A DNA stretch of 64,000 nucleotides, taken from the NCBI GenBank assembly GCA_039587315.1, contig JBDHIS010000021.1, positions 1,972-65,971 of the forward strand. Reading direction: 5' to 3'. Position numbers and translations under genes: made by a program. Every line of letters starts with the position of its first letter. Position 1 is the stretch's first letter. The notes under the pieces were generated by a model. That model did no database searches and was not told the origin of the DNA. It worked only from the letters and a program-made list of their open reading frames with translations. The DNA comes from Gemmatimonadota bacterium. GTDB taxonomy: Bacteria > Gemmatimonadota > Gemmatimonadetes > Gemmatimonadales > GWC2-71-9. Positions 1 to 64,000 of this stretch are shown here, one piece after another.

Positions 1-1051
1 TCCCGCCGGCCACGAGAGTGGCGTCCTGCTTTCCGCTCTCGATGTAGGACATCACCTTCTCGTGCTGTCGCCTCGACGCGATGGCGCCGAGCCTCGTATC
101 CCGATCGAACGGGTCGCCTACGGCGAGCCTCTTGGCGCGCGAGGCTAGCTGTTCCACGACCTCGTCGTGCACGGAGCGCTCCACCAGAAGCCGCGAGCCC
201 GCAGCGCACACCTCACCCTTGCCGTAGAAGATGCCGTTCTGGGCGCCCTTTACCGCCGCCTTCAGGTCGGCATCGGCGAAGATGATGTTGGGGCTCTTGC
301 CTCCCAGCTCGAGCGTCACGCGCTTGAGCGTGTCGGCCGCTTGCCGCATCACCTGCTGGCCGACGGCGGTAGACCCGGTGAACGCGATCTTGTCGACGCC
401 AGGGTGCCGCACCAGAGCGGCCCCGGTCGTCGGCCCGTCGCCCGGTACAACGTTGAACGCTCCGGCGGGGAAGCCGGCTTCCGCCATGATCTCTGCCATA
501 AGGAGCGCCGTCAGCGGCGTCTCTTCGGCGGGCTTGAGCACGATCGTGCATCCCGCGGCCAGGGCAGGGGCGAACTTCCAGCTGGCGAGGTTGAGCGGGA
601 AGTTCCATGGTACGATCGCGCCGACCACGCCGACGGGCTCGCGCACCGTGTACACGAAGTCCTGGCCGTCCACCGGGAGGACCGCGCCGGCCACCTTGTC
701 GGCCCAGCCGCCGTAGTACTTCAGCGTCTGCACCGTGGATGCCACGTCTATCTTGGACTCGAACAGTGGCTTGCCGTTCTGCCGCGTCTCGAGCTCCGCC
801 ATCTCCTTGCGTCGCTCGTGCAGCAACTCACCCGCGCGGTGGAGCAGGGCGCCGCGCCGGCGGCCCGACAACGCACGCCACTCTTCGCTCTCCAGGCACC
901 TGCGCGCGGCCTCGACCGCTGCGTCCACGTCAGCCGCACCGCCCGCCTCGACCGACGCCAGCACTTCCTCGGTGGCGGGGTTGACCACCTCGAGCTGTTT
1001 GCCCGAGGCGGCCGCCCGCCATTCGTTGTCTATGAACAGCTGGGTGCGCAC
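1..1051 (-). CDS. NAD(P)-dependent aldehyde dehydrogenase; the C-terminus runs off the window edge. Last gene of the paa cluster.
   Basis: My own minus-strand translation gives VRTQLFIDNEW...WKFAPALAAGCTIVLKPAEE...VTLELGGKSPNIIFADADL...GEVCAAGSR, which are classic ALDH motifs. The GTG start at 1051 overlaps the TAG stop of the upstream gene. It is absent from the ORF track because it is truncated. Confidence 0.85.
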   Translation of the reverse strand, partial: MRTQLFIDNEWRAAASGKQLEVVNPATEEVLASVEAGGAADVDAAVEAARRCLESEEWRALSGRRRGALLHRAGELLHERRKEMAELETRQNGKPLFESKIDVASTVQTLKYYGGWADKVAGAVLPVDGQDFVYTVREPVGVVGAIVPWNFPLNLASWKFAPALAAGCTIVLKPAEETPLTALLMAEIMAEAGFPAGAFNVVPGDGPTTGAALVRHPGVDKIAFTGSTAVGQQVMRQAADTLKRVTLELGGKSPNIIFADADLKAAVKGAQNGIFYGKGEVCAAGSRLLVERSVHDEVVEQLASRAKRLAVGDPFDRDTRLGAIASRRQHEKVMSYIESGKQDATLVAGG

Positions 1052-1851
1052 TAGACGCCCTTGAACTCGGGCTTGCGCTTCTCGGTGTAGGCCGAGAGAC
1101 CCTCGGTCGCGTCAGCGCTCTGGAACAGCTGCTGCTGCAGTTCGCGCTCGATGGCGAGCCCGCTCTCGAACGGCACCTCGAGTCCGGAGCACACGGCGCG
1201 CTTGATGTTGCCCACCGCCTTGGAAGCCTTGCCCGGCGTGCAGAACTGCCTTGCGTAGGCGACCGCGTCGTCCCAGAAGTTCTCCTTGGGGAACACCTCG
1301 TTCACGAGGCCGATCTCCTTGGCCTCCTCGAACGAGAACATGCGTCCGGTCGCCATCATCTCGATCGAGCGCGACTTGCCGAGGATGCGCGACAGGCGCT
1401 GCGTCCCGCCCGTTCCCGGCAGCACGCCCAGCGTCACCTCCGGCAGCCCGATCTTGCCGTTGTCCTTGCAGGCCACGCGCAGGTCGGCGGCCATCGCGAT
1501 CTCGAGACCGCCGCCCACGGTGTGTCCGTTCAGCGCGGCGATCACGAGCTTTGGTGTCTGCTCGAGCCTGTTCAGTGTCTCGTTGGCGTGGAGGCAGAAG
1601 AAGTACTTGAAGCGGGGCGTCACCTCCGACAGCATCTGGATGTTGGCTCCCGCCGAGAAGAACTTCTCGCCCTTGCCGCGCAGCACGATCACCTCCACCT
1701 CGTCATCCATCCGCGCGGTGAGGATCGCCTCGTCCAGCTGGCGCATCATCTCGTAGGTGTAGGTGTTGGCCGGCGGATCGTTCAGCTCCAGGATCGCCAG
1801 GCCATTTTCGGTGCGGTATTCCACCAGCGTGTTGTTAGCGGTCTTCGCCAT
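1051..1851 (-). CDS. enoyl-CoA hydratase/isomerase (crotonase) family protein
   Basis: Crotonase fold motifs are present: FFSAGANI, GHTVGGGLEIAMAADLRV and LPEVTLGVLPGTGGTQRL. The start was moved to the ATG at 1851 (MAKTANNTL), which has AAGGAGG 9 nt upstream. Confidence 0.85.
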   Translation of the reverse strand: MAKTANNTLVEYRTENGLAILELNDPPANTYTYEMMRQLDEAILTARMDDEVEVIVLRGKGEKFFSAGANIQMLSEVTPRFKYFFCLHANETLNRLEQTPKLVIAALNGHTVGGGLEIAMAADLRVACKDNGKIGLPEVTLGVLPGTGGTQRLSRILGKSRSIEMMATGRMFSFEEAKEIGLVNEVFPKENFWDDAVAYARQFCTPGKASKAVGNIKRAVCSGLEVPFESGLAIERELQQQLFQSADATEGLSAYTEKRKPEFKGV

Positions 1852-1928
1852 TGCGGTGCTTCCTCCTTGGGTTTCCGTAGCGCGGTCGGAGGGCTTCGCC
1901 ACACCGGCCGCAGGCCAGTAGTATCACT

Positions 1929-2120
1929 CTAGGGTCGTTCCTCGTCGAGGAACTCGGGAAGATCCAGCTCTGCCTCCCTGTCGCCCCACTTGATCGCCTC
2001 GAACGACGACCGGCACTTTCGGCAGTAGTGCAGGGCCACCATCAGCGACGTCCCGAAGTCGGACTGCTTCTCCGTTTCGGTGGACTGACAGAACGGGCAG
2101 CTCTTGCTCGGCGCGTTCAC
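1929..2120 (-). CDS. PaaD-like zinc-ribbon protein (stand-alone C-terminal module of PaaD)
   Basis: 63 aa with CPFC-x(~24)-CRKC and a SDFGTS motif, resembling the C-terminal Cys4 tail of E. coli PaaD. Its GTG start overlaps the paaC stop (GTGA). Confidence 0.7.
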   Translation of the reverse strand: MNAPSKSCPFCQSTETEKQSDFGTSLMVALHYCRKCRSSFEAIKWGDREAELDLPEFLDEERP

Positions 2121-2935
2121 TGTTTGAGCTTGAAGACGGCATTCTTGCTGCCGCGCAAGTGGTACAGGATGTCATCGCTCGGGCCGGTGCCCTGCGCCCG
2201 TCGCGTCCTGGGGCTCCAGCCGTCGGGCGCCGCCCCAGCCACTTCGATTCGGACCCCCAAGGGCGCGGCAACCTGCTCGATGTCCGAGACCAGGTCCGCG
2301 AAGACTTCGGGGTTGGTCTTGGACTTCACCGCCGCTTCCACCAGTGCCTCGTCCTCCGGCTCGTTCGCCGGACCGAACCACTCCTTAGCGCTAGCCAGGG
2401 CACGGTTCACGGCCGCTTCAGCGGAGCGCCGGCACTCCTCGCTCTTGCCGCACAGCGTGCGGAACCAGCCCTGCCCGTGGTGAATGTGGTAGCGCTCCTC
2501 GTCCAGCATCTTCTCGAGACTCATCCTGAGCGGCGCGAACGACGAGCCCTTGAGGGAGTGGAGCAGGCGCGTCAGCGCCAGGTCCACCACGTAGTTCGCG
2601 GCGACGAGCTCGGCCCAGTCCGTGAGATCCCGATCCAGGTAGGAGATGCTGGCGAACTCTCCGGGCTTCCGGCCCTCGACCAGCTGCACGGGATCGGCAC
2701 CGTAGTGCCGCTTTAGCAGGCCGTGCAGCAGCCGGACGTGTCCCAGCTCCGTCTGGCATAGCGAGCAGCCCGCGATCGCCGCCTCCAGCTCGGGCGGGCC
2801 GAACGTCCACTCACCGTAGTGGTATCCCAGCATGAGCTTCGTGTCGGCACAGGCGGTCAGCAGGTTGCGCAATCCGTCGGCGCACGCGTCGCTCATGCCT
2901 TCCGTGGAGTCGTATTGCTTGGCTGTCTGAATCAT
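2117..2935 (-). CDS. paaC: 1,2-phenylacetyl-CoA epoxidase subunit C
   Basis: 272 aa with a ferritin-like di-iron fold signature (LMLGYHYGEW...QTELGHVRLL...EERYHIHHGQGW). It sits in the paaA/B/C context. Confidence 0.85.
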   Translation of the reverse strand: MIQTAKQYDSTEGMSDACADGLRNLLTACADTKLMLGYHYGEWTFGPPELEAAIAGCSLCQTELGHVRLLHGLLKRHYGADPVQLVEGRKPGEFASISYLDRDLTDWAELVAANYVVDLALTRLLHSLKGSSFAPLRMSLEKMLDEERYHIHHGQGWFRTLCGKSEECRRSAEAAVNRALASAKEWFGPANEPEDEALVEAAVKSKTNPEVFADLVSDIEQVAAPLGVRIEVAGAAPDGWSPRTRRAQGTGPSDDILYHLRGSKNAVFKLKQ

Positions 2936-2942
2936 GCTCCGC

Positions 2943-3158
2943 TCAGTTGCCCCACAGCGGCAGTGCGCCGTCGTGAGTGATCGATATGAAGGCGTTGCGC
3001 GGCACGACGCACATCTCCACCCACTTTTCCTCGTCGTACATCGTCCACGCGTAGGCCTTGGCCAGGTCGTCGTCGGCAGCGTTCACGCTCCCCACGTGCT
3101 TGAGCGCCTCCGTATGGTCCTTGCGCGCGAACACCTCGTAGACCTGCGCGTAAGTCAT
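2943..3158 (-). CDS. paaB: 1,2-phenylacetyl-CoA epoxidase subunit B
   Basis: 71 aa (MTYAQVYEVFARKDHTEALKHVGSV...), the typical PaaB size and sequence, located between paaA and paaC. Confidence 0.85.
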   Translation of the reverse strand: MTYAQVYEVFARKDHTEALKHVGSVNAADDDLAKAYAWTMYDEEKWVEMCVVPRNAFISITHDGALPLWGN

Positions 3159-3173
3159 CCTCGATCCCCTCGG

Positions 3174-3485
3174 TTAGTTGACCACGCCGTATATGCGCAA
3201 CACGCGCCGTCCCCGGTCGCTGATGCGGTCCTTGGACCACGGCGGGCTCCAGACTATCTCGAGCTCCAAGTCGCTGATGTCGGGAAGGGCCAGTACCGCC
3301 TCACGCACGTCGGAGCAGATCATGTCGATGGCGGGGCAGCCGATGGACGTGAACGTGATGTCCACGTGCGCTCTGTCCCCCTCGACGCTCGCGCCGTACA
3401 CCATGCCCATGTCCACGATGCTCAAGGGGTACTCGGGATCGGTCACGGCCCCGAGTGCCTCCCACACCGCCTCTACGCCTGCCAC
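3174..3485 (-). CDS. DUF59/MIP18-type Fe-S assembly domain protein (N-terminal module of PaaD)
   Basis: Contains TDPEYPLSIVDMGMVY...ITFTSIGCPA...VWSPPWS, the DUF59 hallmark. The start was placed at the GTG at 3485, with GGAGG 5 nt upstream. It overlaps the paaA 3' end by 13 nt. The longer track ORF (to 3713) is Arg/Gly-rich read-through. Confidence 0.75.
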   Translation of the reverse strand: MAGVEAVWEALGAVTDPEYPLSIVDMGMVYGASVEGDRAHVDITFTSIGCPAIDMICSDVREAVLALPDISDLELEIVWSPPWSKDRISDRGRRVLRIYGVVN

Positions 3486-4429
3486 CGGCGGCCTCCGAAA
3501 AGTCCACCGTTGCCCTGGACCATCTCCACATAGCGTTCGTTCATCGGCCCGCGCGCCTTCCAGCGTTCGAACACCTGGTCCCACGTCAGCGCCTCGTCGT
3601 GCAGCCAGCGCTTCTCGCCCGGATCGTACTGGCAGGGAAACGTGCAGTCGATGACGTACTCCTCGTTGTCGCCGTCCCAATGGGCCGGGACGCTTATCCC
3701 TATCCCCTCGCACAGCGGCACCGTGGCGGCCATCCAGGTCTGGCGCAGCTGGTCGTTCGTCTTGCCCTTGAGCCGGTAGTCAAGCTGCCCGCTGTGCCGC
3801 TTGAGGTCGTCCGGCAGGCCGAACCACTCGAGGGTCATCACGAACATCCAGTCCACCGCACGCTGCAGCGCCTCCCTGGCCTCACCGCCGGCCTTGGAGA
3901 GCCGCTTCATCCACGACTCGCCGTGCCGCAGGTGGAGGATCTCCTCTCGGTCCACCTTCACGAGCGCCCGCTTGAGCGGACCGTAGCTCGTGTGCTCGTG
4001 CACGTCGCCGAGCAGGGTGATGCCGGCGCGATCGAAGAAGCCGTTGGCGACCACCATCTCCGCCCAGTTCTCGAGCGGCTGATCGAATCCGTACGGATGC
4101 TTGAACTCGTGCGGCTGGCGTCCGTACACGAGGTGCTGCTTGTCCACGCCGAGGTCCTCCATGATGCGGTAGGCGATGTTGGCGTGGCCCAGCTCGTCGT
4201 GCACGATGGCGGTCACCGCGATGCGGCTGTCTATCGTGGGTGCATCGCGGGCGGCCAGATAGTAGGCCGGAGCGCTCATCAGCTCAGTGTCCCCCTGGAC
4301 CGTGAGCTGCGTGAGCAGCGCCTTCTTGTACCCCGGGGTCATGTCCTCTTCGGATTCGACCATGAAGCCTTCGTTTATCCTGTCGATGAGGGCCTGCTCA
4401 CTGGGGTCGCGTGGCTTCTTGCTCGTCAC
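3473..4429 (-). CDS. paaA: 1,2-phenylacetyl-CoA epoxidase catalytic subunit A
   Basis: Di-iron ligand motifs DELGHANIAY and EEILHLRHGESW are present. The start was set at the GTG at 4429 (VTSKKPRD), 4 nt after the TetR stop, so the two genes do not overlap. Confidence 0.9.
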   Translation of the reverse strand: MTSKKPRDPSEQALIDRINEGFMVESEEDMTPGYKKALLTQLTVQGDTELMSAPAYYLAARDAPTIDSRIAVTAIVHDELGHANIAYRIMEDLGVDKQHLVYGRQPHEFKHPYGFDQPLENWAEMVVANGFFDRAGITLLGDVHEHTSYGPLKRALVKVDREEILHLRHGESWMKRLSKAGGEAREALQRAVDWMFVMTLEWFGLPDDLKRHSGQLDYRLKGKTNDQLRQTWMAATVPLCEGIGISVPAHWDGDNEEYVIDCTFPCQYDPGEKRWLHDEALTWDQVFERWKARGPMNERYVEMVQGNGGLFGGRRWQA

Positions 4430-4433
4430 CGCG

Positions 4434-5054
4434 TCAGCCTCTCTGGTTCTGGTTGATCGCCGCGCCCCCGGCGCGCTCCGGCGCGGCTCCGCGCAGGAAC
4501 AGCTCCGTGAAGTGCTCAGCGAGGGCATCGGGACGGATCGCTCCCGCGGGGTCGTACCAGGTGTAGATCCAGTTCATCATCCCGAACAGCGCGTAAGCGG
4601 CCACCTTGCTCCCGCCAGCGCCGTTGGCCGCGAATCCTGCGCCTTCCATCAACCCCAGCAGGAGGTCCACGTAGCGCCGCTTCAGTCCGTCGATCGCCTC
4701 GCTCCGCGGGGCCGAGAGGGTCTCGGCTTCGTGCGAGAGGACTTTCATCTCGGGCATGTGCTCGGCAAAGAACGTCACGTGGTGGTGGATGAAGCGCTGC
4801 AGGGCATCGGCCGGGTGCCTGGCAGCCCCCACGGCCGCCTCGGCGCCCTCCAGGACCTCCGTGAAACAGCGCTCTTGGACCAGGGCCAGCAGCTCGTCCT
4901 TGCCGCGCACGTAGTGGTACATCCCGGCCAGGCTCATCCCCGTCTCACGCGAGAGATCACGCATGGTCGTGGGGTGGTAGCCCTTGGCCGCGAACACCCG
5001 CGCCGCAGTGGCCAACAGGTCGTCGAGTCGCTGATCGTAGGTCTTTGGAGTCAT
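4434..5054 (-). CDS. TetR-family transcriptional repressor, PaaR-like. The start is ambiguous (5054 or 5138).
   Basis: TetR HTH region: AARVFAAKGYHPTTMRDLSRETGMSLAGMYHYVRGKDELL. It is the first gene of the paa operon and a palindromic operator lies immediately upstream. Confidence 0.8.
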   Translation of the reverse strand: MTPKTYDQRLDDLLATAARVFAAKGYHPTTMRDLSRETGMSLAGMYHYVRGKDELLALVQERCFTEVLEGAEAAVGAARHPADALQRFIHHHVTFFAEHMPEMKVLSHEAETLSAPRSEAIDGLKRRYVDLLLGLMEGAGFAANGAGGSKVAAYALFGMMNWIYTWYDPAGAIRPDALAEHFTELFLRGAAPERAGGAAINQNQRG

Positions 5055-5055
5055 T

Positions 5056-5069
5056 CGAACGTACGTTCG
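5056..5069 (-). promoter_or_regulatory. Perfect 14-bp palindrome CGAACGTACGTTCG; candidate PaaR operator
   Basis: The sequence is its own reverse complement. It fits the CNAACGNNCGTTNG consensus I recall for Thermus PaaR. It lies just upstream of the TetR start and downstream of TTGACC (5100-5105, minus strand) and a TAGGTT/TATAGG -10-like box (5077-5084). Confidence 0.55.
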
Positions 5070-5177
5070 GTCGGAAAACCTATAGGGATGGTCCCGTTTG
5101 GTCAACGCCCGGGCTCCCAGGGGCCCAATTCCGGCCATCCCGGTTAACTTTGCCCGCCGTGAGACGTCCTACTCAAT

Positions 5178-5726
5178 GTGACCGTGCCTGAGCCCGCAGG
5201 GCCGGCGGATGACGCCCAGCTCATCGCTGCCTGGCGCGCCGGCGACGAGGTGGCGGCGGCGGAGCTGGTGCGGCGCCACACCCCGCCATTGGCGCGGTTC
5301 CTGGCGGCTTCGGGCGCGCGCGAAGACCTGGATGACCTGGTGCAGGAGACACTGTTTCGGGCGTTCAGGAAGATCGAGAGCTTCAGGGGTACTGCGAGTT
5401 TCTCGACCTGGCTGATGGCGATCGGCTCGAACGCGCTCAAGGACTTGCGACGCCGCGCCAAAGGGCGAACAGTGGTGCCGTTGGACGACCGGGAGCTGGA
5501 GGCGGAGGATGGAGATCCGCATTCACTCGCTCTGGAGCGGGACCTGTTGCGGCGGCTCGAGGCGGCCGTGAAGAAGCTGCCTCCGATGCAACGGGACGTC
5601 TTCTTGATGCGGGCCCAGCAGGGAGCCGAGTACGGCGAGATCGCCGAGGCGCTGGAAACGTCGGTCGGGGCGGCACGAGTGCACTACCACCAAGCCGTGA
5701 AGCGGCTGAAGGCGAAGCTGAAATGA
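5178..5726 (+). CDS. ECF-type RNA polymerase sigma factor (sigma-70 family, group 4)
   Basis: Region 2 (DLVQETLFRAFRKIESFRGTASFSTWLMAIGSNALKD) and region 4 (LPPMQRDVFLMRAQQGAEYGEIAEALETSVGAARVHYHQAVKRLK) are both recognisable. Confidence 0.85.
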   Translation: MTVPEPAGPADDAQLIAAWRAGDEVAAAELVRRHTPPLARFLAASGAREDLDDLVQETLFRAFRKIESFRGTASFSTWLMAIGSNALKDLRRRAKGRTVVPLDDRELEAEDGDPHSLALERDLLRRLEAAVKKLPPMQRDVFLMRAQQGAEYGEIAEALETSVGAARVHYHQAVKRLKAKLK

Positions 5727-6133
5727 ACGACCACGAACTGGAACGGCTGGCGAAGCAGCTCGGCAGGGCAGGTGACCGGGTGGATCCCGAAGCTACCGCT
5801 CGCGCCGTCCTGGACCGGCTGAAGGCCGAATCGGAGCAGGAGCCCTCGGTTCGGGCACCGGCGTGGACGCGCCGACCTTTGGTTCGCGTCGCAGCGGCAG
5901 CGGCCCTGGTGGCAGCCACCGTCTTGGGCGTCGAGCAGCTGCGGGGTCCAGCGACCCCGACCGATGCCGAACTCCCTGTTGCGGTCAGCCTGAGTGAGTT
6001 GGCGGCTGACGAGCTCAACTCCGTGCTCGATTCGCTCGATTACGAAGCTCCGGTCCACGAGCTGGTTCCCGTGGCCCTGGCCGATCTCAACGAGGACGAG
6101 CTGACAGCGCTCCTCGAGTCGTTGGAGGGATGA
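5723..6133 (+). CDS. putative anti-sigma factor (single-pass membrane protein, non-ZAS)
   Basis: ATGA overlap with the sigma gene. One TM segment (VRVAAAAALVAATVLGV). No HxxxCxxC motif. The assignment rests on position only. Confidence 0.5.
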   Translation: MNDHELERLAKQLGRAGDRVDPEATARAVLDRLKAESEQEPSVRAPAWTRRPLVRVAAAAALVAATVLGVEQLRGPATPTDAELPVAVSLSELAADELNSVLDSLDYEAPVHELVPVALADLNEDELTALLESLEG

Positions 6134-6612
6134 TGCGTACGATTCTCTTGGTTCCCGCTTTGGCCGCTCTCACGGTACAGCCGCTGACCGCACAAGAGCC
6201 CCCTGAGCGCCGCCAGCAATTGCAGCAGGAGGTGATGCGCCGCTTCACCGAGAACTATCGGGCGCAGGTGGGTCTGGACGATGAGCAAGCGGCCCGCTTC
6301 GAGGAGACGGCGCAGCGGTCCATGGAACACCGCACGACCGCCCTCCAGAGGGAAAGGCAGCTATGGATGGCGCTCCAGGGTCAGATGCGGCCCGGCGTGG
6401 GCGCCGACGAGGACAGCCTCCGGACCCTGATGGCCGCGTTGATCGACATTCAGCAGGAGCGTGTGGACCAGACTCGGGAGGAGATGGCAGCCTACGGCGA
6501 GTTCCTCACGCCGGTTCAGCAGGCGCAGCTGATGCTCTCACTGCGCAGGCTACAGCACCAGATCGAAGGAGCGCGGATGCGCCAGCGCGGACCGCCGGGG
6601 GGAAGACAGTAG
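6130..6612 (+). CDS. periplasmic LTXXQ-motif (Spy/CpxP-like) protein
   Basis: Signal peptide MMRTILLVPALAALTVQPLTAQ, a helical Gln/Arg-rich body and an FLTPVQQAQL motif. ATGA overlap with the upstream gene. Confidence 0.6.
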   Translation: MMRTILLVPALAALTVQPLTAQEPPERRQQLQQEVMRRFTENYRAQVGLDDEQAARFEETAQRSMEHRTTALQRERQLWMALQGQMRPGVGADEDSLRTLMAALIDIQQERVDQTREEMAAYGEFLTPVQQAQLMLSLRRLQHQIEGARMRQRGPPGGRQ

Positions 6613-6636
6613 CGGCAACCATCGCCGTAAACCGGA

Positions 6637-6674
6637 CGCGCAAGACCCCGGGCACTCGCTCGGGGTCTTGCGCG
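6637..6674. terminator. bidirectional hairpin between convergent genes
   Basis: CGCGCAAGACCCCG-(10 nt)-CGGGGTCTTGCGCG, a 14-bp perfect stem. Confidence 0.5.
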
Positions 6675-6682
6675 TTGTGGGC

Positions 6683-7393
6683 TCAGAATCGAACGGTACC
6701 ACCAACAGCTACACCGCCATCTGCGGTTGGCGTGATGCTCAACCGCACCCCTTGGCCGCCGACCTCACTCCAAGACTCGCCCCCTGTAAAGGCACCTATC
6801 GCGCCACCGATGAGGAAGCCAACTCCGCCCCCGACGAGGGCTCCGAGCATAAAGGCCTCCCCCTCGCTGCTGGGGGCCATGATGCACCACCCCGTGCAGG
6901 GCTGGTATGTGGCTACGGCTAGTAAACCGACGGCGGGCGCGGCGAGGAGAGCTCCAACGAATCCGGTCTTCAAGGCTCTCTTTCCGCCGCCCGCGAAGAT
7001 TGCCGCGCTGAGGCCCCAGAAGGCGGCTGCTCCGACCACCTCGCCGGACGGCGCACCCCCGTTGCCGACTGCGAGCAGACCGACCACCACGGCTGTCCCG
7101 GTACCCCAGTAGAGGGCCTTCTTCCCGTCAAACCGGTGACGGGTGCCGACCTCGAGCCGGGTGACATCGCTCAGAGACACAGCTATCGTGTCGTCAACCT
7201 CCGCCAGGATCATCGAGTCGCCCTCCAATTGGAGAAGCGATCCCCTCAACTGCGTCCCGCAATCCGGCAGGCAGCCGGTGACGCGCATCCGGGCTCCGGA
7301 ATCGACGGCCACGAATCTGGACTGTGCCTGGCCCGTCCGAGCCCACGAGAGGGCCGCGAGGATGAGTGACAGGAGAGCAAGTGTCCGCCCCAT
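6683..7393 (-). CDS. hypothetical secreted/membrane protein with a Gly-zipper-rich C-terminal half
   Basis: Signal peptide MGRTLALLSLILAALSWARTGQAQ. GxxxG-rich hydrophobic segments. Ends ...GGTVRF, an OMP-like terminal Phe. Confidence 0.55.
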   Translation of the reverse strand: MGRTLALLSLILAALSWARTGQAQSRFVAVDSGARMRVTGCLPDCGTQLRGSLLQLEGDSMILAEVDDTIAVSLSDVTRLEVGTRHRFDGKKALYWGTGTAVVVGLLAVGNGGAPSGEVVGAAAFWGLSAAIFAGGGKRALKTGFVGALLAAPAVGLLAVATYQPCTGWCIMAPSSEGEAFMLGALVGGGVGFLIGGAIGAFTGGESWSEVGGQGVRLSITPTADGGVAVGGTVRF

Positions 7394-7507
7394 GGTGAGC
7401 TCCTGTGTGCGACGGGTCGAACGTGGCCGGAGCGTGTCAAGTGGACGTCAAGCAGGATTGTGGAACTGGACGGTGGGAAAGGGGTGGGGTTGCGAGCCGC
7501 GAACGAA

Positions 7508-7533
7508 AGGACCCCGGGGTTTCCCGGGGTCCT
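7508..7533 (-). terminator. hairpin downstream of the 7588-8121 gene
   Basis: AGGACCCCGGG-GTTT-CCCGGGGTCCT, followed on the minus strand by UUCGUU. Confidence 0.45.
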
Positions 7534-7587
7534 CTCGTACCTGCCCGTTTTTAATCGCGCGCTGGGCGAGCCGCGCCGCCGCGAGGC

Positions 7588-8121
7588 TCAGCCCGCGATC
7601 TTCACGTCGACGCAGCCGTAAAAGGCTCCGCTCGTGGCATCGCCCACCAGGCAGAACTCCACGGTTCCGCTCAGTCCGCCGAGACCCAGCTCGGTGGCCG
7701 CGAAGTGGAACAACAGATCGAGCGCGCCATTTCCATCGACGTCCACCAGGTGCTCGATCAGCACGTCGTCCCCGCTGAAGTCATGCTTCGGGGAAGCGAA
7801 CACATCGCCCCGGCCGAACAGGATGGTCGAGGTGGCGACCGTGGTCACGTCGAAGGGCTCGCCCTCCGACTCCGGCACCCCGAGGAGGGCCACCGTCACA
7901 GTCCCTTTCTTCTTCCGGCTGAGCACGTCGAAACCCAAGCTCTCGTCCGAGCCCAGCGCCGGCTTGAAGTCGATGGTCAGCTCCCGGGCGTCGTCCGGGA
8001 TCGTTGCGAACAGCCCCGGCTCCATCGGGGCTGCCGCACTCGCGTCTGGGGCGGCCGGGGACGCCCGCTCGCACCCGACAAGAGCGAGCATCGCCACCGG
8101 CACCAGCATCATCCGAAGCAT
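7588..8121 (-). CDS. hypothetical lipoprotein
   Basis: The start was moved to M85 of the track ORF (MLRMMLVPVAMLALVGCE, with lipobox LVGC). A DVDGNGALD loop is Ca-binding-like. The upstream 84 residues of the track ORF are Pro/Arg-rich read-through. Confidence 0.6.
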   Translation of the reverse strand: MLRMMLVPVAMLALVGCERASPAAPDASAAAPMEPGLFATIPDDARELTIDFKPALGSDESLGFDVLSRKKKGTVTVALLGVPESEGEPFDVTTVATSTILFGRGDVFASPKHDFSGDDVLIEHLVDVDGNGALDLLFHFAATELGLGGLSGTVEFCLVGDATSGAFYGCVDVKIAG

Positions 8122-8234
8122 CCGTACCTCCCACGTTGCCCGCCCTGCTGACACACAGACAGCGCGAAGGGCACGGAGGTAACGCAGCGCCACGATTTGG
8201 CGGCCACAGGGGCACGGACTGGCCGGTCGCCGGG

Positions 8235-9596
8235 CTAGTGGGTGGGGCGGCGGATCTTGCGGTAGAGAGTGCGGCGGTCGATTCCGAGGATGTCGGCTGC
8301 CTGACTGCGGTGGCCGTGGGTGTGGTCGAGCACGGCCCCTATGTACTCCTGCTGCAGCCGGTCGAGCGACCAACCCTCGTTGATGGGCTTATCCCACGAG
8401 GATTTGTGAGGCCCCGGGCCGCCTGCGGGCGGGGGCGGCACGGCGGCCGGTCCGGAGGTCGCCACGACGAGCGCACGCTCCACCCAATTCCGCAGCTCGC
8501 GCACGTTGCCGGGCCAGTCGTACGCCGAAAGGCCCTCCATCACCGGCTCCGGGATATCCACGGGCTCCATGCCGAGGTCAGCGGCGATCGTGTCCCGAAA
8601 GTGCAGCACCAGCAGCGGTATGTCGGCGCGTCGCTCCCTGAGAGGGGGCAGCTGAATCGGGAACACGTTGAGCCTGAACCACAGGTCCTCCCTGAAGCGC
8701 CCTCCGGCTACCTCCGCTTGCAGATCCACGTTAGACGCGGCAACGAGACGGAAGTCGATCGGCATGTCGTGAGCGGCGCCAACCCGCTGGATGGTGCGCT
8801 CCTCCACCGCCCGCAGGAGCTTGGCCTGCATCGGCAGTGTGAGAGTCTCGATCTCGTCGAGGAAGAGGGTGCCGGAGGCGGCTTGCTCGAACAGACCTGA
8901 TTGGCTCACCACGGCGCCGGTGAAGCTCCCCTTGGTATGCCCGAAGAACTCGGACTCCAAGAGTTGCTCGGGCACGGCGGAGCAGCTCACCGGCACGAAC
9001 TTCTTCCCCCTGCGGGGGGATAGCTCGTGGATGATGTGAGCCATCAACTCCTTGCCCGTTCCCGTCTCGCCGCTCAGTAACACGGTGACACGGGTTGGGG
9101 CCACCTGCTCGGCCAGGTCGAGCACGCGGTCGACTGTTCGCGTGGTACCGATGAACGGCGCCGTGCCGTTCGGGCTGCGCCGCCGGAGGCGCGCTACCTC
9201 GCGGTGCATGTCGGCCTGCCTGAGGGCGCGCTCGCATCTCAGCACGACCTCACCGATCTCGAACGGTCGTGTGATGTAGTCAGTGGCGCCCATCTGCATC
9301 GCGTTGACCGCGGTGCGTACGTTGTCGTCGGCTGCTATGACGATGACCTGAGCGCTGGAGTGGATGGCGCGGGCCTTGATGAGGAGGCAGAGGCCCTCCT
9401 GGCCCGGTTTGCAAGCGGCGAGCACGACCATGTCGAAGTCGCGCCGGGCCAGCTCGTCCATGGCCCGCTGCCCGCACGGCGACACCGACAAGGCACAGCA
9501 GTCGCGGCCAACCGCCGCGCGTGCGACTGCCAGGCCTTCCGACTCGTCGTCGTCGACGACGAGGATCTGCGGCTGACGGGCAGAATCGGCAGCCAC
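8235..9596 (-). CDS. sigma54-dependent enhancer-binding protein (NtrC family) with a degenerate receiver domain
   Basis: Walker A GETGTGKE, a GSFTGA loop (GAFTGA variant), an AAA+ core and a C-terminal Fis-type HTH (ILGIDRRTLYRKI). The start was set at the GTG at 9596, with GGGGGGAGG just upstream. Confidence 0.9.
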   Translation of the reverse strand: MAADSARQPQILVVDDDESEGLAVARAAVGRDCCALSVSPCGQRAMDELARRDFDMVVLAACKPGQEGLCLLIKARAIHSSAQVIVIAADDNVRTAVNAMQMGATDYITRPFEIGEVVLRCERALRQADMHREVARLRRRSPNGTAPFIGTTRTVDRVLDLAEQVAPTRVTVLLSGETGTGKELMAHIIHELSPRRGKKFVPVSCSAVPEQLLESEFFGHTKGSFTGAVVSQSGLFEQAASGTLFLDEIETLTLPMQAKLLRAVEERTIQRVGAAHDMPIDFRLVAASNVDLQAEVAGGRFREDLWFRLNVFPIQLPPLRERRADIPLLVLHFRDTIAADLGMEPVDIPEPVMEGLSAYDWPGNVRELRNWVERALVVATSGPAAVPPPPAGGPGPHKSSWDKPINEGWSLDRLQQEYIGAVLDHTHGHRSQAADILGIDRRTLYRKIRRPTH

Positions 9597-9666
9597 CGCT
9601 ACCTCCCCCCCTTTGGACTGGGCGCCGGCCAAGGAGCGGCACACCCGATCTTCGGGTTGAGGCCAA

Positions 9667-9715
9667 TGTCGCAGTCGGCCTCCTGGGCCACAAGGGAGTG
9701 GGACAAACTGCGACA
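9667..9715. promoter_or_regulatory. inverted repeat TGTCGCAGT-N31-ACTGCGACA; candidate enhancer (UAS)
   Basis: Perfect 9-bp arms lie about 90-135 bp upstream of the -24/-12 element, inside the divergent intergenic region. Confidence 0.3.
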
Positions 9716-9801
9716 CATCGAAAACCAGGAACAACTCGGTCCCGATTGGACAACCCACTCGCCGGTGTGTGGTTGTGCCCTTCCGTGCGCTTCCCGGGCG
9801 C

Positions 9802-9818
9802 TCGGCACGGCAGTTGCC
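9802..9818 (+). promoter_or_regulatory. sigma54 (-24/-12) promoter
   Basis: TCGGCACGGCAGTTGCC compared with the consensus YTGGCACGRNNNTTGCW. GG and GC have the correct spacing, and 15 of the 17 consensus positions are satisfied (12 of the 14 that are constrained). It lies about 140 bp upstream of the ATG at 9960 and next to a sigma54 activator gene. Confidence 0.6.
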
Positions 9819-9959
9819 ACCACGAGAGGTGCCGAGATCCACGGCGGTGGCCGACAGCCGGCGGGGCGGGTCGTTTCCCGGAAACTTGCATGGCGGGCCT
9901 CCGCACAACTCGTGACCGCGTCGGCAGTCAATAGGCCGGCGCGAAACAAGGAGGTTCGC

Positions 9960-11192
9960 ATGAGGCGGTCGAGACGATGGTTGGGTGTAGTGACGGCTGC
10001 CGTCGCCCTCGTGTTCCTGGGCGGCTGCGCCGACACACCGACGGATGTTGCGCTGGCGAAGGGCGGCGTCCCAGGTGCACCCGAGGGGAAGGGCAAGCCC
10101 AACGGCGAGGAGACTGCGGGCAACAACCTGTCGTACCCCGTCATCTGGTCGGAGGGTGTGCAGAAAGTGTTGCCCGGTACGCCTGGCATGGTGCCGGTGG
10201 TGCAGGGTGAGTGGTGGTACTGGTGGGGCACTGAGGGAGCGGATCCTGACATCACGCCGCTCAGCTGCCTGCCGGATCCGGACGACAACGCGCTATGCGA
10301 CGACGGCGTCGAGGGGCAGGCGACCGGCGCGACGCCGGGAGTCGGGCACGAGGCCGACCTCGTAAAGGCGTTCGTTCAGAAGGACCCGCTGAACCAGTGG
10401 CAGGCAGCTTCCGGCACTCCGGCTGAGTTCGGTGTGGACCAACTGGACGGCTCGCTGTACGTGGACTGGATCGACTGGGGCGACAACCTGGAGTCGGTAG
10501 ACTGGTACACCAAGTCACAGGTGCGCACCGAAGTGGTCCTGTTCCAGGAGAACCCCGATCCGCTGGTCCCCTGGCTCGAGTACGGGATGCGCCACGTGGA
10601 TGGCTGGGGCATCGACGAAGTCCATGGTCTGGCGGCCAGCATACCCGGCGATGTTCCCGAGATCGGCCCAGGATCGATGGCGACGGTGTTCTCTCCTTGC
10701 GCGCGGCTCACGATCCAGAAGCTCACGAAGGACCGGGATGATCCGACGCTCAGCACGACGTGGAACTCAGAGACCCACCAGTGGGATGGCGACGTCAACG
10801 CGCCGATCTTCAACCTCCCCGTATGGTCCGCCGGCGACGGTCCCGGCTACTACAACGCCGAGATCAACGTCAAGGGTCGGATCATTTTTGGCTACACCTG
10901 GAACGTGCGCAGACTGAACGACGATGGGGCTGGAGACTATCGCGCCACGTTCAGCTTCGACCAGACCTGTGGTACCGCGACGCTCAACACGTTCTTCGTG
11001 GAGGGCGTCACCGAGATAATCGTGCCGCTGGAGGAAGAGGCCTTGTTGACGGCCGACGACGACGGCGGCGACACCGGCGGTGCGACGGCCATGCTGGATA
11101 CCGGGAACAACCTCACCTACATCGACATCCGGATCCTCGAGCGCGGAGGCGGTGGAGGCGGTGGTGGAGGTGGAGGTGGCGGCAAGCCATAG
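9960..11192 (+). CDS. orphan lipoprotein with a C-terminal 13-Gly tail
   Basis: AAGGAGG lies 5 nt before the ATG at 9960. Signal and lipobox: MRRSRRWLGVVTAAVALVFLGGC. Trp/Asp-rich body with no motif I recognise. Ends ...ILER-G13-KP. The track ORF start at 9204 is read-through antisense to the activator gene. Confidence 0.75.
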   Translation: MRRSRRWLGVVTAAVALVFLGGCADTPTDVALAKGGVPGAPEGKGKPNGEETAGNNLSYPVIWSEGVQKVLPGTPGMVPVVQGEWWYWWGTEGADPDITPLSCLPDPDDNALCDDGVEGQATGATPGVGHEADLVKAFVQKDPLNQWQAASGTPAEFGVDQLDGSLYVDWIDWGDNLESVDWYTKSQVRTEVVLFQENPDPLVPWLEYGMRHVDGWGIDEVHGLAASIPGDVPEIGPGSMATVFSPCARLTIQKLTKDRDDPTLSTTWNSETHQWDGDVNAPIFNLPVWSAGDGPGYYNAEINVKGRIIFGYTWNVRRLNDDGAGDYRATFSFDQTCGTATLNTFFVEGVTEIIVPLEEEALLTADDDGGDTGGATAMLDTGNNLTYIDIRILERGGGGGGGGGGGGGKP

Positions 11193-11325
11193 ATGAAATC
11201 ACTCTCGGCCGGGTTCGCTTCAGCGGCGCTGCGGCCACCCCCCCAAGGGCGCGCACAAGACGCCGTTGTCCTGGGCCCGGCCACCCAAGTCCCAGATCCC
11301 GGGCAGGTTGACTGAGGAGGGGATC

Positions 11326-12345
11326 ATGAATGGAAAGAGCAGGGCGGCGGCGCGCGGCGCAGGGCGGCGCGCCCTATGGCTCGGCGCACTGATTGGTGTC
11401 GCCGGTTGCGCCGTGGATGGCGGTGTCGGACCGGCACCGGACTTCGCGGCGGCAGGACTCAGCAGCACCGGCCACGCGACGGGCAACATCGAGATCGTAT
11501 GGCCTGGCGGGAAGGGGAAGGAGATCGCCCCTGGGGAAGAGAAACTGGCGTTTGCCGAGTTCAATGCATTTCCGGCAACCGACAGGCAGCTCGCACGGGG
11601 AACGTTTGTATACCGCGTGCTCAACGCCGATGAGAGCCCGCACCGGGAGATCACGGCGAACGTGACCGGCGCCTTCGTGGACCCCGCGACTGCAAAGGCT
11701 TGGTTCGTGGGCCTGGTGGAGTCCGACGTCAAGATCTGCAGTGGGGGCGGGGGCTCGTGCGACGGGCACGATGACGGTACGACGCACGACGATGGCGGAT
11801 GCACTCACGATGACGGCACCACGCATGACGACGGTGGCTGCACCCACGATGACGGAACCACTCACGATGACGGTGGATGCACCCACGACGATGGTACGAC
11901 GCACGACGATGGCGGATGCACTCACGATGACGGCGCAACGCATGACGACGGTGGCTGCACCCACGATGACGGAACCACTAACGATGACGGTGGATGCACC
12001 CACGACGACGGCACGACGCACGACGACGGTGGCTGCGACGGCGGGGGCTCGGAGCCGGGTGGCGGTGGGCACGGGAGCGTGCCCGGCAAGGATCCTCGAG
12101 TGGGGCAGGTAGTGGTATTGAAGATGCACGACGTCGCTACCCCGGGTGCCGACGGCGACGGTGTCACGTGGAAGTGGTTTGCCCCTGAGAGCTGGGAATG
12201 GTTCGAGGACGTGGAAGGGCTGCGTCCGGCGCTGGGTCCGCTCGCAGGTGAGGGCGCGGACAAGGCGGGGCCGACTGAGTGGCCCCACCTGTGCAAGAAG
12301 ACGATCATCGGCGGGAACCTGGTAGTGCACCTGCCGAACAAGTAG
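11326..12345 (+). CDS. orphan lipoprotein containing a (HDDGTTHDDGGCT)x7 repeat
   Basis: GAGGAGG lies 5 nt before the ATG at 11326. Lipobox LIGVAGC. A His/Asp/Cys repeat block is embedded between two non-repetitive halves. Confidence 0.75.
   Translation: MNGKSRAAARGAGRRALWLGALIGVAGCAVDGGVGPAPDFAAAGLSSTGHATGNIEIVWPGGKGKEIAPGEEKLAFAEFNAFPATDRQLARGTFVYRVLNADESPHREITANVTGAFVDPATAKAWFVGLVESDVKICSGGGGSCDGHDDGTTHDDGGCTHDDGTTHDDGGCTHDDGTTHDDGGCTHDDGTTHDDGGCTHDDGATHDDGGCTHDDGTTNDDGGCTHDDGTTHDDGGCDGGGSEPGGGGHGSVPGKDPRVGQVVVLKMHDVATPGADGDGVTWKWFAPESWEWFEDVEGLRPALGPLAGEGADKAGPTEWPHLCKKTIIGGNLVVHLPNK
11767..12039 (+). repeat. 7 x 39-bp in-frame tandem repeat with 117-bp higher-order periodicity
   Basis: Units start at 11767, 11806, 11845, 11884, 11923, 11962 and 12001. 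At the DNA level unit 1 resembles unit 4, unit 2 resembles unit 5 and unit 3 resembles unit 6. Confidence 0.95.
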
Positions 12346-12484
12346 TGGAAGGGGGTCCGCCCGTGGGGGTCCGTGGCCAGCACGTTCGGCCACGCAACAA
12401 CGACCGCCCTGCTTGACCCCTCGGGCGGACTTGCCCTGCGGGACACACGCATCGCGGAGGCCACTCCATAGGCCGGCCGAGGAG

Positions 12485-12784
12485 CTAGTGGTCCACCAGC
12501 GCCCACCCCCTGTGGTGCCGGCAGGCGCCGCGGACCTTGCGGTAAAGTGTGCGGCGGTCGATACCCAGAATGGATGCCGCTCTGGTCCGATGGCCACCGG
12601 TTTGGTGCAGCACCGCAATGATGTACTCGCGCTCTACGTGCTCGAGGGTCCAGCCCTCCTTCAGCGGCCGGTCCCATTCCCAACCGGTGTCACCCGGATC
12701 GAGCACCGGACATAGGCGACGTCCCACGGGAGCCCTCGCCAGAGGTGGCGCCCTGCTACTTGGTTGACTGACCGGGAGGCCCAC
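12485..12784 (-). pseudogene. orphan Fis-type HTH fragment; probable remnant of a second sigma54 activator
   Basis: WDRPLKEGWTLEHVEREYIIAVLHQTGGHRTRAASILGIDRRTLYRKVR aligns with the last ~55 aa of the 8235-9596 protein. There is no AAA+ domain, no SD and no convincing start. Confidence 0.4.
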
Positions 12785-12857
12785 AGGTAACGGCGATGCA
12801 CCGGATCGATCCCGCGCGCCGGTGGTCCATGCCCAAGGGTTATATTCCCACTCCCAC

Positions 12858-12941
12858 GCCCGAGTGGTGGAATGGCAGACACGCGGGACTCAAAATCCCG
12901 TGCCGGTTAACGGCGTGTGGGTTCGACTCCCACCTCGGGCA
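12858..12941 (+). tRNA. tRNA-Leu (anticodon CAA)
   Basis: I folded it by hand. Acceptor GCCCGAG/CTCGGGC. Anticodon stem CGGGA/TCCCG with loop CTCAAAA. Long variable arm GCCG-TTAA-CGGC. T arm GTGGG-TTCGACT-CCCAC. Discriminator A. No encoded CCA. Confidence 0.9.
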
Positions 12942-13061
12942 TGACAGCAAGGAGGACAACTTGGAGGCCCGCCGAAGTTCGGTGGGCCTTGAGTGATCAG
13001 GCTCACTGGCCGTCCACCAAACCGGCTCTACTTTGGTACGGCCGACTCCAACGCATGTCGA

Positions 13062-13841
13062 ATGGCTCCAATGCACACTTCCAAGCCAAACCAAACCAAG
13101 CGGTTCTTGAGACTCAGCCTGCTGGCCTCGGTGCTGGCGTGGTCGGGCTGCTCCGGGGGACAATCCGCCCCGGCTCCCCAGCCTGAGCCTGTTTCCTCCG
13201 ACCGGAGTGCGGATCTCGCTCGGACCGTGGACCAGCAAGCCGAGCGCATTCGTTCGTTGCAGGAAGAATCGGCAGATCTTCAGCTCCAGGTCCTGGGGAA
13301 GGAGGCGGAGGTCGCGGAGCTTCGAGCGAAGCTCGATGAAGCCATCCAGGAAGTCGTACGGACCAAGGCGAAGCTCCAGAGCGTCGAGAGCCGGGCCGAG
13401 GCCGCTTCCACGATGGCGGAGGCGGAGATAGCCCTGAGGACCGTGCGGGACGCAGCCGCCGAGCCGGGCCCGGAGGTCTTCGAGGCCGAGCAACTCCTGC
13501 AGATGGCTGCCCGGGAGTTCGAGAACGAGAACTACGGCGGGTCGCTCTATCTGGCGAGCCAGGCCCAGAGTCTCGTGAGCATCGGACAGGTGCGGCTGGG
13601 GGGAGACGATCTACCGGGACGCACCGGTGAGGTGCTGTTTCCCATCCCGCTTCGGATCGAGGTAGCGAGAACCAGCAACGTGCGGGAAGGACCGGGGCTC
13701 AACTTCGACGTTCTCTTCACCCTGCAGGCCGACGCTCCGCTGATGGGTCTCGCCTACAAGGATCAGTGGGTGCGGGTCAGAGATGCCCGCGACCGCACGG
13801 GTTGGATTTTCCACGCGCTGGTCCGCGGATCGGACCGCTGA
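13062..13841 (+). CDS. lipoprotein with coiled-coil and C-terminal SH3-like domains
   Basis: Lipobox LAWSGC. Heptad-like region QAERIRSLQEESADLQLQVLGKEAEVAELRAKLDE. C-terminal ARTSNVREGPGLNFDVLFTLQADAPLMGLAYKDQWVRVRD resembles bacterial SH3. The start is approximate. Confidence 0.6.
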   Translation: MAPMHTSKPNQTKRFLRLSLLASVLAWSGCSGGQSAPAPQPEPVSSDRSADLARTVDQQAERIRSLQEESADLQLQVLGKEAEVAELRAKLDEAIQEVVRTKAKLQSVESRAEAASTMAEAEIALRTVRDAAAEPGPEVFEAEQLLQMAAREFENENYGGSLYLASQAQSLVSIGQVRLGGDDLPGRTGEVLFPIPLRIEVARTSNVREGPGLNFDVLFTLQADAPLMGLAYKDQWVRVRDARDRTGWIFHALVRGSDR

Positions 13842-13844
13842 GAC

Positions 13845-15517
13845 CTACGACCCCTTCGGTTTCTTAGACGGTTTTCCGCGCGCCGATTTGCCGCGCGCGC
13901 GGGGCGCCGTCTTGGCCTTGCGCACTGCGGCACCCACGACACGATTCCTGCCACGTCGCTTGGCCTGATACAACGCAGCGTCCGCGGCGGCAATTAGCGA
14001 CTCGGTTGTGTCGCCGTGCTGGGGATACTCGGCCAGCCCGATGCTCAGGGTGAGGGGAACGCCTTCGGCGCCTTGCGCCGCTTCCTCGGCAAACCGGGTC
14101 CGAATGCGTTCGGCCACCTCCCGGGCTCCGGAGAGCCCCGTCTGCGGGAGCATGACGAGGAATTCTTCCCCGCCGTATCGCGCCGCGTAATCGACTTCCC
14201 GAATGCAAGCAGCGAAGACTACCGCGATCTTGGCCAGGATCTCATCGCCGGCCAAGTGCCCGTGCGTGTCGTTGTACTTCTTGAAGTGGTCCAAGTCTAT
14301 CATCACAACCGTGAACGGCTCTTCATGTCGGTCGGCCCGCGCGATCTCCATGGCGACCGAGACCATGAGATGATTGCGGTTGTACAGGCCCGTCAGCCCG
14401 TCAGTGACCGACAGCTTCTCCAGCTCCTCGCGTCCGCTCCGGAGCCGGCCCACCATGGCATTGAACACTTCGGTCAGATACCCTAGCTCGCCGCGCGTGA
14501 CGACCGGCAGGTCCACCTCCAAGTCGCCTCCGGCAACGCGGGAGGCTCCGGCCGTGAGGCGATTCAGCGGCCGCACGATCAACAGCACAAGCACGTACGC
14601 GACGAGGCCAATGCTGAGCAACAGCGCGGATAAGACCAGGATGGTCTGGTTGCGCAACTCGGCGATTTGGACGAACGCTTCGTCCGTCGCGATCTCGGCC
14701 ACTACCGCCCAGTCGGGTTGCGGGACCGGATCCAGCGTCCCGACCACTTCGTTGCCCAAAGGGTCGACGTACTCCAAGGACCCGTCTCCCTGGACTGCGA
14801 AGAGTGCCCGCGCAATCGACGGCGTGAGCCGAGTCCTCATGAGCCCCGCAGGCACGAGGCGGGAACTCACCATGATGGCGCCGTCGCCGCGGAAGACGTA
14901 CACGTGTCCCGTCGCACCCGGTACCACCTCGCGCAGCGCCGCATCGATGGCGTGGAACGTGACCTTGGCGGCGAGGGATCCGCGCAAGATGCCCCCGTCG
15001 TCGATTGGCACGACGATCGTCATGGCTACCTGTTTCAGACCTTCATCCCAGTAGACCTGCCCCCGGACTTCATCCTCCTCGGTGACGCGGCTCAACCAGT
15101 CTTCCGGGAGCTGGAGCTCTTCTGGAGGCGCCGTGCCGGCCGCCACGGCGCCGTCGGGCGTGAGAATCGAGATGTTCTCGTAGTCCGTGGTGCGGTCGCG
15201 CACGGACGTGAGATAGTCGTTGAGGCGGCGGGCCGCCTGTTCTCTCTGACGACGAAGGAGCCGGCAAAGACCCGCAGCTCGTAGAACCGCTCCTTGAGCC
15301 ACAGGTCGGTCACCCGCGCACCATGCCGGCTGACGTTCTGCAGCTCGGCGGTGATCTTCTCCGTGAGTGCCCGTCTGTTGTGGACGTAGGAGAGCCACGT
15401 CGTGGTCAGGGAGGGAATGAGGGTCGCGATCAGGGCAAACACCAAGATCCTGCGCTTGATGCTGTCCAGTCGAAAGGCGTGGAGAAAGTTCGCGGCGTAA
15501 CGTTCCCAGGAACCCAA
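13845..15517 (-). CDS. diguanylate cyclase (TM, periplasmic sensor, TM, HAMP, GGDEF) with an apparent 1-nt frameshift near 15245-15255
   Basis: GGEEF active site (ARYGGEEFLVM) and HAMP (RPLNRLTAGASRVAGGDLEVDL). The N-terminal TM and sensor start (track ORF 15092-15517) is in a different frame from the rest (track ORF 13845-15728). The 1673-nt span is not a multiple of 3. Confidence 0.8.
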
Positions 15518-15763
15518 TGCCCCTCCTCGAGCGGTCTCTCAGGATACGTGTGGCCTCTCGGCCATGCAATGGGGTTTGGCTGCCCTGCCACAAGAGACCC
15601 TGGCAGCCGTTGCGCTCCACCACCACCTGGGGCTCGGGACGCTCTCGGCGAGGGCGTTGGTCTGGCGGAGGCGGGAAGGGCCACGTATCCTGCTGGGTGT
15701 GACTCGGTGGTGCTCGATACTCACACAAGCCGGCACGACTCAGAATCCCGCGGAGGAGATATC

Positions 15764-16030
15764 GTGACGCCTGATGTGCTGATGGTGAGCATCGTGATGG
15801 GCGCTCTCGCGTTCACTGGGACAGTAGCCTCGACCGCGTGGGCGGTGGTCCACTTCAAGCTCAAGAAGAAGGAGCTGGAAGTGCAGGGCGGTGATCCGGA
15901 GTTGGGAGCGGAGGTTTATGCGATGCGCGAAGAGCTCAACGACGCGCGAGCACAGTTGGCCGAAATGCAGGAGCGCATCGACTTCACGGAGCGCATGCTG
16001 ACCGCCGGGCGTGCGCCCAAGCAGGGCTGA
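15764..16030 (+). CDS. small membrane protein with a C-terminal coiled coil (hypothetical)
   Basis: GGAGGAG lies 5 nt before the GTG at 15764. TM segment LMVSIVMGALAFTGTVASTAWAVV. Helical tail ELNDARAQLAEMQERIDFTERML. Confidence 0.5.
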   Translation: MTPDVLMVSIVMGALAFTGTVASTAWAVVHFKLKKKELEVQGGDPELGAEVYAMREELNDARAQLAEMQERIDFTERMLTAGRAPKQG

Positions 16031-16066
16031 GGCGAGCCGCGGGAGGCAGACACTCCGTTAAGACGA

Positions 16067-16089
16067 ACGGCCCGCCATTGGCGGGCCGT
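16067..16089. terminator. hairpin between convergent genes
   Basis: ACGGCCCGC-CATTG-GCGGGCCGT. Confidence 0.4.
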
Positions 16090-16106
16090 CTTGCTGCACG
16101 GGACCC

Positions 16107-16679
16107 CTACCCGATTCTCGGAAAGGTCAGCCCCACGGTTACCAGGAACAGCGACGAAGTGTCCGTTCCGCCGGCGGAGTCGTCAATCACCTGAAGAGCC
16201 CAATCGGCATTCGTCGTCAGCGACACTATTGGTGACAGGCGAAACTCGTAGCCACCGCCAAGGCTCATCCCGAAGCCGCCGTTCGTCGTGACCAGGTGGC
16301 CCGGGTTCAAATCGGTCGTGAAAGAAACTCCGGCGGCCCCCAAACCGCCCTTGAAGAAGAGCCCGCCGGTCCTGCTGGGGTAATACTGCACGAATAGGGT
16401 CCACACGCCGCGGCTGGTGACCACATCGTTCTGGTCCGTGACCCATCCCATGAGCTCGGTGCCGAGCACGACGTGCTCGTCGGGAACGCCGCCCGCTCTC
16501 ACGAACCCGGCGCCTCCCCAGTGACTCTCATCGGGAGCGACATCGTCCGTAGTCACGCCCGCGCCGAGGCCGACGCTGACCCAGAACCCGGCTCGTCGGG
16601 CTTCCTCCTGCGCCGCCGTCGCCCCAGGCACCAGCGAGAAGAACACTGCGAGACTCGCGACAACGTACGTCCGCTTCAT
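16107..16679 (-). CDS. outer-membrane beta-barrel (porin-family-like) protein
   Basis: Signal peptide MKRTYVVASLAVFFSLVPGATAAQ. Alternating Gly/aromatic beta-strand pattern. Terminal ...VGLTFPRIG. Confidence 0.6.
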   Translation of the reverse strand: MKRTYVVASLAVFFSLVPGATAAQEEARRAGFWVSVGLGAGVTTDDVAPDESHWGGAGFVRAGGVPDEHVVLGTELMGWVTDQNDVVTSRGVWTLFVQYYPSRTGGLFFKGGLGAAGVSFTTDLNPGHLVTTNGGFGMSLGGGYEFRLSPIVSLTTNADWALQVIDDSAGGTDTSSLFLVTVGLTFPRIG

Positions 16680-16832
16680 GTGGTCCCCGTCCAATCGGGC
16701 CCGCCTTCGGAACCTGGCGGGATCGGTTGAGTATCACGCTAAGGTAACCAGCTGCTTTGGCATTGTACCCAGTGGCATCATCAAGTTCCGATCTGGGTCC
16801 GCCATCGCCATGAAGGGACACGGAGGTACGAC

Positions 16833-17258
16833 GTGCGTATCATTCGCCCGCTCTCTCTGCTTTCGCTCTGCGTCGCCGTGGGTGCGTGTTTTCATGCAAC
16901 GGTCGAGACCGGCCTCGAGCCGTCGGCGCAGACCATCCACGAGCCCTGGGCCAACAGCTGGATTGCCGGCCTGGTGCCCCCGAGCACTATCGAAACTGCC
17001 GAGAAGTGCCCGTCGGGAGTGGCGAAGGTGGAGACCCAACAGACCTTCCTGAACGGCCTCGTCGCGGTGCTGACTCTGGGTATCTACACGCCCATGGAGA
17101 TCAAGGTCACCTGCGCTGCCGACGGTGGGGACCGAGTGGCAGGTCAGCCAGACGTATCGATTCGTGAGGACGCTACTCTCGAGGAGGTTCAGCAGGCGTT
17201 CATGGAGGCGGCCCATCGGGCGGCCGACGAGCGTCGACCGGTGTTGGTGCAGTTCTAA
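16833..17258 (+). CDS. Bor-family lipoprotein with a C-terminal extension
   Basis: Lipobox AVGAC. KCPSGVAKVETQQTFLNGLVAVLTLGIYTPMEIKVTC matches the Bor/Iss core as I remember it (ETQQTF.NGL...TLGIYTP.E..V.C). Confidence 0.8.
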   Translation: MRIIRPLSLLSLCVAVGACFHATVETGLEPSAQTIHEPWANSWIAGLVPPSTIETAEKCPSGVAKVETQQTFLNGLVAVLTLGIYTPMEIKVTCAADGGDRVAGQPDVSIREDATLEEVQQAFMEAAHRAADERRPVLVQF

Positions 17259-17304
17259 CACCACTTTTCATCCACCTCGTAGGAACCGCATGGAGGAGCA
17301 GTAG

Positions 17305-17339
17305 AAAGGGCCGCCAGCGAATCACTGGCGGCCCTTTTT
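17305..17339 (+). terminator. intrinsic terminator
   Basis: AAAGGGCCGCCAG-(7 nt)-CTGGCGGCCCTTT followed by TT. Confidence 0.7.
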
Positions 17340-17372
17340 CATCCCAGACACGTTGCGGAGCGGGTCAGAACC

Positions 17373-18950
17373 TCACTCGGGCGCCACGATGCGGTCGCGT
17401 GCTTCCGGATCCCAGGTCGGTGCGGTGGCTCCGTTCGCCACCTCTAGACCAACCAGGAACGCCAGCCTGACGATGCGGGAAGCCTGCTCAGGATCGGCTC
17501 TGTCCGGGTTGTCGGAAGCGCTGTGCAGATCCTCGTGGATGCCGCTGAAGAAGAACAGCGCGGGCACGCCCCGCTGAGCAAAGGGGTAGTGGTCCGAGTT
17601 GGGATAGAGCCCCTCGTGCTCCACCGGCGTGAGCTGAAGCTCCGGATGCGCGGCGAGGACTTGATCCACGAGCGCTCCCATTGAGCTGTAGTTCCTGCCC
17701 ACGAACCCTACCGTGTCCGGCGAGTTCCGTGCGATCATGTCGAGGTTGATCTCTCCCACCGTCTTGTCGAGCGGGATGATGGGGTGATCCACATAGAACC
17801 GGGAACCAAAGAGACCCCGTTCCTCAGCGGTCACGGCCGCGAATATGAGGGTCCTGGCCGGGCGCGGGTCGAGCGCGGCAAAGGCCTCGGCCAATTCGAT
17901 AATACCGATGGTCCCGGAGGCGTTGTCGTCGGCGCCGTTGCAGATCGAGTCGGCTGGGAGGACCTCGGAAGGACGGCATCGGTCGGCAATCGTGCCCACG
18001 TGATCCATGTGCGACGTGAACACCACTGCCTCGTCACGCAGCGTGGGATCACTGCCCTCGAGTACGCCCACGACGTTGGCGACGGTCGCTTGGTCCTGCG
18101 CCACGAAGTGGGGGGTGAACGAAATCGAAACGCCCTCCAGGGCCCGGACACCCTCTCCGGCCCCCGCTGCCAGGGTGGTGAATTCCTCTCCGGTCCTCTG
18201 CAGGAGCTCTTCGGCCGCAGCGGCCCGGACCCCGAAGACCATCATCCCCCGCTGATCCGGCGGCGCACCCACGAGCGTCCAGCGAGGCATGAACGTGGGC
18301 TGGAGGAATTGCTCGAAGATCTCCGGCGGGATCTCCGTGACGATGACCCAGGCTACTGCGCCCTCCCCCTGTGCCGCGCGAATCAGCGGGTTGAGCACGG
18401 AGCCGCGTATGTCCCCGAACTGGGCTACGTGAACTACCACGGCGCCGTGCACCGACACGCCGCCAAAGGGGTTCGACAGGTCCTGTGGGTTGCCGGGAAG
18501 CACGACGACCGGGGCCGCACCCAAGTCAGCCGGCGCCTGGTGGCTCGTGTAGATGAGGTCGCCGCCGAACAGCCACTCGAGCTCCATGCCCTGTCCAGAA
18601 ACCCACATCGCGCTCAGCGAGTCTGCCTGCGCCAGGGCCATTTGAAATGGCTGGTAGTAGCTCCCGGCGTAGCCCCCCGGGCTCAGCCCAGCGTTGCGGA
18701 ACTGGGCTGCCACCCATTCGGCGGCCTTTTCCAACTCTGGACTCGGACTCTCGCGGCCACGGGTCGAGTCGTGAGCGAATGCCCCGAGCTTGGCGCGGAA
18801 GTCCGCCTCGGTGATCGTCTCGAGGGCGCCGCTTACGTCTGCCTGGGACGCCACGTGCGGTGCGCTCGCGGCCGGTGCCTGGGCAGCGAGCTGCGTGGCA
18901 GGGATGGTCAAACAGCCGGTGAGGATGAGTATCTGTGTGAATCGTTTCAT
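17373..18950 (-). CDS. M28-family aminopeptidase with a PA-like insert
   Basis: SHMDHVG...GADDNASGT...TAEERGLFGS...NLDMI...SDHYPF are the M28 zinc-ligand motifs. The start was moved to MKRFTQILILTGCL. Confidence 0.85.
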   Translation of the reverse strand: MKRFTQILILTGCLTIPATQLAAQAPAASAPHVASQADVSGALETITEADFRAKLGAFAHDSTRGRESPSPELEKAAEWVAAQFRNAGLSPGGYAGSYYQPFQMALAQADSLSAMWVSGQGMELEWLFGGDLIYTSHQAPADLGAAPVVVLPGNPQDLSNPFGGVSVHGAVVVHVAQFGDIRGSVLNPLIRAAQGEGAVAWVIVTEIPPEIFEQFLQPTFMPRWTLVGAPPDQRGMMVFGVRAAAAEELLQRTGEEFTTLAAGAGEGVRALEGVSISFTPHFVAQDQATVANVVGVLEGSDPTLRDEAVVFTSHMDHVGTIADRCRPSEVLPADSICNGADDNASGTIGIIELAEAFAALDPRPARTLIFAAVTAEERGLFGSRFYVDHPIIPLDKTVGEINLDMIARNSPDTVGFVGRNYSSMGALVDQVLAAHPELQLTPVEHEGLYPNSDHYPFAQRGVPALFFFSGIHEDLHSASDNPDRADPEQASRIVRLAFLVGLEVANGATAPTWDPEARDRIVAPE

Positions 18951-19145
18951 TGAATGACGCTCGTGGTTGCGGTTACCTAGGTCCATTCAATTACGTTTCG
19001 GCCGGAGCTGCAGTTTCGAAGTTCAGGACCCTCCAACGGGGAGTCGATTGGTCGGATTGCGAGAGGGCAGGCAACTAGCGAGACTTCGGCGGGTTTCGGG
19101 TGGTACGAGAGAGAACCAACTTCCGGGTCATACACAGGAGTTACG

Positions 19146-19544
19146 ATGCGACGCTTCAAGTCAGTTCTGGCAGCCGTGGCGCTGGTTGCGGCCGCCACTA
19201 TGGTTGCAGCCTGCAGCGACAGCGGACCCACGCCGGAGGATATCGCGGGCGACTATGTCCTCACTTCGGTCGCGGGCCGGCCCGTGCCGGCTACCGTCAA
19301 CCTTCCCAATCAATCCTTCGTCGTGGAGAGCGGCTCGCTGGCCGTACGCGTCGACCTGACCTGCACGTTCGTCCGGGTCATTGACACCATCACGCTCACG
19401 GATCAGTGCACCTACACCCTGAACGAGGAGCGCATGACGGTTGAGATGCTGACTCTGCAGGAGACCTGGACGGGCCTCATAACCCGCAGCATCATCACGC
19501 TGACCAACCCGGACGGCATCTCTTGGGAGTTCCAGCTGCCGTAG
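19146..19544 (+). CDS. hypothetical lipoprotein
   Basis: MRRFKSVLAAVALVAAATMVAAC lipobox. AGGAG lies upstream. Confidence 0.55.
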   Translation: MRRFKSVLAAVALVAAATMVAACSDSGPTPEDIAGDYVLTSVAGRPVPATVNLPNQSFVVESGSLAVRVDLTCTFVRVIDTITLTDQCTYTLNEERMTVEMLTLQETWTGLITRSIITLTNPDGISWEFQLP

Positions 19545-19566
19545 GGTCAGAGGGACCAGGCAACAC

Positions 19567-19594
19567 GAAGCGCCCGGCATGTGCCGGGCGCTTC
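19567..19594 (+). terminator. hairpin terminator
   Basis: GAAGCGCCCGGCA-TG-TGCCGGGCGCTTC followed by TTCGT. Confidence 0.5.
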
Positions 19595-19655
19595 TTCGTG
19601 GGCCAACCAAGGGAGTGGGACTGCGTTTGCGTTGACGATCGAGTAGGGAAGGGCG

Positions 19656-20000
19656 TTACGAGCCGGCTTGCCTTCCGGCCTGCCTTGCCTGGCGCAGGAG
19701 TTGGTCTCTCAGCCGCGCCCTCTGGCGCTTGACGGCGAATACCACCATCCCGAGAATCCACACCAGCACGAGTCCCGCGAACGTAAACAGGGGCCAGCGC
19801 ACGAACGCCCACAGCACACCGAACAGCACCACGGCGAAGGCGGCCGCCACGCCGAGCCCGATCAGCGCCGTCACCACTCGCTCACGCCAGGGCGGCTTGG
19901 CCGGCGCCCCATAGCTGCGGAGCCAGGGGCCGACCCGGGGGCCACCGCGGGGCGGCGTGTCGGTCTTGGCCTTGGCCTCTCGCTGCTCTTCCGGTGCCAT
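19656..20000 (-). CDS. hypothetical membrane protein (2 TM)
   Basis: Two hydrophobic helices (VVTALIGLGVAAAFAVVLFGVLWAFV and LFTFAGLVLVWILGMVVFAV) flanked by basic regions. Confidence 0.45.
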   Translation of the reverse strand: MAPEEQREAKAKTDTPPRGGPRVGPWLRSYGAPAKPPWRERVVTALIGLGVAAAFAVVLFGVLWAFVRWPLFTFAGLVLVWILGMVVFAVKRQRARLRDQLLRQARQAGRQAGS

Positions 20001-20017
20001 TCGGGGTTACCTCTACT

Positions 20018-20296
20018 TCAGTCGGCGGGCGGGCACTGAACGTTGGTGGGAGGAGTGTTTCCGCAGGCGATGCTCTCGTTCATGCCGCTGGCCAACAGCG
20101 CACACGCGGCCTTCTGGGCCGCTGCTCGCGCCGCCGCCTCGTTCTCCCCCGACCCCCGACGGCAGTACGTCTGACCGTGATAGCTCACGCAGAGTTCGCA
20201 CTCGGCCTGCACCGTGCGCATGCTGCCCATGACGATCGCGACGGCGAACACCACCACCGCCACTATGAGTGCCACTGTCCGGCTGCGCTTCTTCAT
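20018..20296 (-). CDS. small secreted 6-Cys protein (hypothetical)
   Basis: MKKRSRTVALIVAVVVFAVAIVMGS signal/anchor. The mature part of about 60 aa has 6 Cys. Confidence 0.5.
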   Translation of the reverse strand: MKKRSRTVALIVAVVVFAVAIVMGSMRTVQAECELCVSYHGQTYCRRGSGENEAAARAAAQKAACALLASGMNESIACGNTPPTNVQCPPAD

Positions 20297-20423
20297 GTCG
20301 TATCCTCGGGAGGGTTCTGGGTATCGCCAAATCTAATTACCCGTCCGGCCGGCGAACGGCAATCCGCGTCAACGCTTCAGGAAACCGGGCTGCGCCCCGG
20401 GCCGTAGAGATGCTGGAGGCGCC

Positions 20424-21140
20424 ATGCCGTATGTGATCCCGGACATTCCGGACATCCCCGACATCGAGGACCTGCTTCGGGACGCTCAGCCGCGGCGGCG
20501 GGTCACGGCGAGAGGCCTCCTGTTTGCACTGGGATGGCTCCTGTTCAAGGTCGCCGTACTGGTCGTGTTGCCGTTCGTGGTCCTCATTCGCACCTCCACG
20601 TGGCTCTACCTGTCTCGCGGGTTCCCCGGGTGGGTGGCACTGGCCTGCGGCGGGGCTCTGGCGCTGGTCGTGCTCACTCTCTACGGGGCGTGGGCCTCGA
20701 AGCGCCTGACGGGTGAGGCCAGAGCTCGCTTCGTCGCCAAGTGGGTGGCGCTGCCACTCGTCATCCTGTACTGCGGCTACACTCTGCTCCATCTCGCCAG
20801 CGTGAACGCCAAGACTGAGCGGGTGCAGAGCTACTACACTTCACTGCACCCGATCCTGCGCGTGGCGGTGTCCACACTGATCCTGGCCGACGACGAGCTG
20901 GTCGTGACGGATCTCAGCAGGTCCCCGGAGGACTACGCTGCGATGGGGCTCCCCGTGTACGAGGCGTCGCTGCATTACCCGCAGGACGACGGCTACGTCC
21001 ACGCAATGGACCTCCGCACCATAGGCCGCGCCGAGTGGCGTAACGTGTTGACCCAGAGCTATTTCCGGTTCCTCGGATTCCGCACCGTAAGGCATGTGGG
21101 GACGGCGGATCACCTCCACGTGTCCCTTCCCCCACGGTGA
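20424..21140 (+). CDS. hypothetical polytopic membrane protein with a soluble C-terminal domain
   Basis: N-terminal IPDIPDIPDI repeat and 3-4 TM segments. The C-terminal SLHYPQDDGYVHAMDL...ADHLHVS loosely recalls LAS-type Zn-hydrolase motifs; this is weak. Confidence 0.5.
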   Translation: MPYVIPDIPDIPDIEDLLRDAQPRRRVTARGLLFALGWLLFKVAVLVVLPFVVLIRTSTWLYLSRGFPGWVALACGGALALVVLTLYGAWASKRLTGEARARFVAKWVALPLVILYCGYTLLHLASVNAKTERVQSYYTSLHPILRVAVSTLILADDELVVTDLSRSPEDYAAMGLPVYEASLHYPQDDGYVHAMDLRTIGRAEWRNVLTQSYFRFLGFRTVRHVGTADHLHVSLPPR

Positions 21141-21257
21141 CGCAGCGCACGGGGACGGCGTGAGCCGTGTCATAGGTTGTAGGCAGCAGGCAGCGCCATT
21201 GCAGTAATCGCGTGGCCCCCGAGTTCACGCCCTCAGCGGCCCAACCCCCCCGCGACA

Positions 21258-21794
21258 ATGCCGCCAACACAGGCGCCCCAAACAGGCACCGAGTTGCCGG
21301 GCACGTCCACCATCGTCGCAGCCGCTGGAACCCACTTCCTGCCCCGGCTGCCGTTCTCCCGTGCCGATTGGGATGCGGCGTGTTACGCAGCCTTTGGAGA
21401 GGGTCGCGATCCCGCGACCTGTCCGGACTGCGGCAGGACAGGCTTTTTCGGCCCCCGTATCGAGGAGCCCGACCGGCGCTATCGCCAGTGCCGGTTCTGC
21501 GGCTTCACCCAGGAGGTGGATAGCCAGCCCCAGCGCTACCGCCCCACCGTTCATCGCTGCGCTGAATGGCCCAGCTGCGCCCGCGCGCCGTACATCTGGT
21601 GGGTCGCACCCAAGGTGGCAGCCTATCGCTGCCCCTTCTGCGGCGACCGCGTAATCGTCTCCAAGGCCCTGGTGAGACGCCCGGCAGACGACCCGCGACA
21701 TGCCTGGCAGCACGTGCCGCAGAGCAAGAGCCGGTTCTATTACGCCGAGTTCTGGAGCAACTGGGAGTACACCAAGGGCAGGGTGGAACTGTAG
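21258..21794 (+). CDS. hypothetical multi-Cys zinc-ribbon protein
   Basis: CPDC-x17-CRFC, then Cx5C ... CPFC. No family recognised. The start is uncertain. Confidence 0.45.
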   Translation: MPPTQAPQTGTELPGTSTIVAAAGTHFLPRLPFSRADWDAACYAAFGEGRDPATCPDCGRTGFFGPRIEEPDRRYRQCRFCGFTQEVDSQPQRYRPTVHRCAEWPSCARAPYIWWVAPKVAAYRCPFCGDRVIVSKALVRRPADDPRHAWQHVPQSKSRFYYAEFWSNWEYTKGRVEL

Positions 21795-21863
21795 ACCCCG
21801 GGGGGCGCCAAGACGCTGACTTGCGTCCTGGCGCCCCTTCCGCGAAGCGCGGCCTGAAGCTGC

Positions 21864-22730
21864 CTACTGTCCGCTGTTCAGGATGAGTGGCAGCCCGTCG
21901 GCGCCGCCCACGATCACGACCTTGGTGTTGGCCGATTGCGCCAGGTTCTCGGTCGCCTCGATACCCTTCCACCTGAGCAGTCGCTCGTCGATCCCCTGGG
22001 AGACGATGCGCTGGAAATCGGCGATACCCTGGGCCTCGATTCGCTTGCGCTCGGCCTCCTGGCGCTCCCGCTCCAGTACGAAGCGCATCTGCTCGGACTC
22101 CTGCTCGGCCTTGAGCTTTTGCTGGATCGCGTCGGAAACGACACGCGGCAGCTCGATGTTGCGCAGCAGGATCGATGCGTTGGCCATCCCGCGCTCCACG
22201 AAGACCGGTCCCAGATCCCTCAGGATCTGCTGCGCGATCACCTCGCGCCCGGAGGTGTACAGCGCCTTCGCCTCGAAAGCGGCGGTCGCACCACGCACGT
22301 GAGAGCGGAGCTGCGGGCTCACGAAGACCTCCTGATACCGTGGCCCCAGCGTGCGGTACACCTCGGGAGCCATCTCGGGGTCCAGATTGAACAGCAGCGA
22401 CACGTCGAGGCTCAGGATGAGCCCCTCGGAGGAGGGCACGGCCGCCGTCTCCATGATCTCCTGGGTGCGCACCGACATCCTGTGAATCGTGACCATCGGG
22501 TTGACGAACCGCACCCCAGGCTGCAGGTAGCGGTCGCTCACCCGCCCGAAGACGTCCTGCACTCCGACGTGGCCGGCAGGGACCACGGTCACGCTGTTGA
22601 CGGCGGTCCAGACGAGTATCACGGCGACGACGCCCACGGCGGCAATGCGTTGGACGCCTCTGGCGCGCGAGCGCAGCACCAGGACGATGAGGGCAACGAC
22701 GAGCAATAGCAGCCCGGTGAGGTACAGCAC
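21864..22730 (-). CDS. SPFH/band-7 (prohibitin-family) membrane protein
   Basis: N-terminal TM, then VTVVPAGHVGVQDVFGRV...ILLRNIELP...IQQKLKAEQESEQ...ERKRIEAQGIADFQ, a typical SPFH domain with its coiled coil. Confidence 0.85.
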   Translation of the reverse strand: MLYLTGLLLLVVALIVLVLRSRARGVQRIAAVGVVAVILVWTAVNSVTVVPAGHVGVQDVFGRVSDRYLQPGVRFVNPMVTIHRMSVRTQEIMETAAVPSSEGLILSLDVSLLFNLDPEMAPEVYRTLGPRYQEVFVSPQLRSHVRGATAAFEAKALYTSGREVIAQQILRDLGPVFVERGMANASILLRNIELPRVVSDAIQQKLKAEQESEQMRFVLERERQEAERKRIEAQGIADFQRIVSQGIDERLLRWKGIEATENLAQSANTKVVIVGGADGLPLILNSGQ

Positions 22731-22924
22731 ATGGTCCTCCGGTCGATTTGAAATCGTGAGATGCGAACCTCTGAATATGATGGAGCACCGAGACTTCGGG
22801 CCATCTTGCCGTCGATTTGGCCTTCCGCTAACCTTATTCCACCGCGACGCCGGGCCGGCCCTCCGTCGCGGCCCTCTTTAGGGTCACCGCGCGTTCGTCA
22901 AACACCCGACATGGTAGAAGCCGC

Positions 22925-24415
22925 GTGAACTCATCCGTCAAAGTCGTTCCGCTCGACAGGGTTGCGGCGCCTCTGCTCGCCGTCGCCGTAGGCGAGCTGA
23001 GCAGCGGGAAGGTGCCCAGCTCACTGCTCGGACTGGACGCGAACGCAGCCGGTGAGCTGTCCAGGCTGATCGGTAGCGGCGACTTCACGGGAAAGCGTGA
23101 CCAGCAGGCGGTAGTCTATCCCAAGAAGGGTGCGAAGCGACTCCTGCTGGTTGGCCTTGGACCGCCGGCCGAGATCACGCGCGGCGCAGTGCGCCGCGGC
23201 GCGGCGGTGGCCGCGCGGAAGGCGTTGGAACTCGAAGCGGAGGCGATGGCCTTCCACCTGGCACACGAGACCCACGGCGGAGTCCCGCCCGCGGTGGTGG
23301 GACAGGTTGCTGTGGAGGGGGTGGCGCAGGGTGCGTGGCAGTTCGGCTCCCTCAAGGCGACCGAGAAGAAGAAGGGCGTCCGCGTGCTCGAGATAATCGC
23401 CACGCGGGAGGAGCGCCCCGACGTGGAGCGGGGGCGCAAACTCGGCGCGGCCGTGGCTAGCGGCCACCAGTTGGCCCGCAACCTCCAGGCGCTCCCGGGC
23501 AATGTGTGCACTCCCTCCTATCTCGCCGACATCGCCCGGCGGCTGGGCAAGGCGTACGAGTACAAGGTCACGGTCCTGAACCGCGCCCACATGGCCAAGG
23601 CGGGCATGGGAGGGCTGCTGGCGGTGGCGCAAGGGTCACTCCAGGAGCCGCGCTTCATAACGATCGAGTACCGCAACGCCGGCCGGACTCCACCCATCTG
23701 CTTCATTGGCAAGGGCATAACGTTCGACTCGGGCGGGATCTCCCTCAAGCCGGCCGAGAAAATGGAGGAGATGAAGTACGACATGTCCGGCGCCGCCGCC
23801 GTGCTCGGACTGTTCGAGACCCTCGCCCACATCAAGCCCAAGGCCAACGTGGTCGGGATCGTACCGGCCAGCGAGAACCTGCCGTCGGGCACCGCCATCA
23901 AGCCGGGCGACGTGGTGCGCTCCCTCCTCGGGAAGACCATCGAGATCCAGAACACCGACGCCGAGGGCCGCCTCGTTCTGAGTGACGCGCTGGCTCACGC
24001 GCGCCGCTTCAAGCCGGCCTGCGTAATCGACGCGGCGACTCTCACCGGCGCCGTCGTCATCGGCCTGGGGCATCACGCCACGGGCCTGATGGGGAACGAT
24101 GATCACCTGCTCGACGAGGTCAGGCACGCGGGTGACCTCGGTGGGGAGCGGTGCTGGCCGCTGCCACTGTGGGATGAGTATCGCGAGCAGATCAAGTCGG
24201 ACATCGCCGATGTCAAGAACATCGGCGGGCGACCCGCCGGCACGATCACTGCCGGTTGGTTCCTGCGCGAGTTCGTGGACGGCTTCCCCTGGGCGCACCT
24301 CGACATCGCCGGCACCGCATGGACGGACTCGGACCGACCCGACATGGCCAAGGGCCCGACCGGCGTCGGAGTCCGGCTGTTCACCGAATTCGTCCTGGGG
24401 CGTGCCCTGGGGTGA
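22925..24415 (+). CDS. pepA: leucyl aminopeptidase (M17)
   Basis: NTDAEGRLVLSDAL signature, GKGITFDSGGISLKP and MKYDMSGAA. Confidence 0.9.
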   Translation: MNSSVKVVPLDRVAAPLLAVAVGELSSGKVPSSLLGLDANAAGELSRLIGSGDFTGKRDQQAVVYPKKGAKRLLLVGLGPPAEITRGAVRRGAAVAARKALELEAEAMAFHLAHETHGGVPPAVVGQVAVEGVAQGAWQFGSLKATEKKKGVRVLEIIATREERPDVERGRKLGAAVASGHQLARNLQALPGNVCTPSYLADIARRLGKAYEYKVTVLNRAHMAKAGMGGLLAVAQGSLQEPRFITIEYRNAGRTPPICFIGKGITFDSGGISLKPAEKMEEMKYDMSGAAAVLGLFETLAHIKPKANVVGIVPASENLPSGTAIKPGDVVRSLLGKTIEIQNTDAEGRLVLSDALAHARRFKPACVIDAATLTGAVVIGLGHHATGLMGNDDHLLDEVRHAGDLGGERCWPLPLWDEYREQIKSDIADVKNIGGRPAGTITAGWFLREFVDGFPWAHLDIAGTAWTDSDRPDMAKGPTGVGVRLFTEFVLGRALG

Positions 24416-26199
24416 ATCGCCTCGGGCGGGTCACCGTCGTCGCGGTAGTCCCACTCGCCACCCTTTGTCTCTTCACCGGCGGGCTCGCCGCTCAGGACAC
24501 GACCCTGGCGCGGCCCGACTCGGCTCCCCAGGCTGCTGAAGACAGTGTCGTCCCTAGCCCGGTGCTGCCGATGCAGCCCGCGGCGGTGCCGCAGGGTCCG
24601 CTCCCGCCCGCCTCTCGCTACTCGTTCAACCGTGACTCGATCCTCTGGCTGAAGGCGCAGACGCTCGGGGAGCTCCTCAGCGACGTGCCAGGTGTGTTCG
24701 TGACCCGTCCGCTTTGGGTGGGACAGCCCGAGAACATCCAGTACGCCGGGCGGGGGGGAAGCGCTCTGGAGGTCTACTGGGACGGAATGCCGTATCAGCC
24801 CATGGGCGGGGACAGCCTGTTCGTGGACCCCGGGCGCATACCGCTCACCTACGTCCGGCGTGTGGACGTCGAGGTTCTGCCCGATCGAATCAGGGTGTAC
24901 CTCGTGTCGGAACGCCACGAGGTGGAGGAGGCGAGATCCCTGATCCGGGTCGTGTCGGGACGCTTCTCCACCGGCGAATACACGGCGCTGTTCCAGAAGA
25001 GATGGCGCTCCGGTCTCGGGCTGGACCTGGCGGCACACTTCCTGGGGACGGACGGGGTAAACGAACCCCGGTCCAAAAGCAATCAGTTCGATCTGTGGGG
25101 CAAGTTCACGTGGAACCCCACGGACAAGGTGGGCGCGAGCTACCAGATCATCCGGCAGGATCACGACCGTGAAGCGGTGAGCGACCAAGGAGCTTCGATC
25201 CTCCCATTCCAGGGTGTGCGCACCGACAACATCTTCACGCTGTTCGCGGGCACCCGCGGCGACGGATTGGGGCTTCGCGCGGAGGGCGGCTTCGCCTCCA
25301 GCTCGTGGAACTCGGACTCGGCGAGTCCGGTACCCGATCAAAGCCTGAGCCAGGCGTGGCTCCAGTTGCGCTACGTCCGCGCCAACCTCACCGCGTCGGT
25401 GCGGGGCACCGCGGCGGACGTGCGCACACCGTGGTCGGTGGAAGGGATCTTCAATTGGGTCCCCGCACCAGGTGTGGTGCTGTCCACCGACGCGCGCTAC
25501 CGCAGGCACGACGGCAGCCGCAACTCGACCCGTCTTCACGCATCACTGGGTGTCTTCCGGGGACCGGTGTGGCTCGTCGGCGAGGCCACCGTGCAGGACG
25601 TCGTGCAGGCGCCGGCCCTGCTGGCCGACACCGCCATCGGCACGTTCGACTACGGCGGCCGAGTCGGGGTCGACACGAAGCCGGTGACCGGCTGGGTCGG
25701 GGTTGTGCAGCGTGACGCCTTCCATCCGCTAGCCTACCCCAACTTCCCGGGAATCCCCGAGCTGCGGCCCTCTCCGGAAGCCACCTATCTGGTGAGCGAC
25801 GTTCACTTCAGACCGTTCAAGGCGCTCACGCTCTCGGGTTGGTACTCCGACCCGATCTCCGGCTTCCCGGCCGATTTCCAGCCGCCCAAGCACGCGCGCG
25901 CGGAGGTGACGTTCCGATCCAAGTTCTGGCAAACGTTCCGCAGCGGCGCGTTCCAGTTCAAGGTGCAGCTGTCCGGGGAGTGGTGGAGCACCGGTACCGC
26001 GGGGCTGGATGCAGACGGCAACGTGAACGTGCTGCCTGGGGTTTCCTTCTACGATACATACCTGGCGGTCCAGCTCATGAGCTTCACGCTGTTCTGGAAC
26101 CTGCGCAACGCACTGCTGAACGAGGGCGGGTCCGTGCCGCGCTTCGACTACGCCAAGAACGCGCAGCTGTTCGGCGTGTCGTGGACCTTCAGCAGCTGA
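24412..26199 (+). CDS. outer-membrane protein with a TonB-dependent-receptor-like plug
   Basis: The GTG at 24412 overlaps the pepA stop (GTGA). Signal VVAVVPLATLCLFTGGLAAQ. Plug-like LGELLSDVPGVFV...YAGRGGSALEVYWDGMP. A long beta-rich C-terminal region. Confidence 0.6.
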   Translation: MNRLGRVTVVAVVPLATLCLFTGGLAAQDTTLARPDSAPQAAEDSVVPSPVLPMQPAAVPQGPLPPASRYSFNRDSILWLKAQTLGELLSDVPGVFVTRPLWVGQPENIQYAGRGGSALEVYWDGMPYQPMGGDSLFVDPGRIPLTYVRRVDVEVLPDRIRVYLVSERHEVEEARSLIRVVSGRFSTGEYTALFQKRWRSGLGLDLAAHFLGTDGVNEPRSKSNQFDLWGKFTWNPTDKVGASYQIIRQDHDREAVSDQGASILPFQGVRTDNIFTLFAGTRGDGLGLRAEGGFASSSWNSDSASPVPDQSLSQAWLQLRYVRANLTASVRGTAADVRTPWSVEGIFNWVPAPGVVLSTDARYRRHDGSRNSTRLHASLGVFRGPVWLVGEATVQDVVQAPALLADTAIGTFDYGGRVGVDTKPVTGWVGVVQRDAFHPLAYPNFPGIPELRPSPEATYLVSDVHFRPFKALTLSGWYSDPISGFPADFQPPKHARAEVTFRSKFWQTFRSGAFQFKVQLSGEWWSTGTAGLDADGNVNVLPGVSFYDTYLAVQLMSFTLFWNLRNALLNEGGSVPRFDYAKNAQLFGVSWTFSS

Positions 26200-26274
26200 C
26201 CGGATTGCGCATCGAGTGACTTGCACTACGTTGAGGCGCGAGAAACGGACGGTGTGACACCTGTGCTGAAATCA

Positions 26275-27138
26275 ATGACCGGTTACGGGTCGGCCGAGGG
26301 CGCCCTCGGAGGAGGACGGCTTGCGCTCGAGGTGCGCAGCGTCAACCATCGGCACCTCAACGTGCAGTTCAAGCTCCCTCACGGGCTGCAGCGCATGGAG
26401 AGTGACCTCCGGGCCAGGCTCCGGGAGCGGTTGGACCGCGGTCACGCGACCGTATCTGCCCGCTGGACCCAGGAGCCCGAGCGCCCCACGGAGGTCTCGC
26501 TCAACCTGGAGCGGGCCCGGGCGGTGGCCGACGCGCTGCGGGAGTTGAAGGCGGCACTCGAGCTCGAGGGCGAGATAGACATCGGGTTCGTGGCGCGGCA
26601 GCCCGAGGTGCTCTCTGCCGGTACGGCCGAGGAACCGGAACTCGACGCGGCGGAGCTTCTGGCGCTGCTCGACGAGGCCCTGGGGGGCCTCGTAGCGATG
26701 CGGGAGCGGGAGGGGGAGGCCCTCGCCGCTGAGCTGTCCGAGCGACTCGGCAACCTGGAGCAGGGCCTGGCACGGATCGAAGAGCGGGCCCCCCGGCGGG
26801 CCGAGCAGGAGCGTGACAGGCTGCGGGCCGCGGTGACGGAGCTGCTGGATGGGCGCCAGCTGGACGAGGATCGCCTCAGCCAGGAGATCGCACTGCTGGC
26901 CGACAAGCTGGACGTCACCGAGGAGATCGTGCGCCTGAAGACCCATCTGGGGGCCTGCCGCGAGACCATGGATGGTGACGCAGCGGCGGGTAGGCAGCTG
27001 GCCTTCCTGGGGCAGGAGTTGTTGCGCGAGATCAACACGATCGGCTCCAAGGCCAACGACGCCGAGATCGCCCAGGTGGTGATCGGCATGAAGGGGGAGC
27101 TGGAGAAGGTGCGCGAGCAGGTGGAGAACATCGAGTGA
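26275..27138 (+). CDS. YicC-family stress-induced protein
   Basis: MTGYG N-terminus. C-terminal EEIVRLKTHL...LGQELLREINTIGSKAND...MKGELEKVREQVENIE. Confidence 0.85.
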   Translation: MTGYGSAEGALGGGRLALEVRSVNHRHLNVQFKLPHGLQRMESDLRARLRERLDRGHATVSARWTQEPERPTEVSLNLERARAVADALRELKAALELEGEIDIGFVARQPEVLSAGTAEEPELDAAELLALLDEALGGLVAMREREGEALAAELSERLGNLEQGLARIEERAPRRAEQERDRLRAAVTELLDGRQLDEDRLSQEIALLADKLDVTEEIVRLKTHLGACRETMDGDAAAGRQLAFLGQELLREINTIGSKANDAEIAQVVIGMKGELEKVREQVENIE

Positions 27139-27782
27139 ACCCGTTTCTCCTGATTCTCTCTTCGCCTTCCGGGGGCGGGAAGACCACGATCGCGCACCGG
27201 CTCATCTGGGCTAGAGACGATCTGGAGCACAGCATCTCGGCCACCACCAGGCCGCCGCGGGGCGGGGAGCGAGAGGGGGTGGACTACTACTTCCTCTCGC
27301 GCGCCGAGTTCGAGCGGAGGCGCGACGACGGCGATTTCTTGGAGTGGGCCGAGTACAGCGGGGCCCTCTACGGCACGCTGGAGAGCGAGGTGGAACGGAT
27401 CCTGGCACGGGGACGTAAACCGGTGCTGGACATAGAGGTACAGGGCGCGGGACAGGTCCGCGAGCGCCGCAGCGATGTCGTGAGTATCTTTATCCTGCCG
27501 CCGTCGGCGGCTGCCCTGGTAAGTCGGCTAGAGGCGCGCGCACTGGACGACCGGGAGAGCCTGACCCGGCGTCTGGCCCAGGCGGACAGCGAACTCCAGC
27601 AAGCCACTGCGTATGATCACGTCGTGGTGAACGACGACCTGGATATGGCCGTCGCCGCCGTTGCGGCGATTGTCGATGGAGAGGTGGAGCGGGAATCGCA
27701 CGGGCCGGAGCTGGAACGGACCATCTCCGGACTGCGCGCAGAGCTGACGGAGATAACGCAACAACTGTCATCACAAGCCTGA
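27135..27782 (+). CDS. gmk: guanylate kinase
   Basis: P-loop SSPSGGGKTT, TTRPPRGGEREGVDYYF and EWAEYSGALYGT. Confidence 0.9.
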   Translation: MNPFLLILSSPSGGGKTTIAHRLIWARDDLEHSISATTRPPRGGEREGVDYYFLSRAEFERRRDDGDFLEWAEYSGALYGTLESEVERILARGRKPVLDIEVQGAGQVRERRSDVVSIFILPPSAAALVSRLEARALDDRESLTRRLAQADSELQQATAYDHVVVNDDLDMAVAAVAAIVDGEVERESHGPELERTISGLRAELTEITQQLSSQA

Positions 27783-27793
27783 TCGGAGAGTGC

Positions 27794-28003
27794 ATGTACA
27801 TCTTCACCCCCGACGACGTGGCACGGCGCGCCGGTAACAAGTACCTGGGCGTGCTCGTCGCCGCGAAGTTTGCACGCTACGTCAATGACTTTCCGCGCGA
27901 TCGGTCGCTGGAGGAGAAGAAGTTGACGACGAGGGCGCTGGAGAGCCTTTCCGGCGACGAGCTCGCCTATCGCCTCGTTCGCCGGCGGCGCCAGGAGACG
28001 TGA
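27794..28003 (+). CDS. rpoZ: DNA-directed RNA polymerase subunit omega
   Basis: 69 aa. NKYLGVLVAAKFARYV resembles the omega core. It occupies the conserved position directly after gmk. Confidence 0.7.
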   Translation: MYIFTPDDVARRAGNKYLGVLVAAKFARYVNDFPRDRSLEEKKLTTRALESLSGDELAYRLVRRRRQET

Positions 28004-29193
28004 ACCTCTCAGGCCGACGCGTCCTCCTCGGCGTGTCGGGCGGGATTGCGGCCTACAAGGTCTGCACACTCGCTCGGCGGCTGACCGAGGCAGGCGCGGC
28101 GGTGGACGTGGTCCTCACGGCGGCGGCCGCCGAGTTCGTTCGTCCCCTCACATTCGAAGCACTCACCAAACGCCCGGTAGCGACATCCCTGTGGGAGCGC
28201 GGCCGGGCGCTTGCGCACATTGACCTCGCCCGTGAACCCGACCTGATCGTCGTGGCACCCGCGACGGCCCACCTGTTGGCGCGGGCGGCGCAGGGGCTGG
28301 CGGACGATCTGCTGACCTCCCTGTTGCTCGCCACCACGGCCCCCGTGCTGGTCGCACCGGGAATGAACGACGAGATGTTCGCCCACCCGGCGACCCGGCA
28401 GAATATCGAGACGCTCCGCGGGCGTGGTTGGAAGGTCGTGGGTCCCGCGATCGGTCCCCTGGCGGAAGGACCCAGCGAGAGGCCCGGGCGAATGGTCGAG
28501 CCCGAGGAGATCCTGGCGCACGTCGAGCGCGCGTTACGCGCTCCGGAGAGCCCCTTGAACGGGCGCAACGTGCTGGTGACGGCAGGCGCCACCAGGGAGC
28601 ACCTCGATCCGGTCCGCGTGATCACGAATCCAGCCAGTGGGCGCCAGGGCTACGCTGTGGCGGAAGCCGCGTTCGCGCGCGGCGCCGACGTTACGCTCGT
28701 TTCAGGACCCTCTACGCTGCCACCGCCTACGGGGGTGGAGCTGGTTGCGGTCGAGACCACGGAGCAACTCCTCTCCGCGGTAGAACGGTTGCTGCCGCAA
28801 GCCGACGTACTGGTAATGGCCGTGGCACCGGCGGACTTTCGCCCTGCCGAGCCGGGCGATGCCAAGCGCCCACGCTCCGAGGGAGCGCTCACCGTCACGC
28901 TGGAGCCCACGCCCGACGTGCTGCAGCGTACCGCCGACAAACGGGCCCCGGGGTGCGTCGTCGTTGGCTTCGCCCTCGAGACGGGCGACGGTCTGGAGCG
29001 GGCGCGGCAGAAGCTCGAGGCGAAGCACCTCGACCTCATTGTGCTCAACCATGCCGACGAGACGGGCAGCGGTTTCGAAGAGGAGACCAACCGGGTTACG
29101 TTGGTGTCCCCCGACGACGTACGAGAGCTTCCGATGCAACCCAAGCGCGAGGTCGCCGAGCAGATACTGGACGAGGTCGAGCGGCGCCTGTGA
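28000..29193 (+). CDS. coaBC: bifunctional phosphopantothenoylcysteine decarboxylase / phosphopantothenate-cysteine ligase
   Basis: GVSGGIAAYK flavoprotein N-domain, PAMNxxM-like APGMNDEMF and C-terminal VTAGATREHLDPVRVITNPASG. Confidence 0.9.
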   Translation: MNLSGRRVLLGVSGGIAAYKVCTLARRLTEAGAAVDVVLTAAAAEFVRPLTFEALTKRPVATSLWERGRALAHIDLAREPDLIVVAPATAHLLARAAQGLADDLLTSLLLATTAPVLVAPGMNDEMFAHPATRQNIETLRGRGWKVVGPAIGPLAEGPSERPGRMVEPEEILAHVERALRAPESPLNGRNVLVTAGATREHLDPVRVITNPASGRQGYAVAEAAFARGADVTLVSGPSTLPPPTGVELVAVETTEQLLSAVERLLPQADVLVMAVAPADFRPAEPGDAKRPRSEGALTVTLEPTPDVLQRTADKRAPGCVVVGFALETGDGLERARQKLEAKHLDLIVLNHADETGSGFEEETNRVTLVSPDDVRELPMQPKREVAEQILDEVERRL

Positions 29194-30077
29194 GCGGCGC
29201 GCGCGAGCTGTGGGCGCGCTATCTGGAGCAGCGCGCGCAGTTGGGTGAGAGCCCCCTCGTAGTGCAGGGTGTGCGCCAGAGCCCCCCCGAAGCAGCTGAC
29301 GTACCACCCGCGCCCGAGGCCACCGTTACGTCGACCGAGGCGCCGAAGCGGCAGACCGCGCCGCCGGCCCGCAGTGAGGCTCCCCAGGGGGACCGGCCCA
29401 AAGGCTCGAAGAAGAAGGCCCAAGCCGGGCCACGTTGGAGGCGAGATCTGCCCCCCATCCCGCCGGCGGGAATGACCATCGCCAACCCCTCGACCGACCT
29501 GTTCAGTGAGGATCCGCTGAAGGGAGCCAGCCTCGAGGCAGTGGCGGCGATGGTCCACGACTGCACCCGGTGCGGGCTGTGTGAGAGCCGCACAAACGCG
29601 GTCCCTGGAGAGGGCCCGGGCGACGCATCACTCGTTGTGGTGGGTGAGGGGCCGGGGGCCAACGAAGACAAGACGGGGAGGCCGTTTGTGGGCCGCGCCG
29701 GAGAGTTGCTGACCGAGATTCTGGCTGCGATCGACCTGCCGCGCGAGCAGGTCTACATCTGCAATGTGGTGAAGTGCCGGCCGCCCAGTAACCGCAAGCC
29801 GCAACAGGACGAAATCGACGCTTGCGTGCCCTACCTCCACAGGCAGCTTGAAATCCTCAAGCCCGCCGTGATACTTGCTATGGGGGGAACGGCAGCGGAG
29901 ACGCTGCTGGGCACCCGGCAGTCGCTTGGCTCGCTGCGCAACAAGGTACATGAGTTCCGAGGGACTCCGTTGGTGGTGACCTACCACCCCGCCGCCCTGC
30001 TCAGGAACCCGCACTGGAAGAAGCCTACGTGGGATGACGTCCGTATCGCACGCCAGCTCGTCGACAAGCGGGGCTGA
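29190..30077 (+). CDS. uracil-DNA glycosylase, family 4, with an N-terminal extension of about 100 aa
   Basis: CTRCGLCESRTN...VVGEGPGANEDKTGRPFVGRAG...CNVVKCRPPSNR...HPAALLRNP. The GTG at 29190 overlaps the coaBC stop. Confidence 0.85.
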   Translation: MSGARELWARYLEQRAQLGESPLVVQGVRQSPPEAADVPPAPEATVTSTEAPKRQTAPPARSEAPQGDRPKGSKKKAQAGPRWRRDLPPIPPAGMTIANPSTDLFSEDPLKGASLEAVAAMVHDCTRCGLCESRTNAVPGEGPGDASLVVVGEGPGANEDKTGRPFVGRAGELLTEILAAIDLPREQVYICNVVKCRPPSNRKPQQDEIDACVPYLHRQLEILKPAVILAMGGTAAETLLGTRQSLGSLRNKVHEFRGTPLVVTYHPAALLRNPHWKKPTWDDVRIARQLVDKRG

Positions 30078-31443
30078 ACCCGGCCCGCGCCGGGACACAC
30101 CCTGGAGCGAGGAGGCCGAACAGGCCGTCCTCGGAGCCATGCTGCTCGACGCCGACGCTGCCCTGAAGGCCGTCGAGCTGCTGGACGACGCCGCATTCTA
30201 CCGCGACGCCCACCGCAGGATCTTCCGCACGATGGCGACGGTTACCGAGCGCGGCGACGTCGTGGACCCGGTTGTGCTGCGCGAGGAGTTGATGCGGACC
30301 GGCGATCTGGAGGCCGCCGGGGGCACCGACTACGTCGCCGATCTGCTCGACGTCGTCCCCACTGCAGCAAACGTCGAGTACCACTGTCGCATCGTACGCG
30401 ACAAGGCGCTGCGGCGGCGCCTGATCCAGGCGGGCACCGAGATCGTGCAGGCCGCGTACGAGGGGCCGCAGGAAGTGGACGCTCTGCTGGACGGCGCGGA
30501 GCAACGCGTGTTCGAGGTCTCGTTCCAGCGCGGCACGCAGGAAGTCGTCCGCATCAAGGAGCTCATGTGGCGCACGATGGAGCGCATCGAAGCGCGTCAT
30601 CGGGGCGACGAATCGGTGCGGGGGATCCCGAGCGGCTTCGCAGATTTGGATACCAAGACCAACGGGTTCCAGCGCAGCGACCTCATCATCGTGGCAGCGC
30701 GCCCCTCGATGGGAAAGACGGCCCTCTGCCTCAACGTCGCGGCGAACGCCGCACTCGAGCACAACGTGCCCACCGCGATATTCTCGCTGGAGATGTCGCG
30801 CGACCAACTGGTGGAGCGGCTGCTGGCGTCGGAGAGTTTCGTGGATCTCCAGCGGCTGCGCAGCGGGAACTTGCGTGACGACGACTACCCCAAGATGTCA
30901 CGCGCGGCCGGACTGCTCGGGACCGCTCCGATCTGGGTGGACGACACGCCCGCGCTCACGATGCTGGAACTGCGCTCCAAGGCCAGGCGGCTCAAGGTGG
31001 AGCACGACGTCGGGTTGATGATCGTGGATTACCTGCAGCTGTTGCGCGGCCCCTCGCGGTCGGAGAGCAGGCAGGAGGAGATCAGCTTCATCTCCCGCTC
31101 ACTCAAGGCGCTGGCCAGAGAGCTCGAGACACCCGTGATCGCGCTCTCTCAGCTCTCGCGCGCTCCAGAGCAGCGCGGCGGCGACCGGCGACCGATGCTC
31201 TCCGACCTGCGCGACTCCGGGGCAATCGAGCAGGACGCCGACCTCGTGATGTTCATCTACCGGCCGGAGATGTACCCCTCGCTGATGGAGAAGGACGGTG
31301 CCTCACAGGAGGGCTTCGCCGAGCTCATCCTAGCGAAACACCGCAACGGTCCCACCGGAACCATGAAGCTGAGCTTCCACAAGCAGTACACCCGGTTCGA
31401 GAGCTTCTCAGAGCGAGAACCGGAGGGGGCAGATGGCCCGTAA
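30034..31443 (+). CDS. dnaB: replicative DNA helicase
   Basis: EAEQAVLGAMLLD N-domain, Walker A AARPSMGKTA, QLSRAPEQR and IAKHRNGPTG-like ILAKHRNGPTG. Confidence 0.9.
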   Translation: MTSVSHASSSTSGAEPGPRRDTPWSEEAEQAVLGAMLLDADAALKAVELLDDAAFYRDAHRRIFRTMATVTERGDVVDPVVLREELMRTGDLEAAGGTDYVADLLDVVPTAANVEYHCRIVRDKALRRRLIQAGTEIVQAAYEGPQEVDALLDGAEQRVFEVSFQRGTQEVVRIKELMWRTMERIEARHRGDESVRGIPSGFADLDTKTNGFQRSDLIIVAARPSMGKTALCLNVAANAALEHNVPTAIFSLEMSRDQLVERLLASESFVDLQRLRSGNLRDDDYPKMSRAAGLLGTAPIWVDDTPALTMLELRSKARRLKVEHDVGLMIVDYLQLLRGPSRSESRQEEISFISRSLKALARELETPVIALSQLSRAPEQRGGDRRPMLSDLRDSGAIEQDADLVMFIYRPEMYPSLMEKDGASQEGFAELILAKHRNGPTGTMKLSFHKQYTRFESFSEREPEGADGP

Positions 31444-32785
31444 GGCACGCTCCGTCTTTCGGTGCGGGGAGTGTGGGGCAGAGCACCCCAAGTGGGCCGG
31501 CCGGTGTGACGCCTGCAGTAGCTGGAACACTCTGGTCGAAGAGCCCGTAACCCACTCCTCTCCACGACCCCACGCGGTCGCCGCCGGCGACGCCGTTCCC
31601 GTTCGTCTCTCCGATATAGTCGCTCAGGGTCCCGCGCGTTGGAGCACCGGGCTCGACGAGTTCGACTTCGTGCTCGGCGGGGGGATCGTGCCCGGGTCGG
31701 TGCTCCTCGTTGGCGGCGAGCCCGGAATCGGAAAGTCCACGCTTCTGCTGCAGTGCGCGGCACGCCTCCAGGCGGCCGGCGTGTCCACACTCTACGTCTC
31801 CGGTGAGGAGTCGGTCGAACAGGTGAGGCTGCGTGCCGACCGGCTCGAGGAGGACGCCGGACTCGTTCACGTGCTGCCCGAGGTGCGACAGGAGGCGATA
31901 GCGGCGCGTGCGGAGATGCTGGGCGCGCGCGTGATCGTTGTGGACTCGATCCAGACCACCTATACCGAAGAGTTGGACGGGGCGCCCGGCAACGTAGGGC
32001 AACTCAGGGAGTGCGCAGCACGGCTCATGCGCTTCGCGAAGCTGACCGGCGCGGCCGTGGTGCTGGTCGGGCACGTCACCCGGGGCGGCATCATCGCCGG
32101 CCCCAAGACGCTGGAACACGTGGTGGATACCGTGCTCTACTTCGAGGGCGAGGCGAGCGGCGACTTCCGCGTGCTGCGCGCGGTCAAGAACCGCTTCGGC
32201 TCGGTGGATGAGGTCGGCATCTTCGAGATGACCGCCGCGGGGCTCAGACCCGTCGCCAATCCATCCGCCGCGTTCCTGGCAGGCCGCAACTCGGACGTCG
32301 CAGGCTCGGCCGTCACGGCCCTGATGGAGGGCACGCGCCCCGTGCTCATCGAGATCCAGGCGCTGGCCGCGAAGAGCGGCTACGGCACGCCGCAGCGTGT
32401 CGCGACGGGACTCGATCAGCGTCGCCTATCGGTGCTGCTGGCGGTGCTCGAGCGCCGCGCCGGCGTATCGTTCCACGACCTGGACGTCTTCGTCAACGTG
32501 ACCGGCGGGATGCGGGTCGGCGAGCCCGCCTCCGATCTCGCCCTGGCCGCGGCCCTCTGCTCCAGCGCGCGGGACAGGCCACTAGCGGCCGATTCACTGT
32601 TCCTCGGTGAGATCGGGCTCGGCGGTGAAGTGCGGCCGATCTCCGGACTCGAGCGCAGGCTCGCCGAGGCCGAGCGGCTCGGCTTCCGCACCGCATTCGT
32701 TTCCTCCCGCGGCGGAGCGCGCGCGCCAATCGATCTCGTTCCGATAGCCCATGTCGCAGAGCTCGCCGAGCGACTCGCAGCCTGA
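31433..32785 (+). CDS. radA: DNA repair protein RadA
   Basis: N-terminal zinc finger FRCGECGAEHPKWAGRCDAC, Walker A GEPGIGKST, KNRFG motif and a Lon-like C-terminus. Confidence 0.9.
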   Translation: MARKARSVFRCGECGAEHPKWAGRCDACSSWNTLVEEPVTHSSPRPHAVAAGDAVPVRLSDIVAQGPARWSTGLDEFDFVLGGGIVPGSVLLVGGEPGIGKSTLLLQCAARLQAAGVSTLYVSGEESVEQVRLRADRLEEDAGLVHVLPEVRQEAIAARAEMLGARVIVVDSIQTTYTEELDGAPGNVGQLRECAARLMRFAKLTGAAVVLVGHVTRGGIIAGPKTLEHVVDTVLYFEGEASGDFRVLRAVKNRFGSVDEVGIFEMTAAGLRPVANPSAAFLAGRNSDVAGSAVTALMEGTRPVLIEIQALAAKSGYGTPQRVATGLDQRRLSVLLAVLERRAGVSFHDLDVFVNVTGGMRVGEPASDLALAAALCSSARDRPLAADSLFLGEIGLGGEVRPISGLERRLAEAERLGFRTAFVSSRGGARAPIDLVPIAHVAELAERLAA

Positions 32786-33455
32786 CGTCGGCGTCCTGCT
32801 GGCGGCGGGAGGACGGGGAGAGCGCGCGGGCCCCGGAGAGCCCAAGCAATTCCGTCCTCTGGGTGGAGTGCCGCTGCTGCTGCGCGCGCTGCGCCCCTTC
32901 GCCCGGCACCCCCGCGTAGGGCAGATCGTAGTTGCGCTTCCAGCAGCGTTCGCGGCCCAGCCGCCCGACTGGCTCGCCGAGGTGACCGGTGGCAGCCTGA
33001 CCATCGTGGCCGGCGGATCCGCGAGGGCGGACTCGGTCCGCGCGGCGCTTGCCGCACTGGAGCCGCGCTTCTCTCTGGTGTTGGTACACGACGCGGCGCG
33101 CCCGTTCGTGGCCCCCGAGACGATCGATCGAGTGATCGAGGTGGCGTCCGGCAGCATCGCGGCGCTCCCGGCAGTCCCCGTATCGGACACCCTCAAGCGT
33201 GTCGCCGAGGGTGGCACGCGCGTCATCGAGACGGTCGACCGCAGGCAGCTGTGGCGTGCCCAGACGCCGCAGGGGTTTCCGCGCCGGATGCTCGAGGACG
33301 CTTTCGCCTCGGCGGACGCGAGTGCTCCGTTCACCGACGAGGCCGCGCTGGTTGAGGCGGCAGGGTACGCCGTCGAGATAGTCCCGGACCTCTCCCGCAA
33401 CATGAAGGTGACCACGGCGGAGGATTTCGCGGTGGCCGAAGCACTGCTCCCCTGA
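32751..33455 (+). CDS. ispD: 2-C-methyl-D-erythritol 4-phosphate cytidylyltransferase
   Basis: LLAAGGRGERAG...VLVHDAARPF...VSDTLKRV...WRAQTPQGF. Confidence 0.88.
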   Translation: MSQSSPSDSQPDVGVLLAAGGRGERAGPGEPKQFRPLGGVPLLLRALRPFARHPRVGQIVVALPAAFAAQPPDWLAEVTGGSLTIVAGGSARADSVRAALAALEPRFSLVLVHDAARPFVAPETIDRVIEVASGSIAALPAVPVSDTLKRVAEGGTRVIETVDRRQLWRAQTPQGFPRRMLEDAFASADASAPFTDEAALVEAAGYAVEIVPDLSRNMKVTTAEDFAVAEALLP

Positions 33456-34108
33456 TGGATGCGCTGCCGTTTCGAAGTACCGACGAAATCGCTGCGGCCG
33501 TACCCCGGGTGGAAGAGCACCTTGCGGGCGGCGGGCTGCTCGCGTATCCCACCGAGACGGTGTACGGCCTGGGCTCCCGCCCGCTGGAGGCCGACGTGGC
33601 GTCGCTCGGGAGGCTCAAGGGAAGAGAATGGGACAAGCCGTTCCTCCTGCTGGTGGGCAGCATGGCAATGGCAGAGGGCTACGGTCTCCACTTCTCGGCC
33701 TCTGCGCGCGCGCTGGCAGACCGATTCTGGCCCGGCCCTCTCACCCTGGTGCTCCCGGGTGGAGAGGGAAGACTCCCGGATGCGCTACGGGGTCCCGAGG
33801 GCGGAATCGCCCTGCGCTGGACTTCACACGGCGGAATCGCCACTCTGCTCCGCGCTATGAACCAACCGATCACGTCGACCTCGGCCAACCGGCCGGGCGA
33901 GCCGGCCGCTCCGGGCGTGCGCGCCTTATGCGGAGCCTTCGAAGCAGCGGTGGACGACGGTACGCTGCTCGTGCTGGACGGCGGCACCCTGGGTAGCGTG
34001 CCGCCCTCGACGGTCGTGGATTGCACGGGGCAGGCTGCACGGCTGATCCGCGAGGGCGCTCTACCCCTGAGCGAGCTGCGCGCGGCGGTTGGGGGTCTCG
34101 CCCCGTGA
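33455..34108 (+). CDS. tsaC: L-threonylcarbamoyladenylate synthase (Sua5/YrdC/YwlC family)
   Basis: LAYPTETVYGLG...KPFLLLV...FWPGPLTLVL...TSANRPGEP. Confidence 0.85.
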   Translation: MDALPFRSTDEIAAAVPRVEEHLAGGGLLAYPTETVYGLGSRPLEADVASLGRLKGREWDKPFLLLVGSMAMAEGYGLHFSASARALADRFWPGPLTLVLPGGEGRLPDALRGPEGGIALRWTSHGGIATLLRAMNQPITSTSANRPGEPAAPGVRALCGAFEAAVDDGTLLVLDGGTLGSVPPSTVVDCTGQAARLIREGALPLSELRAAVGGLAP

Positions 34109-34584
34109 GTCAGATTCTGCTCGTGTGCACCGGCAATATCTGCCGCAGCCCCCTCGCAGAGGTGTTGCTCAGGCGAGAGCTAGAGCAACGCGGCGTGGAG
34201 GGTGTGGTGGTGTCGTCGGCGGGGACCGGCGCCTGGGAAGGCGCCCCCGCATCGGAAGGCGCCTACCTCGTTGCCCTGGAACACGGTCTCGATCTGTCCG
34301 AGCACCGCGCTCAATTGCTGACCCGTGAAGTCGTGCGGGACTACGATCTGATCCTCACGATGGCGCGCCACCACCGCGCCCGGGTTCACGAGCTTGGTGG
34401 TGAGGGCCGGGTGCACGTGGTCGGCGAGTACGTGGGCCGCAAGGGACCGGAGGCCGAAGTGGCGGACCCGTTCGGCAGCGACCTGGAGGTGTACCGCGAC
34501 ACCTACGTGGAACTCGAGCAGTTGATCGACGAGGCGGCGGACCGCATCGAGCAGGAGGCCCGTGATGCGGATCAGCGCCCGTAG
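34105..34584 (+). CDS. low-molecular-weight protein tyrosine phosphatase
   Basis: LLVCTGNICRSPLAE P-loop (CX5R-S) and a downstream DPF motif. The GTG at 34105 overlaps the tsaC stop. Confidence 0.85.
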   Translation: MSQILLVCTGNICRSPLAEVLLRRELEQRGVEGVVVSSAGTGAWEGAPASEGAYLVALEHGLDLSEHRAQLLTREVVRDYDLILTMARHHRARVHELGGEGRVHVVGEYVGRKGPEAEVADPFGSDLEVYRDTYVELEQLIDEAADRIEQEARDADQRP

Positions 34585-35373
34585 CCGCCTGTTGGCCGTT
34601 CTGGGCGACCCCGTCCGGCACTCGCTCTCCCCCCTCATGCACAACGCTGCGATCGCGGCACTCGGTCTCGACGCCGTGTACGTCGCGCTTCAGGTCGATC
34701 CGGCGGACCTACCGGTTGTGTTCGGCGCGCTCGAGGCGATGGGGATAGCCGGCAACGTGACGGTACCCCACAAGGTGGCCGCGGCCGGAGTGCTCCAGCG
34801 CCTGAGCCCCATAGCCAACGAGCTACAGGCCGTGAACACGTTCTGGGCCGAGGATGGGGCTCTGGTAGGCGACAACACCGACGTACCGGGTCTGCAGGAA
34901 GTGCTGCAGGATCTAGAGGCCGAGGGCCCGTGGCTGGTAGCGGGTACGGGGGGTGCAGCCCGGGCCGTTGCTGCAGCCGCCCGAGAGCGGCGTCAGACCC
35001 TGCTTGTGAGCTCCCGCACGAGTGACGGCGAAGTCGCGTTCATCGAGTGGGCACGCTCGGCGGGTGTTCGCGCCGAGAGCGACGACGGCAGGCGGGTAGG
35101 CCTGGCGGTGAACACGACCCCATTGGGCCTCTCACCCGACGATTCGCGACCGTTCGCCGCAGCCCGCCTCGAGAAGGGGACCGTCGCGCTCGACCTCGTG
35201 TATGCACCCGGCGCGACCGAGTGGGTTCGCGCGTGCCGCATGCGCGGCCTCAGGGCCGAGGACGGACGGCGGCTGCTGGTGGCACAGGGCGCGATCGCCT
35301 TCGAGCGCTTCTTCCCCGGGGCGAACGCCCCGAGGGAAGTGATGCTGGCGGCGGTAGAGCGCGCACTCGCCGC

Positions 35374-35377
<4 letters not shown>
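34562..35377 (+). CDS. aroE: shikimate dehydrogenase
   Basis: LGDPVRHSLSPLMHNAA...NVTVPHK...VNTF...GDNTD. Confidence 0.85.
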
Positions 35378-37195
<1,818 letters not shown>

Positions 37196-37196
<1 letters not shown>

Positions 37197-38386
37197 TGAA
37201 GCGCACCCTCGAGTCGCTCGAGGGACAGCCCTTCGAGGGCGAACGGGCATGGGTGCGGGTGGATTTCAACGTTCCGCTGCGCGATGGCAGCGTGGCGGAC
37301 GCGACGCGCATTCTCGCCTCGCTCCCGACCGTCCGCTGGCTCAAGGACCGTGGCTGCCGGGTGGTCCTGGCCTCGCATCTGGGACGCCCCAAGGGAGAGC
37401 GGAAGCCCGAGTACTCGCTGCGACCAATACTGCCGGTGCTGGAGCGAGAGCTGGGCGCGCCCGTGCGGTTCCTCGAAGACCCCGTGTCGGAGGCGGCGCC
37501 GCAGGAGACCCGGCGCCTGAAGCGCGGCGAGGTGTTGCTGCTGGAGAACACGCGGTACCACCCCGGTGAGGAACAGAACGACCCAGCCCTCGCAGAGGCG
37601 TTTGCCGAACTCGGCGACTTCTACGTGAACGACGCTTTCGGGTCGGCACATCGGGCGCACGCCTCGACGGAGGGCATCGCCCACCTCCTCAAGCCCGCGG
37701 TTGCGGGCTTCCTGATGGCCAAGGAGCTGGAGTTTCTGCTGGGTGCGCTGTCGCAGCCGGCCCGGCCCTTCGTGGCGGTGCTGGGTGGGGCCAAGATCTC
37801 CGGCAAGATAGACGTGATCGAAGCGCTGCTCCCTCAGGTGGACGCCATCCTCATCGGTGGAGCCATGGCGTGCACCTTCTTCGCCGCCCAGGGCCTCGAA
37901 ACCGGCAAGTCGTTGGTCGAGCCCGACCGAATCGAAATGGCCAAGGAGCTGCTCGAGCGAGGCGGCGACAAGTTGGTGTTGCCGCGCGGTGTCACGGTGG
38001 CGCGCGAGCTCTCGCCGGAGGCTGAGGTCAGGAGCGTCCGCCCAGACGAGATCGGCTCTGAGTGGGCCGTGTACGACATCGACGAGAACGCGTCCGACGA
38101 GTTCATCAAACGGATACACAACGCCAAGACGGTGGTCTGGAACGGTCCGATGGGCGTGTTCGAGACGCGGCCGTTCGATGCCGGCACCGTGGCGGTGGCG
38201 CGGGGCCTCGCAGCCGCTACGGAGGATGGAGCTACGACGATAGTCGGGGGAGGCGACTCGGCGGCGGCAATCGCGGCCGCCGGCCTCGCAAACATGGTAT
38301 CACACGTATCGACAGGGGGCGGGGCTTCGCTCGAGCTGCTGGAAGGAAAGCTGCTGCCGGGAGTGGCCGCGCTGGACGACGCATGA
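37196..38386 (+). CDS. pgk: phosphoglycerate kinase
   Basis: VRVDFNVPL, ASHLGRPKG, GGAKISGKI and VSTGGGASLELLEGK. Confidence 0.92.
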
Positions 38387-39135
38387 GACCGTTGATCTTC
38401 GCCGCGAACTGGAAGATGCACATCGGGCCGGAAGCGGCCCGCCGGTTCCTTCACACCTTCCTCGAGCGCCACGAAGCACTTCCCGACCGTGAGACGTGGT
38501 TCTTCCCGTCTGCCGTCGCCCTCGAGACCGTAGCCCGCCTGACGGGCGACCGGCGCGACATACGCACGGGAGCACAAAACGTCTACTGGGAGCCCAAGGG
38601 GGCGTTCACCGGCGAGCTGTCGGTCGAGATGGCACGGGACGCCGGCGCCCAGGCTGGCCTCGTGGGACACTCGGAGCGGCGCCACGTATTCGGCGAGACC
38701 GACCCGGAGACCGGCAACAAGGTGCGCGCTCTGTTGGGGAGCGACCTGACGCCGATGCTGTGCGTCGGAGAGAAGTGGGAACAGCGTGACGCGGGCGAGA
38801 CATTGAGCGTCGTCCGGCGCCAGCTGAGCGCCCTCGACGGTCTCGCACCGGACGCCCTGGCCCAGATAGTCGTAGCCTATGAGCCCGTATGGGCCATCGG
38901 CACCGGCAAGACGGCCACACCGCAGGACGCGGCCGAGGTACACGCGGCCATCCGGGCCTGGTTCACGGAGCGCGGTGTTACACCCGAGACGACACGTGTC
39001 CTCTACGGTGGGAGCGTGAAGCCGGACAACATCCACGCTCTAATCTCGGAGCCCGAGATAGACGGAGTCTTGGTCGGTGGCGCCTCGCTCGACCCGGCGA
39101 GTTGGTCGGACATAGTGGGTGTGACCCTCGATTGA
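38383..39135 (+). CDS. tpiA: triose-phosphate isomerase
   Basis: AANWKMH, VGHSERR, AYEPVWAIGTG and YGGSVKP. Confidence 0.9.
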   Translation: MRPLIFAANWKMHIGPEAARRFLHTFLERHEALPDRETWFFPSAVALETVARLTGDRRDIRTGAQNVYWEPKGAFTGELSVEMARDAGAQAGLVGHSERRHVFGETDPETGNKVRALLGSDLTPMLCVGEKWEQRDAGETLSVVRRQLSALDGLAPDALAQIVVAYEPVWAIGTGKTATPQDAAEVHAAIRAWFTERGVTPETTRVLYGGSVKPDNIHALISEPEIDGVLVGGASLDPASWSDIVGVTLD

Positions 39136-39172
39136 CTTGGCGCCGAGGGACCAGGTATCTTCCGCCGCGACA

Positions 39173-39529
39173 ATGTATAGCCTCTTGCTCATAATCCTGA
39201 TTCTGGACGCCTTCGTCCTGGTGGCAGCGGTGCTGCTTCAGGCCGGTACTGGGGGCGGACTCGCCGCAATGGGCGGGGGTGCCTCCACCGACACCTTCAT
39301 GGGCGGGCGCCAGGCCGCGACCATCCTGACCAGGGGCACCTGGTGGCTCGGCGGGATCTTCCTGGGGCTCGCGCTGGTGCTGGCCGGCATGAGCACCCGC
39401 ACGGCAGTGCCCCGGTCCGTGCTCGACACGCAGCAGCAGATGGCCCCGGCGCCGATTGCGCCGCCGCCGCAGCTCCCGCTGGATGTCGAGCCTCAGAGCC
39501 AGCAGGCGCCAGCCCAGGATCCGAACTAG
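39173..39529 (+). CDS. secG: preprotein translocase subunit SecG
   Basis: MYSLLLIILILDAFVLVAAVLLQAGTGGGLAAMGGG is the typical SecG N-terminus. It sits in the conserved position after tpiA. Confidence 0.8.
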   Translation: MYSLLLIILILDAFVLVAAVLLQAGTGGGLAAMGGGASTDTFMGGRQAATILTRGTWWLGGIFLGLALVLAGMSTRTAVPRSVLDTQQQMAPAPIAPPPQLPLDVEPQSQQAPAQDPN

Positions 39530-39532
39530 CGC

Positions 39533-40636
39533 GTGACTGTGACGGTCCCCGCCTACGTCCTGTTGGAAGACGGCGCGTGGTTCCCCGGAACCGCGCGCCG
39601 TTCGTTTTCGCCGACGCCCGGCGAAGTGGTGTTCACCACGAACCTCACCGGTTACCAGGAGGTCTTCACCGACCCCTCATATCTGGGGCAGATCGTTGTG
39701 ATGACTGCGCCGATGATAGGCAACTACGGGATAAACGAGGAGGACCTCGAGTCCGGGAAGCCTCAGGTGACGGGCGTCGTGGTGCGCGAACTGGCCAGGG
39801 AGCACTCCAGCTGGCGCGCCACAGGGGGGCTGGACGAGTGGCTGGCGGGGCGGGGAATACCGATCCTGGAGGGAGTGGACACGCGTAAGCTGACCCGCCA
39901 CATCCGCTCCGTGGGTGCCATGCGCGGTATCGTGGCCGAAGGGGAAGCACCGTCCGACGAGGTGCGCGCCGCGCTGGACGCCAGTCCGCGAATGGAAGGC
40001 CTCGACCTCGCGTCGCGCGCGACCGTACCGGCCGAGCACGCTGAGGGAGACCCTGACGCCGCGCGGCACGTGGTGGCATATGATTTCGGCATGAAGCGCA
40101 ACATCGTGCGGATTCTGACCTCGCTCGGTTGCCGCGTCACGGTGGTGCCGTCCACGACCTCCGCGGCCCGCGTGCGCGAACTGGAACCCGATGGCCTGTT
40201 CCTCTCCAACGGGCCCGGCGACCCGGCGGCGGTCGAATACGTACTCCCCGAGATCCGCCAGTTGATGGAATCGGGCCTTCCGACCTTCGGGATCTGCCTG
40301 GGGCACCAGCTCATCGCCAGGGCTTTCGGAGGGCTCACCGGCAAGCTCCCCTACGGCCATCGGGGGGGCAATCACCCGGTCCGCGACCTGGATTCGGGGC
40401 GGGTTCTGATTACCAGCCAGAATCACGGATTTGCAGTAACGGGAACGAGTAAGGCCGTCTCAGGTACGAACGCACTTGAGGTGACACACCGTAACCTCAA
40501 TGACGACACGGTAGAAGGGCTCAGGCACCTTGAGCTGCCCATTAGTGCCGTACAGTACCATCCGGAGGCCTCCCCGGGCCCCCACGATGCCATGGGGCAC
40601 TTTAGCAGATTCGTCCAACCCCTTGACAGTCAATAG
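39533..40636 (+). CDS. carA: carbamoyl-phosphate synthase small (glutaminase) subunit
   Basis: [17 protein letters not shown]-like motif, catalytic GICLGHQL and the HGFAV...[12 protein letters not shown] triad region. Confidence 0.9.
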
Positions 40637-40651
40637 GTAAGCCCCTATTTA
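40623..40651 (+). promoter_or_regulatory. sigma70-like promoter for the IHF/HU gene
   Basis: TTGACA-N17-TATTTA, overlapping the carA 3' end. Confidence 0.5.
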
Positions 40652-40719
40652 TTGCGCCCCAAGTGCGCACTTGAGGAGTGCCACACTTGGCCGTCCCGGG
40701 CCAAAGTAAGTGAGGACCA

Positions 40720-41055
40720 ATGACCAAGGCGGATCTCGTCGAGAAAGTCACGGCTGCCATAGCCCGTACGGCAGGTCCGATGATCTCGAAGAAGGACTGC
40801 GCAAGGGTCGTTGACGCGTTCCTTGATGCCATCAAGGACTCGTTGTCGGACCAGAGCAATATCGAGATCCGGGGCTTCGGCACCTTCAAGATCCGAATGC
40901 GGAAGACCCGGATGGCCAGAAACCCGCGTACCGGGGACCCCGTCGAAGTGGCGGCGAGGCCGGTACCCGTGTTCAAGCCGTCCAAGGAGCTGAGGAGCAT
41001 GGTGGCGCAGAAGGCGGAAGAGGGCGCCCCCGCCCACCAGCCGCAGTCTCCCTAG
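40720..41055 (+). CDS. HU/IHF-family DNA-binding protein
   Basis: MTKADLVEKV...IEIRGFGTFKIRMRKTRMARNPRTGDPVEVAARPVPVFKPSKELR is the canonical HU/IHF arm. Confidence 0.85.
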   Translation: MTKADLVEKVTAAIARTAGPMISKKDCARVVDAFLDAIKDSLSDQSNIEIRGFGTFKIRMRKTRMARNPRTGDPVEVAARPVPVFKPSKELRSMVAQKAEEGAPAHQPQSP

Positions 41056-41078
41056 TCCCACCCCAACAACGACATAGC

Positions 41079-41114
41079 AGCGGGGCGGTTGCCCGAAGAG
41101 GCGGCCGCCCCGCT
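41079..41114 (+). terminator. hairpin terminator
   Basis: AGCGGGGCGG-(16 nt)-CCGCCCCGCT followed by TT. Confidence 0.5.
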
Positions 41115-41139
41115 TTCACCTCCCGGTTCCCGGCGCTCC

Positions 41140-43758
41140 CTAGTGCCGGTCCCGAAACTCCTCCCACAGCCTGGTGTGCTTGCTCTCCAGCGAGACCTCC
41201 TCGCCGGCGATGAACGCACGCTCGACCTGGGTGACTATCTGAAGTGGGTCGCCGGTCGTCACGATCAGGTCCGCGCGCTTGCCCACCTCGATGCTCCCCA
41301 ACTCGTCACCCAACCCCAGGATCTCGGCCGGAGTGAGCGTGACGCCGCGCAGGGCCACGTCCATGGGAAGCCCAAACGCCGCGGAGCGGGCCGCATGATA
41401 TGGCAGGTTGCGGGCCTGACCCACGTTGTTGGTGCCGAATGCCACCTTCACGCCGGCCGCGTGCAGGATCGCGGCATTCTCCCACGCGGCTGACACGGGA
41501 TCCTCGCGATCCAGGGTGAGCGCGATGCCCGAGCCCACGATCACCGGTATTCCCCGCTCGGCCAGTTCGTCGGCCAGACGAAACGCCTGGTCGCCGTGCA
41601 CCAGCACCGCCCGCACATTCGGGAATTCGTCCAGGAACAATAGCAGAGACCGTATATCCCGCTCCCTGGCGGCCCGGAAGAACACCGGCACGACGCCGGT
41701 AACGGCGGGTACCATTGCTTCCAGGACGAGGGCGTCTCGATTCGTCACGTTCGGCTCGAACGGAGCCGTGGGGTCGTCGTTCGTGCTGGGGCTTTGAGCG
41801 TACAGCGTGGCGCGCCGGAACAGCGCCACCAGCTCCTCCAGCTGCTCTCCCTCGAGCGACGGATCATCCCACCGTTCGCCTTCCGGGCTGGGGAAGTTGA
41901 CCACGAGGGCGGCACTGTCCTTGAGCGCCATGCGCTCAGGGGTGTCGCCCGTGAGCTGGATGACCGTCCCAAGCCCCTGTACGGTGCCCGCTGAAGTCAC
42001 GCTCATCGCAGTGGTGATGCCGTTGGCGCGAGCTACTGGAATCGCTGCGGCGTGAGGGTGGATCCCGGTGAGGGCGCGAATGTGCGGGTTGTAGCGACCC
42101 ACCTCAGCGTCGTCCCGGCTGGCCGGTACGGCACCGATCTCCACCATGCCCAACTGGTTGATTGGCTCGACCAGACCGGGGTATACGTGCTTTCCGGCGA
42201 GGCTCACGACCTCGGCACCCGCCGGGATCTGGACCTCGGAGGACCGACCGACAGCCGCGATGCGCCCTCCCGCGACGAGGACCGTGCCGTCCGGGATCGC
42301 CGGGCCCGACACGGGGTGGACCGTGGCACCCACGAGGGCCGTCACGGGGCCCTGAAGGCCGGCGGGGTCGATGGCTGCCGCCGGGGCGTTGCTCACGGCG
42401 TCAGTCGGGGCTGCCGCCGCCGTCTCACCCACGACGCGCTCGATCGTGCGCATCGGCTCGCCCCTCAACTCCGCCTCGCGACGCCAGTCGTAGTACACGA
42501 TTCCGTCCACGATCGTCTTCTCGACCCTCGAGTAGACATCGAAAGGATCGCCGGACAGGAGGGCCAGGTCGCCGTGCTTGCCGACCTCGATCGTCCCGAC
42601 CTTGTCATCGATGCGCAGCAGCTCGGCCGGGTACCGCGTGAGCATGCGGAGCGCCTCCTCGCGCGGCACACCGCCGTACTTCACGGGCTTGTTGAACTCG
42701 TACACGAAGAACGACTGGAGCAGCTGGCTGTCGGAGTTCAAGCTGGTCTTCACCCCGTGCCGAAGCATGATGGCCGGGTTGTAGGGGATCGCGTCGTAGG
42801 CCTCGAGCTTGTACATCCACCAGTCCGAGAAAGTGGACCCACCCGCTCCGTGCGCAGCCATCTCGTCGGCTACCTTGTAGCCCTCCAGCACGTGCGTGAA
42901 CGCGTTGATCCTGAATCCGAACCGCTCGGCCACACGCATCAGCATCAGGATCTCGTCACTACGGTACGAGTGCGCGTGGACCAGGATCCGGCCCTCCATG
43001 ATTTCGACGAGGGCCTCCAGCCTCAGGTCGCGGCGGGGCGGCGTACGGTAGTCGCCTCGATTATTGCGGTAATCCTCCCACGCACGCCGGTACTCCTCGG
43101 CGGCGGTAAACGCCTGGACGTAGACGGCCTCTACACCTTGCCGTGAGAGCGGGAAGCGCCTCAGTCCGTCGTTCTCCCACGCCTTGCGGGTCACGTTCTC
43201 CCCGAGCGCGAACTTGACCGTCTGAGGCGCGCCCTGCAGCAGGAGTCCCTGCTCGTCATCCGTGCCCCAGCGAGTCTTGATGATCGCGCTCTGCGCGCCG
43301 ATGGGGTTGCAGCTTCCGTGGAACAGCTGCGCCACCGTCACGCCGCCCGAGAGGGCGCGGTAGATGGAGTAGCTGCCTGCATCCAGCACGTCCGCGACCT
43401 TGAGCTCGGGCACCACCGGGGCGGTGCACTCGTTCACGTTGCGCATCGCGATGTGTGAGTGCTCGTCTACGATTCCGGGAATGGCGGTGAGTCCGGAGCC
43501 GTCGACCACCGTCACACCCGAAGGGGGCGTCAGGTCGCTCCCGATGCGGCGGATGATCCCGTCCCGGATCAGAATCGACACCCCGTGATACACGGTGTCG
43601 TCCGCCGTCCAAACTGCGTCCAGATTGCTCACGAACAGATCGCCGCGCGGCACGTCCACCGCGCCTTCCTCGATCTGCACCTTCCACTGGGCCGTAGAGC
43701 TGCCGGGCAGGCTCGCCAGCAGCAGCCCCAACGCCAACGTCGTACGAATGGCTCTCAT
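41140..43758 (-). CDS. secreted tandem amidohydrolase-fold protein
   Basis: Signal MRAIRTTLALGLLLASLPGSSTAQ. The N-terminal half has the metal motif GIVDEHSHI. The C-terminal half has GLVEPINQLGM in the equivalent place, with no HxH. Confidence 0.8.
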   Translation of the reverse strand: MRAIRTTLALGLLLASLPGSSTAQWKVQIEEGAVDVPRGDLFVSNLDAVWTADDTVYHGVSILIRDGIIRRIGSDLTPPSGVTVVDGSGLTAIPGIVDEHSHIAMRNVNECTAPVVPELKVADVLDAGSYSIYRALSGGVTVAQLFHGSCNPIGAQSAIIKTRWGTDDEQGLLLQGAPQTVKFALGENVTRKAWENDGLRRFPLSRQGVEAVYVQAFTAAEEYRRAWEDYRNNRGDYRTPPRRDLRLEALVEIMEGRILVHAHSYRSDEILMLMRVAERFGFRINAFTHVLEGYKVADEMAAHGAGGSTFSDWWMYKLEAYDAIPYNPAIMLRHGVKTSLNSDSQLLQSFFVYEFNKPVKYGGVPREEALRMLTRYPAELLRIDDKVGTIEVGKHGDLALLSGDPFDVYSRVEKTIVDGIVYYDWRREAELRGEPMRTIERVVGETAAAAPTDAVSNAPAAAIDPAGLQGPVTALVGATVHPVSGPAIPDGTVLVAGGRIAAVGRSSEVQIPAGAEVVSLAGKHVYPGLVEPINQLGMVEIGAVPASRDDAEVGRYNPHIRALTGIHPHAAAIPVARANGITTAMSVTSAGTVQGLGTVIQLTGDTPERMALKDSAALVVNFPSPEGERWDDPSLEGEQLEELVALFRRATLYAQSPSTNDDPTAPFEPNVTNRDALVLEAMVPAVTGVVPVFFRAARERDIRSLLLFLDEFPNVRAVLVHGDQAFRLADELAERGIPVIVGSGIALTLDREDPVSAAWENAAILHAAGVKVAFGTNNVGQARNLPYHAARSAAFGLPMDVALRGVTLTPAEILGLGDELGSIEVGKRADLIVTTGDPLQIVTQVERAFIAGEEVSLESKHTRLWEEFRDRH

Positions 43759-45425
43759 CAGAGCACCTCCTGCGGCGTGCTGCTGCGGGTTGCCTTCCAC
43801 GTGAACGGGCCCATTGCGCTCCTGCCCGACCCCTTGGCCTCTTCTCCCTCGACTGTGCCGCTCAGCTCACCCGTCACCGTCTCGCCACCGGACTGGAACA
43901 CGATCTCGCAGGTGATCTCGTTGCCCGAAACAACACCGTCACGTATCCGTACCGCGCCCATGTCGAGCGTCATGGAACCGGAGAAATCCGCACCATCCTG
44001 GGTGAGCGTCATAGTGCCGCCGAACGGCTGTCCCTCCGCATCGATCGTGATGGTCCAGGATCCCGTCACATCCACGGTGGGCTCTTCGCCGCCCGCGCGC
44101 TTGGCCTTGCCGCGCTCTAGCTCACCCTCCACGAAGGTGTACAGGACCTTGGTGTCCTCGCCGAACAGAGGACCGTCGGTCACGACGAACGTGGCCGGCA
44201 TCCGCGGCTCGACCCGCTCCAGATACTCGATGCCGAACAGGGAAGCGGGAACCGTCGTGAGGGATGCGAGCGCCTGGTCTTCGGAGAGTCCGTACTCTAT
44301 GGACTTGCGTGCCCCCGCGATGAGGTCGGCCTCACCGCCCCCGCTCGTGAGTGCGAAGGTGACGCCCGCCTGCGCCAGGCGCGCCGCATTGGCGTAGCGC
44401 TCCTCGAGGTTCTGCTTCTCCCGAGCCGCGGCCGCGTCGAGCGGCTCCTGCTGGGCCGTATCAGAGGGCTCCTTCGGCTCCCACCGATCCGGCTCGGGGA
44501 AATCCAGCGAGACCAGCACGGGGACCGCGCCCGCCCGCAACTCGTCGGCCACCTTCCAGGCCTCCGACCCTCCAACGATCACCGGTCGGAACTCGTACTC
44601 CGCGGCCATTGCCAGCACGGTCCGGATGTCCGAAGCCCGGTCGGCGTTGAAGAACACCCGCGCCTGCCCGGCCATCGCCGCGCGCAGCACTTCCCAATCC
44701 GGATCCCACGCGGGCGCCTTCATTCCGCTCGGGTCACGCTCGTGGGCTGCCAGCAGCAGGCCGTGGTGCCGAGCATCCTCGAAGCTCTGCCGGATTACCG
44801 CGGCTGCCCCGAACACTGTCGAGGGGTACATGCCTCTGGCTCCCTGGAGCGCCATCGAGGGCCCGAGCTCGGGTACAAGCACGAGGCCTGCAGGCGCAGT
44901 GGCACCGCGGCGCAGCAGCAGGACCACACCGCGCCCCGGCATGAGGGGACCGTCCGGGATGATGCCCTCCGCAACGATGCCGCTGCTTCGCTGTTTCTCG
45001 AAGTCGTCGCCCGTGTCCGTCAGGTAGTCGGCGGCCCGGCGGTGCGGAGTGAGCCCCTGCGCCTCGCGGGGCGGCGCCCAGAACGCGAGCTCGCTGCGCT
45101 CTACCTCGGCTTCCGGGAACTCGACGCTCGCCTTTCCGTGCGCGTCGATCATTCCCGAGTAGACCACCAGGGAGTCTCCCTCGAGCAGCTCCGCGTCGGG
45201 CGGGATCTGGACGTCGCTCCCGATGGCCTCGATGAAGCCGCGGCGAACCACGATGGTGACGTTCGCTCGAGCCGCGCCGTCGGCGCTCACGATCGTCACG
45301 CCCGTGAGGGCGTAGGCTGCCGGCGGTGGCGGCTCGTTGAGCTGCGCCGTCGCCTGCCGCGGCTGAAGCACGCAGAGCAGCAGGGCGCACAGCGCGGGTG
45401 CGAACAATGTCTGGACAATGCGCAT
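43758..45425 (-). CDS. secreted amidohydrolase-like protein with a degenerate metal site
   Basis: Signal MRIVQTLFAPALCALLLCVLQPRQATAQ. GMIDAHGK replaces the HxH motif. Its stop overlaps the start of the downstream amidohydrolase gene (TGATG). Confidence 0.7.
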   Translation of the reverse strand: MRIVQTLFAPALCALLLCVLQPRQATAQLNEPPPPAAYALTGVTIVSADGAARANVTIVVRRGFIEAIGSDVQIPPDAELLEGDSLVVYSGMIDAHGKASVEFPEAEVERSELAFWAPPREAQGLTPHRRAADYLTDTGDDFEKQRSSGIVAEGIIPDGPLMPGRGVVLLLRRGATAPAGLVLVPELGPSMALQGARGMYPSTVFGAAAVIRQSFEDARHHGLLLAAHERDPSGMKAPAWDPDWEVLRAAMAGQARVFFNADRASDIRTVLAMAAEYEFRPVIVGGSEAWKVADELRAGAVPVLVSLDFPEPDRWEPKEPSDTAQQEPLDAAAAREKQNLEERYANAARLAQAGVTFALTSGGGEADLIAGARKSIEYGLSEDQALASLTTVPASLFGIEYLERVEPRMPATFVVTDGPLFGEDTKVLYTFVEGELERGKAKRAGGEEPTVDVTGSWTITIDAEGQPFGGTMTLTQDGADFSGSMTLDMGAVRIRDGVVSGNEITCEIVFQSGGETVTGELSGTVEGEEAKGSGRSAMGPFTWKATRSSTPQEVL

Positions 45426-45580
45426 CGGTTCGATCCGTGGGTTGGTGCCAGGATGGATAGGGCCGGAAGTCGGCAACCTCATCGGGTGTACGACGAGTGT
45501 CAAGCGCGCCCGCCCCCCCAGGGTCTGGTCAAGGCGGAGCATTGGTAGGCGATATGTAACCTGGGTATATTTTCCGTGTT

Positions 45581-45865
45581 ATGCATTCGCGCGACGGCCG
45601 AGCGGCGGCGACCGCGACCATCACAGTCCACTGCCGGTTCTTCGCTCGGTATGCGGACGCACTCGGTCGCGACGAGATGGCACTGGAGATGCCGGATGGG
45701 GCGACGGTGGCCGATGCGGTGGGCCGGCTGCGGGACACGCTCCCGAAGGCCGACTTGCTGCCCGAGCGGCCGCTCGCGGCGGTGAACCGCGAGCACGCCG
45801 CGCCGGACACGCCGCTCGCCGACGGCGACGAGATGGCTCTACTTCCGCCGCTGGCGGGAGGGTGA
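45581..45865 (+). CDS. moaD: molybdopterin synthase sulfur-carrier subunit (MoaD/ThiS fold)
   Basis: Ends ...DGDEMALLPPLAGG with the C-terminal Gly-Gly. It is followed by moaE with a GTGA overlap. Confidence 0.8.
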   Translation: MHSRDGRAAATATITVHCRFFARYADALGRDEMALEMPDGATVADAVGRLRDTLPKADLLPERPLAAVNREHAAPDTPLADGDEMALLPPLAGG

Positions 45866-46275
45866 CGGTGGACTACCTCACGCGCGATCCGATCGACGTG
45901 GGGCGTCTGCTGGGGGTCGTGACCGATGACGGGCGCGGCGGCACCGTTGTCTTCCTCGGCTCGGTGAGGCGTGGGGCCGAGGACGGGCCGGTGGCCGCGA
46001 TCGACTACGACGCCTACGAGGAGATGGCGGGCTCCGAGTTCGATCGCATCATCGCGGAAGCGCGCGAGCGCTGGCCCGGGGCCGGGTTCGCGGCGCAACA
46101 CAGGCTCGGCGAGGTGCCGCGCGGCGAGCCGAGCATAGCGGTGGTAGCAGCGGCGGGGCACCGCGCCGAAGCATTCGAGGCCTGCCGTTGGGTGATCGAC
46201 GAGGCCAAGCACCGGCTGCCAATCTGGAAGAAGGAGCGTTTCGACGACGGCTCGGAGCGCTGGCGGGAGGAGTGA
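45862..46275 (+). CDS. moaE: molybdopterin synthase catalytic subunit
   Basis: GGTVVFLGSVR...AIDYDAYEEMA...SIAVVAAAGHRAEAFEACRWVIDEAKHRLPIWKKE. Confidence 0.85.
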   Translation: MTVDYLTRDPIDVGRLLGVVTDDGRGGTVVFLGSVRRGAEDGPVAAIDYDAYEEMAGSEFDRIIAEARERWPGAGFAAQHRLGEVPRGEPSIAVVAAAGHRAEAFEACRWVIDEAKHRLPIWKKERFDDGSERWREE

Positions 46276-46323
46276 ACGAACCGACCGTGGTCCAACGGGT
46301 GAGGGAGTGAGGAGGAGGGTGTC

Positions 46324-46851
46324 ATGGCGCTAGCGGTGTCATTAGTAGAGCCGCAAATCCCCCCCAACACGGGGAGCATAGCGCGCCTCTGTGCGGCAAC
46401 CGGGGCTTCGCTGCACCTGATCGAGCCCCTCGGCTTCTCGTTGGACGACTCACGCTACAAGCGCGGTGGGCTCGACTACTGGGACTCGGTGGACCTCTGG
46501 CTCCACCCTCACTGGCGTGCGTTCCGGCACGCCGTTTCGCCGGAGCGTTGTCTCTACTTCTCGACGCACGGCACCAACTCATACCTCGACGCGCCCTATG
46601 CACCGAATTCCGTCCTCGTCTTCGGGAACGAGACGCACGGGATGCCTGAGCGCATCCTGGAGAAGCACCCCGAGCGGACCTTTCGCATTCCCATGGATGA
46701 GGCCGTGCGGAGCCTGAACCTGGCCGCTTCCACGGGCATTGTCCTCTATGAGGCGATTCGCCAACTGGACATTGCGCTGGAGCCGGCTACGATCGCAGCC
46801 CGCGCGGACGCGCTGGAAAACACTCTGGATCAAAACGGGACGGGACGATGA
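46324..46851 (+). CDS. trmL: tRNA (cytidine/uridine-2'-O)-methyltransferase (SpoU/TrmL type)
   Basis: [32 protein letters not shown]...FGNETHGMP...RIPM...RSLNLAAS. Confidence 0.85.
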
Positions 46852-47774
46852 AGAAGATCACCGTAGTTGGAGCGGGCCACGTGGGCGCCACGACGGCGCA
46901 GCGCCTGGCCGAGAAAGAGCTGGCACGTGAGATAGTGCTCGTAGACATCCTGGAGGGGATTCCGACAGGGAAGGGCCTCGACCAGACACAGTCGGGTCCG
47001 GTCGAGGGATTCGACAGCAGAGTGATCGGAGCCAACGACTACGAGCTGGCCGCGGGAAGCGACCTGTTCGTGGTCACGGCCGGCATTCCGCGCAAACCCG
47101 GCATGAGCCGCGACGACCTCGTGAAGACGAACGCGGACATCGTCAAGTCGGTGAGCCAGGAAATCAAGCGGGTGGCGCCCGACTCAATCGTGATCGTCGT
47201 GTCCAACCCGCTCGACGTGATGACCTGGGTGGCGAAGGAGGTCACGGGGTTCCCACGCGAGCGAGTGATCGGCATGGCGGGCATTCTGGACACGGCGCGC
47301 TATCGTGCCTTCCTGTCCGAGGCAATCGACATCTCGGTCGAGGACATCCAGGCGATGGTTCTGGGCGGCCACGGGGACTCGATGGTGCCGCTCATTTCGT
47401 ACACGACCGTCTCCGGCATTCCGGTGACACAGATGATCAATGGCGACAAGCTCGAAGCCATCGTCACGCGTACCCGCAAGGGCGGCGGAGAGATCGTCAG
47501 TCACCTCAAGACCGGTTCCGCCTACTACGCGCCCTCGGCGGGCGCGGTGCAGATGGTCGAGGCAATCGCCAAGGACAAGAAGCGGTTGCTGCCGTGCGCG
47601 GCGTGGCTCGAAGGAGAGTTCGGCCTGAGCGGTCTGTTCGTGGGCGTACCCTGTAAGCTGGGTGCGGGTGGCCTCGAGAAGATCGTCGAGATCGAGCTCA
47701 CGGCCGAGGAGCAGGCGGCTCTCGAGAAGTCCGCCGAGGCAGTGAAGAGCACCTGGGCGGTGGTAACGCTCTAG
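46848..47774 (+). CDS. mdh: malate dehydrogenase (LDH-like family)
   Basis: [28 protein letters not shown] and [10 protein letters not shown]. Confidence 0.92.
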
Positions 47775-47811
47775 ACGGTCACGGCGCCGCGACTTGCGGC
47801 ACGCTCCGCTG

Positions 47812-47838
47812 CGGCCTGGCCCTTTTCGGGCCGGGCCG
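47812..47838 (+). terminator. intrinsic terminator after mdh
   Basis: CGGCCTGGCCC-TTTTC-GGGCCGGGCCG, followed by TAGCTTTT. Confidence 0.6.
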
Positions 47839-47876
47839 TAGCTTTTGGAGCCAACTACTCGAGCCGGAGGCGAACT

Positions 47877-48428
47877 ATGGACGTCACAATCCTCTCGTTG
47901 TGGCTCCCCATCCTCTTGTCGGCGGTCATCGTCTGGGTCCTCAGCTCACTCGTTTGGACTGTCATGCCGCATCGCAAGAAGGAGTTCAGCGGCGCCCCGA
48001 ACGAAGAAGCCGTACGGAGCGCGTTGAGGGATGCCGCGCCGGGACAATACTGGGTGCCGTGGGGCCAGGACTTCAAGGACGCGGGCCTGCACCAGAAGTA
48101 CAAGGAGGGCCCGACCGGCATCATTCAGTTGTGGCAGCCGGGCATGCCCAACATGCCCAAGAACCTCGGGCTGTCCTACCTGTACTACGTAGTCGTCGGG
48201 ATCGTGGTCGCGTACATAACGAGCCGCACGCTGGGATCGGGTGCCGAGTACCTGCAGGTACACCGCGTTGCGGGCTGCGTCGCCTGGGTTGCATACTCGT
48301 TCGCCGTGATTCCCGAGTCCATCTGGTTCGGCAGGCCGTGGAGCTCGACAGTCAAGACACTGTTCGAGGCGCTGGCGTACGGGCTGTTCACCGGCGGGGT
48401 GTTCGGTTGGCTCTGGCCGGGAGGATAG
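47877..48428 (+). CDS. hypothetical membrane protein
   Basis: Four hydrophobic segments. GGAGG lies upstream of the ATG. No family recognised. Confidence 0.55.
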   Translation: MDVTILSLWLPILLSAVIVWVLSSLVWTVMPHRKKEFSGAPNEEAVRSALRDAAPGQYWVPWGQDFKDAGLHQKYKEGPTGIIQLWQPGMPNMPKNLGLSYLYYVVVGIVVAYITSRTLGSGAEYLQVHRVAGCVAWVAYSFAVIPESIWFGRPWSSTVKTLFEALAYGLFTGGVFGWLWPGG

Positions 48429-48474
48429 TGATCAACGTCGTGATGCGGCGGGCCGCCGGGCCCGCCGCGCTCGG

Positions 48475-48885
48475 CTACTTCCCCTCGTAGACCACGTAGT
48501 TCCGAGGCGTCTCCCACAACACGAGCCGCGCCAACGCTCCCGGCAGGTGTCCCTCCAGCAGCCGCCAGATCACGACCACGAGATTCTCCGCAGTGGGATT
48601 CAGCTCGCGGAACTCGGGGACGTCCAGGTTGAGGTTCTTGTGATCCAGGTAGGAGACCACGTGCCTCTCGACGATCTGCTTCACGTCGTCGAGATTGGCC
48701 ACGAACCCGGTTACCGGATCCACCTCTCCGGCGACGGCGACCTCGAGCTCGTAGTTGTGTCCGTGGAAGTTGGGGTTGTTGCACGGCCCGAACACCCTGC
48801 GGTTCTCCTCATCCGAGAGGGAAGGGCTGTGCAGCCGGTGCGCCGCGTTGAAGTGCACCCTGCGCGTGACAGTTACGGTTGGCAT
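48475..48885 (-). CDS. queD: 6-carboxy-5,6,7,8-tetrahydropterin synthase
   Basis: FNAAHRL...CNNPNFHGHNYELEV...LDHKNLN are PTPS/QueD motifs. Confidence 0.88.
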   Translation of the reverse strand: MPTVTVTRRVHFNAAHRLHSPSLSDEENRRVFGPCNNPNFHGHNYELEVAVAGEVDPVTGFVANLDDVKQIVERHVVSYLDHKNLNLDVPEFRELNPTAENLVVVIWRLLEGHLPGALARLVLWETPRNYVVYEGK

Positions 48886-48983
48886 GTTGGGTAGTTACCT
48901 CGGCCCGACCAGCAACGTCAAGCAACTGGCGCCTGCGTGGCGAGGGAACTCGACTGCCGGTCCGTTGACCGACCGCTAGTTCG

Positions 48984-50021
48984 TTGCTACTATTGAAGTT
49001 ACAGCTTGTGGCAACCTCCTCCCTGTTGCGGCGCACAGCACTCGCCGGAGTGCTCGCCCTCTGCTCGGCCCCGGTTCTCCGGGCCCAGGGGGGACTTGCC
49101 GTCACCTATGGCCGCTGGTGGCACGACTCCTCCTCCAGCACCACGCTCACCGCAGCGTACTACGCCAGGCTCCTCGGCCCGTTCGACTTCGGCCTCGGCA
49201 TGTACCACATGGACGATTCCAGGTCCGTGCTCGACCGCACCCAGACCGGAGGTGAACTGTCCCTCGCGGTAGGTCGCCGCGGCGGCGGTCTCTATGTGGT
49301 CGGCTCGCTCGGAATGGGCGTGCGCCATGAGAACGGCAACGTGGACGCGTTGTGGAGCGCCGGGGCAGGATACGGCCTCAGGCTACTCAGTTTCATCCAA
49401 CTGGGGCTCGAGGCCCGCTACAGGGTGGAGGACACCTCCGTGCGCGGTTTCTGGCGCGCCGGCCCCGGGAACCGCAAGGGATTCTCGCTCGACGCCCGTC
49501 TGGCATTGGGCCTCCCGGGAGGCGGTGGCCGCGGCGGACAGCCGCAACCGAGCGGGCCGACATACACGCCGCCCTCGACGTCGGACATCTCCGACGCAGC
49601 CCACGGCGGAGGGGTCACGGGAGAGTCGGCCGACCTCGCCGTCAACGTGGTCCAAACCGCATTGGACGCGATGGGGACGCCTTATCAGTGGGGCGGGACA
49701 GGGGAGGGTGGGTACGACTGCTCCGGCCTGATCCAGTTTGCGTACGGCGAACACGGCATCCTGATTCCCCGGGTGAGCCGCGATCAGGCCCGCGCCGGCA
49801 CCCTCATCGAAAAGGATGTGGCCGCGCTGCGTCCGGGCGACATACTCGGCTTCTCCATCGAGGGCAGCGGGGTGAGCCACGTCGGGCTCTACGTCGGCGA
49901 CGGAACGTTCATTCACAGCGCGTCGAGCGGCGGCGTAAAGCTCTCCAGCCTGACGGCCACGGATGCCGAGAGCCGCTGGTGGCGCCAGCGCTGGATCGTG
50001 GCGCGCAGGGTGCTCAATTGA
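48984..50021 (+). CDS. NlpC/P60 (C40) cell-wall peptidase with an N-terminal beta-rich domain. The start is uncertain.
   Basis: YQWGGTGEGGYDCSGLIQFAY...SHVGLYVGDGTFIHS contains the catalytic Cys and His. Confidence 0.8.
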   Translation: MLLLKLQLVATSSLLRRTALAGVLALCSAPVLRAQGGLAVTYGRWWHDSSSSTTLTAAYYARLLGPFDFGLGMYHMDDSRSVLDRTQTGGELSLAVGRRGGGLYVVGSLGMGVRHENGNVDALWSAGAGYGLRLLSFIQLGLEARYRVEDTSVRGFWRAGPGNRKGFSLDARLALGLPGGGGRGGQPQPSGPTYTPPSTSDISDAAHGGGVTGESADLAVNVVQTALDAMGTPYQWGGTGEGGYDCSGLIQFAYGEHGILIPRVSRDQARAGTLIEKDVAALRPGDILGFSIEGSGVSHVGLYVGDGTFIHSASSGGVKLSSLTATDAESRWWRQRWIVARRVLN

Positions 50022-50590
50022 CTCCCTGGATCGAGTGGGTGCCCGAGGACGAGGCGACCGGACAGCTCAAGGAGCTGTACGAGAAGCACAGTGGGCGCTT
50101 CGGAGTGGACCACATCCTCAAGATCCACTCGCTCAACCCCGAGTCGCTCGAAGGTCACTACCGCTACTACGAGCACATCATGAGGGGCCCCTCCGGGCTC
50201 TCCCGCGCGGAGCGCGAGATGATCGCCGTGGTGGTCTCTGCGGCGAACCACTGCCGCTACTGACTGAAGCACCACGGGGCGGCGCTCCGTAGACTGCTCA
50301 AGAACGACGCCAAGTCCACGGCCATCGAAACCGACTACCGGACGGCTCCCCTGGATCGCCGGGAGCGGGCCATCTGCGACTACGTGGCCAAGCTCACTCA
50401 CGAACCGCACGCCATGGAGCAGGCGGACGTGGCGGCGCTGCGTGCGGCAGGACTCGGCGACGGTGAGATCCTCGACGCGTGCCAGGTCGCCGCGTACTAC
50501 GCGTACGTCAACCGCATGGCAGACGGCCTGGGCGTGGAACTGGAAGAGTACTGGCAGCTCATCGAGAAGAGACGCCGCTCCGACCCCTAG
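50018..50590 (+). CDS. AhpD/carboxymuconolactone-decarboxylase-family peroxidase-related protein with one in-frame TGA (50261-50263); candidate selenoprotein or recent pseudogene
   Basis: Track ORFs ending at 50263 and starting at 50384 are in the same frame. Read-through gives ...VVSAANHCRY[TGA]LKHHGAALRRLL...DYVAKLTHEPH..., so the TGA sits at the second Cys of the CxxC-x3-H motif. A 17-nt hairpin begins 11 nt after the stop (10-nt spacer). Confidence 0.55.
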
Positions 50591-50621
50591 ACCCCCCCCA
50601 AATCCCACGCGTTTGGTCCCC

Positions 50622-50649
50622 TTGACAGTGTTAGGCCCGCGGCTATCTT
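50622..50649 (+). promoter_or_regulatory. sigma70-like promoter of groESL
   Basis: TTGACA-N16-TATCTT, immediately upstream of CIRCE. Confidence 0.5.
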
Positions 50650-50660
50650 TCGAGGTGTCA

Positions 50661-50687
50661 TTAGCACTCCCTGACAGTGAGTGCTAA
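50661..50687 (+). promoter_or_regulatory. CIRCE operator (HrcA binding site)
   Basis: TTAGCACTC-N9-GAGTGCTAA is a perfect match to the CIRCE consensus, upstream of groES. Confidence 0.9.
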
Positions 50688-50737
50688 CACCACGTAAACC
50701 ACTGTCCACCCAAGACTTACGCATAGGAGGCAAGTGC

Positions 50738-51049
50738 ATGCCTGCTACCAAGAGCAAGTCGAAGATGAAGATCCAGCCGCTGGGCGACCGCGTGGTCGTG
50801 CGGCCGCTGGAGGAGGCCGAAGAGATGCGCGGCGGGCTGTACATCCCCGACACCGCGAAGGAGAAGCCGCTGCAGGGTGAGATCATGGCGGTCGGGCCCG
50901 GCCGGTTCGAGAAGAGCGAGCGGGTCCCAATGGAGCTGGAGGCTGGTCAGAAGGTGCTGTACTCCAAGTACGCGGGTACCGATGTGCGCGTCGGCGACGA
51001 CGAGCTCCTCATCATCAAGGAATCAGACGTCCTCGCCGTAATCGAGTAG
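50738..51049 (+). CDS. groES: co-chaperonin GroES
   Basis: KIQPLGDRVVVRPLEEAE...GLYIPDTAKEKPLQGEIMAVGPG. AGGAGG lies 7 nt before the ATG at 50738. Confidence 0.9.
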   Translation: MPATKSKSKMKIQPLGDRVVVRPLEEAEEMRGGLYIPDTAKEKPLQGEIMAVGPGRFEKSERVPMELEAGQKVLYSKYAGTDVRVGDDELLIIKESDVLAVIE

Positions 51050-51065
51050 AGGACAGGAGGCATAA

Positions 51066-52715
<1,650 letters not shown>

Positions 52716-52743
52716 GAGCCTTCGGGCTAACTTGGCGGAAAGC

Positions 52744-52773
52744 AAAGCGCCCCGGCTTAGGCCGGGGCGCTTT
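52744..52773 (+). terminator. intrinsic terminator after groEL
   Basis: AAAGCGCCCCGGC-TTAG-GCCGGGGCGCTTT. Confidence 0.7.
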
Positions 52774-52800
52774 CGTCATCCCGAGGATCGTCCGGCGCTC

Positions 52801-53793
52801 TCAGCGCGCCTCGATCACGATCCTGGCGATCGTAGCCGAGTCCGCACCGAGCAGCCCCACCTTGGGCAACCTCCACAGCAGCTCGACCCAGCTCTCGTCC
52901 TGCTCGAACGCCCTCCTGAACAGGGGGATGGCTTCATCCACCCGTCCCAGGTCTGCCAGCGTCACCGCCTGCCAATAGACGAGCTCCCCGTTCGTGGCGC
53001 CGTCGGGAAGGTACTTCGCCGCCGTGGCATACGAGGCGAGCGCCGAGTCTACGTTGCCAACCGTGAGGTAATTGTCACCATCCGTGGCGGCGCGGTACGC
53101 CCTGGCCACCGTCAGGTGGTCGCGCAGCGTCCCGAGAGGGTTCGGGGAGTCCTCGACCCGCAGGTCGAACAGCTTCTCCCACGCCGGCGCCTCCGGGTCC
53201 CCACTCACCACGATCAGCGCTGCGGACTGCTGCCCGCGAATGTCGCCGCCGGCCTTCTCGGCCGCCTCCAGCGCCGCCATCATCCGCTCCGCCAGGTCAC
53301 CCTCCGTAGTCTCGAAGGCCTCGGCCATCGCGGGCCACACGGCATCGCTGCGCATGAGGTTTGCCTGTACCGAATACCAGCGCCCCACGTGGTTTCCGGC
53401 GGCCGGGATGTTGCGCGAGCCGGTGTGCGATGCGGCGCGGCCTTGGGCATCGATCATCCCTATCTGGCGCACCTGGCTGTCGGGATCGGCGCGCAGCAAA
53501 CGGGCCAGCGTCTCGGGTGCCGAGACACCCGTGCGCATGAGCCCGAGCCCCTCCGGCCCGTACGCCGGCCTCACGAACGACTGCGTCGCGACCGCGCCCA
53601 CGCCCGGCTCGGCCCAGGTGACTATGCTCCCGACGCTGAACCAGTGCGATTGGACGGCGGCGCCGATCTCGCCGGTGACGGAGTCGACGGCAACGATGGA
53701 GTAGGTGTGCACCGGCCTGAGCGGGCGATCCTGTTGGGCGCTCGCCGGCCCGGCCAGGACGACTAAGCACATGGGAATGAGCAACCGCATCAT
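52801..53793 (-). CDS. DUF1028-family (Ntn-hydrolase-like) secreted protein with a C-terminal TPR-like extension
   Basis: HTYSIVAVDSVTGEIGAAVQSHWFSVG...AEPGVGAVATQSF is the typical DUF1028 N-terminus, following the signal peptide MMRLLIPMCLVVLAGPASAQ. Confidence 0.8.
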   Translation of the reverse strand: MMRLLIPMCLVVLAGPASAQQDRPLRPVHTYSIVAVDSVTGEIGAAVQSHWFSVGSIVTWAEPGVGAVATQSFVRPAYGPEGLGLMRTGVSAPETLARLLRADPDSQVRQIGMIDAQGRAASHTGSRNIPAAGNHVGRWYSVQANLMRSDAVWPAMAEAFETTEGDLAERMMAALEAAEKAGGDIRGQQSAALIVVSGDPEAPAWEKLFDLRVEDSPNPLGTLRDHLTVARAYRAATDGDNYLTVGNVDSALASYATAAKYLPDGATNGELVYWQAVTLADLGRVDEAIPLFRRAFEQDESWVELLWRLPKVGLLGADSATIARIVIEAR

Positions 53794-53871
53794 CGAGCTC
53801 CTGTCTGTGTATCAACTGCAGCGGGCGTCTCTCTGGTGGCGCCCTCCACAATGGAGAGATAGTTTCGACAC

Positions 53872-54282
53872 ATGACGCTTCGAACCCTCTCGATCATGGG
53901 ACTCGGCCTGGCCCTGTGGCCAGCCGGGCTCAACGGGCAGTCCGCGCAGAGCGGGAACCTGCCCGATATAACCGGCACTTGGCAAGTGGAAACACCGGAT
54001 GGCCCGCAGACCGTCGTTGTGCGCCCCGACTCATCGGCGAGCTTTGGCGAGGAAACTATCCGGTGGCGTGTGGTTCCGGACACCGTTTACCTGGCTTTCG
54101 GTGACGAGTGGATCGGATACAACTTCGCTCTGAGGGGACGCACGCTGACCCTCTCGGGCGGAGACCTGGAAGAGCCGTACGACCTCAAGCGAGTCGGCCC
54201 ACCCACACCATTGCCCGAAGGACTGGAGGTGCCGCCGGCACCACCCACGCTCGCGGGCACCGTCGGGGAGTCGGAGCGCTGA
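53872..54282 (+). CDS. hypothetical secreted protein
   Basis: Signal MTLRTLSIMGLGLALWPAGLNGQ. No family recognised. Confidence 0.5.
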   Translation: MTLRTLSIMGLGLALWPAGLNGQSAQSGNLPDITGTWQVETPDGPQTVVVRPDSSASFGEETIRWRVVPDTVYLAFGDEWIGYNFALRGRTLTLSGGDLEEPYDLKRVGPPTPLPEGLEVPPAPPTLAGTVGESER

Positions 54283-54301
54283 TGCGGCGCTAGGCCCCGG
54301 C

Positions 54302-56374
54302 ATGAGCGACCCGCCCCAAGGCGCCCAGGGGTCGACTTCAGAGCGCGCGACACTCTCGCGCGAGCTCTCCAATTTCCTCATCGAGTTCTCCATCGCGCTC
54401 AACAAGCACGCGATGTATCCGGGTGGGCACCCTTCGCTGCAGCCCGCCGCGGGCAGGGTGCTCAACCGCATCGAGCCGTTGCTGGGAGGCAAGAGCACGC
54501 TCTCGATCGGGGTAGCTCGGCAGCAGCTCATCATTGAGGGAGTCGCCACGGACCCCAAGAACCCCGTGCTGAAGGAGCTCGCGTCCCGGCTGCACAGGCA
54601 TCACTTGGGGGCCGTCTCGTTCCGGCGCGGCCTGGATCGGGATGAGCTACACGAGGTGTTCCAACTGCTGGCGCAGGAAGCCGACCTCACGGGCCAGCCG
54701 CTCGGCCTCGGTGCGCCCGAGCAACTCGCGGCGTGGCCCCACGCCCAGCTCTATCCCCTCACCTACGAAAGGCTGGAGTTGATCGCGGAGGACGAACAGG
54801 GGGAGGGCAGCGACGAGAAACGCACCCGTGGGGCGCAGCTGTGGGTGGGCCTCGCGCGCGCGGCCATGGCGGAGACCGAGACCGAGACCGATGGCAACGC
54901 CGAGGCCGACCCCGCAGTGGTTGCCGATGCCATTCGGGACCACCCGCAGACGGCGGCGTACGATCAGGTGATCGTGGGCTACATGCTGCAGATAGCGGAG
55001 GAAGTGCGCGCGGCCGGGGGACAGGAGGCGCTCGAGCTCAAGGAACGCATGTCCAAGCTGGTGGGCAACCTTGATCCGCAAACCCTGGAGCGCCTGCTCG
55101 AGATGGGTGGCGACCGGCCGCAGCGCCGCGAGTTCCTGTTGAACGCGGCCCAGGGAATGGCCGCGGACGCCGTGGTCGACCTGGTGCACGCGGCGCACCG
55201 GACGGAAGAGCGACAGGAGGTGTCCAGCTCCCTCATGCGCATGCTGCAGAAGCTCGCGCACCACGCCGAGTCGGGCAGCGGACGACGGCAGCGCGACGCC
55301 GACAGCTCGCTGCGCGAGCAGGTGACCGAGTTGATCGAAGGTTGGTCCTACAAGGACCCGAATCCGCGGACCTACGGTCAGGCACTGACCGAAATGGCAA
55401 GAGCCCGCTCCGTCTACTCCGTCTCACCCGAGCAGCGTTTCGCACCCGAGCCCAAACGCATGGTCCAGATGTCGTTGGAAGCGGGAGCCATGGGCGAGGC
55501 GGTGACGCACGCGGCGGATCGGCTCGCGGAGGAGGGCGACCTCAAGTGGCTTCTGACCACGTTGCAGGAGGTTGACTCGTCGAATGTGACCCAGGGTGTC
55601 TGGCAGCACGTCGCCACACCCGAGATGGTCGGTGCCGTGGCGCACTCCGAGCCCCTCGACGCCGACGCATTGGATCTCCTGCTCCCCAGGGTCGGCATCG
55701 GCGGCGCGGACCCAATGCTGGATTCGCTGGCGGAATCCGATAGCTCCCAGACGCGGCGCTCCCTGCTGGAGCGGATCATCCGCCTGGGCTCCGAGGTGGG
55801 CCCACTCGCGCTGGCGCGGCTTGATGACGAGCGTCCCCACGTGCAGCGCAACATGCTGACCATCATCGCCGAGCTGCCCGAGCCGCCGCGGGGGTTCAAC
55901 GCCACCGGATACGCCAAGCATTCCGATGGCCGCGTTAGGCGGGAGGCCGTCAGGATCATGATGAAGGACCCGACCAGCCGCGAGCGTGCGATCTGTCAGG
56001 CCCTGGCGGACACGGAACCGAAAATCGTGCGAGTGGGCATCACGGGAGCGCAGGTGAACTGTCCGGAGACCGCCGTGTCACTCTTGGTCTCGCGGGTCGA
56101 GAAGCCCGGCGACGAAGAGTTGAGGCTGCTCGCGATCCGCGCCCTGGGACGCACGCACCATCCCCTGGCCCTGCGTACCTTGCTCGCCATTGCCGCGCCG
56201 CGCCGCTTTCTGTTCTGGACCAAGCTCCCGCCCAGAACACCCGAGTACCTGGCCGCCCTTGCTGCATTGCAGGGCCACCCGGACGACCCGCAGGTGCAGC
56301 GCGCCCTGGCGGCCGCCGCCAAGTCGCGGGACGTTGAGATCGCAGCGGCCGCCGCAGGCCGGAAAGGAACCTAG
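54302..56374 (+). CDS. large helical-repeat (HEAT/ARM-like) protein, hypothetical
   Basis: 690 aa and Leu/Ala/Arg-rich. The C-terminal part has HEAT-like repeats (DERPHVQRNMLTIIAEL, DGRVRREAVRIMM, ELRLLAIRALGRT). Its stop overlaps the start of the HD-GYP gene (TAGTG). Confidence 0.6.
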   Translation: MSDPPQGAQGSTSERATLSRELSNFLIEFSIALNKHAMYPGGHPSLQPAAGRVLNRIEPLLGGKSTLSIGVARQQLIIEGVATDPKNPVLKELASRLHRHHLGAVSFRRGLDRDELHEVFQLLAQEADLTGQPLGLGAPEQLAAWPHAQLYPLTYERLELIAEDEQGEGSDEKRTRGAQLWVGLARAAMAETETETDGNAEADPAVVADAIRDHPQTAAYDQVIVGYMLQIAEEVRAAGGQEALELKERMSKLVGNLDPQTLERLLEMGGDRPQRREFLLNAAQGMAADAVVDLVHAAHRTEERQEVSSSLMRMLQKLAHHAESGSGRRQRDADSSLREQVTELIEGWSYKDPNPRTYGQALTEMARARSVYSVSPEQRFAPEPKRMVQMSLEAGAMGEAVTHAADRLAEEGDLKWLLTTLQEVDSSNVTQGVWQHVATPEMVGAVAHSEPLDADALDLLLPRVGIGGADPMLDSLAESDSSQTRRSLLERIIRLGSEVGPLALARLDDERPHVQRNMLTIIAELPEPPRGFNATGYAKHSDGRVRREAVRIMMKDPTSRERAICQALADTEPKIVRVGITGAQVNCPETAVSLLVSRVEKPGDEELRLLAIRALGRTHHPLALRTLLAIAAPRRFLFWTKLPPRTPEYLAALAALQGHPDDPQVQRALAAAAKSRDVEIAAAAAGRKGT

Positions 56375-57546
56375 TGTCCGAGGCCGCAGCCTTTCTCAAC
56401 GCGCTGGCCCAGGCCCTCTCGGCTCTGGCGCTCTACCCCACGGGACACGCGTCCCGCGAGCGTGCTATCGACAGCGCATTCCAGCACCTCTTGGACCTGC
56501 TGGCGCTCGACCCGAGCCCCGAGTTCTCGTTCCTGGGGGACGAGGTCGTCTACGGCACCAGACCGCTGCGCGAGCTGCGCGACTGGGATTGGGGCAAGAG
56601 ACTGTCCAACGTCGCGATCCAGCGCCTCCAGTTCGACGAAACGGCGACGCGCTCGCAGCTAGGGGATTTTCTGGACGAGACGATGGCGCGCCTCACCCTC
56701 AAGGCGATCGACACCTCGGAAGCGCGGCAGATGCGGCCCAGCGGGATCCGGTTCGGCGTGCTCGGAGTGCGCGGCAGCGAGGAGTTCAAAGCCGAGGAGA
56801 TCGCGACGGCCGGCATGTCGTACTCGCTGCGCGACGAAGCGGAGACCATTCGGTGGCTTCACCGCGAAGTGACGGACAAGAACGAGCTCCCCCTGGTTGA
56901 GGCCGAGACCGTGGTACGCTCGTTGGCTGTAGCGATGCACGGCGACGAGCAGATGCTGATGCCACTGCTCAAGCTGCGGCACTACGATGAGTACACGACG
57001 ACACACTCCCTGAACGTGTCGGTCCTGACGATGGGGCTCGCCGAGTGGATGGGCTTGGGGGACAAGGACGTGAGGGCGTTCGGGATCGCGGGGCTGCTGC
57101 ACGATCTCGGCAAGGTGCGCATTCCCTACGAGGTGCTGCACAAGACCGGGACGTTCACCGACGAAGACCGCCGCATCATGGGTCGGCATCCCGCGGAGGG
57201 CGCCAACATAATCATCACGTCGGCTACTGACCTGGACCTCGCCGCAGTGGTGGCCTACGAGCACCACATCATGATCAACGGCGGCGGCTACCCCTCCTTC
57301 CGCTTCAAACGCAAGACCCATAGAGCCAGCCGCCTCGTGCACGTGTGCGACGTGTACGACGCGCTCAGGTCAGACAGACCGTATAGGGATGCCTGGCCGT
57401 CGGCGAAGGTACTGGCCTACATCGAGGAGCGCTCGGGTTACGAGTTCGACGGCGAGGCTGCGCACGCGTTCACGCAGATGATGCGCGAATGGGAGCCGCA
57501 GCTGGTGGAGTTGGACGAGGACGATCGACTTCCGCTGATCAGCTGA
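56374..57546 (+). CDS. HD-GYP domain c-di-GMP phosphodiesterase-type protein
   Basis: THSLNVSVL...GLLHDLGKVRIP...GRHPAEG...HHIMINGGGYP...CDVYDALRSDRPYR contains the HD, HHExxDGxGYP-like and terminal motifs. Confidence 0.85.
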   Translation: MSEAAAFLNALAQALSALALYPTGHASRERAIDSAFQHLLDLLALDPSPEFSFLGDEVVYGTRPLRELRDWDWGKRLSNVAIQRLQFDETATRSQLGDFLDETMARLTLKAIDTSEARQMRPSGIRFGVLGVRGSEEFKAEEIATAGMSYSLRDEAETIRWLHREVTDKNELPLVEAETVVRSLAVAMHGDEQMLMPLLKLRHYDEYTTTHSLNVSVLTMGLAEWMGLGDKDVRAFGIAGLLHDLGKVRIPYEVLHKTGTFTDEDRRIMGRHPAEGANIIITSATDLDLAAVVAYEHHIMINGGGYPSFRFKRKTHRASRLVHVCDVYDALRSDRPYRDAWPSAKVLAYIEERSGYEFDGEAAHAFTQMMREWEPQLVELDEDDRLPLIS

Positions 57547-58345
57547 AGCCGTCGAGCGCAAACTGCTCCGTCGTCAGCTCTATGGGGCCCAGCGCCTCGC
57601 TCTGCCGTGCCGCATGCAGTTTCCCCTGGAAACCCCTTCGCACCAACACGGCGCGAACCGCCTTCAACGCGAGATCTTCGCGGTTACACCGGTCGCTGAG
57701 ATGGGCGAGCACCACGAGGCGCAATCCCGGGTGATACAGCTCCTGCAGCAACTCTGCCGCGTCCCGGTTTGACAGGTGTCCGCCCGGACCGGCGATGCGG
57801 TCGCGAACCGAAGCGGGGTAGGGGCCCGTGCGCAGCAGCACGTCATCGTGGTTCGCTTCGAGCACCAGGGCGGCAGCTCCACGCAGCAGGTAACGCACCT
57901 GAGCCGTGGGCCGGCCCAGGTCGTAGGCGATGCCCACATGCTGACCGGTCCGCGTCTCGGCCACCGACAGCGCGAGGGGCTCGGCCGCGTCGTGGCTCGT
58001 GTGGCAGGCTGTGACGCCCAGCTCCCCGACAGCGGTGGACTCGAGCGGCTTGAGCTCGAGGGTGCCCGCGCCATCGAGCCCGCTGCGCAGCGCGGCGAGC
58101 GTCCCCGCCGAGCCATAGATCGGACAGCCCACCTTGTGCGCGAGCCGTGCCGCTCCGCGCGCGTGGTCCCCGTGCTCGTGCGTCAGGAAGATCCCGGAGA
58201 GGTCGGCGAGGTCGATGCCGCAAGCCGTCGCACGCCTGGCGAGTGTGCGCGCCCCGAAGCCGGCATCTACCAGGATGGACGTGGTACCGCTGGAAATGGC
58301 GACGGCGTTTCCACGGCTGCCAGAGCCGAGGACCGCCACTCTCAT
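57539..58345 (-). CDS. MBL-fold metallo-hydrolase
   Basis: MRVAVLGSGSRGNA...LTHEHGDHARG (HxHxDH). ATGA overlap with the upstream gene. Confidence 0.85.
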   Translation of the reverse strand: MRVAVLGSGSRGNAVAISSGTTSILVDAGFGARTLARRATACGIDLADLSGIFLTHEHGDHARGAARLAHKVGCPIYGSAGTLAALRSGLDGAGTLELKPLESTAVGELGVTACHTSHDAAEPLALSVAETRTGQHVGIAYDLGRPTAQVRYLLRGAAALVLEANHDDVLLRTGPYPASVRDRIAGPGGHLSNRDAAELLQELYHPGLRLVVLAHLSDRCNREDLALKAVRAVLVRRGFQGKLHAARQSEALGPIELTTEQFALDGFS

Positions 58346-59508
58346 CGGTTGGCGTGGTCCCAGATGCGGCCGAGACTGTCGCGCACGGCGTCGGTGAAGG
58401 CGACTTGCCTGCGTGGCATTACCCGAGTCGCAACGGAGAGGAAGCCGTCCCGGCTCATGCGTTCCCCACCGGAGCCCCATGCGAACGGCGGCACGTACTT
58501 GGGCGGGCGGGACGCCCCGAACACGTTCGCCCCCGCTCCCACCACCGTTCCCGTGTTGAGCTGGGTCCCGATGGCGAACTTGGCATGGTCACCGATCAGC
58601 GAGCCGAAGTGCTGCAGCCCAGTCTCGATCCGCTGGTCGGCGACTTCGAGGCGGATGTCGCCGTACGTGTTCTTCAGGTCCGACGTAGTAGTGCCGGCGC
58701 CCACGTTGACCCACCGACCCAGCACGGAGTGCCCGACGAACCCGTCGTGCGCCTTGTTGGCGTATCCCAACAGGACGCTGTCGGCGATTTCTCCCCGCAC
58801 CTTGCAGCGCGGACCGATGCTGCAGCGATGCACGACGCCGCCCAGGATCTCCGTTCCCGGGCCCACGTAGATGGGACCCTCGAGCCGCGTGCCGCTCTTC
58901 ACGTAGCTGTGTTGCTCCATGATGACCGCACCGCCGCGCACGTCGAATACGACGCCGGGCTCCACCATGGCCCCGAGGATGACGACGTCCGTGGGATCCC
59001 CAATGACCATCGAGCCGTCTGCCAGCTGGTCGCCGGGCTCGTGCGTGAAGTCGGCAGCGTCGGCGACGAGCATGTGCTCCAGCGCGGTCACGAGATCGTA
59101 GCTTCCGTGGAGCAGGAAGCCGTCGAGCGTCACTTCTTCGCCCTCGTCCTGGCCCGGCTCCCAGGTGCTGCCTTCCGGAACCCACCACCCGACCACATCG
59201 CCGTCGTTCACCAGGCGCGCCATGCCCGCCGGCAAGTCGGGCGAAACGCCGGCCGGGGCGAACGCGCCGCGGCCCACGATCGCGGGACCCTCCACGCTCC
59301 GCGCGGCCGTCACGGACGGGACACCGTCCTCGGCGAAACCGTGCAGGTGCGACGCGGCGAAGATGGCCTCGGTCTCGCCGTCGGCGATCGCCTCCCAGCG
59401 CTCGCGGATCAGCCAGGCGCCCGCACGTAGTTCGCTGATGGGCCGGCAGTCGGCGAACGGGTACCATGCCGCCGACGGCTCCGGATCGAGCAGAAACAAC
59501 TTGGTCAT
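58342..59508 (-). CDS. GlmU-like sugar-nucleotidyltransferase / left-handed beta-helix acyltransferase family protein
   Basis: Hexapeptide-repeat region (VGPGTEILGGVVHRCSIGPRCKVRGEIADSVLLGYANKAHDGFVGHSVLGRWVNVGAGT). The N-terminal domain lacks a canonical GxGxR loop. Confidence 0.65.
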   Translation of the reverse strand: MTKLFLLDPEPSAAWYPFADCRPISELRAGAWLIRERWEAIADGETEAIFAASHLHGFAEDGVPSVTAARSVEGPAIVGRGAFAPAGVSPDLPAGMARLVNDGDVVGWWVPEGSTWEPGQDEGEEVTLDGFLLHGSYDLVTALEHMLVADAADFTHEPGDQLADGSMVIGDPTDVVILGAMVEPGVVFDVRGGAVIMEQHSYVKSGTRLEGPIYVGPGTEILGGVVHRCSIGPRCKVRGEIADSVLLGYANKAHDGFVGHSVLGRWVNVGAGTTTSDLKNTYGDIRLEVADQRIETGLQHFGSLIGDHAKFAIGTQLNTGTVVGAGANVFGASRPPKYVPPFAWGSGGERMSRDGFLSVATRVMPRRQVAFTDAVRDSLGRIWDHANR

Positions 59509-60542
59509 GAGGGCCGCTCCAGCATGCTTTGCGGCAATGTCTCGAGCAACGCCTTCAGTCCCGCGGCGCGCTCACGGGTGGTGACCAGCGTGACTCCCTT
59601 CGCCCGCACGACCACCAGGTCGCGAACGCCGTCCACGACGATCGGGCCGTCGTCCGCCCACAGAATGCAGCCGCCCGCATCGTGCGCGAAGGCCTCGCCC
59701 ACCGTCACGTTCCCCGCTTCGTCGGCGGCACGCACCCGTGCGAGCGCCGCCCAGGTGCCCACGTCGTCCCACGCGAAAGCGCCGGGTACGACCGCGACGT
59801 GTTTGCTGCGCTCGAAGTGCGAGACATCAACGGCGATCGGGGTGACCGCGCCGAAGAAGTCGGGAACGGCCCCACTCGCGAGCGTCGGCAAATGGGGGGC
59901 GATCTCGGGCGCGAGCTCTTCGGTCTCGGCAAAGAACCGCACCGCGGTCCAGGCGAACAAACCGCTGTTCCACAGCGCGCCGCCGGCTATCAGCCGCGCG
60001 GCCTCTTGTGCATTGGGTTTCTCGATGAAGCGGTGCACTCGGCGGGCGTCGCCGTCCAGTTCGTCGCCGGGCTCGATGTACCCGTAACCAGTCTCGGGTC
60101 GGGACGGCACGATGCCGACGGTGACCAAGACGTCGTGTTGCTCGGCCACCTCCAGCGCGCGCTCCGCCGTGCGGCAGAACGCGGCAGAGTCTCCGACGTG
60201 CCAGTCCGCGTGGAGCGAAACCAGCGACGCATCCGGATCGCGCTGCTGCGCGACCGAAGTGGCCCAGGTGAGCGCCGGCGCCGTCGAGGCAGCGCGCGGC
60301 TCGCCCAGCACGTTCTCCTCCGGGACATTCGGCAGGAGAGCGCGGGTGCGCTCGACCAGCGGTGCTCCGGTGACGATCAGGACTCGCTCGGGAGGGATCA
60401 ATTCGTTCAGCCGATCCACCGCCTCCACGAGAAGAGGGCGATCACCCGAGAGGGGGAGAAACTGCTTGGGGCTGTCCGGTGTAGAAAGCGGCCAAAACCG
60501 CGTCCCGGACCCTCCAGCGAGAACGGTGGCCCAGCGACTCAT
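59505..60542 (-). CDS. mannose-1-phosphate guanylyltransferase-type nucleotidyltransferase
   Basis: VLAGGSGTRFWPLS...KQFLPL...FIEKP...NSGLFAW. Confidence 0.85.
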   Translation of the reverse strand: MSRWATVLAGGSGTRFWPLSTPDSPKQFLPLSGDRPLLVEAVDRLNELIPPERVLIVTGAPLVERTRALLPNVPEENVLGEPRAASTAPALTWATSVAQQRDPDASLVSLHADWHVGDSAAFCRTAERALEVAEQHDVLVTVGIVPSRPETGYGYIEPGDELDGDARRVHRFIEKPNAQEAARLIAGGALWNSGLFAWTAVRFFAETEELAPEIAPHLPTLASGAVPDFFGAVTPIAVDVSHFERSKHVAVVPGAFAWDDVGTWAALARVRAADEAGNVTVGEAFAHDAGGCILWADDGPIVVDGVRDLVVVRAKGVTLVTTRERAAGLKALLETLPQSMLERPS

Positions 60543-60566
60543 CGCGGATCCCGGCGTGTGGAGGGC

Positions 60567-60920
60567 TTACAGAAGGTCGGCGATGGATGCCCGGTGGCGC
60601 TTGAGCTCGTACAGCAAGCTCCCGATGTTCGCCCCGGGCTGAATGAACATTGCCAACAACGTCTCCGACGTGAGGTCCGAGACCAGGGCCAGGCCGCGCT
60701 CGAACTCGACGACGCCGGTGCCGAACTCGCCCCGCTCGGCCGCCATTCCGAGCCGGTTGCAGGCCGCCACGACTGATGGCACCAGCGCAGCGAGCCCATC
60801 AGGGTCGAGCCCGTTGCCGGCGCGAGAGTCGATCGTCAGACCGTCGCGCCCGAGCACGATGATGGCGTCCACGCCTTCACGGCCCGCCAGGGCCTGTACA
60901 ACGTCGCGAATCGTCGGCAT
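60567..60920 (-). CDS. Roadblock/LC7 (MglB-like) domain protein
   Basis: About 117 aa. GVDAIIVLGRDGLTIDS...ERGLALVSDLTSETLLAMF fits the Roadblock pattern. The start was moved to MPTIRDV. Confidence 0.7.
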   Translation of the reverse strand: MPTIRDVVQALAGREGVDAIIVLGRDGLTIDSRAGNGLDPDGLAALVPSVVAACNRLGMAAERGEFGTGVVEFERGLALVSDLTSETLLAMFIQPGANIGSLLYELKRHRASIADLL

Positions 60921-61014
60921 GGGCGGCAAGCTAGGCGCGCACTTCAGTGAAGTCAAGCGAAAATGCGGCTTGACCGGGTGTTGGGCTCTCAGTAGTCTTC
61001 GGCGGACTCATATT

Positions 61015-61587
61015 ATGCGTATATCGTTGTCACAGTTTCGGTTGGGCGCCGCCACAGCGGGCGCTCTGTTCGCTGCAGTCGCCTGCGGAGAGGACGTCAC
61101 CGTCCCTCCGGCGACGATCCCCAACGTGGTCGATACGGTCACCTTGTGGGCGGTCACGGGGACCCCCGTCAGTCAGCCCAGCGCGTTCGACATGGTCGCC
61201 AATCGCGTGGCAAATACCACGCTCCAGGAGCCGCTCGACTTCGTGTTCGACATGAGCACGTCCGGCGCCAGCGTCTTCGAGCCCGCGCTCCTGGTCGGCT
61301 TGATAAACGAGGCCGGTCTGCTGCCGTCCGAGTTGCCGTTCGATTCCATCATCACCGCACCGGAAGTGGACTACATCTCGGAGGAACCGCTTCCGGTTCA
61401 GCTCGGCTCCACGTTCGTTGGGCAATCGCGCCTCAGCAGCACGAATTGCTCGGTGGGCTCGCTGCCGCGCTACGGGAAGTTCCATGTCCTGGAAATAGAC
61501 ACTGACGCGCGCACGGTGACGCTGGAGCTCCTCGTGAACGAGAACTGTGCCTACCGGAGTCTCGAGCCGGGGATCCCAGAGACCTGA
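61015..61587 (+). CDS. hypothetical lipoprotein
   Basis: MRISLSQFRLGAATAGALFAAVAC lipobox. No family recognised. Confidence 0.55.
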   Translation: MRISLSQFRLGAATAGALFAAVACGEDVTVPPATIPNVVDTVTLWAVTGTPVSQPSAFDMVANRVANTTLQEPLDFVFDMSTSGASVFEPALLVGLINEAGLLPSELPFDSIITAPEVDYISEEPLPVQLGSTFVGQSRLSSTNCSVGSLPRYGKFHVLEIDTDARTVTLELLVNENCAYRSLEPGIPET

Positions 61588-61591
61588 TCAC

Positions 61592-62866
61592 GTGATCGAC
61601 GTCCGCCTCATTCGCGAGTCACCCGACGAGGTCCGGCGCGCACTGGCGCGCCGCGGAACGGATCGTACAGCGGAGCTGGCCGGTATTCAGGACCTCGACG
61701 AGCAGCGCCGGGCCCTGTTGCAGCGGGTCGAGAAGCTCAAGGCTGAGCGCAACCGGGCATCCGAGGAAGTGGCGCGGCTGAAGCGAGCGAAGGAGGACGC
61801 CTCCGACCTGATTGCAGAGCTCAAGACGGTGAGCGACGCAATCAAGGAGCTGGACCAGAAGGTCCGCGCGGTGGACTCGGAGCTGAGAGTACAGCTCCTC
61901 CTCCTGCCGAACCTGCCTCTCCCCGAGGTGCCCGACGGCGACGCATCAGCAAACGAGATCGTTAGGTCCTGGGGCGAGAAGCCACAACTCGCCTTCGAGC
62001 CCAGGCCACACTGGGAGATCGGCGAGGCGCTCGGGATTCTGGACCTCAAGCGGGGCGCCACAATAGCGGGGAGCGGCTTCCCGCTCTTCGCCGGCAAGGG
62101 TGCCAAGCTCGTGCGGGCCCTCATCGATTTCATGATAGACGTGCATACCGAAGAGCACGGCTACACCGAGGTGGCGCCGCCATATCTCGTCACGCGCGAC
62201 TCGGCAGAGGGCACCGGGCAGATCCCGGACCTCGAAGACAACATGTACGTGACCGAGGACGGGCTGTACCTGATTCCGACAGCAGAGGTCCCGGTGACGA
62301 ACCTGCACCGGGACGAGGTACTCGCGGCCGATGAGCTACCGCGCGGTTATGTAGCGTACACGCCGTGCTTCCGGCGCGAGGCAGGGTCGCACGGCAAGGA
62401 CACGCGTGGGCTGATCCGCGTGCACCAGTTCGACAAGGTCGAGCTGGTGCGGTTCTCCACGCCCGAAGGGTCACCCGCCGAGCACGAGAAGCTCACCGGC
62501 CACGCCGAGGTCATACTCCAGCGGCTCGGGATTCCGTACCGCGTGGTTCTGCTCGCGACGGGAGACATGGGCTTCACGAGCGCAAAGACGTATGACCTGG
62601 AGGTATGGGCAGCGGGAGTGGGGGGATGGCTCGAGGCGTCGAGCTCCTCGACTTTCACAGATTTCCAGGCGCGCCGCTCGAACATGCGGTTCCGCCCGCG
62701 GCCCGACTCCAAGCCGGAGTTCGTACACACGCTCAACGCTTCCGGCGTTGCGCTCCCCCGCACGATCATATCCCTGCTCGAGAACAACCAGGAGAAGGAC
62801 GGCAGCGTGCGGATCCCCGAAGCGCTCGTCCCGTACCTGGGGACGGACCGCCTGACACCACCGTGA
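61592..62866 (+). CDS. serS: seryl-tRNA synthetase
   Basis: N-terminal coiled-coil arm and class II motifs (FRREAGSHGKDTRGLIRVHQFDKVE, GFTSAKTYDLEVW, LNASGVALPRT). The GTG start at 61592 gives VIDVRLIRE. Confidence 0.92.
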   Translation: MIDVRLIRESPDEVRRALARRGTDRTAELAGIQDLDEQRRALLQRVEKLKAERNRASEEVARLKRAKEDASDLIAELKTVSDAIKELDQKVRAVDSELRVQLLLLPNLPLPEVPDGDASANEIVRSWGEKPQLAFEPRPHWEIGEALGILDLKRGATIAGSGFPLFAGKGAKLVRALIDFMIDVHTEEHGYTEVAPPYLVTRDSAEGTGQIPDLEDNMYVTEDGLYLIPTAEVPVTNLHRDEVLAADELPRGYVAYTPCFRREAGSHGKDTRGLIRVHQFDKVELVRFSTPEGSPAEHEKLTGHAEVILQRLGIPYRVVLLATGDMGFTSAKTYDLEVWAAGVGGWLEASSSSTFTDFQARRSNMRFRPRPDSKPEFVHTLNASGVALPRTIISLLENNQEKDGSVRIPEALVPYLGTDRLTPP

Positions 62867-64000
62867 ACAGGCGCAGGCTCACCGGCTTGCTGAGGCGCGC
62901 CGGGCCCGAGATCGTCCTCGCGCTCGTCGTGATCTTTGCCGGTGTGTCCGTGTGGCAGGTGTGGGAGGTGGCAAGCCATCTGCGCGAGCAAGCGCGCAAC
63001 GTCTCGCACATCTACGCCCGCATCATCCCCGCGATCGCCGACCCCGAGCCCGGTGCGGCCACCGAGACTCTCTTCGCGTTGATCGCGGAGATCCGCGCCA
63101 GCGGCATACCGCTCATCGTCACTGACAGCGCGGGCCGAGCCACAGCCGTGGCCAACGTGCCGGTGGCGGATCTGGACGACGAGACGGCCATGCGCGAAGC
63201 GATCCGAGAGCTGGATCGCGCCAACGATCCCATCGCGCTGCCGGGGGCAGGCGAACTGCACTTCGGGGGAATCCCGGCCGCCCGCCGCCTCACCCGCCTG
63301 ACGATAATCCAGTTCGCGCTGCTCGTGGCCGCCGTCGCCATCGGCATATGGGCGTATCGCAGCGCTGTGAACCGCCACCGCGACAGGCTATGGGTGGCGA
63401 TGGCACGGGAATCCGCGCACCAGCTCGGAACTCCACTCATGAGTGCGGGCGCCTGGGTGGACCGCCTCGAGAACGGATCCTCGTCCGCCAACGAGATCGC
63501 AAGCCATTTGCGGGGCGACCTGGAGCGGCTGCACCGCGTCGCGCAGCGCTTCGAGCGCATCGGCCGGCCGGCGCGGCGCGACAAGGTGGCGCTGGGCGCG
63601 CTGGCGGAGCGAGTGGCCGCCTATTTCGGACCGCGGCTGCCGCGTCACGCGCACGCGATCACGATCTCCGTCGATGCTCCCCGGGCCGGACCCAACATCG
63701 AAGCCGACGCCGTGCTACTCGAGTGGGCAATCGAGTCCCTGGTTCGAAACGCGGTGGACGCGCTCAGCGGGCGTGGTGGCAAGATCGACGTGACGGTCTG
63801 GGACGAAGGGGACTGCGCGCGTGTGAAGGTGGCCGATGACGGCCCGGGAATTCCCGCCGACATCAAAGCGACACTTTTCGAGCCGGGCGTCACCACCAAG
63901 TCGGGCGGATGGGGCATCGGGCTCGCGCTCGCCCGCCGCATAGTCGAAGACGTCCACGGTGGAAAGCTGGAGATCCTTCCGTCAGCCAAGGGCGCGCTGT
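62863..64000 (+). CDS. sensor histidine kinase; 3' end beyond the window
   Basis: My own translation shows 2 TM segments, an H-box MARESAHQLGTPL, an N-box ESLVRNAVDA, G1 DDGPGIP and G2 GGWGIGLALA. The GTG at 62863 overlaps the serS stop (GTGA). It is not in the ORF track because no stop is reached. Confidence 0.8.
   Translation, partial: MNRRRLTGLLRRAGPEIVLALVVIFAGVSVWQVWEVASHLREQARNVSHIYARIIPAIADPEPGAATETLFALIAEIRASGIPLIVTDSAGRATAVANVPVADLDDETAMREAIRELDRANDPIALPGAGELHFGGIPAARRLTRLTIIQFALLVAAVAIGIWAYRSAVNRHRDRLWVAMARESAHQLGTPLMSAGAWVDRLENGSSSANEIASHLRGDLERLHRVAQRFERIGRPARRDKVALGALAERVAAYFGPRLPRHAHAITISVDAPRAGPNIEADAVLLEWAIESLVRNAVDALSGRGGKIDVTVWDEGDCARVKVADDGPGIPADIKATLFEPGVTTKSGGWGIGLALARRIVEDVHGGKLEILPSAKGAL

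Follow-up and report, generated by a model that had tools for sequence, protein, structure and literature searches.

A sigma-54 activator with an Asp-less receiver and a divergent pair of exported proteins from uncharacterised families in a Gemmatimonadota genome

Introduction

Which signal could reach a sigma-54 activator whose receiver lacks the phospho-acceptor residues, and what would be the role of the two exported proteins encoded divergently from it? These questions are raised by positions 8235-12784 of a 64-kb stretch of Gemmatimonadota DNA (the window). A first-pass annotation described this locus as a sigma-54-controlled pair of orphan lipoproteins. Its observations hold almost entirely, and the one point that proved wrong is an ORF taken for the remnant of a second activator. 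The kind of regulation is already known and is found here as a new variant with uncharacterised effectors. The genes are as follows.

7588-8121 (-): LP3, predicted lipoprotein of 177 aa encoded downstream of the activator (ORF with lipobox LVG-C)
8235-9596 (-): sigma-54 enhancer-binding protein (bEBP), 453 aa, with an Asp-less receiver, AAA+ and HTH_8 (Pfam)
9960-11192 (+): LP1, 410-aa exported protein, predicted all-beta, with a C-terminal G13-KP tail (Gly codons 11145-11183)
11326-12345 (+): LP2, 339-aa lipoprotein, predicted beta-sandwich core with an inserted disordered (GGCTHDDGTTHDD)x7 array (array DNA 11767-12036)
12485-12727 (-): small gene, about 80 aa, activator-type HTH_8 DNA-binding domain (DBD) only (maximal ORF to 12784)

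Organisation and conservation of the locus

The two consecutive lipoprotein genes, LP1 and LP2, were confirmed in their coordinates and lipoboxes, and the further lipoprotein gene said to follow the activator gene is present as well. All three products are predicted from sequence to be lipoproteins by the pattern [LVI][ASTVIG][GAS]C, with FLGG-C in LP1, VAG-C in LP2 and LVG-C in LP3. LP1 is preceded by an AAGGAGG Shine-Dalgarno (SD) sequence and LP2 by GAGGAGG. Neither a sigma-70-like promoter nor a terminator was found between LP1 and LP2 in the window, in line with the annotated absence of a second promoter. No histidine kinase gene adjoins the activator gene at the locus, and no RpoN box is found in the 64-kb window.

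Conservation in related genomes had been left as a question by the first-pass annotation. The divergent arrangement of activator gene and LP1-LP2 recurs in about 20 related loci, in the order activator (-), LP1 (+), LP2 (+) (L003, L014, L016-L020, L022, L024, L030, L031, L036, L037, L064, L073, and also L089, L102 and L109), and the gap between LP1 and LP2 is 0-130 nt across loci. LP3, which has no match in Pfam or NCBIfam, is probably co-transcribed with the activator gene. Its family is narrow, with homologs at the same position in L003, L016, L018, L037, L064, L092, L101 and L102.

The ORF at 12485-12784, annotated as the remnant of a second activator, exists but contains a conserved DBD-only gene under purifying selection. 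This gene has a GTG start after a GAGGG SD, and its sole Pfam domain is HTH_8 (1.4e-15). The short ORF is conserved in L003, L022, L037 and L064; comparison with L003 gives a dN/dS of 0.18 at a dS of about 1.05, and the frame upstream of the start is unconserved. A pseudogene was therefore rejected on the grounds of this ratio and of the retention of a DBD-only ORF in five lineages, in which it occupies three different positions in the locus.

The activator and its modified receiver

The activator gene starts with GTG behind a GGAGG SD. Its product matches Response_reg, Sigma54_activat (1.6e-63), AAA_lid_14 and HTH_8 (8.6e-14, residues 411-450) in Pfam, and this full domain set agrees with its annotation as a complete sigma-54 enhancer-binding protein. 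The protein carries the motifs GETGTGKE and FLDEIE and the sigma-54 contact loop GSFTGA, an A-to-S variant of GAFTGA. Both the AAA+ sigma-54 interaction domain and the C-terminal Fis-type HTH of the NtrC family are present, and every score against the NCBIfam equivalogs is under the cut-off.

The reported loss of the phospho-acceptor residues is borne out by alignment to the NtrC receiver, in which D11 and D12 are kept and D54, T82 and K104 are replaced by A, A and R. Because these three residues are absent, the receiver is not expected to be phosphorylatable, and no kinase could switch the activator on. D54 is missing in every LP1-linked receiver, whereas control activators in L012 and L025 retain D, T and K. 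Among the nine linked lineages that have a receiver, none has Asp at position 54, where A, C, F, L or Y stands instead; the residue is Ala in the window activator and Cys in L003, L022, L037 and L064. The cysteines of two motifs, 'CG' and 'C[KRA][PAD]G', are retained in eight of these nine lineages ('CG' and 'CKPG' in the window activator). These two conserved cysteines in the active-site region suggest a thiol-based redox or metal cue, and the signal would probably be sensed inside the cell by the modified receiver. Cys-substituted Asp-less receivers (Cys-ALRs) have been proposed as redox sensors, some of them adjoining iron genes (PMC4395418), and RitR is among the Asp-less receivers proposed or shown to be redox sensors (PMC5965902). 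A second class of LP1-linked activators, of about 377-383 aa, is without any receiver (L004, L016-L020, L024, L030, L031 and L036).

The promoter and upstream sites

The regulatory elements in the divergent intergenic region are listed below.

9667-9683 (no strand): putative upstream activator site A, TGTCGCAGTCGGCCTCC, with a perfect left half-site
9699-9715 (no strand): putative upstream activator site B, TGGGACAAACTGCGACA, with a perfect right half-site
9803-9818 (+): sigma-54 -24/-12 promoter, cGGCACGgcagTTGCc, with a predicted transcript start near 9829
9829-9959 (+): predicted LP1 5' leader, about 131 nt, with a CCUCC stretch able to pair with the LP1 SD

The near-consensus -24/-12 element is present, correctly placed and oriented. 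cGGCACGgcagTTGCc agrees with the consensus TGGCACG-N4-TTGCW at 10 of 12 specified positions, and its GG and GC dinucleotides are 10 nt apart. Its core, GGCACGgcagTTGC at 9804-9817 (+), is the sole exact promoter match in 64 kb. By itself this match is not significant, since 0.32 exact matches are expected by chance and at least one occurs in 27 of 100 shuffles; it gains weight from where it lies and from being conserved. The element is kept in orthologous loci, with activator sites inside the expected range of 80-150 bp upstream. Of 23 activator-linked loci, 20 have GG-N8-TTGC ahead of LP1, compared with 7 of the 49 unlinked ones (Fisher p = 3e-9); when only unlinked loci above 55% G+C are considered, the latter figure becomes 2 of 13 (p = 4e-5). 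These tests overstate independence because related loci share ancestry. The element is mostly located 357-401 nt ahead of the NNLSYP motif.

The annotated 9-bp inverted repeat, TGTCGCAGT (9667-9675) and ACTGCGACA (9707-9715), is 100% complementary and lies about 95-135 bp upstream of the promoter. However, it is not a single hairpin-like element; its arms appear to belong to two neighbouring activator sites, of which they form the outer half-sites. Sites A and B are 32 bp apart from centre to centre, and the -24 GG lies about 97 bp from the centre of site B. Tandem sites of the TGTCGC-N5-GCGACA type are positionally conserved in related loci, about 100-130 bp upstream of GG-N8-TTGC, and hold a fixed offset though their flanks diverge. 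The form of site B, GGGACA-N4-GCGACA, recurs in L003, L016, L020, L073 and L089. Within the window, sites A and B are each three mismatches off the palindrome, and such matches are unenriched (71 seen, 66 expected).

The centroid fold of the LP1 leader pairs GGGCCUCC with the SD at an energy z-score of only -0.72, which gives weak support to a predicted pairing that covers the LP1 SD. Sister loci have a different leader that is conserved and structured. Apart from tRNA, no Rfam covariance model matched the window at 7000-13500 or six sister loci.

We consider the following regulatory layer highly probable. The activator would bind the two adjacent sites and, via ATP hydrolysis, open the sigma-54 promoter about 100-130 bp downstream, resulting in a single LP1-LP2 transcript, with the activator gene and then LP3 transcribed divergently. 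The DBD-only copy of the activator would most likely occupy the same sites and tune or block activation. The alternative is that the -24/-12 match is coincidental, that another sigma factor transcribes LP1-LP2 and that the adjacent activator regulates something else. The chance frequency of the match (27% of shuffled windows) and the unenriched palindromes are compatible with this, and rpoN is not seen in the 64-kb window. However, in about 10 diverged lineages the same element is found at the equivalent position, with its spacing and the tandem sites preserved, and this is so only beside an activator; no sigma-70-like promoter was found within 7400-13000 either, making coincidence extremely unlikely. 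It is these comparative data that turn a non-significant match into a well-supported regulatory unit, and the annotated dedicated control of a two-gene exported-protein operon is sustained by them.

LP1 and LP2 as protein families

The first-pass annotation could name no domain in either lipoprotein, and searches with LP1 and LP2 found no match in Pfam or NCBIfam. The best hit of an LP1 profile search against the PDB has an E of 0.26 and that of LP2 gave none; Foldseek of both against PDB and BFVD returned nothing at E <= 0.001, with TM <= 0.17. The term 'orphan' is thus right in that no characterised family, solved relative or fold is matched, but relatives of the pair are widespread beyond this locus. 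Of the outcomes that the first-pass annotation named as refuting its proposal, neither hits to characterised families nor a lack of synteny was found. The superfamily that includes LP1 comprises at least 746 clusters (50% identity) from more than 10 phyla, LP1 occurs in 173 GTDB species, and by homology both LP1 and LP2 form large multi-phylum families. Cultured carriers include Maribellus luteus, Desulfoluna limicola, Desulfopila aestuarii, Crocosphaera chwakensis and Flavihumibacter stibioxidans. In other phyla, LP1 is driven by NarL-type two-component systems.

LP1 ends in ER-G13-KP, as expected from the annotated 13 glycines. The AF2 model of LP1 (pLDDT 78.7) is all-beta and multi-domain. 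Identity across phyla is 50-64%, with about 70 invariant residues. The 91-residue His/Asp/Cys repeat array of LP2 was found where it had been placed; its DNA is a 39-nt unit in 6.9 copies, and a 94-residue stretch of the protein contains 8 C, 13 H and 30 D. The core of LP2 is modelled with a pLDDT above 90, and the pLDDT of the array is below 50. The LP2 family conserves this kind of repeat, the number of GGC[ST] units varying from 0 to 9. The poly-Gly tail of LP1 and the Cys/His/Asp repeat of LP2 are family traits. A lipobox is found in about 33 of 120 LP1 homologs and 75 of 120 LP2 homologs, and predicted lipoprotein status is not a trait of the LP1 family.

Possible functions

LP1 and LP2 may form an inducible extracytoplasmic metal-handling pair, a tentative proposal that we place clearly below an even chance. 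LP2 would display a flexible, high-capacity Cys/His/Asp loop on its small beta-sandwich, and LP1 would be the highly conserved beta-rich partner, tethered by Gly-rich linkers. The LP2 repeat looks metal-binding from its composition. Circumstantial evidence for metal buffering comes from DUF2202 ferritin-like lipoproteins encoded after LP1 or LP2 (L033, L041, L065 and L109), from Cys/Glu-rich extensions fused beyond the poly-Gly of LP1 homologs (P0064, P0082 and P0112) and from Chloroflexota loci in which the gene downstream of LP1 encodes a different protein with a G/C/H/D repeat of the LP2 kind (L006, L009 and L059). DUF2202 is a ferrosome-cluster protein. In L076, LP1 is followed by a CHRD protein with a His-rich insert. 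The order LP1 then LP2, kept in Gemmatimonadota and several Bacteroidota, also speaks for the pair. LP1 has no recognisable metal motif. LP2 appears to argue against metal handling in having one Cys per 13 residues, unlike metallothioneins, and so does its distribution among the loci compared. Several loci of Bacteroidota, Ignavibacteria and Verrucomicrobiota have LP2 but no LP1, and the majority of LP1 genes have no LP2 beside them. The array cysteines may form disulfides in the oxidising periplasm.

The main rival to metal handling is polymer binding or adhesion at the surface. LP1 would then bind a polymer, such as a polysaccharide or a component of the matrix, or act on it catalytically at the cell surface or outside the cell, with LP2 as an accessory protein and with regulators that respond to the substrate or to contact with a surface. 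Some giant proteins combine LP1-like domains with Big_2, CARDB, Beta_helix/NosD and a T9SS C-terminal sorting domain, and the homolog P0119 has inserted CBM_5_12 chitin-binding modules; fusions of this sort favour a role in surface binding or adhesion over one in metal handling. W, D, E, H, R, Y, N and Q are frequent among the invariant residues of LP1, as they are in carbohydrate-active sites, and its all-beta, multi-domain model is also consistent with such a role. We nevertheless regard polymer binding as unlikely: neither Pfam and NCBIfam nor the PDB sequence search and Foldseek link LP1 to any glycoside hydrolase, lyase or CBM family, its conserved neighbours include no transporter or sugar-utilisation genes, and the recurrent Cys/His/Asp-repeat, DUF2202 and His-rich neighbours would be left unexplained.

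Fusions with adhesin-type Ig repeats and T9SS tails would also suit structural surface, adhesion or biofilm-matrix proteins (LP1, LP2 and LP3) switched on by sigma-54 during cell-exterior remodelling. Gly-rich flexible tethers, a dCache-HAMP-GGDEF gene that keeps synteny in L001, L003 and L089, and the enrichment of sigma-54 regulons in cell-exterior functions reported in PMC3162934 are in keeping with this. Such proteins evolve fast, however, and the cross-phylum identity and invariant residues of LP1 would be unusual among them; with secretion or assembly genes not conserved nearby, this role is distinctly unlikely. A general envelope-stress holdase or chaperone like Spy, CpxP and ZraP, in which the disordered acidic LP2 loop shields periplasmic proteins, is less likely still. 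zraP-zraSR and psp share the operon logic seen here, in which activator gene and sigma-54 promoter diverge. Disorder is predicted for the LP2 array, and immediately upstream of the locus (5178-6612) there is an ECF sigma/anti-sigma operon that encodes an LTXXQ-like exported protein. However, this 160-aa protein is without Pfam support, LP1 and LP2 match none of the LTXXQ, Metal_resist and Spy families, and the conserved Cys/His pattern is more specific than a generic acidic chaperone would require.

Metal handling is favoured for the effector layer, and the explanation as a whole, regulatory and effector layers together, stands only somewhat short of an even chance. A broader and rather improbable version is that LP1-LP2, with DUF2202 partners in some lineages, constitute an unrecognised multi-phylum extracytoplasmic metal or mineral system with new folds, repeatedly rewired to different sensors. 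Here the sensor would be a thiol-sensing Asp-less-receiver sigma-54 activator antagonised by a DBD-only paralog, and in sister lineages a receiver-less activator with a new structured leader RNA. If a metal is to be named, iron would be the first guess.

Significance

LP1 and LP2 define two large unannotated families with a conserved operon partnership and distinctive, testable features, namely the poly-Gly tail and the Cys/His/Asp loop. Since cultured carriers exist, their function is directly testable. The circuit of promoter, two sites, kinase-independent activator and DBD-only paralog is compact enough to be rebuilt in E. coli. The locus family also provides a natural set in which Asp-less receivers with conserved cysteines are joined to an AAA+ activator; the switching mechanism of pseudo-receivers is still an open question (PMC12632262).

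Comparison with known systems

The locus resembles ZraP-ZraSR of E. coli and Salmonella, a sigma-54 system for envelope and zinc stress (PMC4987338), in which an NtrC-family activator gene is divergent from the sigma-54 promoter of a metal-ligand-rich exported protein, activator sites lie upstream in the shared intergenic region and the extracytoplasmic response is inducible. Unlike that system, it has no adjacent sensor kinase, its receiver is without D54, T82 and K104, its effectors are predicted lipoproteins dissimilar to ZraP, Spy and CpxP, and a DBD-only paralog is present. LP1, LP2 and LP3 all lie outside the LTXXQ (ZraP/Spy/CpxP) family in Pfam and NCBIfam.

PspF is the receiver-less bEBP of the pspA operon, which responds to envelope stress. 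Sigma-54 activation without phosphorylation is common to both systems, and the LP1-linked activators of about 377-383 aa are receiver-less as PspF is. In contrast, the window activator retains a degenerate receiver and there is no PspA-like negative regulator here; sister loci have instead a conserved structured 5' leader. The replacement of the acceptor Asp by Ala or Cys and the conserved cysteines near the former active site are shared with Cys-ALRs and RitR. The output here is an AAA+ sigma-54 activator, however, and thiol sensing is putative; the conserved Cys are at the beta2-alpha2 'CG' and at position +2, whereas that of RitR is C-terminal.

The metallothioneins SmtA/BmtA, and also Hpn, are His/Cys-rich proteins for metal storage or buffering. 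LP2 is similar to them in its dense Cys, His and Asp within a low-complexity stretch of variable repeat number, but it is predicted to be extracytoplasmic and lipid-anchored, carries its array inserted in a conserved beta-sandwich, has no Cys-X-Cys clusters at its lower Cys density (one per 13 residues), and has no sequence or fold similarity to them. Finally, the small gene at 12485-12727 is comparable to Fis and stand-alone HTH_8 proteins in its size and single Fis-type HTH, and it gives weak NCBIfam Fis matches. It is without the N-terminal arm of Fis, and what it matches instead is the activator's own C-terminal region (W-x-W-D-x-P-L-x-E-G-W-S/T-L...GIDRRTLYRK).

Two orphan families of exported proteins beside a sigma-54 activator

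A sigma-54 enhancer-binding protein (bEBP, here the activator) is transcribed divergently from the genes of two predicted lipoproteins, LP1 and LP2, and its own gene is followed by that of a third, LP3. The locus is laid out as follows.

7588-8121, minus strand: LP3
8235-9596, minus strand: activator (bEBP)
363 bp between activator and LP1: intergenic region
9667-9683: putative activator site A, left half perfect
9699-9715: putative activator site B, right half perfect
9960-11192, plus strand: LP1
11326-12345, plus strand: LP2
12485-12784 (maximal), minus strand: small ORF with an HTH_8 domain
12858-12941, plus strand: tRNA-Leu(CAA), adjoining the small HTH gene

The first-pass annotation had described two consecutive lipoprotein genes with neither a promoter between them nor a nameable domain, the first ending in 13 glycines and the second carrying a repeat array, and a further lipoprotein gene after the activator. 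These elements hold up. LP1 has the lipobox FLGG/C, a strong Shine-Dalgarno sequence (SD) and the C-terminus ER-G13-KP, and LP2 has the lipobox VAG/C, a strong SD and an array of 6.9 copies of a 39-nt unit. Neither a sigma-70-like promoter nor a terminator was found in the 133-nt gap between the two genes. In at least eight loci, the LP3 gene comes after that of the activator.

Pfam and NCBIfam gave zero matches for LP1, LP2 and LP3, and profile searches of the PDB with LP1 and LP2 gave none. The structure search that had been suggested was carried out: with Foldseek, the AF2 models of both LP1 and LP2 matched nothing in the PDB at E <= 0.001, nor did the LP1 model in BFVD at the same threshold. 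Homology between LP1 and LP2 and between LP2 and LP3 was considered, and hhalign found the pairs unrelated. In the literature, nothing specific was found on poly-Gly lipoproteins or on sigma-54 in Gemmatimonadota.

LP1 homologs number at least 759, with identities of 50-64%, and relatives are present in 173 GTDB species representatives. They are distributed over Gemmatimonadota, Chloroflexota, Bacteroidota, Desulfobacterota, Planctomycetota, Nitrospirota, Acidobacteriota, Actinomycetota (Acidimicrobiia) and Cyanobacteria (Crocosphaera, Cyanothece), and are also found in Competibacteraceae. A profile search reached at least 746 clusters (50% identity) at E <= 1e-3 and 251 at E <= 1e-30. About 70 residues are invariant in an alignment of 53 sequences, for example in DWGDNLES-DW, MRH--GWGI-E-HG and EINVKG. 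The poly-Gly tail is a trait of the family: of the 78 homologs with the RILER-type motif, 64 carry it, usually with basic residues behind it. A class of shorter, diverged paralogs (LP1') retains the hallmarks and likewise lies 5' of LP2 (loci L087, L089 and L109). In the Crocosphaera locus L062, LP1 adjoins a group II intron reverse transcriptase (region 8069-9898); this locus and the Cyanothece locus L080 share a conserved, family-less ORF of 291 aa after LP1 (about 11107-12003). Cyanobacteria are not known to have sigma-54, so the regulation of LP1 must differ there.

LP2 has at least 166 homologs. Its AF2 model is a single beta-sandwich formed by residues ~50-136 and ~262-335 (pLDDT >90), and the repeat (147-248) is a disordered insertion between the sandwich halves (pLDDT <50). 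The GGC[ST]-H-D-D-G... kind of repeat is conserved across the family in 0-9 copies. In the window, the array has a 117-nt higher-order unit whose repeats are 95% identical, suggesting recent expansion. In L001, a JGI contig otherwise identical to the window, LP2 (8001-8927) lacks 31 residues of the conserved N-domain, which reflects either the assembly or variation in the population. The signal peptides contain twin-arginine-like motifs (SRRWLG in LP1, 9960-10040; GRRALWLG in LP2, 11326-11410); since these are not conserved among homologs, Tat export is doubtful. LP1 and LP2 are genuine orphan families with a wide distribution.

An activator with a degenerate receiver

The activator, described in the first-pass annotation as complete and as lacking the phospho-acceptor residues of its receiver, is confirmed on both counts. 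It has 453 aa, starts at a GTG preceded by GGAGG, and contains the Pfam domains Response_reg, Sigma54_activat (1.6e-63), AAA_lid_14 and HTH_8, together with Walker motifs and the GSFTGA loop. It is a member of the NtrC family that scores under all NCBIfam equivalog cut-offs. Compared with the NtrC receiver, D11 and D12 are retained, and the substitutions are D54A, T82A and K104R.

D54 is absent from all LP1-linked activators that have a receiver. At position 54 the window has A, L014 has F and L109 has Y, with C shared by L003, L022, L037 and L064 and L by L073 and L089; D, T and K are intact in unlinked activators on the same contigs. In 8 of 9 lineages, the second residue past position 54 is a conserved Cys ("C[KRA][PAD]G"), and a "CG" is conserved at the beta2-alpha2 loop. 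Going by the CheY/NtrC fold, we take both Cys positions to be on the side of the domain where the phosphorylation pocket is usually formed. The sensor of the window locus is predicted to be kinase-independent. A published catalogue of Asp-less receivers with Cys substitutions proposes that they act as redox sensors, some of them lying beside iron-uptake genes (PMC4395418), and for RitR redox sensing has been shown experimentally (PMC5965902). Other linked activators, of ~377-383 aa, form a second class in which the receiver is missing.

Promoter, upstream sites and a DNA-binding paralog

The -24/-12 promoter and the 9-bp inverted repeat (9667-9675 / 9707-9715) noted earlier in the divergent region are both present. 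GGCACGgcagTTGC (9804-9817, plus strand) is the sole exact -24/-12 match in the window, where chance predicts 0.32 and 27% of shuffles yield at least one. The sole further candidate, with one mismatch (24239-24252, plus strand), lies within a leucyl-aminopeptidase-like ORF and is probably due to chance. GG-N8-TTGC precedes LP1 in 20/23 linked loci (those with a sigma-54 activator gene beside LP1) versus 7/49 unlinked ones, or 2/13 unlinked ones at >55% G+C, a contrast whose p-values overstate independence because the loci share ancestry. The element lies nearly always 357-401 nt ahead of the conserved NNLSYP motif, and is retained in about ten sequence-diverged groups although the flanks vary.

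A promoter-anchored alignment revealed, in most loci, two sites of the TGTCGC-N5-GCGACA type (TGT-N11-ACA) ~95-140 bp upstream. In the window, their centers are 32 bp apart (~3 helical turns), and the 9-bp inverted repeat corresponds to the two outer half-sites of sites A and B. Palindrome enrichment inside the window alone was not significant, with sites A and B indistinguishable from background; it is their positional conservation among loci that argues for them.

The small HTH_8 ORF had been read as the remnant of a second activator, a reading we reject. It matches the C-terminal segment of the activator, including the recognition-helix region GIDRRTLYRK. Over 75 codons, the comparison of the window with L003 gives dS ~1.05, dN = 0.19 and dN/dS = 0.18. 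A short HTH_8-only ORF is conserved at the same position in L003, directly after the activator gene in L037 and L064, and divergent from LP1 in L022. The frame upstream is unconserved (29% nucleotide identity, window versus L003), and the ~73 bp between the maximal ORF and the tRNA mean that no decayed AAA+ domain lies upstream. From a GTG after GAGGG, the gene encodes ~80 aa (12485-12727). This DBD-only paralog would most likely compete at, or co-occupy, sites A and B.

Conservation of the arrangement and other sensors

Synteny, proposed earlier as a check, was mapped with HMMs in 80 LP1 loci and 32 LP2 loci; in high-GC loci, genes were identified by HMM matches since greedy gene calling chose wrong frames. 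The divergent activator-LP1-LP2 arrangement was found in ~20 loci, nearly all from Gemmatimonadota. The acidobacterial L053 has activator and LP1 with no HMM match for LP2. L027 and L028, labelled Planctomycetota/Phycisphaerae, are near-identical to the Gemmatimonadota locus L030 over promoter, leader and LP1, and are probably mis-binned. L001 has the same sequence as the window and is therefore not independent; the nearest independent relative is L003.

Only where the activator has no receiver (L004, L007, L016-L020, L024, L027-L031 and L036; alignment A3) is there a conserved leader of ~190 nt, situated after the -24/-12 element and ahead of LP1. Several hairpins are predicted in it, as is pairing of an upstream CUCU with the SD, with compensatory changes in 8/35 predicted pairs. 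This sister leader is a candidate new cis-regulatory RNA. Rfam found only tRNA in the window and sister leaders. A small ORF inside the sister leader was rejected, as its frames and stops are not conserved. The window leader differs from the sister leader, and its fold is not significant (z-score -0.72).

In phyla without the activator arrangement, LP1 adjoins a NarL-type response regulator (REC and GerE), usually directly upstream of it and often accompanied by a PAS/GAF histidine kinase. With linked bEBPs that have or lack a receiver and NarL-type systems, LP1 would be an inducible gene that has come under the control of three or more kinds of sensor.

Genomic surroundings

The window has 66.6% G+C, and the closest relatives of its genes are in Gemmatimonadota MAGs. 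Recent horizontal transfer beside tRNA-Leu was rejected: GC and GC3 of LP1 and LP2 are in line with those of their neighbors, and synteny with L003 and L089 continues beyond the tRNA. In L019, a tRNA likewise lies immediately beyond LP2. A plus-strand operon (5178-6612) encodes an ECF sigma factor (5178-5726), an anti-sigma-like protein (5723-6133) and an exported helical protein of 160 aa (6130-6612), whose "LTPVQQ" motif is reminiscent of LTXXQ (CpxP/Spy/ZraP) and which has no significant Pfam match. An exported protein of 236 aa (6683-7393, minus strand), with a Gly-rich, Gly-zipper-like C-terminal half, has zero matches in Pfam and NCBIfam and was found elsewhere only in the identical L001. 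An exported coiled-coil and SH3 protein (12993-13841, plus strand) and a dCache-HAMP-GGDEF diguanylate cyclase (13845-15563, minus strand) are syntenic in L001, L003 and L089. Since some bEBPs, such as FleQ and VpsR, bind c-di-GMP, a link between this cyclase and regulation of the locus is conceivable.

Possible functions of LP1 and LP2

Metal handling is the role that we rank first for LP1/LP2, tentatively, and the composition of the LP2 loop is one clue toward it. Three Chloroflexota loci encode, 3' of LP1, a non-homologous protein that shares the G/C/H/D repeat, and Caldilineaceae and Pirellulaceae-type homologs carry a Cys/Glu-rich C-terminal extension after the poly-Gly. DUF2202 ferritin-like lipoproteins follow LP1 or LP2 in L033, L041, L065 and L109, the L109 protein having the domain in triplicate, and six further loci have a lipoprotein distantly similar to this type; DUF2202 has been noted in ferrosome iron-storage clusters. 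L076 encodes a CHRD protein with a His-rich insert. Polymer binding or catalysis by LP1 ranks second and is rather unlikely. Surface binding is favored by CBM_5_12 inserts in the LP1 homolog P0119 and by large proteins in which the LP1 domain occurs with a T9SS tail, Big_2, CARDB and Beta_helix/NosD; in Bacteroidota, these fusions at any rate put the LP1 module outside the cell. A structural or adhesion role and a chaperone role are placed behind polymer binding. The locus is a solid, experimentally tractable lead rather than a demonstrated surprise.

Comparison with known systems

The kind of regulation is already known, and the circuit works similarly to zraP-zraSR and psp. However, the window locus has no kinase, phosphorylatable receiver, or ZraP/Spy or PspA homolog, and belongs to neither system. 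New in this circuit are a bEBP receiver that bears Cys but no phospho-acceptor Asp, the DBD-only paralog and the leader RNA of the sister lineage; chief among the novelties are the two effector families, whose function is possibly new as well.

Follow-up and report, generated by a model that had tools for sequence, protein, structure and literature searches.

A tandemly repeated His/Cys/Asp-rich loop in a family of bacterial lipoproteins, with a possible role in binding transition metals

Within a 64,000-nt window of a Gemmatimonadota contig, the lipoprotein gene repB contains a tandem array that is the local form of a hypervariable tract found throughout a small, uncharacterised lipoprotein family. 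This array may well be a recently expanded version of a disordered loop that binds transition metals polyvalently, at a β-hairpin turn of a lipid-anchored protein. Metal binding is plausible by analogy: it would fit the composition of the tract, its pattern of conservation, its predicted disorder, and the known systems that it resembles.

The repB gene (11326..12345, plus strand) encodes 339 amino acids, with its ATG at 11326, its stop codon at 12343-12345, and a GGAGG-type ribosome binding site just upstream. The gene call is supported by the ORF list and translation, by 9 public contigs, and by 166 homologues. The protein begins with a signal peptide, MNGKSRAAARGAGRRALWLGALIGVAGC (11326..11409, plus strand), and AF2 predicts a helix at residues 12-27. 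To call lipoproteins, we looked for a basic n-region, a hydrophobic h-region, and a lipobox of the form [LVI][ASTVI][GAS]C. RepB has all three: its lipoprotein signal is RRALWLGALIGVAG followed by Cys, and its lipobox, V-A-G-C, lies in MNGKSRAAARGAGRRALWLGALIG-VAG-C28. Cys28, the predicted lipidation residue, is nearly invariant in the family alignments A1 and A2. The lipobox indicates that the protein is extracytoplasmic. We rejected the antisense ORFs across the array (among them 11374-12618 on the minus strand) as artefacts of high GC content, as the homology and the selection signals all lie in the plus frame.

The array is in frame within the repB ORF and comprises seven tandem 39-bp units, (HDDGTTHDDGGCT)n, at 11767..12039 on the plus strand (residues 148-238). 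TRF reports a period of 39 at 11767-12036 (6.9 copies, 80 % matches, score 344) and a period of 117 at 11767-12026 (2.2 copies, 95 % matches, score 478). Together with the unit table, this bears out the original prediction of seven in-frame units from 11767 with an almost invariant peptide. Stepping through the array in 39-nt units, six encode HDDGTTHDDGGCT except for T to A in unit 5 and H to N in unit 6. These had been described as the only substitutions, but unit 7 (12001..12039, plus strand), which is terminal and more diverged, also has D in place of the final T. The duplication of a 117-bp triplet, which had also been proposed, holds up: units 1 and 4 are identical at 37/39 nucleotides, as are units 2 and 5, and units 3 and 6 at 38/39. 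The remaining pairs are identical at 29-34/39. Triplet 2 (units 4-6; 11884..12000, plus strand) is the more recent duplicate of triplet 1 (units 1-3; 11767..11883, plus strand), and the two differ at 6/117 positions (95 % identity). The 91-residue array contains 13 His and 7 Cys, as originally counted, and 29 Asp rather than about 28, along with 21 Gly and 19 Thr. Asp thus makes up 32 % of the array and Gly 23 %. Each 13-residue unit contains two His, one Cys, and four Asp as potential ligands (H-x5-H-x4-C).

At 273 bp, the array exceeds the span of short reads, so the count of seven units rests on assemblies. Could short-read assembly have expanded or collapsed the repeats? A Logan contig (X1, k=31) does drop exactly one 117-bp triplet by joining 11775 to 11893, with 42 nt that fit on either side of this junction; the skip is ambiguous, and contigs built with k=31 do not resolve the array. 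(Sampling 3-4 % of raw-read runs X21 and X22 yielded 0 reads.) Also, 9 contigs, assembled independently from several samples, encode an identical 339-aa protein, which speaks against a one-off artefact, and the 6/117 differences between the triplets suffice to anchor a large-k assembly. An artefactual copy number therefore seems highly improbable, and our conclusions about the family do not depend on the exact number of units.

The array is part of a longer His/Asp/Gly/Cys-rich tract (residues 139-257; 11740..12096, plus strand). AF2 predicts that the tract is disordered, with pLDDT of about 37-49 for residues 147-248 of RepB. It was disordered in both of our AF2 models, and its flanks formed one confident β-domain. 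The N-terminal part of this domain (residues 50-138; 11473..11739, plus strand) has five predicted strands (50-57, 74-82, 91-99, 105-119, and 124-136; pLDDT above 90) and ends in ...SDVKIC138. The C-terminal part (residues 258-339; 12097..12342, plus strand; RVGQ...KMHD...GDGVTWKWF...WPHLCKKTIIGGNLVVH) has predicted strands at 262-268, 279-285, and 323-335 (pLDDT 80-93). In the family alignment, its invariant residues are R258, Q261, D269, D278, W282, W284, C323, K325, G330, and N331. In insertion-free relatives, which are 160-186 aa long, a short turn takes the place of the tract. With hhalign, both halves of RepB align to these relatives (99.85 % probability, E = 1.3e-30), and the tract is a single large gap. 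The repeat is therefore inserted in a β-hairpin. The array had been described as lying between two non-repetitive parts of a lipoprotein, and this can now be sharpened: in the models, the two “halves” are one β-domain with the array inserted at a hairpin turn. As to the tract itself, the apparent disorder may reflect a fold that depends on metals or disulfides and is invisible to AF2.

As modelled, the RepB domain is a small, all-β, and previously undescribed one. We found no families at E <= 1 for RepB in Pfam or NCBIfam, nor did 10 insertion-free relatives have matches in those databases. Searching the PDB by sequence with the family profile, the array peptide, or LipoA (the product of the adjacent gene) gave no meaningful match. 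We also compared two AF2 models to the PDB with Foldseek; one was of a short-linker homologue, chosen so that the tract would not split the alignment. The best E values were 0.18-0.28, with TM below 0.25. Resemblances to avidin-like and DUF1849 β-barrels were not significant and we rejected them. With no fold relative recognised for the globular domain, there is nothing from which to transfer a function. A literature search for the motif “HDDGGC” found no match. Like the original prediction, we do not recognise this repeat.

The tract is not unique to the gene in the window: it is family-wide, which could not have been seen from the window sequence alone. We matched 166 homologues of RepB, and there are about 160 clusters of the family among 1.84 billion proteins. 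All of the members are from Gemmatimonadota and FCB-group MAGs. The source samples are all sediment or marine metagenomes, and the source bacterium of the window is from sulfidic sediment. RepB carries the family signature, which comprises an N-half (...HREI...SDxKxC), a tract rich in H-x-D-G-G-C-S/T, and a C-half (RVGQ..KxHDxGTPG..GDGITWKWF..WPHLCKKxIIGGNLxVH). Tracts are 35-177 aa long with the core H-[DT]-D-G-G-C-[ST]. The conserved positions are H at -5/-4, D at -3, GG, C, and then S/T, and the commonest 7-mers are HDDGGCS (68), HTDGGCS (40), and HDDGGCT (24). Every subfamily member keeps at least about 35 aa of tract. Some relatives (P0004, P0011, P0020, P0027, and P0045) have Met-Gly blocks, GGMGGGDMGGG, in their tracts; the tract of P0284 is a Cys-free HEDGG loop; and in one subclade WPHLC has become WPCKLC. 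Cys makes up 8 % of the tract. The number of Cys in the mature protein is even in 33 cases and odd in 26; among 23 representatives it is even in 16 and odd in 7 (p = 0.09), and these counts are a proxy for pairing only. Such random parity suggests that the cysteines of the tract are not an obligate disulfide scaffold.

The peptide sequence of the array is under strong purifying selection. Codon differences between units are 109 synonymous and 18 non-synonymous (about 86 % synonymous), and only 21 % of the possible changes are expected to be synonymous. Counted by codon position, the nucleotide differences between units are 18/6/119. The motif also persists whether it is written with GAT/GGT/CAT/TGT codons, in genomes of 36-48 % GC, or with GAC/GGC/CAC/TGC codons, in those of 64-68 % GC. 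This implies that it is not an artefact of composition. Different lineages have independent in-frame repeats in their tracts, with periods of 27-213 bp, and each lineage has its own period. One pair of near-identical assemblies differs by exactly one 13-aa unit. Variation in copy number, which the original prediction considered likely, is thus seen among relatives. Together, the synonymous bias, the retention of the motif across the range of GC content, and the independent repeats point to selection at the peptide level with rapid turnover of copy number. The free variation in the tract's length, period, and copy number is expected if binding is multivalent, but not if the repeat is folded.

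We infer that the RepB loop may act at the cell envelope to buffer metal or capture it. The window protein would have about seven equivalent sites of low specificity on a flexible, strongly acidic tether. These would bind transition-metal ions of the borderline or soft kind (Zn, Cu, Ni, Co, or Cd), with Cu or Zn the most likely. The metal might then be handed off to the conserved Cys/His positions C138, H321, and C323 at the loop base, or to a partner protein, for example LipoA. If binding is multivalent and unstructured, then selection would keep the ligand motif and tolerate frequent in-frame gains and losses of units. Units would be gained or lost by slippage or recombination, and this turnover would tune the capacity of the loop between lineages. 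Transition-metal binding is also consistent with the swapping of ligand chemistries within the family (Met-Gly blocks, the Cys-free HEDGG loop, and WPCKLC). Several observations weigh against it: a tract dominated by Asp and Gly could bind hard cations or mineral surfaces just as well, the cysteines of the tract could be disulfide-bonded in an oxidising periplasm, and no metal-handling genes are conserved beside repB (see below).

Asp-rich disordered proteins typically bind minerals, and the tract could instead be an acidic polyanion (net charge about -29) that binds Ca2+, Fe, or mineral surfaces, with His and Cys secondary. It would bind hard cations or would adhere to, or nucleate, mineral phases in the sediment. 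The 32 % Asp and 23 % Gly of the array and the sediment or marine origin of all sources fit this idea. Still, we consider it unlikely, because conservation is strongest at His, Gly-Gly, and Cys and not at runs of Asp; because Met, a soft-metal ligand, replaces Asp/His blocks in the relatives with Met-Gly blocks; and because the array lacks DxDxDG, Excalibur, and RTX motifs and has no match to TSP_3 or Excalibur in Pfam. Of the metals proposed, Ca has the least support, as motifs of the Ca2+ type are absent. A tract that is predicted to be disordered, that varies widely in length and period, and that the domain apparently folds without (given the insertion-free relatives) might also be a passive spacer, that is, a low-complexity product of slippage that binds nothing and is tolerated in a surface loop. 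This is more doubtful still: the peptide is under purifying selection, H-x-D-G-G-C-S/T is kept across phyla and from 36 to 68 % GC, no subfamily member has dropped below about 35 aa, and a tract that closes a hairpin spaces nothing apart.

The seven regularly spaced Cys could also point to sulfur, with the cysteines carrying persulfide or polysulfide or buffering oxidants in the envelope. The unconstrained parity of Cys and the sulfidic habitat would suit such a loop, and one relative of repB adjoins a gene for a pyridine-nucleotide disulfide oxidoreductase. But the array has no CxxC or rhodanese-like motifs, the P0284 loop manages without Cys, no sulfur-metabolism genes are conserved near repB, and the conserved His and Asp would be left unexplained, so we think a thiol function very unlikely. 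Some RiPP precursors typically have multi-core repeats. Similarly, RepB might be a scaffold from which a protease excises HDDGGC[ST] cores as secreted metal-binding peptides. In three Bacteroidota loci, the gene order is “family X,” S8 subtilase, repB, and one fusion protein exists; the subtilase could be that protease. However, there is no protease or maturase in the Gemmatimonadota loci, including the window, and the units are not flanked by conserved cleavage sites. Their sequences vary freely, and RepB itself is a lipoprotein whose folded domain is conserved. We give peptide release hardly any credence.

A disordered, metal-binding loop would have precedents among metal-handling proteins. 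The SlyD C-terminus, HypB, Hpn, and UreE store or deliver metal with high-capacity His/Cys/acidic tracts that are unstructured and vary in length. These tracts are cytoplasmic terminal tails without tandem 13-mers, and their host domains are unrelated, whereas the RepB tract is an internal loop. The zinc-binding proteins ZnuA, AdcA, and Pzp1 (cluster A-I) resemble RepB in being extracytoplasmic and often lipid-anchored, with a His/Asp-rich loop, disordered or invisible in structures, inserted in a globular domain. In ZnuA, these His/acidic loops have 12-50 residues and micromolar affinity for Zn, and they are thought to provide low-affinity capture that feeds the primary site (PMC4542158). As in RepB (35-177 aa), the length of the loop varies widely between species (12-50 aa in ZnuA). 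In contrast to RepB, which has no ZnuA or SBP match in Pfam or Foldseek, ZnuA and AdcA have a two-lobe SBP fold with a His3(+Asp/Glu) primary site. RepB is further set apart by a tract of up to 177 aa in its family, Cys in every unit, recent tandem repeats in the DNA, and the lack of an ABC transporter nearby.

In CopI, a cupredoxin-like periplasmic copper-tolerance protein, an internal His/Met region stays disordered when it binds copper and serves as a copper buffer (PMC13308877). The Met-Gly blocks in the same loop of some RepB relatives recall CopI and disordered metal sponges of the PcoE/SilE type. But RepB has no cupredoxin fold or Pfam match, and no cupredoxins were among its Foldseek matches to the PDB. 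Also, its ligands are His/Cys/Asp instead of His/Met, and they form a long tandem array instead of a single short motif. PA4063 from Pseudomonas aeruginosa, a periplasmic zinc-trafficking protein with two His-rich loops, is like RepB in being small with a non-canonical fold. Its loops are disordered in the apoprotein and contribute to surface-exposed metal sites of micromolar affinity (PMC8561739). Unlike RepB, which is predicted to be all-β and lies by a sigma54 bEBP gene, PA4063 is ferredoxin-like and Zur-regulated, and its short loops lack Cys or repeats.

The TSP3 and Excalibur repeats share several features with the array: they are extracellular and have short Asp-rich units, regularly spaced Cys, and little secondary structure. 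They differ in that DxDxDG(xxCE) has 0 matches in the 91 aa of the array, which has no Pfam match and has conserved His. Also, the cysteines of TSP3 are all disulfide-paired, in contrast to the random parity in the RepB family. RTX repeats (GGxGxD) have 0 matches in the array as well. As for the metallothioneins (SmtA/BmtA, small domains with above 15 % Cys and Cys4/Cys3His clusters; Metallothio_Pro), RepB has no Pfam match, and its tract, with 8 % Cys in the family, contains no CxC or CxxC.

The gene neighbourhood suggests that in Gemmatimonadota, repB is probably the second gene of a sigma54-regulated operon that encodes two lipoproteins. The gene upstream, lipoA (9960..11192, plus strand), encodes a 410-aa lipoprotein that ends in a 13-Gly tail, and its conserved synteny suggests that the two are co-transcribed. 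In every Gemmatimonadota locus (L001, L004, L005, L009, L010, L011, L016, and L022), lipoA is directly 5' of repB. LipoA has more than 750 homologues and no match in Pfam, NCBIfam, or the PDB. Upstream of lipoA is a candidate sigma54-like -24/-12 element, CGGCACGGCAGTTGCC (9803..9818, plus strand). A related NGCACG-N4-TTGC is found upstream of lipoA in 6/9 related loci, compared to 0.024 expected per 560 nt. The canonical GG at -24 (consensus TGGCACG-N4-TTGCW) is present only in the window, and five relatives with GCACG-N4-TTGC have AG or CG. We found no sigma70-like promoter in 9550-12900.

The divergent gene (8235..9596, minus strand) encodes an NtrC-family sigma54-dependent response regulator with receiver, AAA+ (Sigma54_activat, PF00158, E = 1.6e-63), and HTH_8 domains. 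The NCBIfam matches are generic. No assignment to ZraR or another equivalog could be made, as all NCBIfam scores were below cutoff (for ZraR, 296.9 versus 760 bits). The regulator gene is adjacent in L004, L005, L009, L011, and L016, and its position next to lipoA-repB is conserved in 6 loci. Downstream of repB is a gene for a stand-alone 73-aa Fis-type HTH_8 protein (12485..12706, minus strand; E = 6.8e-16 to HTH_8 in Pfam), which is kept near the cluster in L004, L009, and L016. This layout resembles zraP-zraSR of Enterobacteria, in which the periplasmic Zn-binding protein ZraP has a sigma54 promoter divergent from zraSR (PMC4987338). Both have a divergent NtrC-family sigma54 regulator; zraP-zraSR has sigma54 promoters between the divergent genes, where the repB locus has a candidate element. 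But the repB locus has no adjacent ZraS-type kinase, its regulator scores below the ZraR cutoff, and neither RepB nor LipoA is related to ZraP/CpxP/Spy, as they have no Pfam match to LTxxQ (LTXXQ / Metal_resist) or CpxP. A neighbour with an LTPVQQ string, orf160, finds no support in Pfam or NCBIfam as a ZraP/CpxP-type protein.

We found no metal transporter, metallochaperone, or metal-sensing regulator conserved beside repB, and no metal genes in its context in the window. Links to the copper supply of N2O reductase and to RND/Czc-like efflux pumps were rejected: nos genes are near one member only and are absent from the window, and the pump is at a single locus. We scanned genome contigs with a profile built from 12 family sequences. 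The contigs that carry the insertion-free relatives and the Cys-free variant span only 1.1-1.6 kb. In Bacteroidota, we rejected the ~400-aa “family X” neighbour as a homologue of LipoA: the value of 97 % was driven by L012 and dropped to 0.6 % without it.

More tentatively, it is possible that the RepB family is a new class of proteins that handle metal at the envelope. Such a protein would combine an undescribed β-fold with an evolvable His2-Cys-Asp4 array at a hairpin turn, forming a lipid-anchored, modular, “metallothionein-like” sponge or antenna whose capacity is tuned by repeats. In Gemmatimonadota, it would be switched on by a sigma54 enhancer-binding regulator; in Bacteroidota, it would be tied to a T9SS subtilase and “family X.” Its role might be trace-metal acquisition or detoxification in sulfidic sediments, a setting in which thiophilic trace metals are in short supply and also toxic.

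If the loop does not bind metals, then what we have found is no more than an ordinary low-complexity loop at the protein surface. If it does, then RepB would be a new, phylogenetically restricted module for metal buffering or capture in the envelope of abundant uncultured sediment bacteria (Gemmatimonadota and FCB-group phyla). It would also be a clean natural example of binding capacity being tuned by in-frame turnover of tandem repeats inside a folded domain. The His2-Cys-Asp4 13-mer repeat could also have practical uses, as a polyvalent, genetically encodable tag for binding metals. For annotation, the RepB β-domain and LipoA would be two new domains of unknown function, together with a candidate sigma54 regulon.

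The array lies in frame within repB, a 339-aa lipoprotein gene on the + strand (ATG at 11326, stop at 12345), whose product opens with a classical lipoprotein signal (...LIGVAG, then C28 as the putative lipidation site). Seven units of 39 nt run end to end from 11767 to 12039. They translate as HDDGTTHDDGGCT with three departures: unit 5 has A for T, unit 6 has N for H, and unit 7 ends in D. Tandem Repeats Finder reports both a period of 39 (6.9 copies, 80% matches) and a period of 117 (2.2 copies, 95% matches). Units 1 and 4, 2 and 5, and 3 and 6 are identical at 37, 37, and 38 of 39 nucleotides, more than the remaining pairs (29-34), so the array does contain a duplicated triplet. The location, the number of units, the 117-bp duplication, and the first two substitutions are all exactly as originally described. 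The 91 residues include 13 His, 29 Asp, 21 Gly, 19 Thr, and 7 Cys. Selection acts on the peptide, not the DNA: codon differences between units are 109 synonymous versus 18 non-synonymous, and nucleotide differences fall 18/6/119 at codon positions 1/2/3, yet only 21% of the possible single-nucleotide changes in these codons are synonymous.

The repeat had not been recognised from the sequence, and this stands: the repB protein has no match in Pfam, NCBIfam, or a sequence search of the PDB, and our literature search found no paper with "HDDGGC". None of its 166 homologues is named. We searched 1.84 billion representatives exhaustively with a profile and recovered only 160 clusters, of which 63 have E ≤ 1e-30. 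The species-representative genomes with repB are without exception MAGs, from Gemmatimonadota, Cyclobacteriaceae, Cytophagales, Mariniphaga, Ancylomarina, Bacteroidales, Ignavibacteriaceae, and Krumholzibacteriia; one further homologous protein is from Limisphaerales. The nearest genome is a Gemmatimonadota MAG (locus L009, 71% identity), and the runs that contain the window's sequence are marine or sediment metagenomes.

All members share one architecture: a lipoprotein signal, a conserved N-terminal part with the motif ...HREI...SDxKxC, a tract rich in His, Asp, Gly, and Cys (35-177 aa, median 97), and a conserved C-terminal part (RVGQ..KxHDxGTPG..GDGITWKWF..WPHLCKKTIIGGNLxVH). The consensus around the tract cysteines is H(-5/-4) D/T D(-3) G G C S/T. 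The most frequent heptamers are HDDGGCS (68), HTDGGCS (40), and HDDGGCT (24), and the spacing between cysteines peaks at 10-13 residues. Genomes of 36-48% GC encode the motif with GAT/GGT/CAT/TGT and those of 64-68% GC with GAC/GGC/CAC/TGC, which excludes a purely compositional origin. The whole family thus has an insertion in a new β-domain, and the array is the form that it takes in the window.

In an AlphaFold2 model of the repB protein (56-sequence alignment), residues 50-136 and 262-335 form one β-rich domain of nine strands, mostly with pLDDT > 90, and residues 147-248 have no structure (pLDDT ~40). A second model, of P0029, the homologue with the shortest linker, has the same β-domain. 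Searched against the PDB with Foldseek, neither model had a significant hit (best E 0.18-0.28, TM < 0.25); no solved structure is recognisable as a relative of the predicted fold. Proteins of 160-186 aa that correspond to repB in both halves also came up in the profile search. In these, a turn of 4-8 residues joins the strand AWFAGxCTxDS to VGQWLxVKVxDGGTPG. Profile-profile comparison relates this group to the repeat-bearing family (99.85% probability, E = 1.3e-30) with a single gap of ~125 residues, which coincides with the tract. The tract therefore interrupts a single β-domain at a hairpin. Two proteins are intermediate: in P0293 the loop is short and has one Cys, and in P0284 it is 45 residues long, Cys-free, and HEDGG-rich. 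C138 and C323 flank the base of the loop; they are invariant or nearly so in the repeat-bearing family and absent from the insertion-free relatives. One subclade has WPCKLC in place of WPHLC. The insertion-free sister family (P0343, P0348, P0333, P0319, and others) consists of small secreted proteins with the motifs FNAHEAK...RPAKG, AWFAG, DGGTPG, and GNLVVH, and a Pfam scan found no match for it.

At other loci, the same loop contains in-frame tandem DNA repeats of its own (75-97% matches), with periods of 27, 30, 36, 39, 57, 60, 66, 99, or 213 bp. These are independent, ongoing expansions. Copy number had been expected to vary, and among relatives it does: inside one 90%-identity cluster, HDDGTT(D/H)DGGGCS units number three in P0247 and two in P0244 and P0246 (on another contig), a difference of one 39-bp unit. 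That the window's own copy number is an assembly artefact seems very improbable to us. The identical 339-aa protein is encoded on 9 contigs from several samples. On the other side, a Logan k=31 contig (run X1, 369 nt) joins 11775 to 11893 and skips exactly one 117-bp triplet, which leaves four units; because 42 nt fit both sides of the joint, this is either a genuine four-unit allele or a de Bruijn collapse. Raw-read runs gave 0 reads at the sampled depth. Another assembly of repB, P0001, has an in-frame 31-aa deletion (GLSSTGHATGNIEIVWPGGKGKEIAPGEEKL; about 11452-11544 in the window) that takes out the first β-strand and the WPGGKGK loop and leaves the seven-unit array identical; either the population varies here or the assembly is wrong. 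A 155-nt contig from a marine-sediment metatranscriptome is identical to 11520-11666, a weak hint of expression.

What might the tract do? We propose that it would act as a polyvalent, low-specificity metal-binding tether. Each unit has H-x5-H-x4-C and four carboxylates, which could plausibly hold Zn, Cu, Ni, Co, or Cd in a His2-Cys(-Asp) site. Five features match the expectation for such a tether: the tract is predicted to be disordered; its ligand-type residues (His, Cys, Asp) are invariant while spacing and copy number are free; it is extracytoplasmic, as its host is a lipoprotein; Cys parity is random across the family (33 even, 26 odd); and relatives swap the ligand chemistry, for Met-Gly blocks or a Cys-free His/Glu loop. 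Documented analogues are the loops of ZnuA, which are disordered, rich in His and acidic residues, 12-50 aa long, of micromolar affinity, and proposed to feed the primary site (PMC4542158); PA4063 (PMC8561739); and CopI, with an internal His/Met region that is disordered and buffers copper (PMC13308877). We infer every functional step of this reading.

The acidic tract might instead bind calcium or a mineral, but the array has no classical Ca2+ motif, and His and Cys are better conserved across tracts than any Asp pattern. We therefore rank transition-metal binding, which we consider about an even bet, above its rivals, and calcium or mineral binding as unlikely. We give still less credence to a passive spacer, and less again to thiol or sulfur chemistry. 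A scaffold for peptides released by proteases is the least probable of these. The original interpretation as a whole is partly supported: the evidence on anatomy and evolution is solid, and the multivalent metal binding that it suggested (Zn, Ni, Cu, or Ca) is plausible, but we found no genomic link to metal homeostasis. No metal-homeostasis gene is conserved beside repB in the loci examined; nos and RND neighbours occur once each, as isolated cases.

In all Gemmatimonadota loci (L001/L002, which are the window's, L004, L005, L009, L010, L011, L016, and L022), repB is directly preceded by lipoA. The window's lipoA (9960-11192, +) encodes a 410-aa lipoprotein that ends in 13 Gly (11145-11183). 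lipoA has no match in Pfam or the PDB; its homologues number over 750 and are spread over several phyla, with a cultured Desulfuromonas among them. In Desulfuromonas and Competibacteraceae it occurs without repB. It is a sizeable domain of uncharacterised function in its own right. The protein is Trp-rich, with very strongly conserved motifs (NNLSxPVIW, WYWWG, DWGDNLESVDWY, and GPGYYxAEINVKG).

An NtrC-family σ54 activator is divergent from lipoA in L001/L002, L004, L005, L009, and L011, and lies on the other side of repB in L016; it reached no equivalog cutoff in NCBIfam. This layout parallels that of zraP-zraSR (PMC4987338). Upstream of lipoA is a σ54-like element, CGGCACGGCAGTTGCC (9803-9818). 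Of 9 loci, 6 have a related element, GCACG-N4-TTGC, in the corresponding position (0.024 expected), but with AG or CG, not GG, as the relatives' -24 dinucleotide. We detected no σ70-like promoter in 9550-12900. We therefore take lipoA-repB to be probably under σ54 control. Farther upstream in the intergenic region is the inverted repeat TGTCGCAG ... CTGCGACA (9667-9674 and 9708-9715); L004 and L005 have similar TGTCG...CGACA palindromes in the corresponding position. All are candidate enhancer sites (UAS) for the divergent regulator. A stand-alone Fis-type HTH_8 protein (12485-12706, -, 73 aa) is ~61% identical to that regulator's C-terminal DNA-binding domain and is kept nearby in L004, L009, and L016; it could compete for the same DNA sites. 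Adjoining the regulator is an uncharacterised 177-aa lipoprotein (7588-8121, -), conserved at 27-62% identity in L004, L005, L009, L011, and L016, which may belong to the same regulon.

Farther out, at about 1-6612, the window has a cluster for a phenylacetate-CoA oxygenase of the paaABCD type, together with a TetR regulator. Next come genes for an ECF sigma factor, its probable anti-sigma factor, and a secreted helical protein of 160 aa; this last contains the string LTPVQQ, but Pfam does not recognise it as CpxP/ZraP. A tRNA-Leu(CAA) gene (12858-12941, +) is shortly downstream of the lipoA-repB cluster.

Three Bacteroidota loci have a second, different functional association, with the gene order family X (~400 aa), S8 subtilase (~1250 aa), repB (L008 1742-6778; L017 612-5892; L024 754-5854). 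Only the subtilase of L017 has a detectable T9SS sorting tail. In P0271 (903 aa), the repeat-bearing domain is part of a fusion with a family-X domain (99.3%) and two Golvesin_C domains. We considered family X as a homologue of lipoA and rejected this.

The seven-unit, in-frame array is thus a real, selected, and rapidly evolving repeat in a lipoprotein. By analogy, it would conceptually join the known envelope-protein loops that are disordered and rich in metal ligands. Its Cys-containing 13-mer and its tandem-repeat dynamics set it apart from them, as do its uncharacterised host fold and its probably σ54-linked, two-lipoprotein context.

Follow-up and report, generated by a model that had tools for sequence, protein, structure and literature searches.

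A predicted AhpD-like selenoprotein gene, annotated as two fragments, in an uncultured marine-sediment Gemmatimonadota bacterium

Does a TGA that stands at the second cysteine position of a CxxC redox motif end a gene, or is it read there as selenocysteine (Sec)? The question is raised by a locus in a 64-kb stretch of Gemmatimonadota DNA (64,000 nucleotides, the whole of the sequence analysed here and called the window below). A first-pass annotation, made from the letters of the window without database searches, had joined two open reading frames (ORFs) across a single TGA, proposed an AhpD-family selenoprotein with a SECIS-like hairpin just downstream, and named a very recent TGC-to-TGA nonsense mutation as the alternative. 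AhpD-like proteins (COG2128) with a CxxU motif joined the known selenoprotein families through the Sargasso Sea metagenome, where SECIS elements were predicted for them (PMC1088965), and in GOS they were the fourth most numerous selenoprotein family, the Sec forms numbering 299 and the Cys homologues 902 (PMC2398784). A 2026 review has the entry “AhpD-like protein, TIGR01926, CxxU” (PMC13188914).

The gene, its family and its neighbours

Translated in one frame, the locus (Table 1) has 190 sense codons, with the TGA as its sole internal stop, and the local peptide across this codon reads SAANH-C79-R-Y-[TGA82]-L-K-H-H86. With Cys placed at the TGA position for profile scoring, the read-through protein matches the NCBIfam model TIGR01926, “peroxidase-related enzyme”, at 167.4 bits (cut-off 81.8), residues 3-174 of 190 aligning with profile positions 1-174 of 178. 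The solved AhpD-like structure PDB 6k40 aligns with residues 9-173 (E 1.8e-34), and because this alignment crosses the TGA, a single domain is predicted to span both halves. The first-pass reading of an AhpD-family gene with a single in-frame TGA at the second Cys of CxxC stands, given that frame, motif and TIGR01926 match agree, and so does its view that both halves are family-like, as both TIGR01926 and 6k40 match across the TGA. We therefore regard the locus as one apparently intact gene of the COG2128/TIGR01926 AhpD-like “peroxidase-related enzyme” family, which the JGI gene caller currently splits into ORFs of 81 and 58 aa.

The relationship to other AhpD-type proteins is more distant. 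The Pfam domain CMD (PF02627) scores 59 bits against a cut-off of 23, a match that we read as superfamily domain membership only and from which decarboxylase activity does not follow. With M. tuberculosis AhpD (TIGR00777) and 6k40 the window protein shares the CMD/AhpD fold core and the C-x-x-C-x-x-x-H motif, but it does not qualify as an AhpD equivalog: on TIGR00777, the model of canonical AhpD, it scores 22.6 bits, does not reach the cut-off of 191.95 and aligns only over the 36-residue active-site core (residues 58-93 on profile positions 109-144). Within that core, C79, U82 and H86 fall on TIGR00777 profile positions 130, 133 and 137, and H86 is invariant in a 19-sequence alignment. The window protein also differs from M. 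tuberculosis AhpD in having a predicted Sec in place of the second Cys. A Sec at this CxxU position within an AhpD-type domain is also found in NF041238 (AhpD_rel_CFYUT, alkylhydroperoxidase-related (seleno)protein), but that is a different and longer family: the window protein reaches 61.7 bits on its 357-position model, short of the cut-off of 175, and matches the C-terminal part only. We take NF041238 to be “hypothetical protein 1” of the Sargasso study.

Upstream, the stop of an NlpC/P60 gene and the TTG start overlap (ATTGA), which suggests co-transcription and translational coupling of the two genes. The other flank is a CIRCE-controlled groES-groEL pair. With NlpC/P60 and groES-groEL as its neighbours, the selenoprotein gene has no ahpC nearby, a further difference from M. 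tuberculosis AhpD.

Table 1 Features of the predicted selenoprotein locus, in positions of the window.
Feature	Position	Strand	Remark
AhpD-like (TIGR01926) selenoprotein gene, predicted	50018..50590	+	190 codons, Sec at codon 82
Start codon TTG	50018	+	same start chosen by JGI gene caller
TGA stop of upstream NlpC/P60 gene (48984-50021)	50019..50021	+	Pfam NLPC_P60 on product
Redox motif C79-R80-Y81-U82 (TGC CGC TAC TGA)	50252..50263	+	Cys or TGA column of homologues
In-frame UGA, predicted selenocysteine codon, residue 82	50261..50263	+	conserved as TGA in 61 homologous loci
His86 codon, H of C-x-x-U-x-x-x-H	50273..50275	+	profile position 137 of AhpD model, offset 51
SECIS-like stem-loop in coding sequence, 7 bp (one G-U), GGC loop	50274..50290	+	10-nt spacer after UGA
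Terminal stop TAG	50588-50590	+	translation

Origin and conservation of the in-frame TGA

A sequencing or assembly error at 50261-50263 would be the simplest way to obtain such a codon, but we found nothing specific in its favour and give it virtually no credence. A look-up of the GroEL protein of the window led to contigs from four JGI metagenome samples (3300041076, 3300041079, 3300041084 and 3300041087), all of which have the same gene with the same TGA. The contigs are distinct from the window: an SNP at 50413, inside the gene, sets one of them apart, and another has C9 where the window has C8 in the run after the stop, and differs once more 14 nt before the start. The TGA is hence identical in four assemblies from different samples that differ from the window elsewhere. 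In addition, the stretch 50158-50403 of the window, TGA included, recurs unchanged in a Logan contig that stems from a marine sediment metagenome, an unrelated public run.

A genetic code that reads TGA as sense (table 4 or table 25) would fit the W that some gene callers gave at this position in homologues. For this organism such a code is as good as out of the question, given that TGA terminates 23 of the 38 long high-GC3 ORFs in the window, the upstream neighbour among them, and that no other TGA in the window has a coding signal on both sides. The latter comes from a screen of 185 TGAs in the window, drawn from all six frames and flanked by 50 open codons to either side, in which the TGA at 50261 alone has a gene-level coding score both before and after it (0.38 and 0.33). 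The next best TGA in the screen has a codon score of 0.13, and true coding windows average 0.33. The in-frame TGA at 50261 is more than chance, and by the same screen no second selenoprotein gene was found in the window.

The W residues themselves appear to have a simple origin. In a large protein database, the best full-length matches reach only 59% identity to the window protein, and 36 of the best 120 matches have W at the Sec column. We inspected three contigs that encode two of these W matches: the codon is TGA each time, and the stored protein is the table-4 translation. Because of this, the W residues at the Sec column are best read as artefacts that arise when genes on short contigs are called with table 4, and behind them further TGA forms are hidden.

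We then compared the codon at this column across 84 homologous loci, obtained from scans of one-genome-per-species contigs. The column after C-x-x holds TGA in 62 loci, a Cys codon in 21 (TGC 15, TGT 6) and AGC in 1, so that the alignment of orthologues for Cys or Sec, put forward as a check in the first-pass annotation, comes out on the side of Sec; it is possible that Sec, and not Cys, is the majority state of the clade (62/84 homologues). The TGA of the window thus recurs in a further 61 homologous loci, which are spread over many phyla and whose protein identity goes down to 42%. They include 12 Gemmatimonadota or Longimicrobiales MAGs, with 47-78% protein identity to the window, and elsewhere members of Acidobacteriota, Chloroflexota, Planctomycetota, Marinimicrobia, Bacillota, SAR324 and Actinomycetota. 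Two complete chromosomes, CP070792.1 and OZ245028.1, are among the carriers of TGA forms.

This distribution bears on the nonsense mutation, which would make the locus a pseudogene cut short at codon 82 and the rest of the frame a remnant that has not yet decayed. One TGC-to-TGA change would suffice for it, and the split into 81-aa and 58-aa ORFs by the JGI gene caller is in keeping with it. Against it stand the 61 other loci with the same TGA, and the state of the frame behind it: in all 62 TGA forms the frame stays open for 94-122 codons past the TGA, and the decay downstream of the stop that had been suggested as a sign of a dead gene is seen in none of them. In a comparison that joined the window to eight Gemmatimonadota orthologues, pN/pS came to 0.27 before the TGA, 0.43 over codons +1 to +40 and 0.30 beyond them, at 0.4-0.9 synonymous differences per site. 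Codons +1 to +40 contain no alternative start and can be translated only via read-through, and the ratio found there indicates that the 40 codons after the TGA are under purifying selection. Low pN/pS downstream of the TGA (0.30-0.43) at near-saturated synonymous divergence rules out that the mutation is recent. With conservation across phyla, an open frame and purifying selection all against it, we reject the nonsense mutation as highly improbable.

A short stem-loop behind the UGA

The first-pass annotation had pointed to a 17-nt SECIS-like stem-loop behind the UGA. The hairpin is present in the window (ACGGGGC-GGC-GCUCCGU, 17 nt, 50274-50290) and is part of the MFE fold. Its stability is unexceptional, with z = +0.27 for the 61-nt MFE relative to shuffles and z -0.71 for the MFE relative to synonymous resamples, and a stem as long as that of the window occurs in 18.5% of synonymous resamples (p = 0.185). 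The GC content of the sequence context of the hairpin is 67%. Rfam gave no match at gathering thresholds in the whole window and none at E up to 10 in 50200-50400. By these measures the window hairpin is not significant on its own, and it is convincing only as a family-level feature.

At the level of the family, the comparison was based on an ungapped alignment of the 62 TGA forms, with the helix defined as positions 14-20 paired with 24-30, counted from the U of the UGA. Standard pairs occupy 79% of the cells of this helix in the 62 TGA forms versus 50.6% in the 22 Cys and Ser forms, and registers slid by 1-3 nt pair in 32-50% of cells in the TGA forms. An uninterrupted stem of at least 5 bp is found here in 60 of 62 TGA forms versus 10 of the 22 others. 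When the stem excess over synonymous resamples is combined across sequences, Fisher p is 8e-12 for the TGA forms and 0.63 for the Cys forms.

The same signal is visible in the choice of codons. The TGA forms use CTC 45 times and CTG 12 times for Leu, CGT 35, CGC 7 and CGG 5 times for Arg, and GGA or GGG 49 times but GGC only once for Gly, a synonymous skew that fits stem pairing; the Cys forms prefer the opposite codons, CTG, and CGG or CGC. Subgroups of the family form the stem from other letters or shift its register (ACGCAG...CUGCGU, CGGCGC...GCGCCG), and because of these shifts RNAalifold gave no consensus structure on all 62 TGA forms. In the UGA forms, unlike the Cys forms, the UGA is followed at 10-12 nt by a short stem-loop. 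The proposed hairpin is accordingly upheld as a TGA-specific feature of the family, which the single sequence does not suffice to show.

The likeness to the SECIS of E. coli fdhF, also put forward in the first-pass annotation, holds in part. In its minimal form the fdhF element is an upper stem-loop of 17 nt, separated from the UGA by about 11 nt, with a bulged U and a GGUC loop that binds SelB. Both stem-loops are 17 nt long, stand 10-11 nt past the UGA in coding sequence and have G residues in the loop; in the window the apical loop starts with them. In contrast to fdhF, the stem in the window is uninterrupted, with no bulged U, the loop is a GGC of 3 nt instead of a GGUC tetraloop, and there is no sequence similarity between the two hairpins. 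The tight 3-nt loop goes with an Ala codon (GCG) in the window where most TGA forms have Gly. A 4-bp lower stem (50268-50271 with 50295-50298) had been proposed as well; it pairs in the window, yet across the 62 homologues it pairs in 41.9% of cells, the same as in shuffles, and we dropped it.

Decoding, machinery and place in the family

The UGA at 50261-50263 is very probably decoded as selenocysteine in one 190-residue AhpD-like selenoprotein. The proposal of Sec at the second Cys of CxxC draws support from a conserved TGA column, a frame under selection, a TGA-specific stem-loop and a CxxU family that is listed in the literature. What doubt is left concerns mostly UGA read-through or termination without Sec, that is, a near-cognate Trp or Cys inserted at the codon, some other bypass of it, or an 81-residue fragment with occasional read-through. 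The hairpin, which is short and has neither the bulged U nor the GGUC loop of E. coli fdhF, leaves some room for such a reading, as does the lack of selA, selB, selD and tRNA-Sec within the 64-kb window. We nevertheless consider it unlikely, as the UGA stands exactly at the redox-active Cys column, where nearly all non-TGA homologues have Cys, and is followed at SECIS distance by a hairpin specific to the TGA forms. Moreover, the AhpD-like proteins are recognised as a Sec/Cys family, Gemmatimonadota commonly have SelA, and the 81-residue fragment would be without more than half of the AhpD fold, which takes up aligned residues 9-173.

For the machinery, E. coli SelA, SelB and SelD gave no tblastn match in the 64-kb window and 89 homologous loci, and a tRNA scan of the window found tRNA-Leu only. 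A scan of species-level genomes for the PLP-site motif of SelA gave at least 120 loci, and all 120 listed are SelA by tblastn, at least 4 of them from Gemmatimonadota. A second scan used the exact 12-residue motif HRSNFRISGFTE, derived from Gemmatimonadota SelA loci, and gave 116 loci, all SelA, of which 85 are from Gemmatimonadota or Longimicrobiales MAGs. Both scans together place SelA in at least 87 species-level MAGs from Gemmatimonadota or Longimicrobiales. None of the 12 TGA-form Gemmatimonadota MAGs is among the SelA matches listed, the motif being an exact one of 12 residues and most MAGs incomplete, and in the Gemmatimonadota loci found selA has neither selB nor selD nor tRNA-Sec next to it. 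With these SelA matches, the gene fits selenocysteine use in marine-sediment Gemmatimonadota.

If selenocysteine is inserted as in the established bacterial Sec pathway, a complex of SelB, GTP and Sec-tRNA(Sec) would bind the in-frame hairpin at 50274-50290 on the translating mRNA, and Sec would enter at the UGA instead of termination. In AhpD, the second Cys of the motif is nucleophilic, the first Cys is resolving and a His takes part in the proton relay. By analogy, the product would be a thiol/selenol oxidoreductase with Sec82, at the position that we take to be Cys133 of M. tuberculosis AhpD, as the nucleophile that replaces the second Cys. Cys79 would resolve the intermediate as a selenenylsulfide, and His86 would be part of the proton relay. 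Such an enzyme probably reduces peroxide or re-reduces a peroxiredoxin-type partner.

Judged by its sequence, the window gene has every feature by which the known AhpD-like CxxU selenoprotein family is recognised. With that family (“AhpD-like 1”, COG2128/YciW) it shares the TIGR01926 match above the curated cut-off, the predicted Sec at the second CxxC position, the existence of Cys homologues, and a small stem-loop just past the UGA with G in the apical loop. There is no essential difference: the window copy comes from an uncultured marine-sediment Gemmatimonadota and is annotated as two fragments. The family has been known from metagenomes since 2005, and the window gene is a genuine, unsurprising and mis-annotated member of it, one more for a family that already ranked with the most abundant selenoprotein families of marine metagenomes. 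Its value is mostly practical, and it raises no new question for specialists. Recognition as a selenoprotein corrects the annotation, which currently has two fragments of 81 and 58 aa, and the same correction concerns the many database homologues that have acquired a false Trp at the active site from gene callers switching to table 4.

A more speculative point concerns the position of the minimal SECIS, whose 6-7 bp lie, in this clade, wholly inside the conserved active-site helix (H-H-G-A-G-L-R). As the signal is written inside this helix, RNA signal and catalytic peptide might co-evolve, a suggestion that we make tentatively and hold to be somewhat less probable than its opposite. If true, the family would offer a clean case in nature in which to follow Sec-to-Cys switches and the constraint that a SECIS within a coding region places on the protein sequence. 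Over this stretch the TGA forms read Gly-Ala/Glu-Gly-Leu(CTC)-Arg(CGT), and the Cys forms read Ala-Glu-Ala-Leu(CTG)-Asn/Arg.

Gene calling across the in-frame TGA

In the public JGI annotation the AhpD-like gene is split into one ORF of 81 aa and another of 58 aa, and because it is called in this way the selenoprotein is absent from that annotation. In database proteins the column of the predicted Sec82, the second Cys position of CxxC, is occupied by Trp in 36 of the 120 best homologues. At the three contigs inspected, which encode two of these Trp hits, the codon was in every case a TGA that the gene caller had read under table 4. The Trp residues are a systematic gene-calling artefact that hides selenoproteins on short metagenome contigs.

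Locations of the genes, called ORFs, homologues and sequence elements
Feature	Location	Source
First called ORF	window 50018-50263; L006 (JGI metagenome contig) 8946-9191	JGI annotation
Second called ORF	window 50384-50590; L006 9342-9518	JGI annotation
Poly-C run	window 50592-50599	
CIRCE inverted repeat	window 50661-50687	
groES	window 50738-51049	
groEL	window 51072-52715	
Gly-bearing homologue, protein P0014	L329 1001-1549	CP070677.1, Candidatus Latescibacterota
Trp-bearing homologues, proteins P0002, P0003, P0004, P0008, P0047, P0051 and others	loci L326-L328 (contigs encoding two of these hits)	

Sec, Cys and other residues at the active-site column

Further, more distant homologues were seen near window 50229-50247 in public marine-sediment runs (X1, X2 and X4). 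At least one of them has the TGA form (…TGC CAC TAC TGA AAA CAA CAC CAC…) and one has the Cys form (…GAC TGC GAA TAC TGT GTC…). One community thus contains the family in both its Sec and its Cys form.

Some homologues carry neither residue. Gly is found at the column in 6 of the 120 best database hits; in P0014, whose motif is CDYG and whose database sequence is identical to the table-11 translation of its locus, it is encoded by a true Gly codon, and a Caldilineaceae MAG (locus L073) has Ser (AGC). Such homologues could be variants with altered catalysis or with a single Cys.

Surroundings of selA and of the selenoprotein gene

In the Gemmatimonadota MAGs (loci L119, L163 and L212-L325, from SelA motif scans of species-level genomes) selA is solitary, with no selB, selD or tRNA-Sec within the 8-kb selA loci. 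In some loci that the same scan found in Acidobacteriota and Actinomycetes, by contrast, these genes lie beside selA.

Immediately 3' of the selenoprotein stop codon is a poly-C run whose length differs between assemblies, being C8 in the window and in three JGI contigs (L007-L009) and C9 in the fourth (L006); one Logan contig is 3 nt shorter here. A perfect CIRCE inverted repeat of the HrcA operator type (TTAGCACTC-N9-GAGTGCTAA) is positioned between the selenoprotein gene and groES and groEL, with a TTGACA hexamer approximately 35 nt upstream of the repeat.
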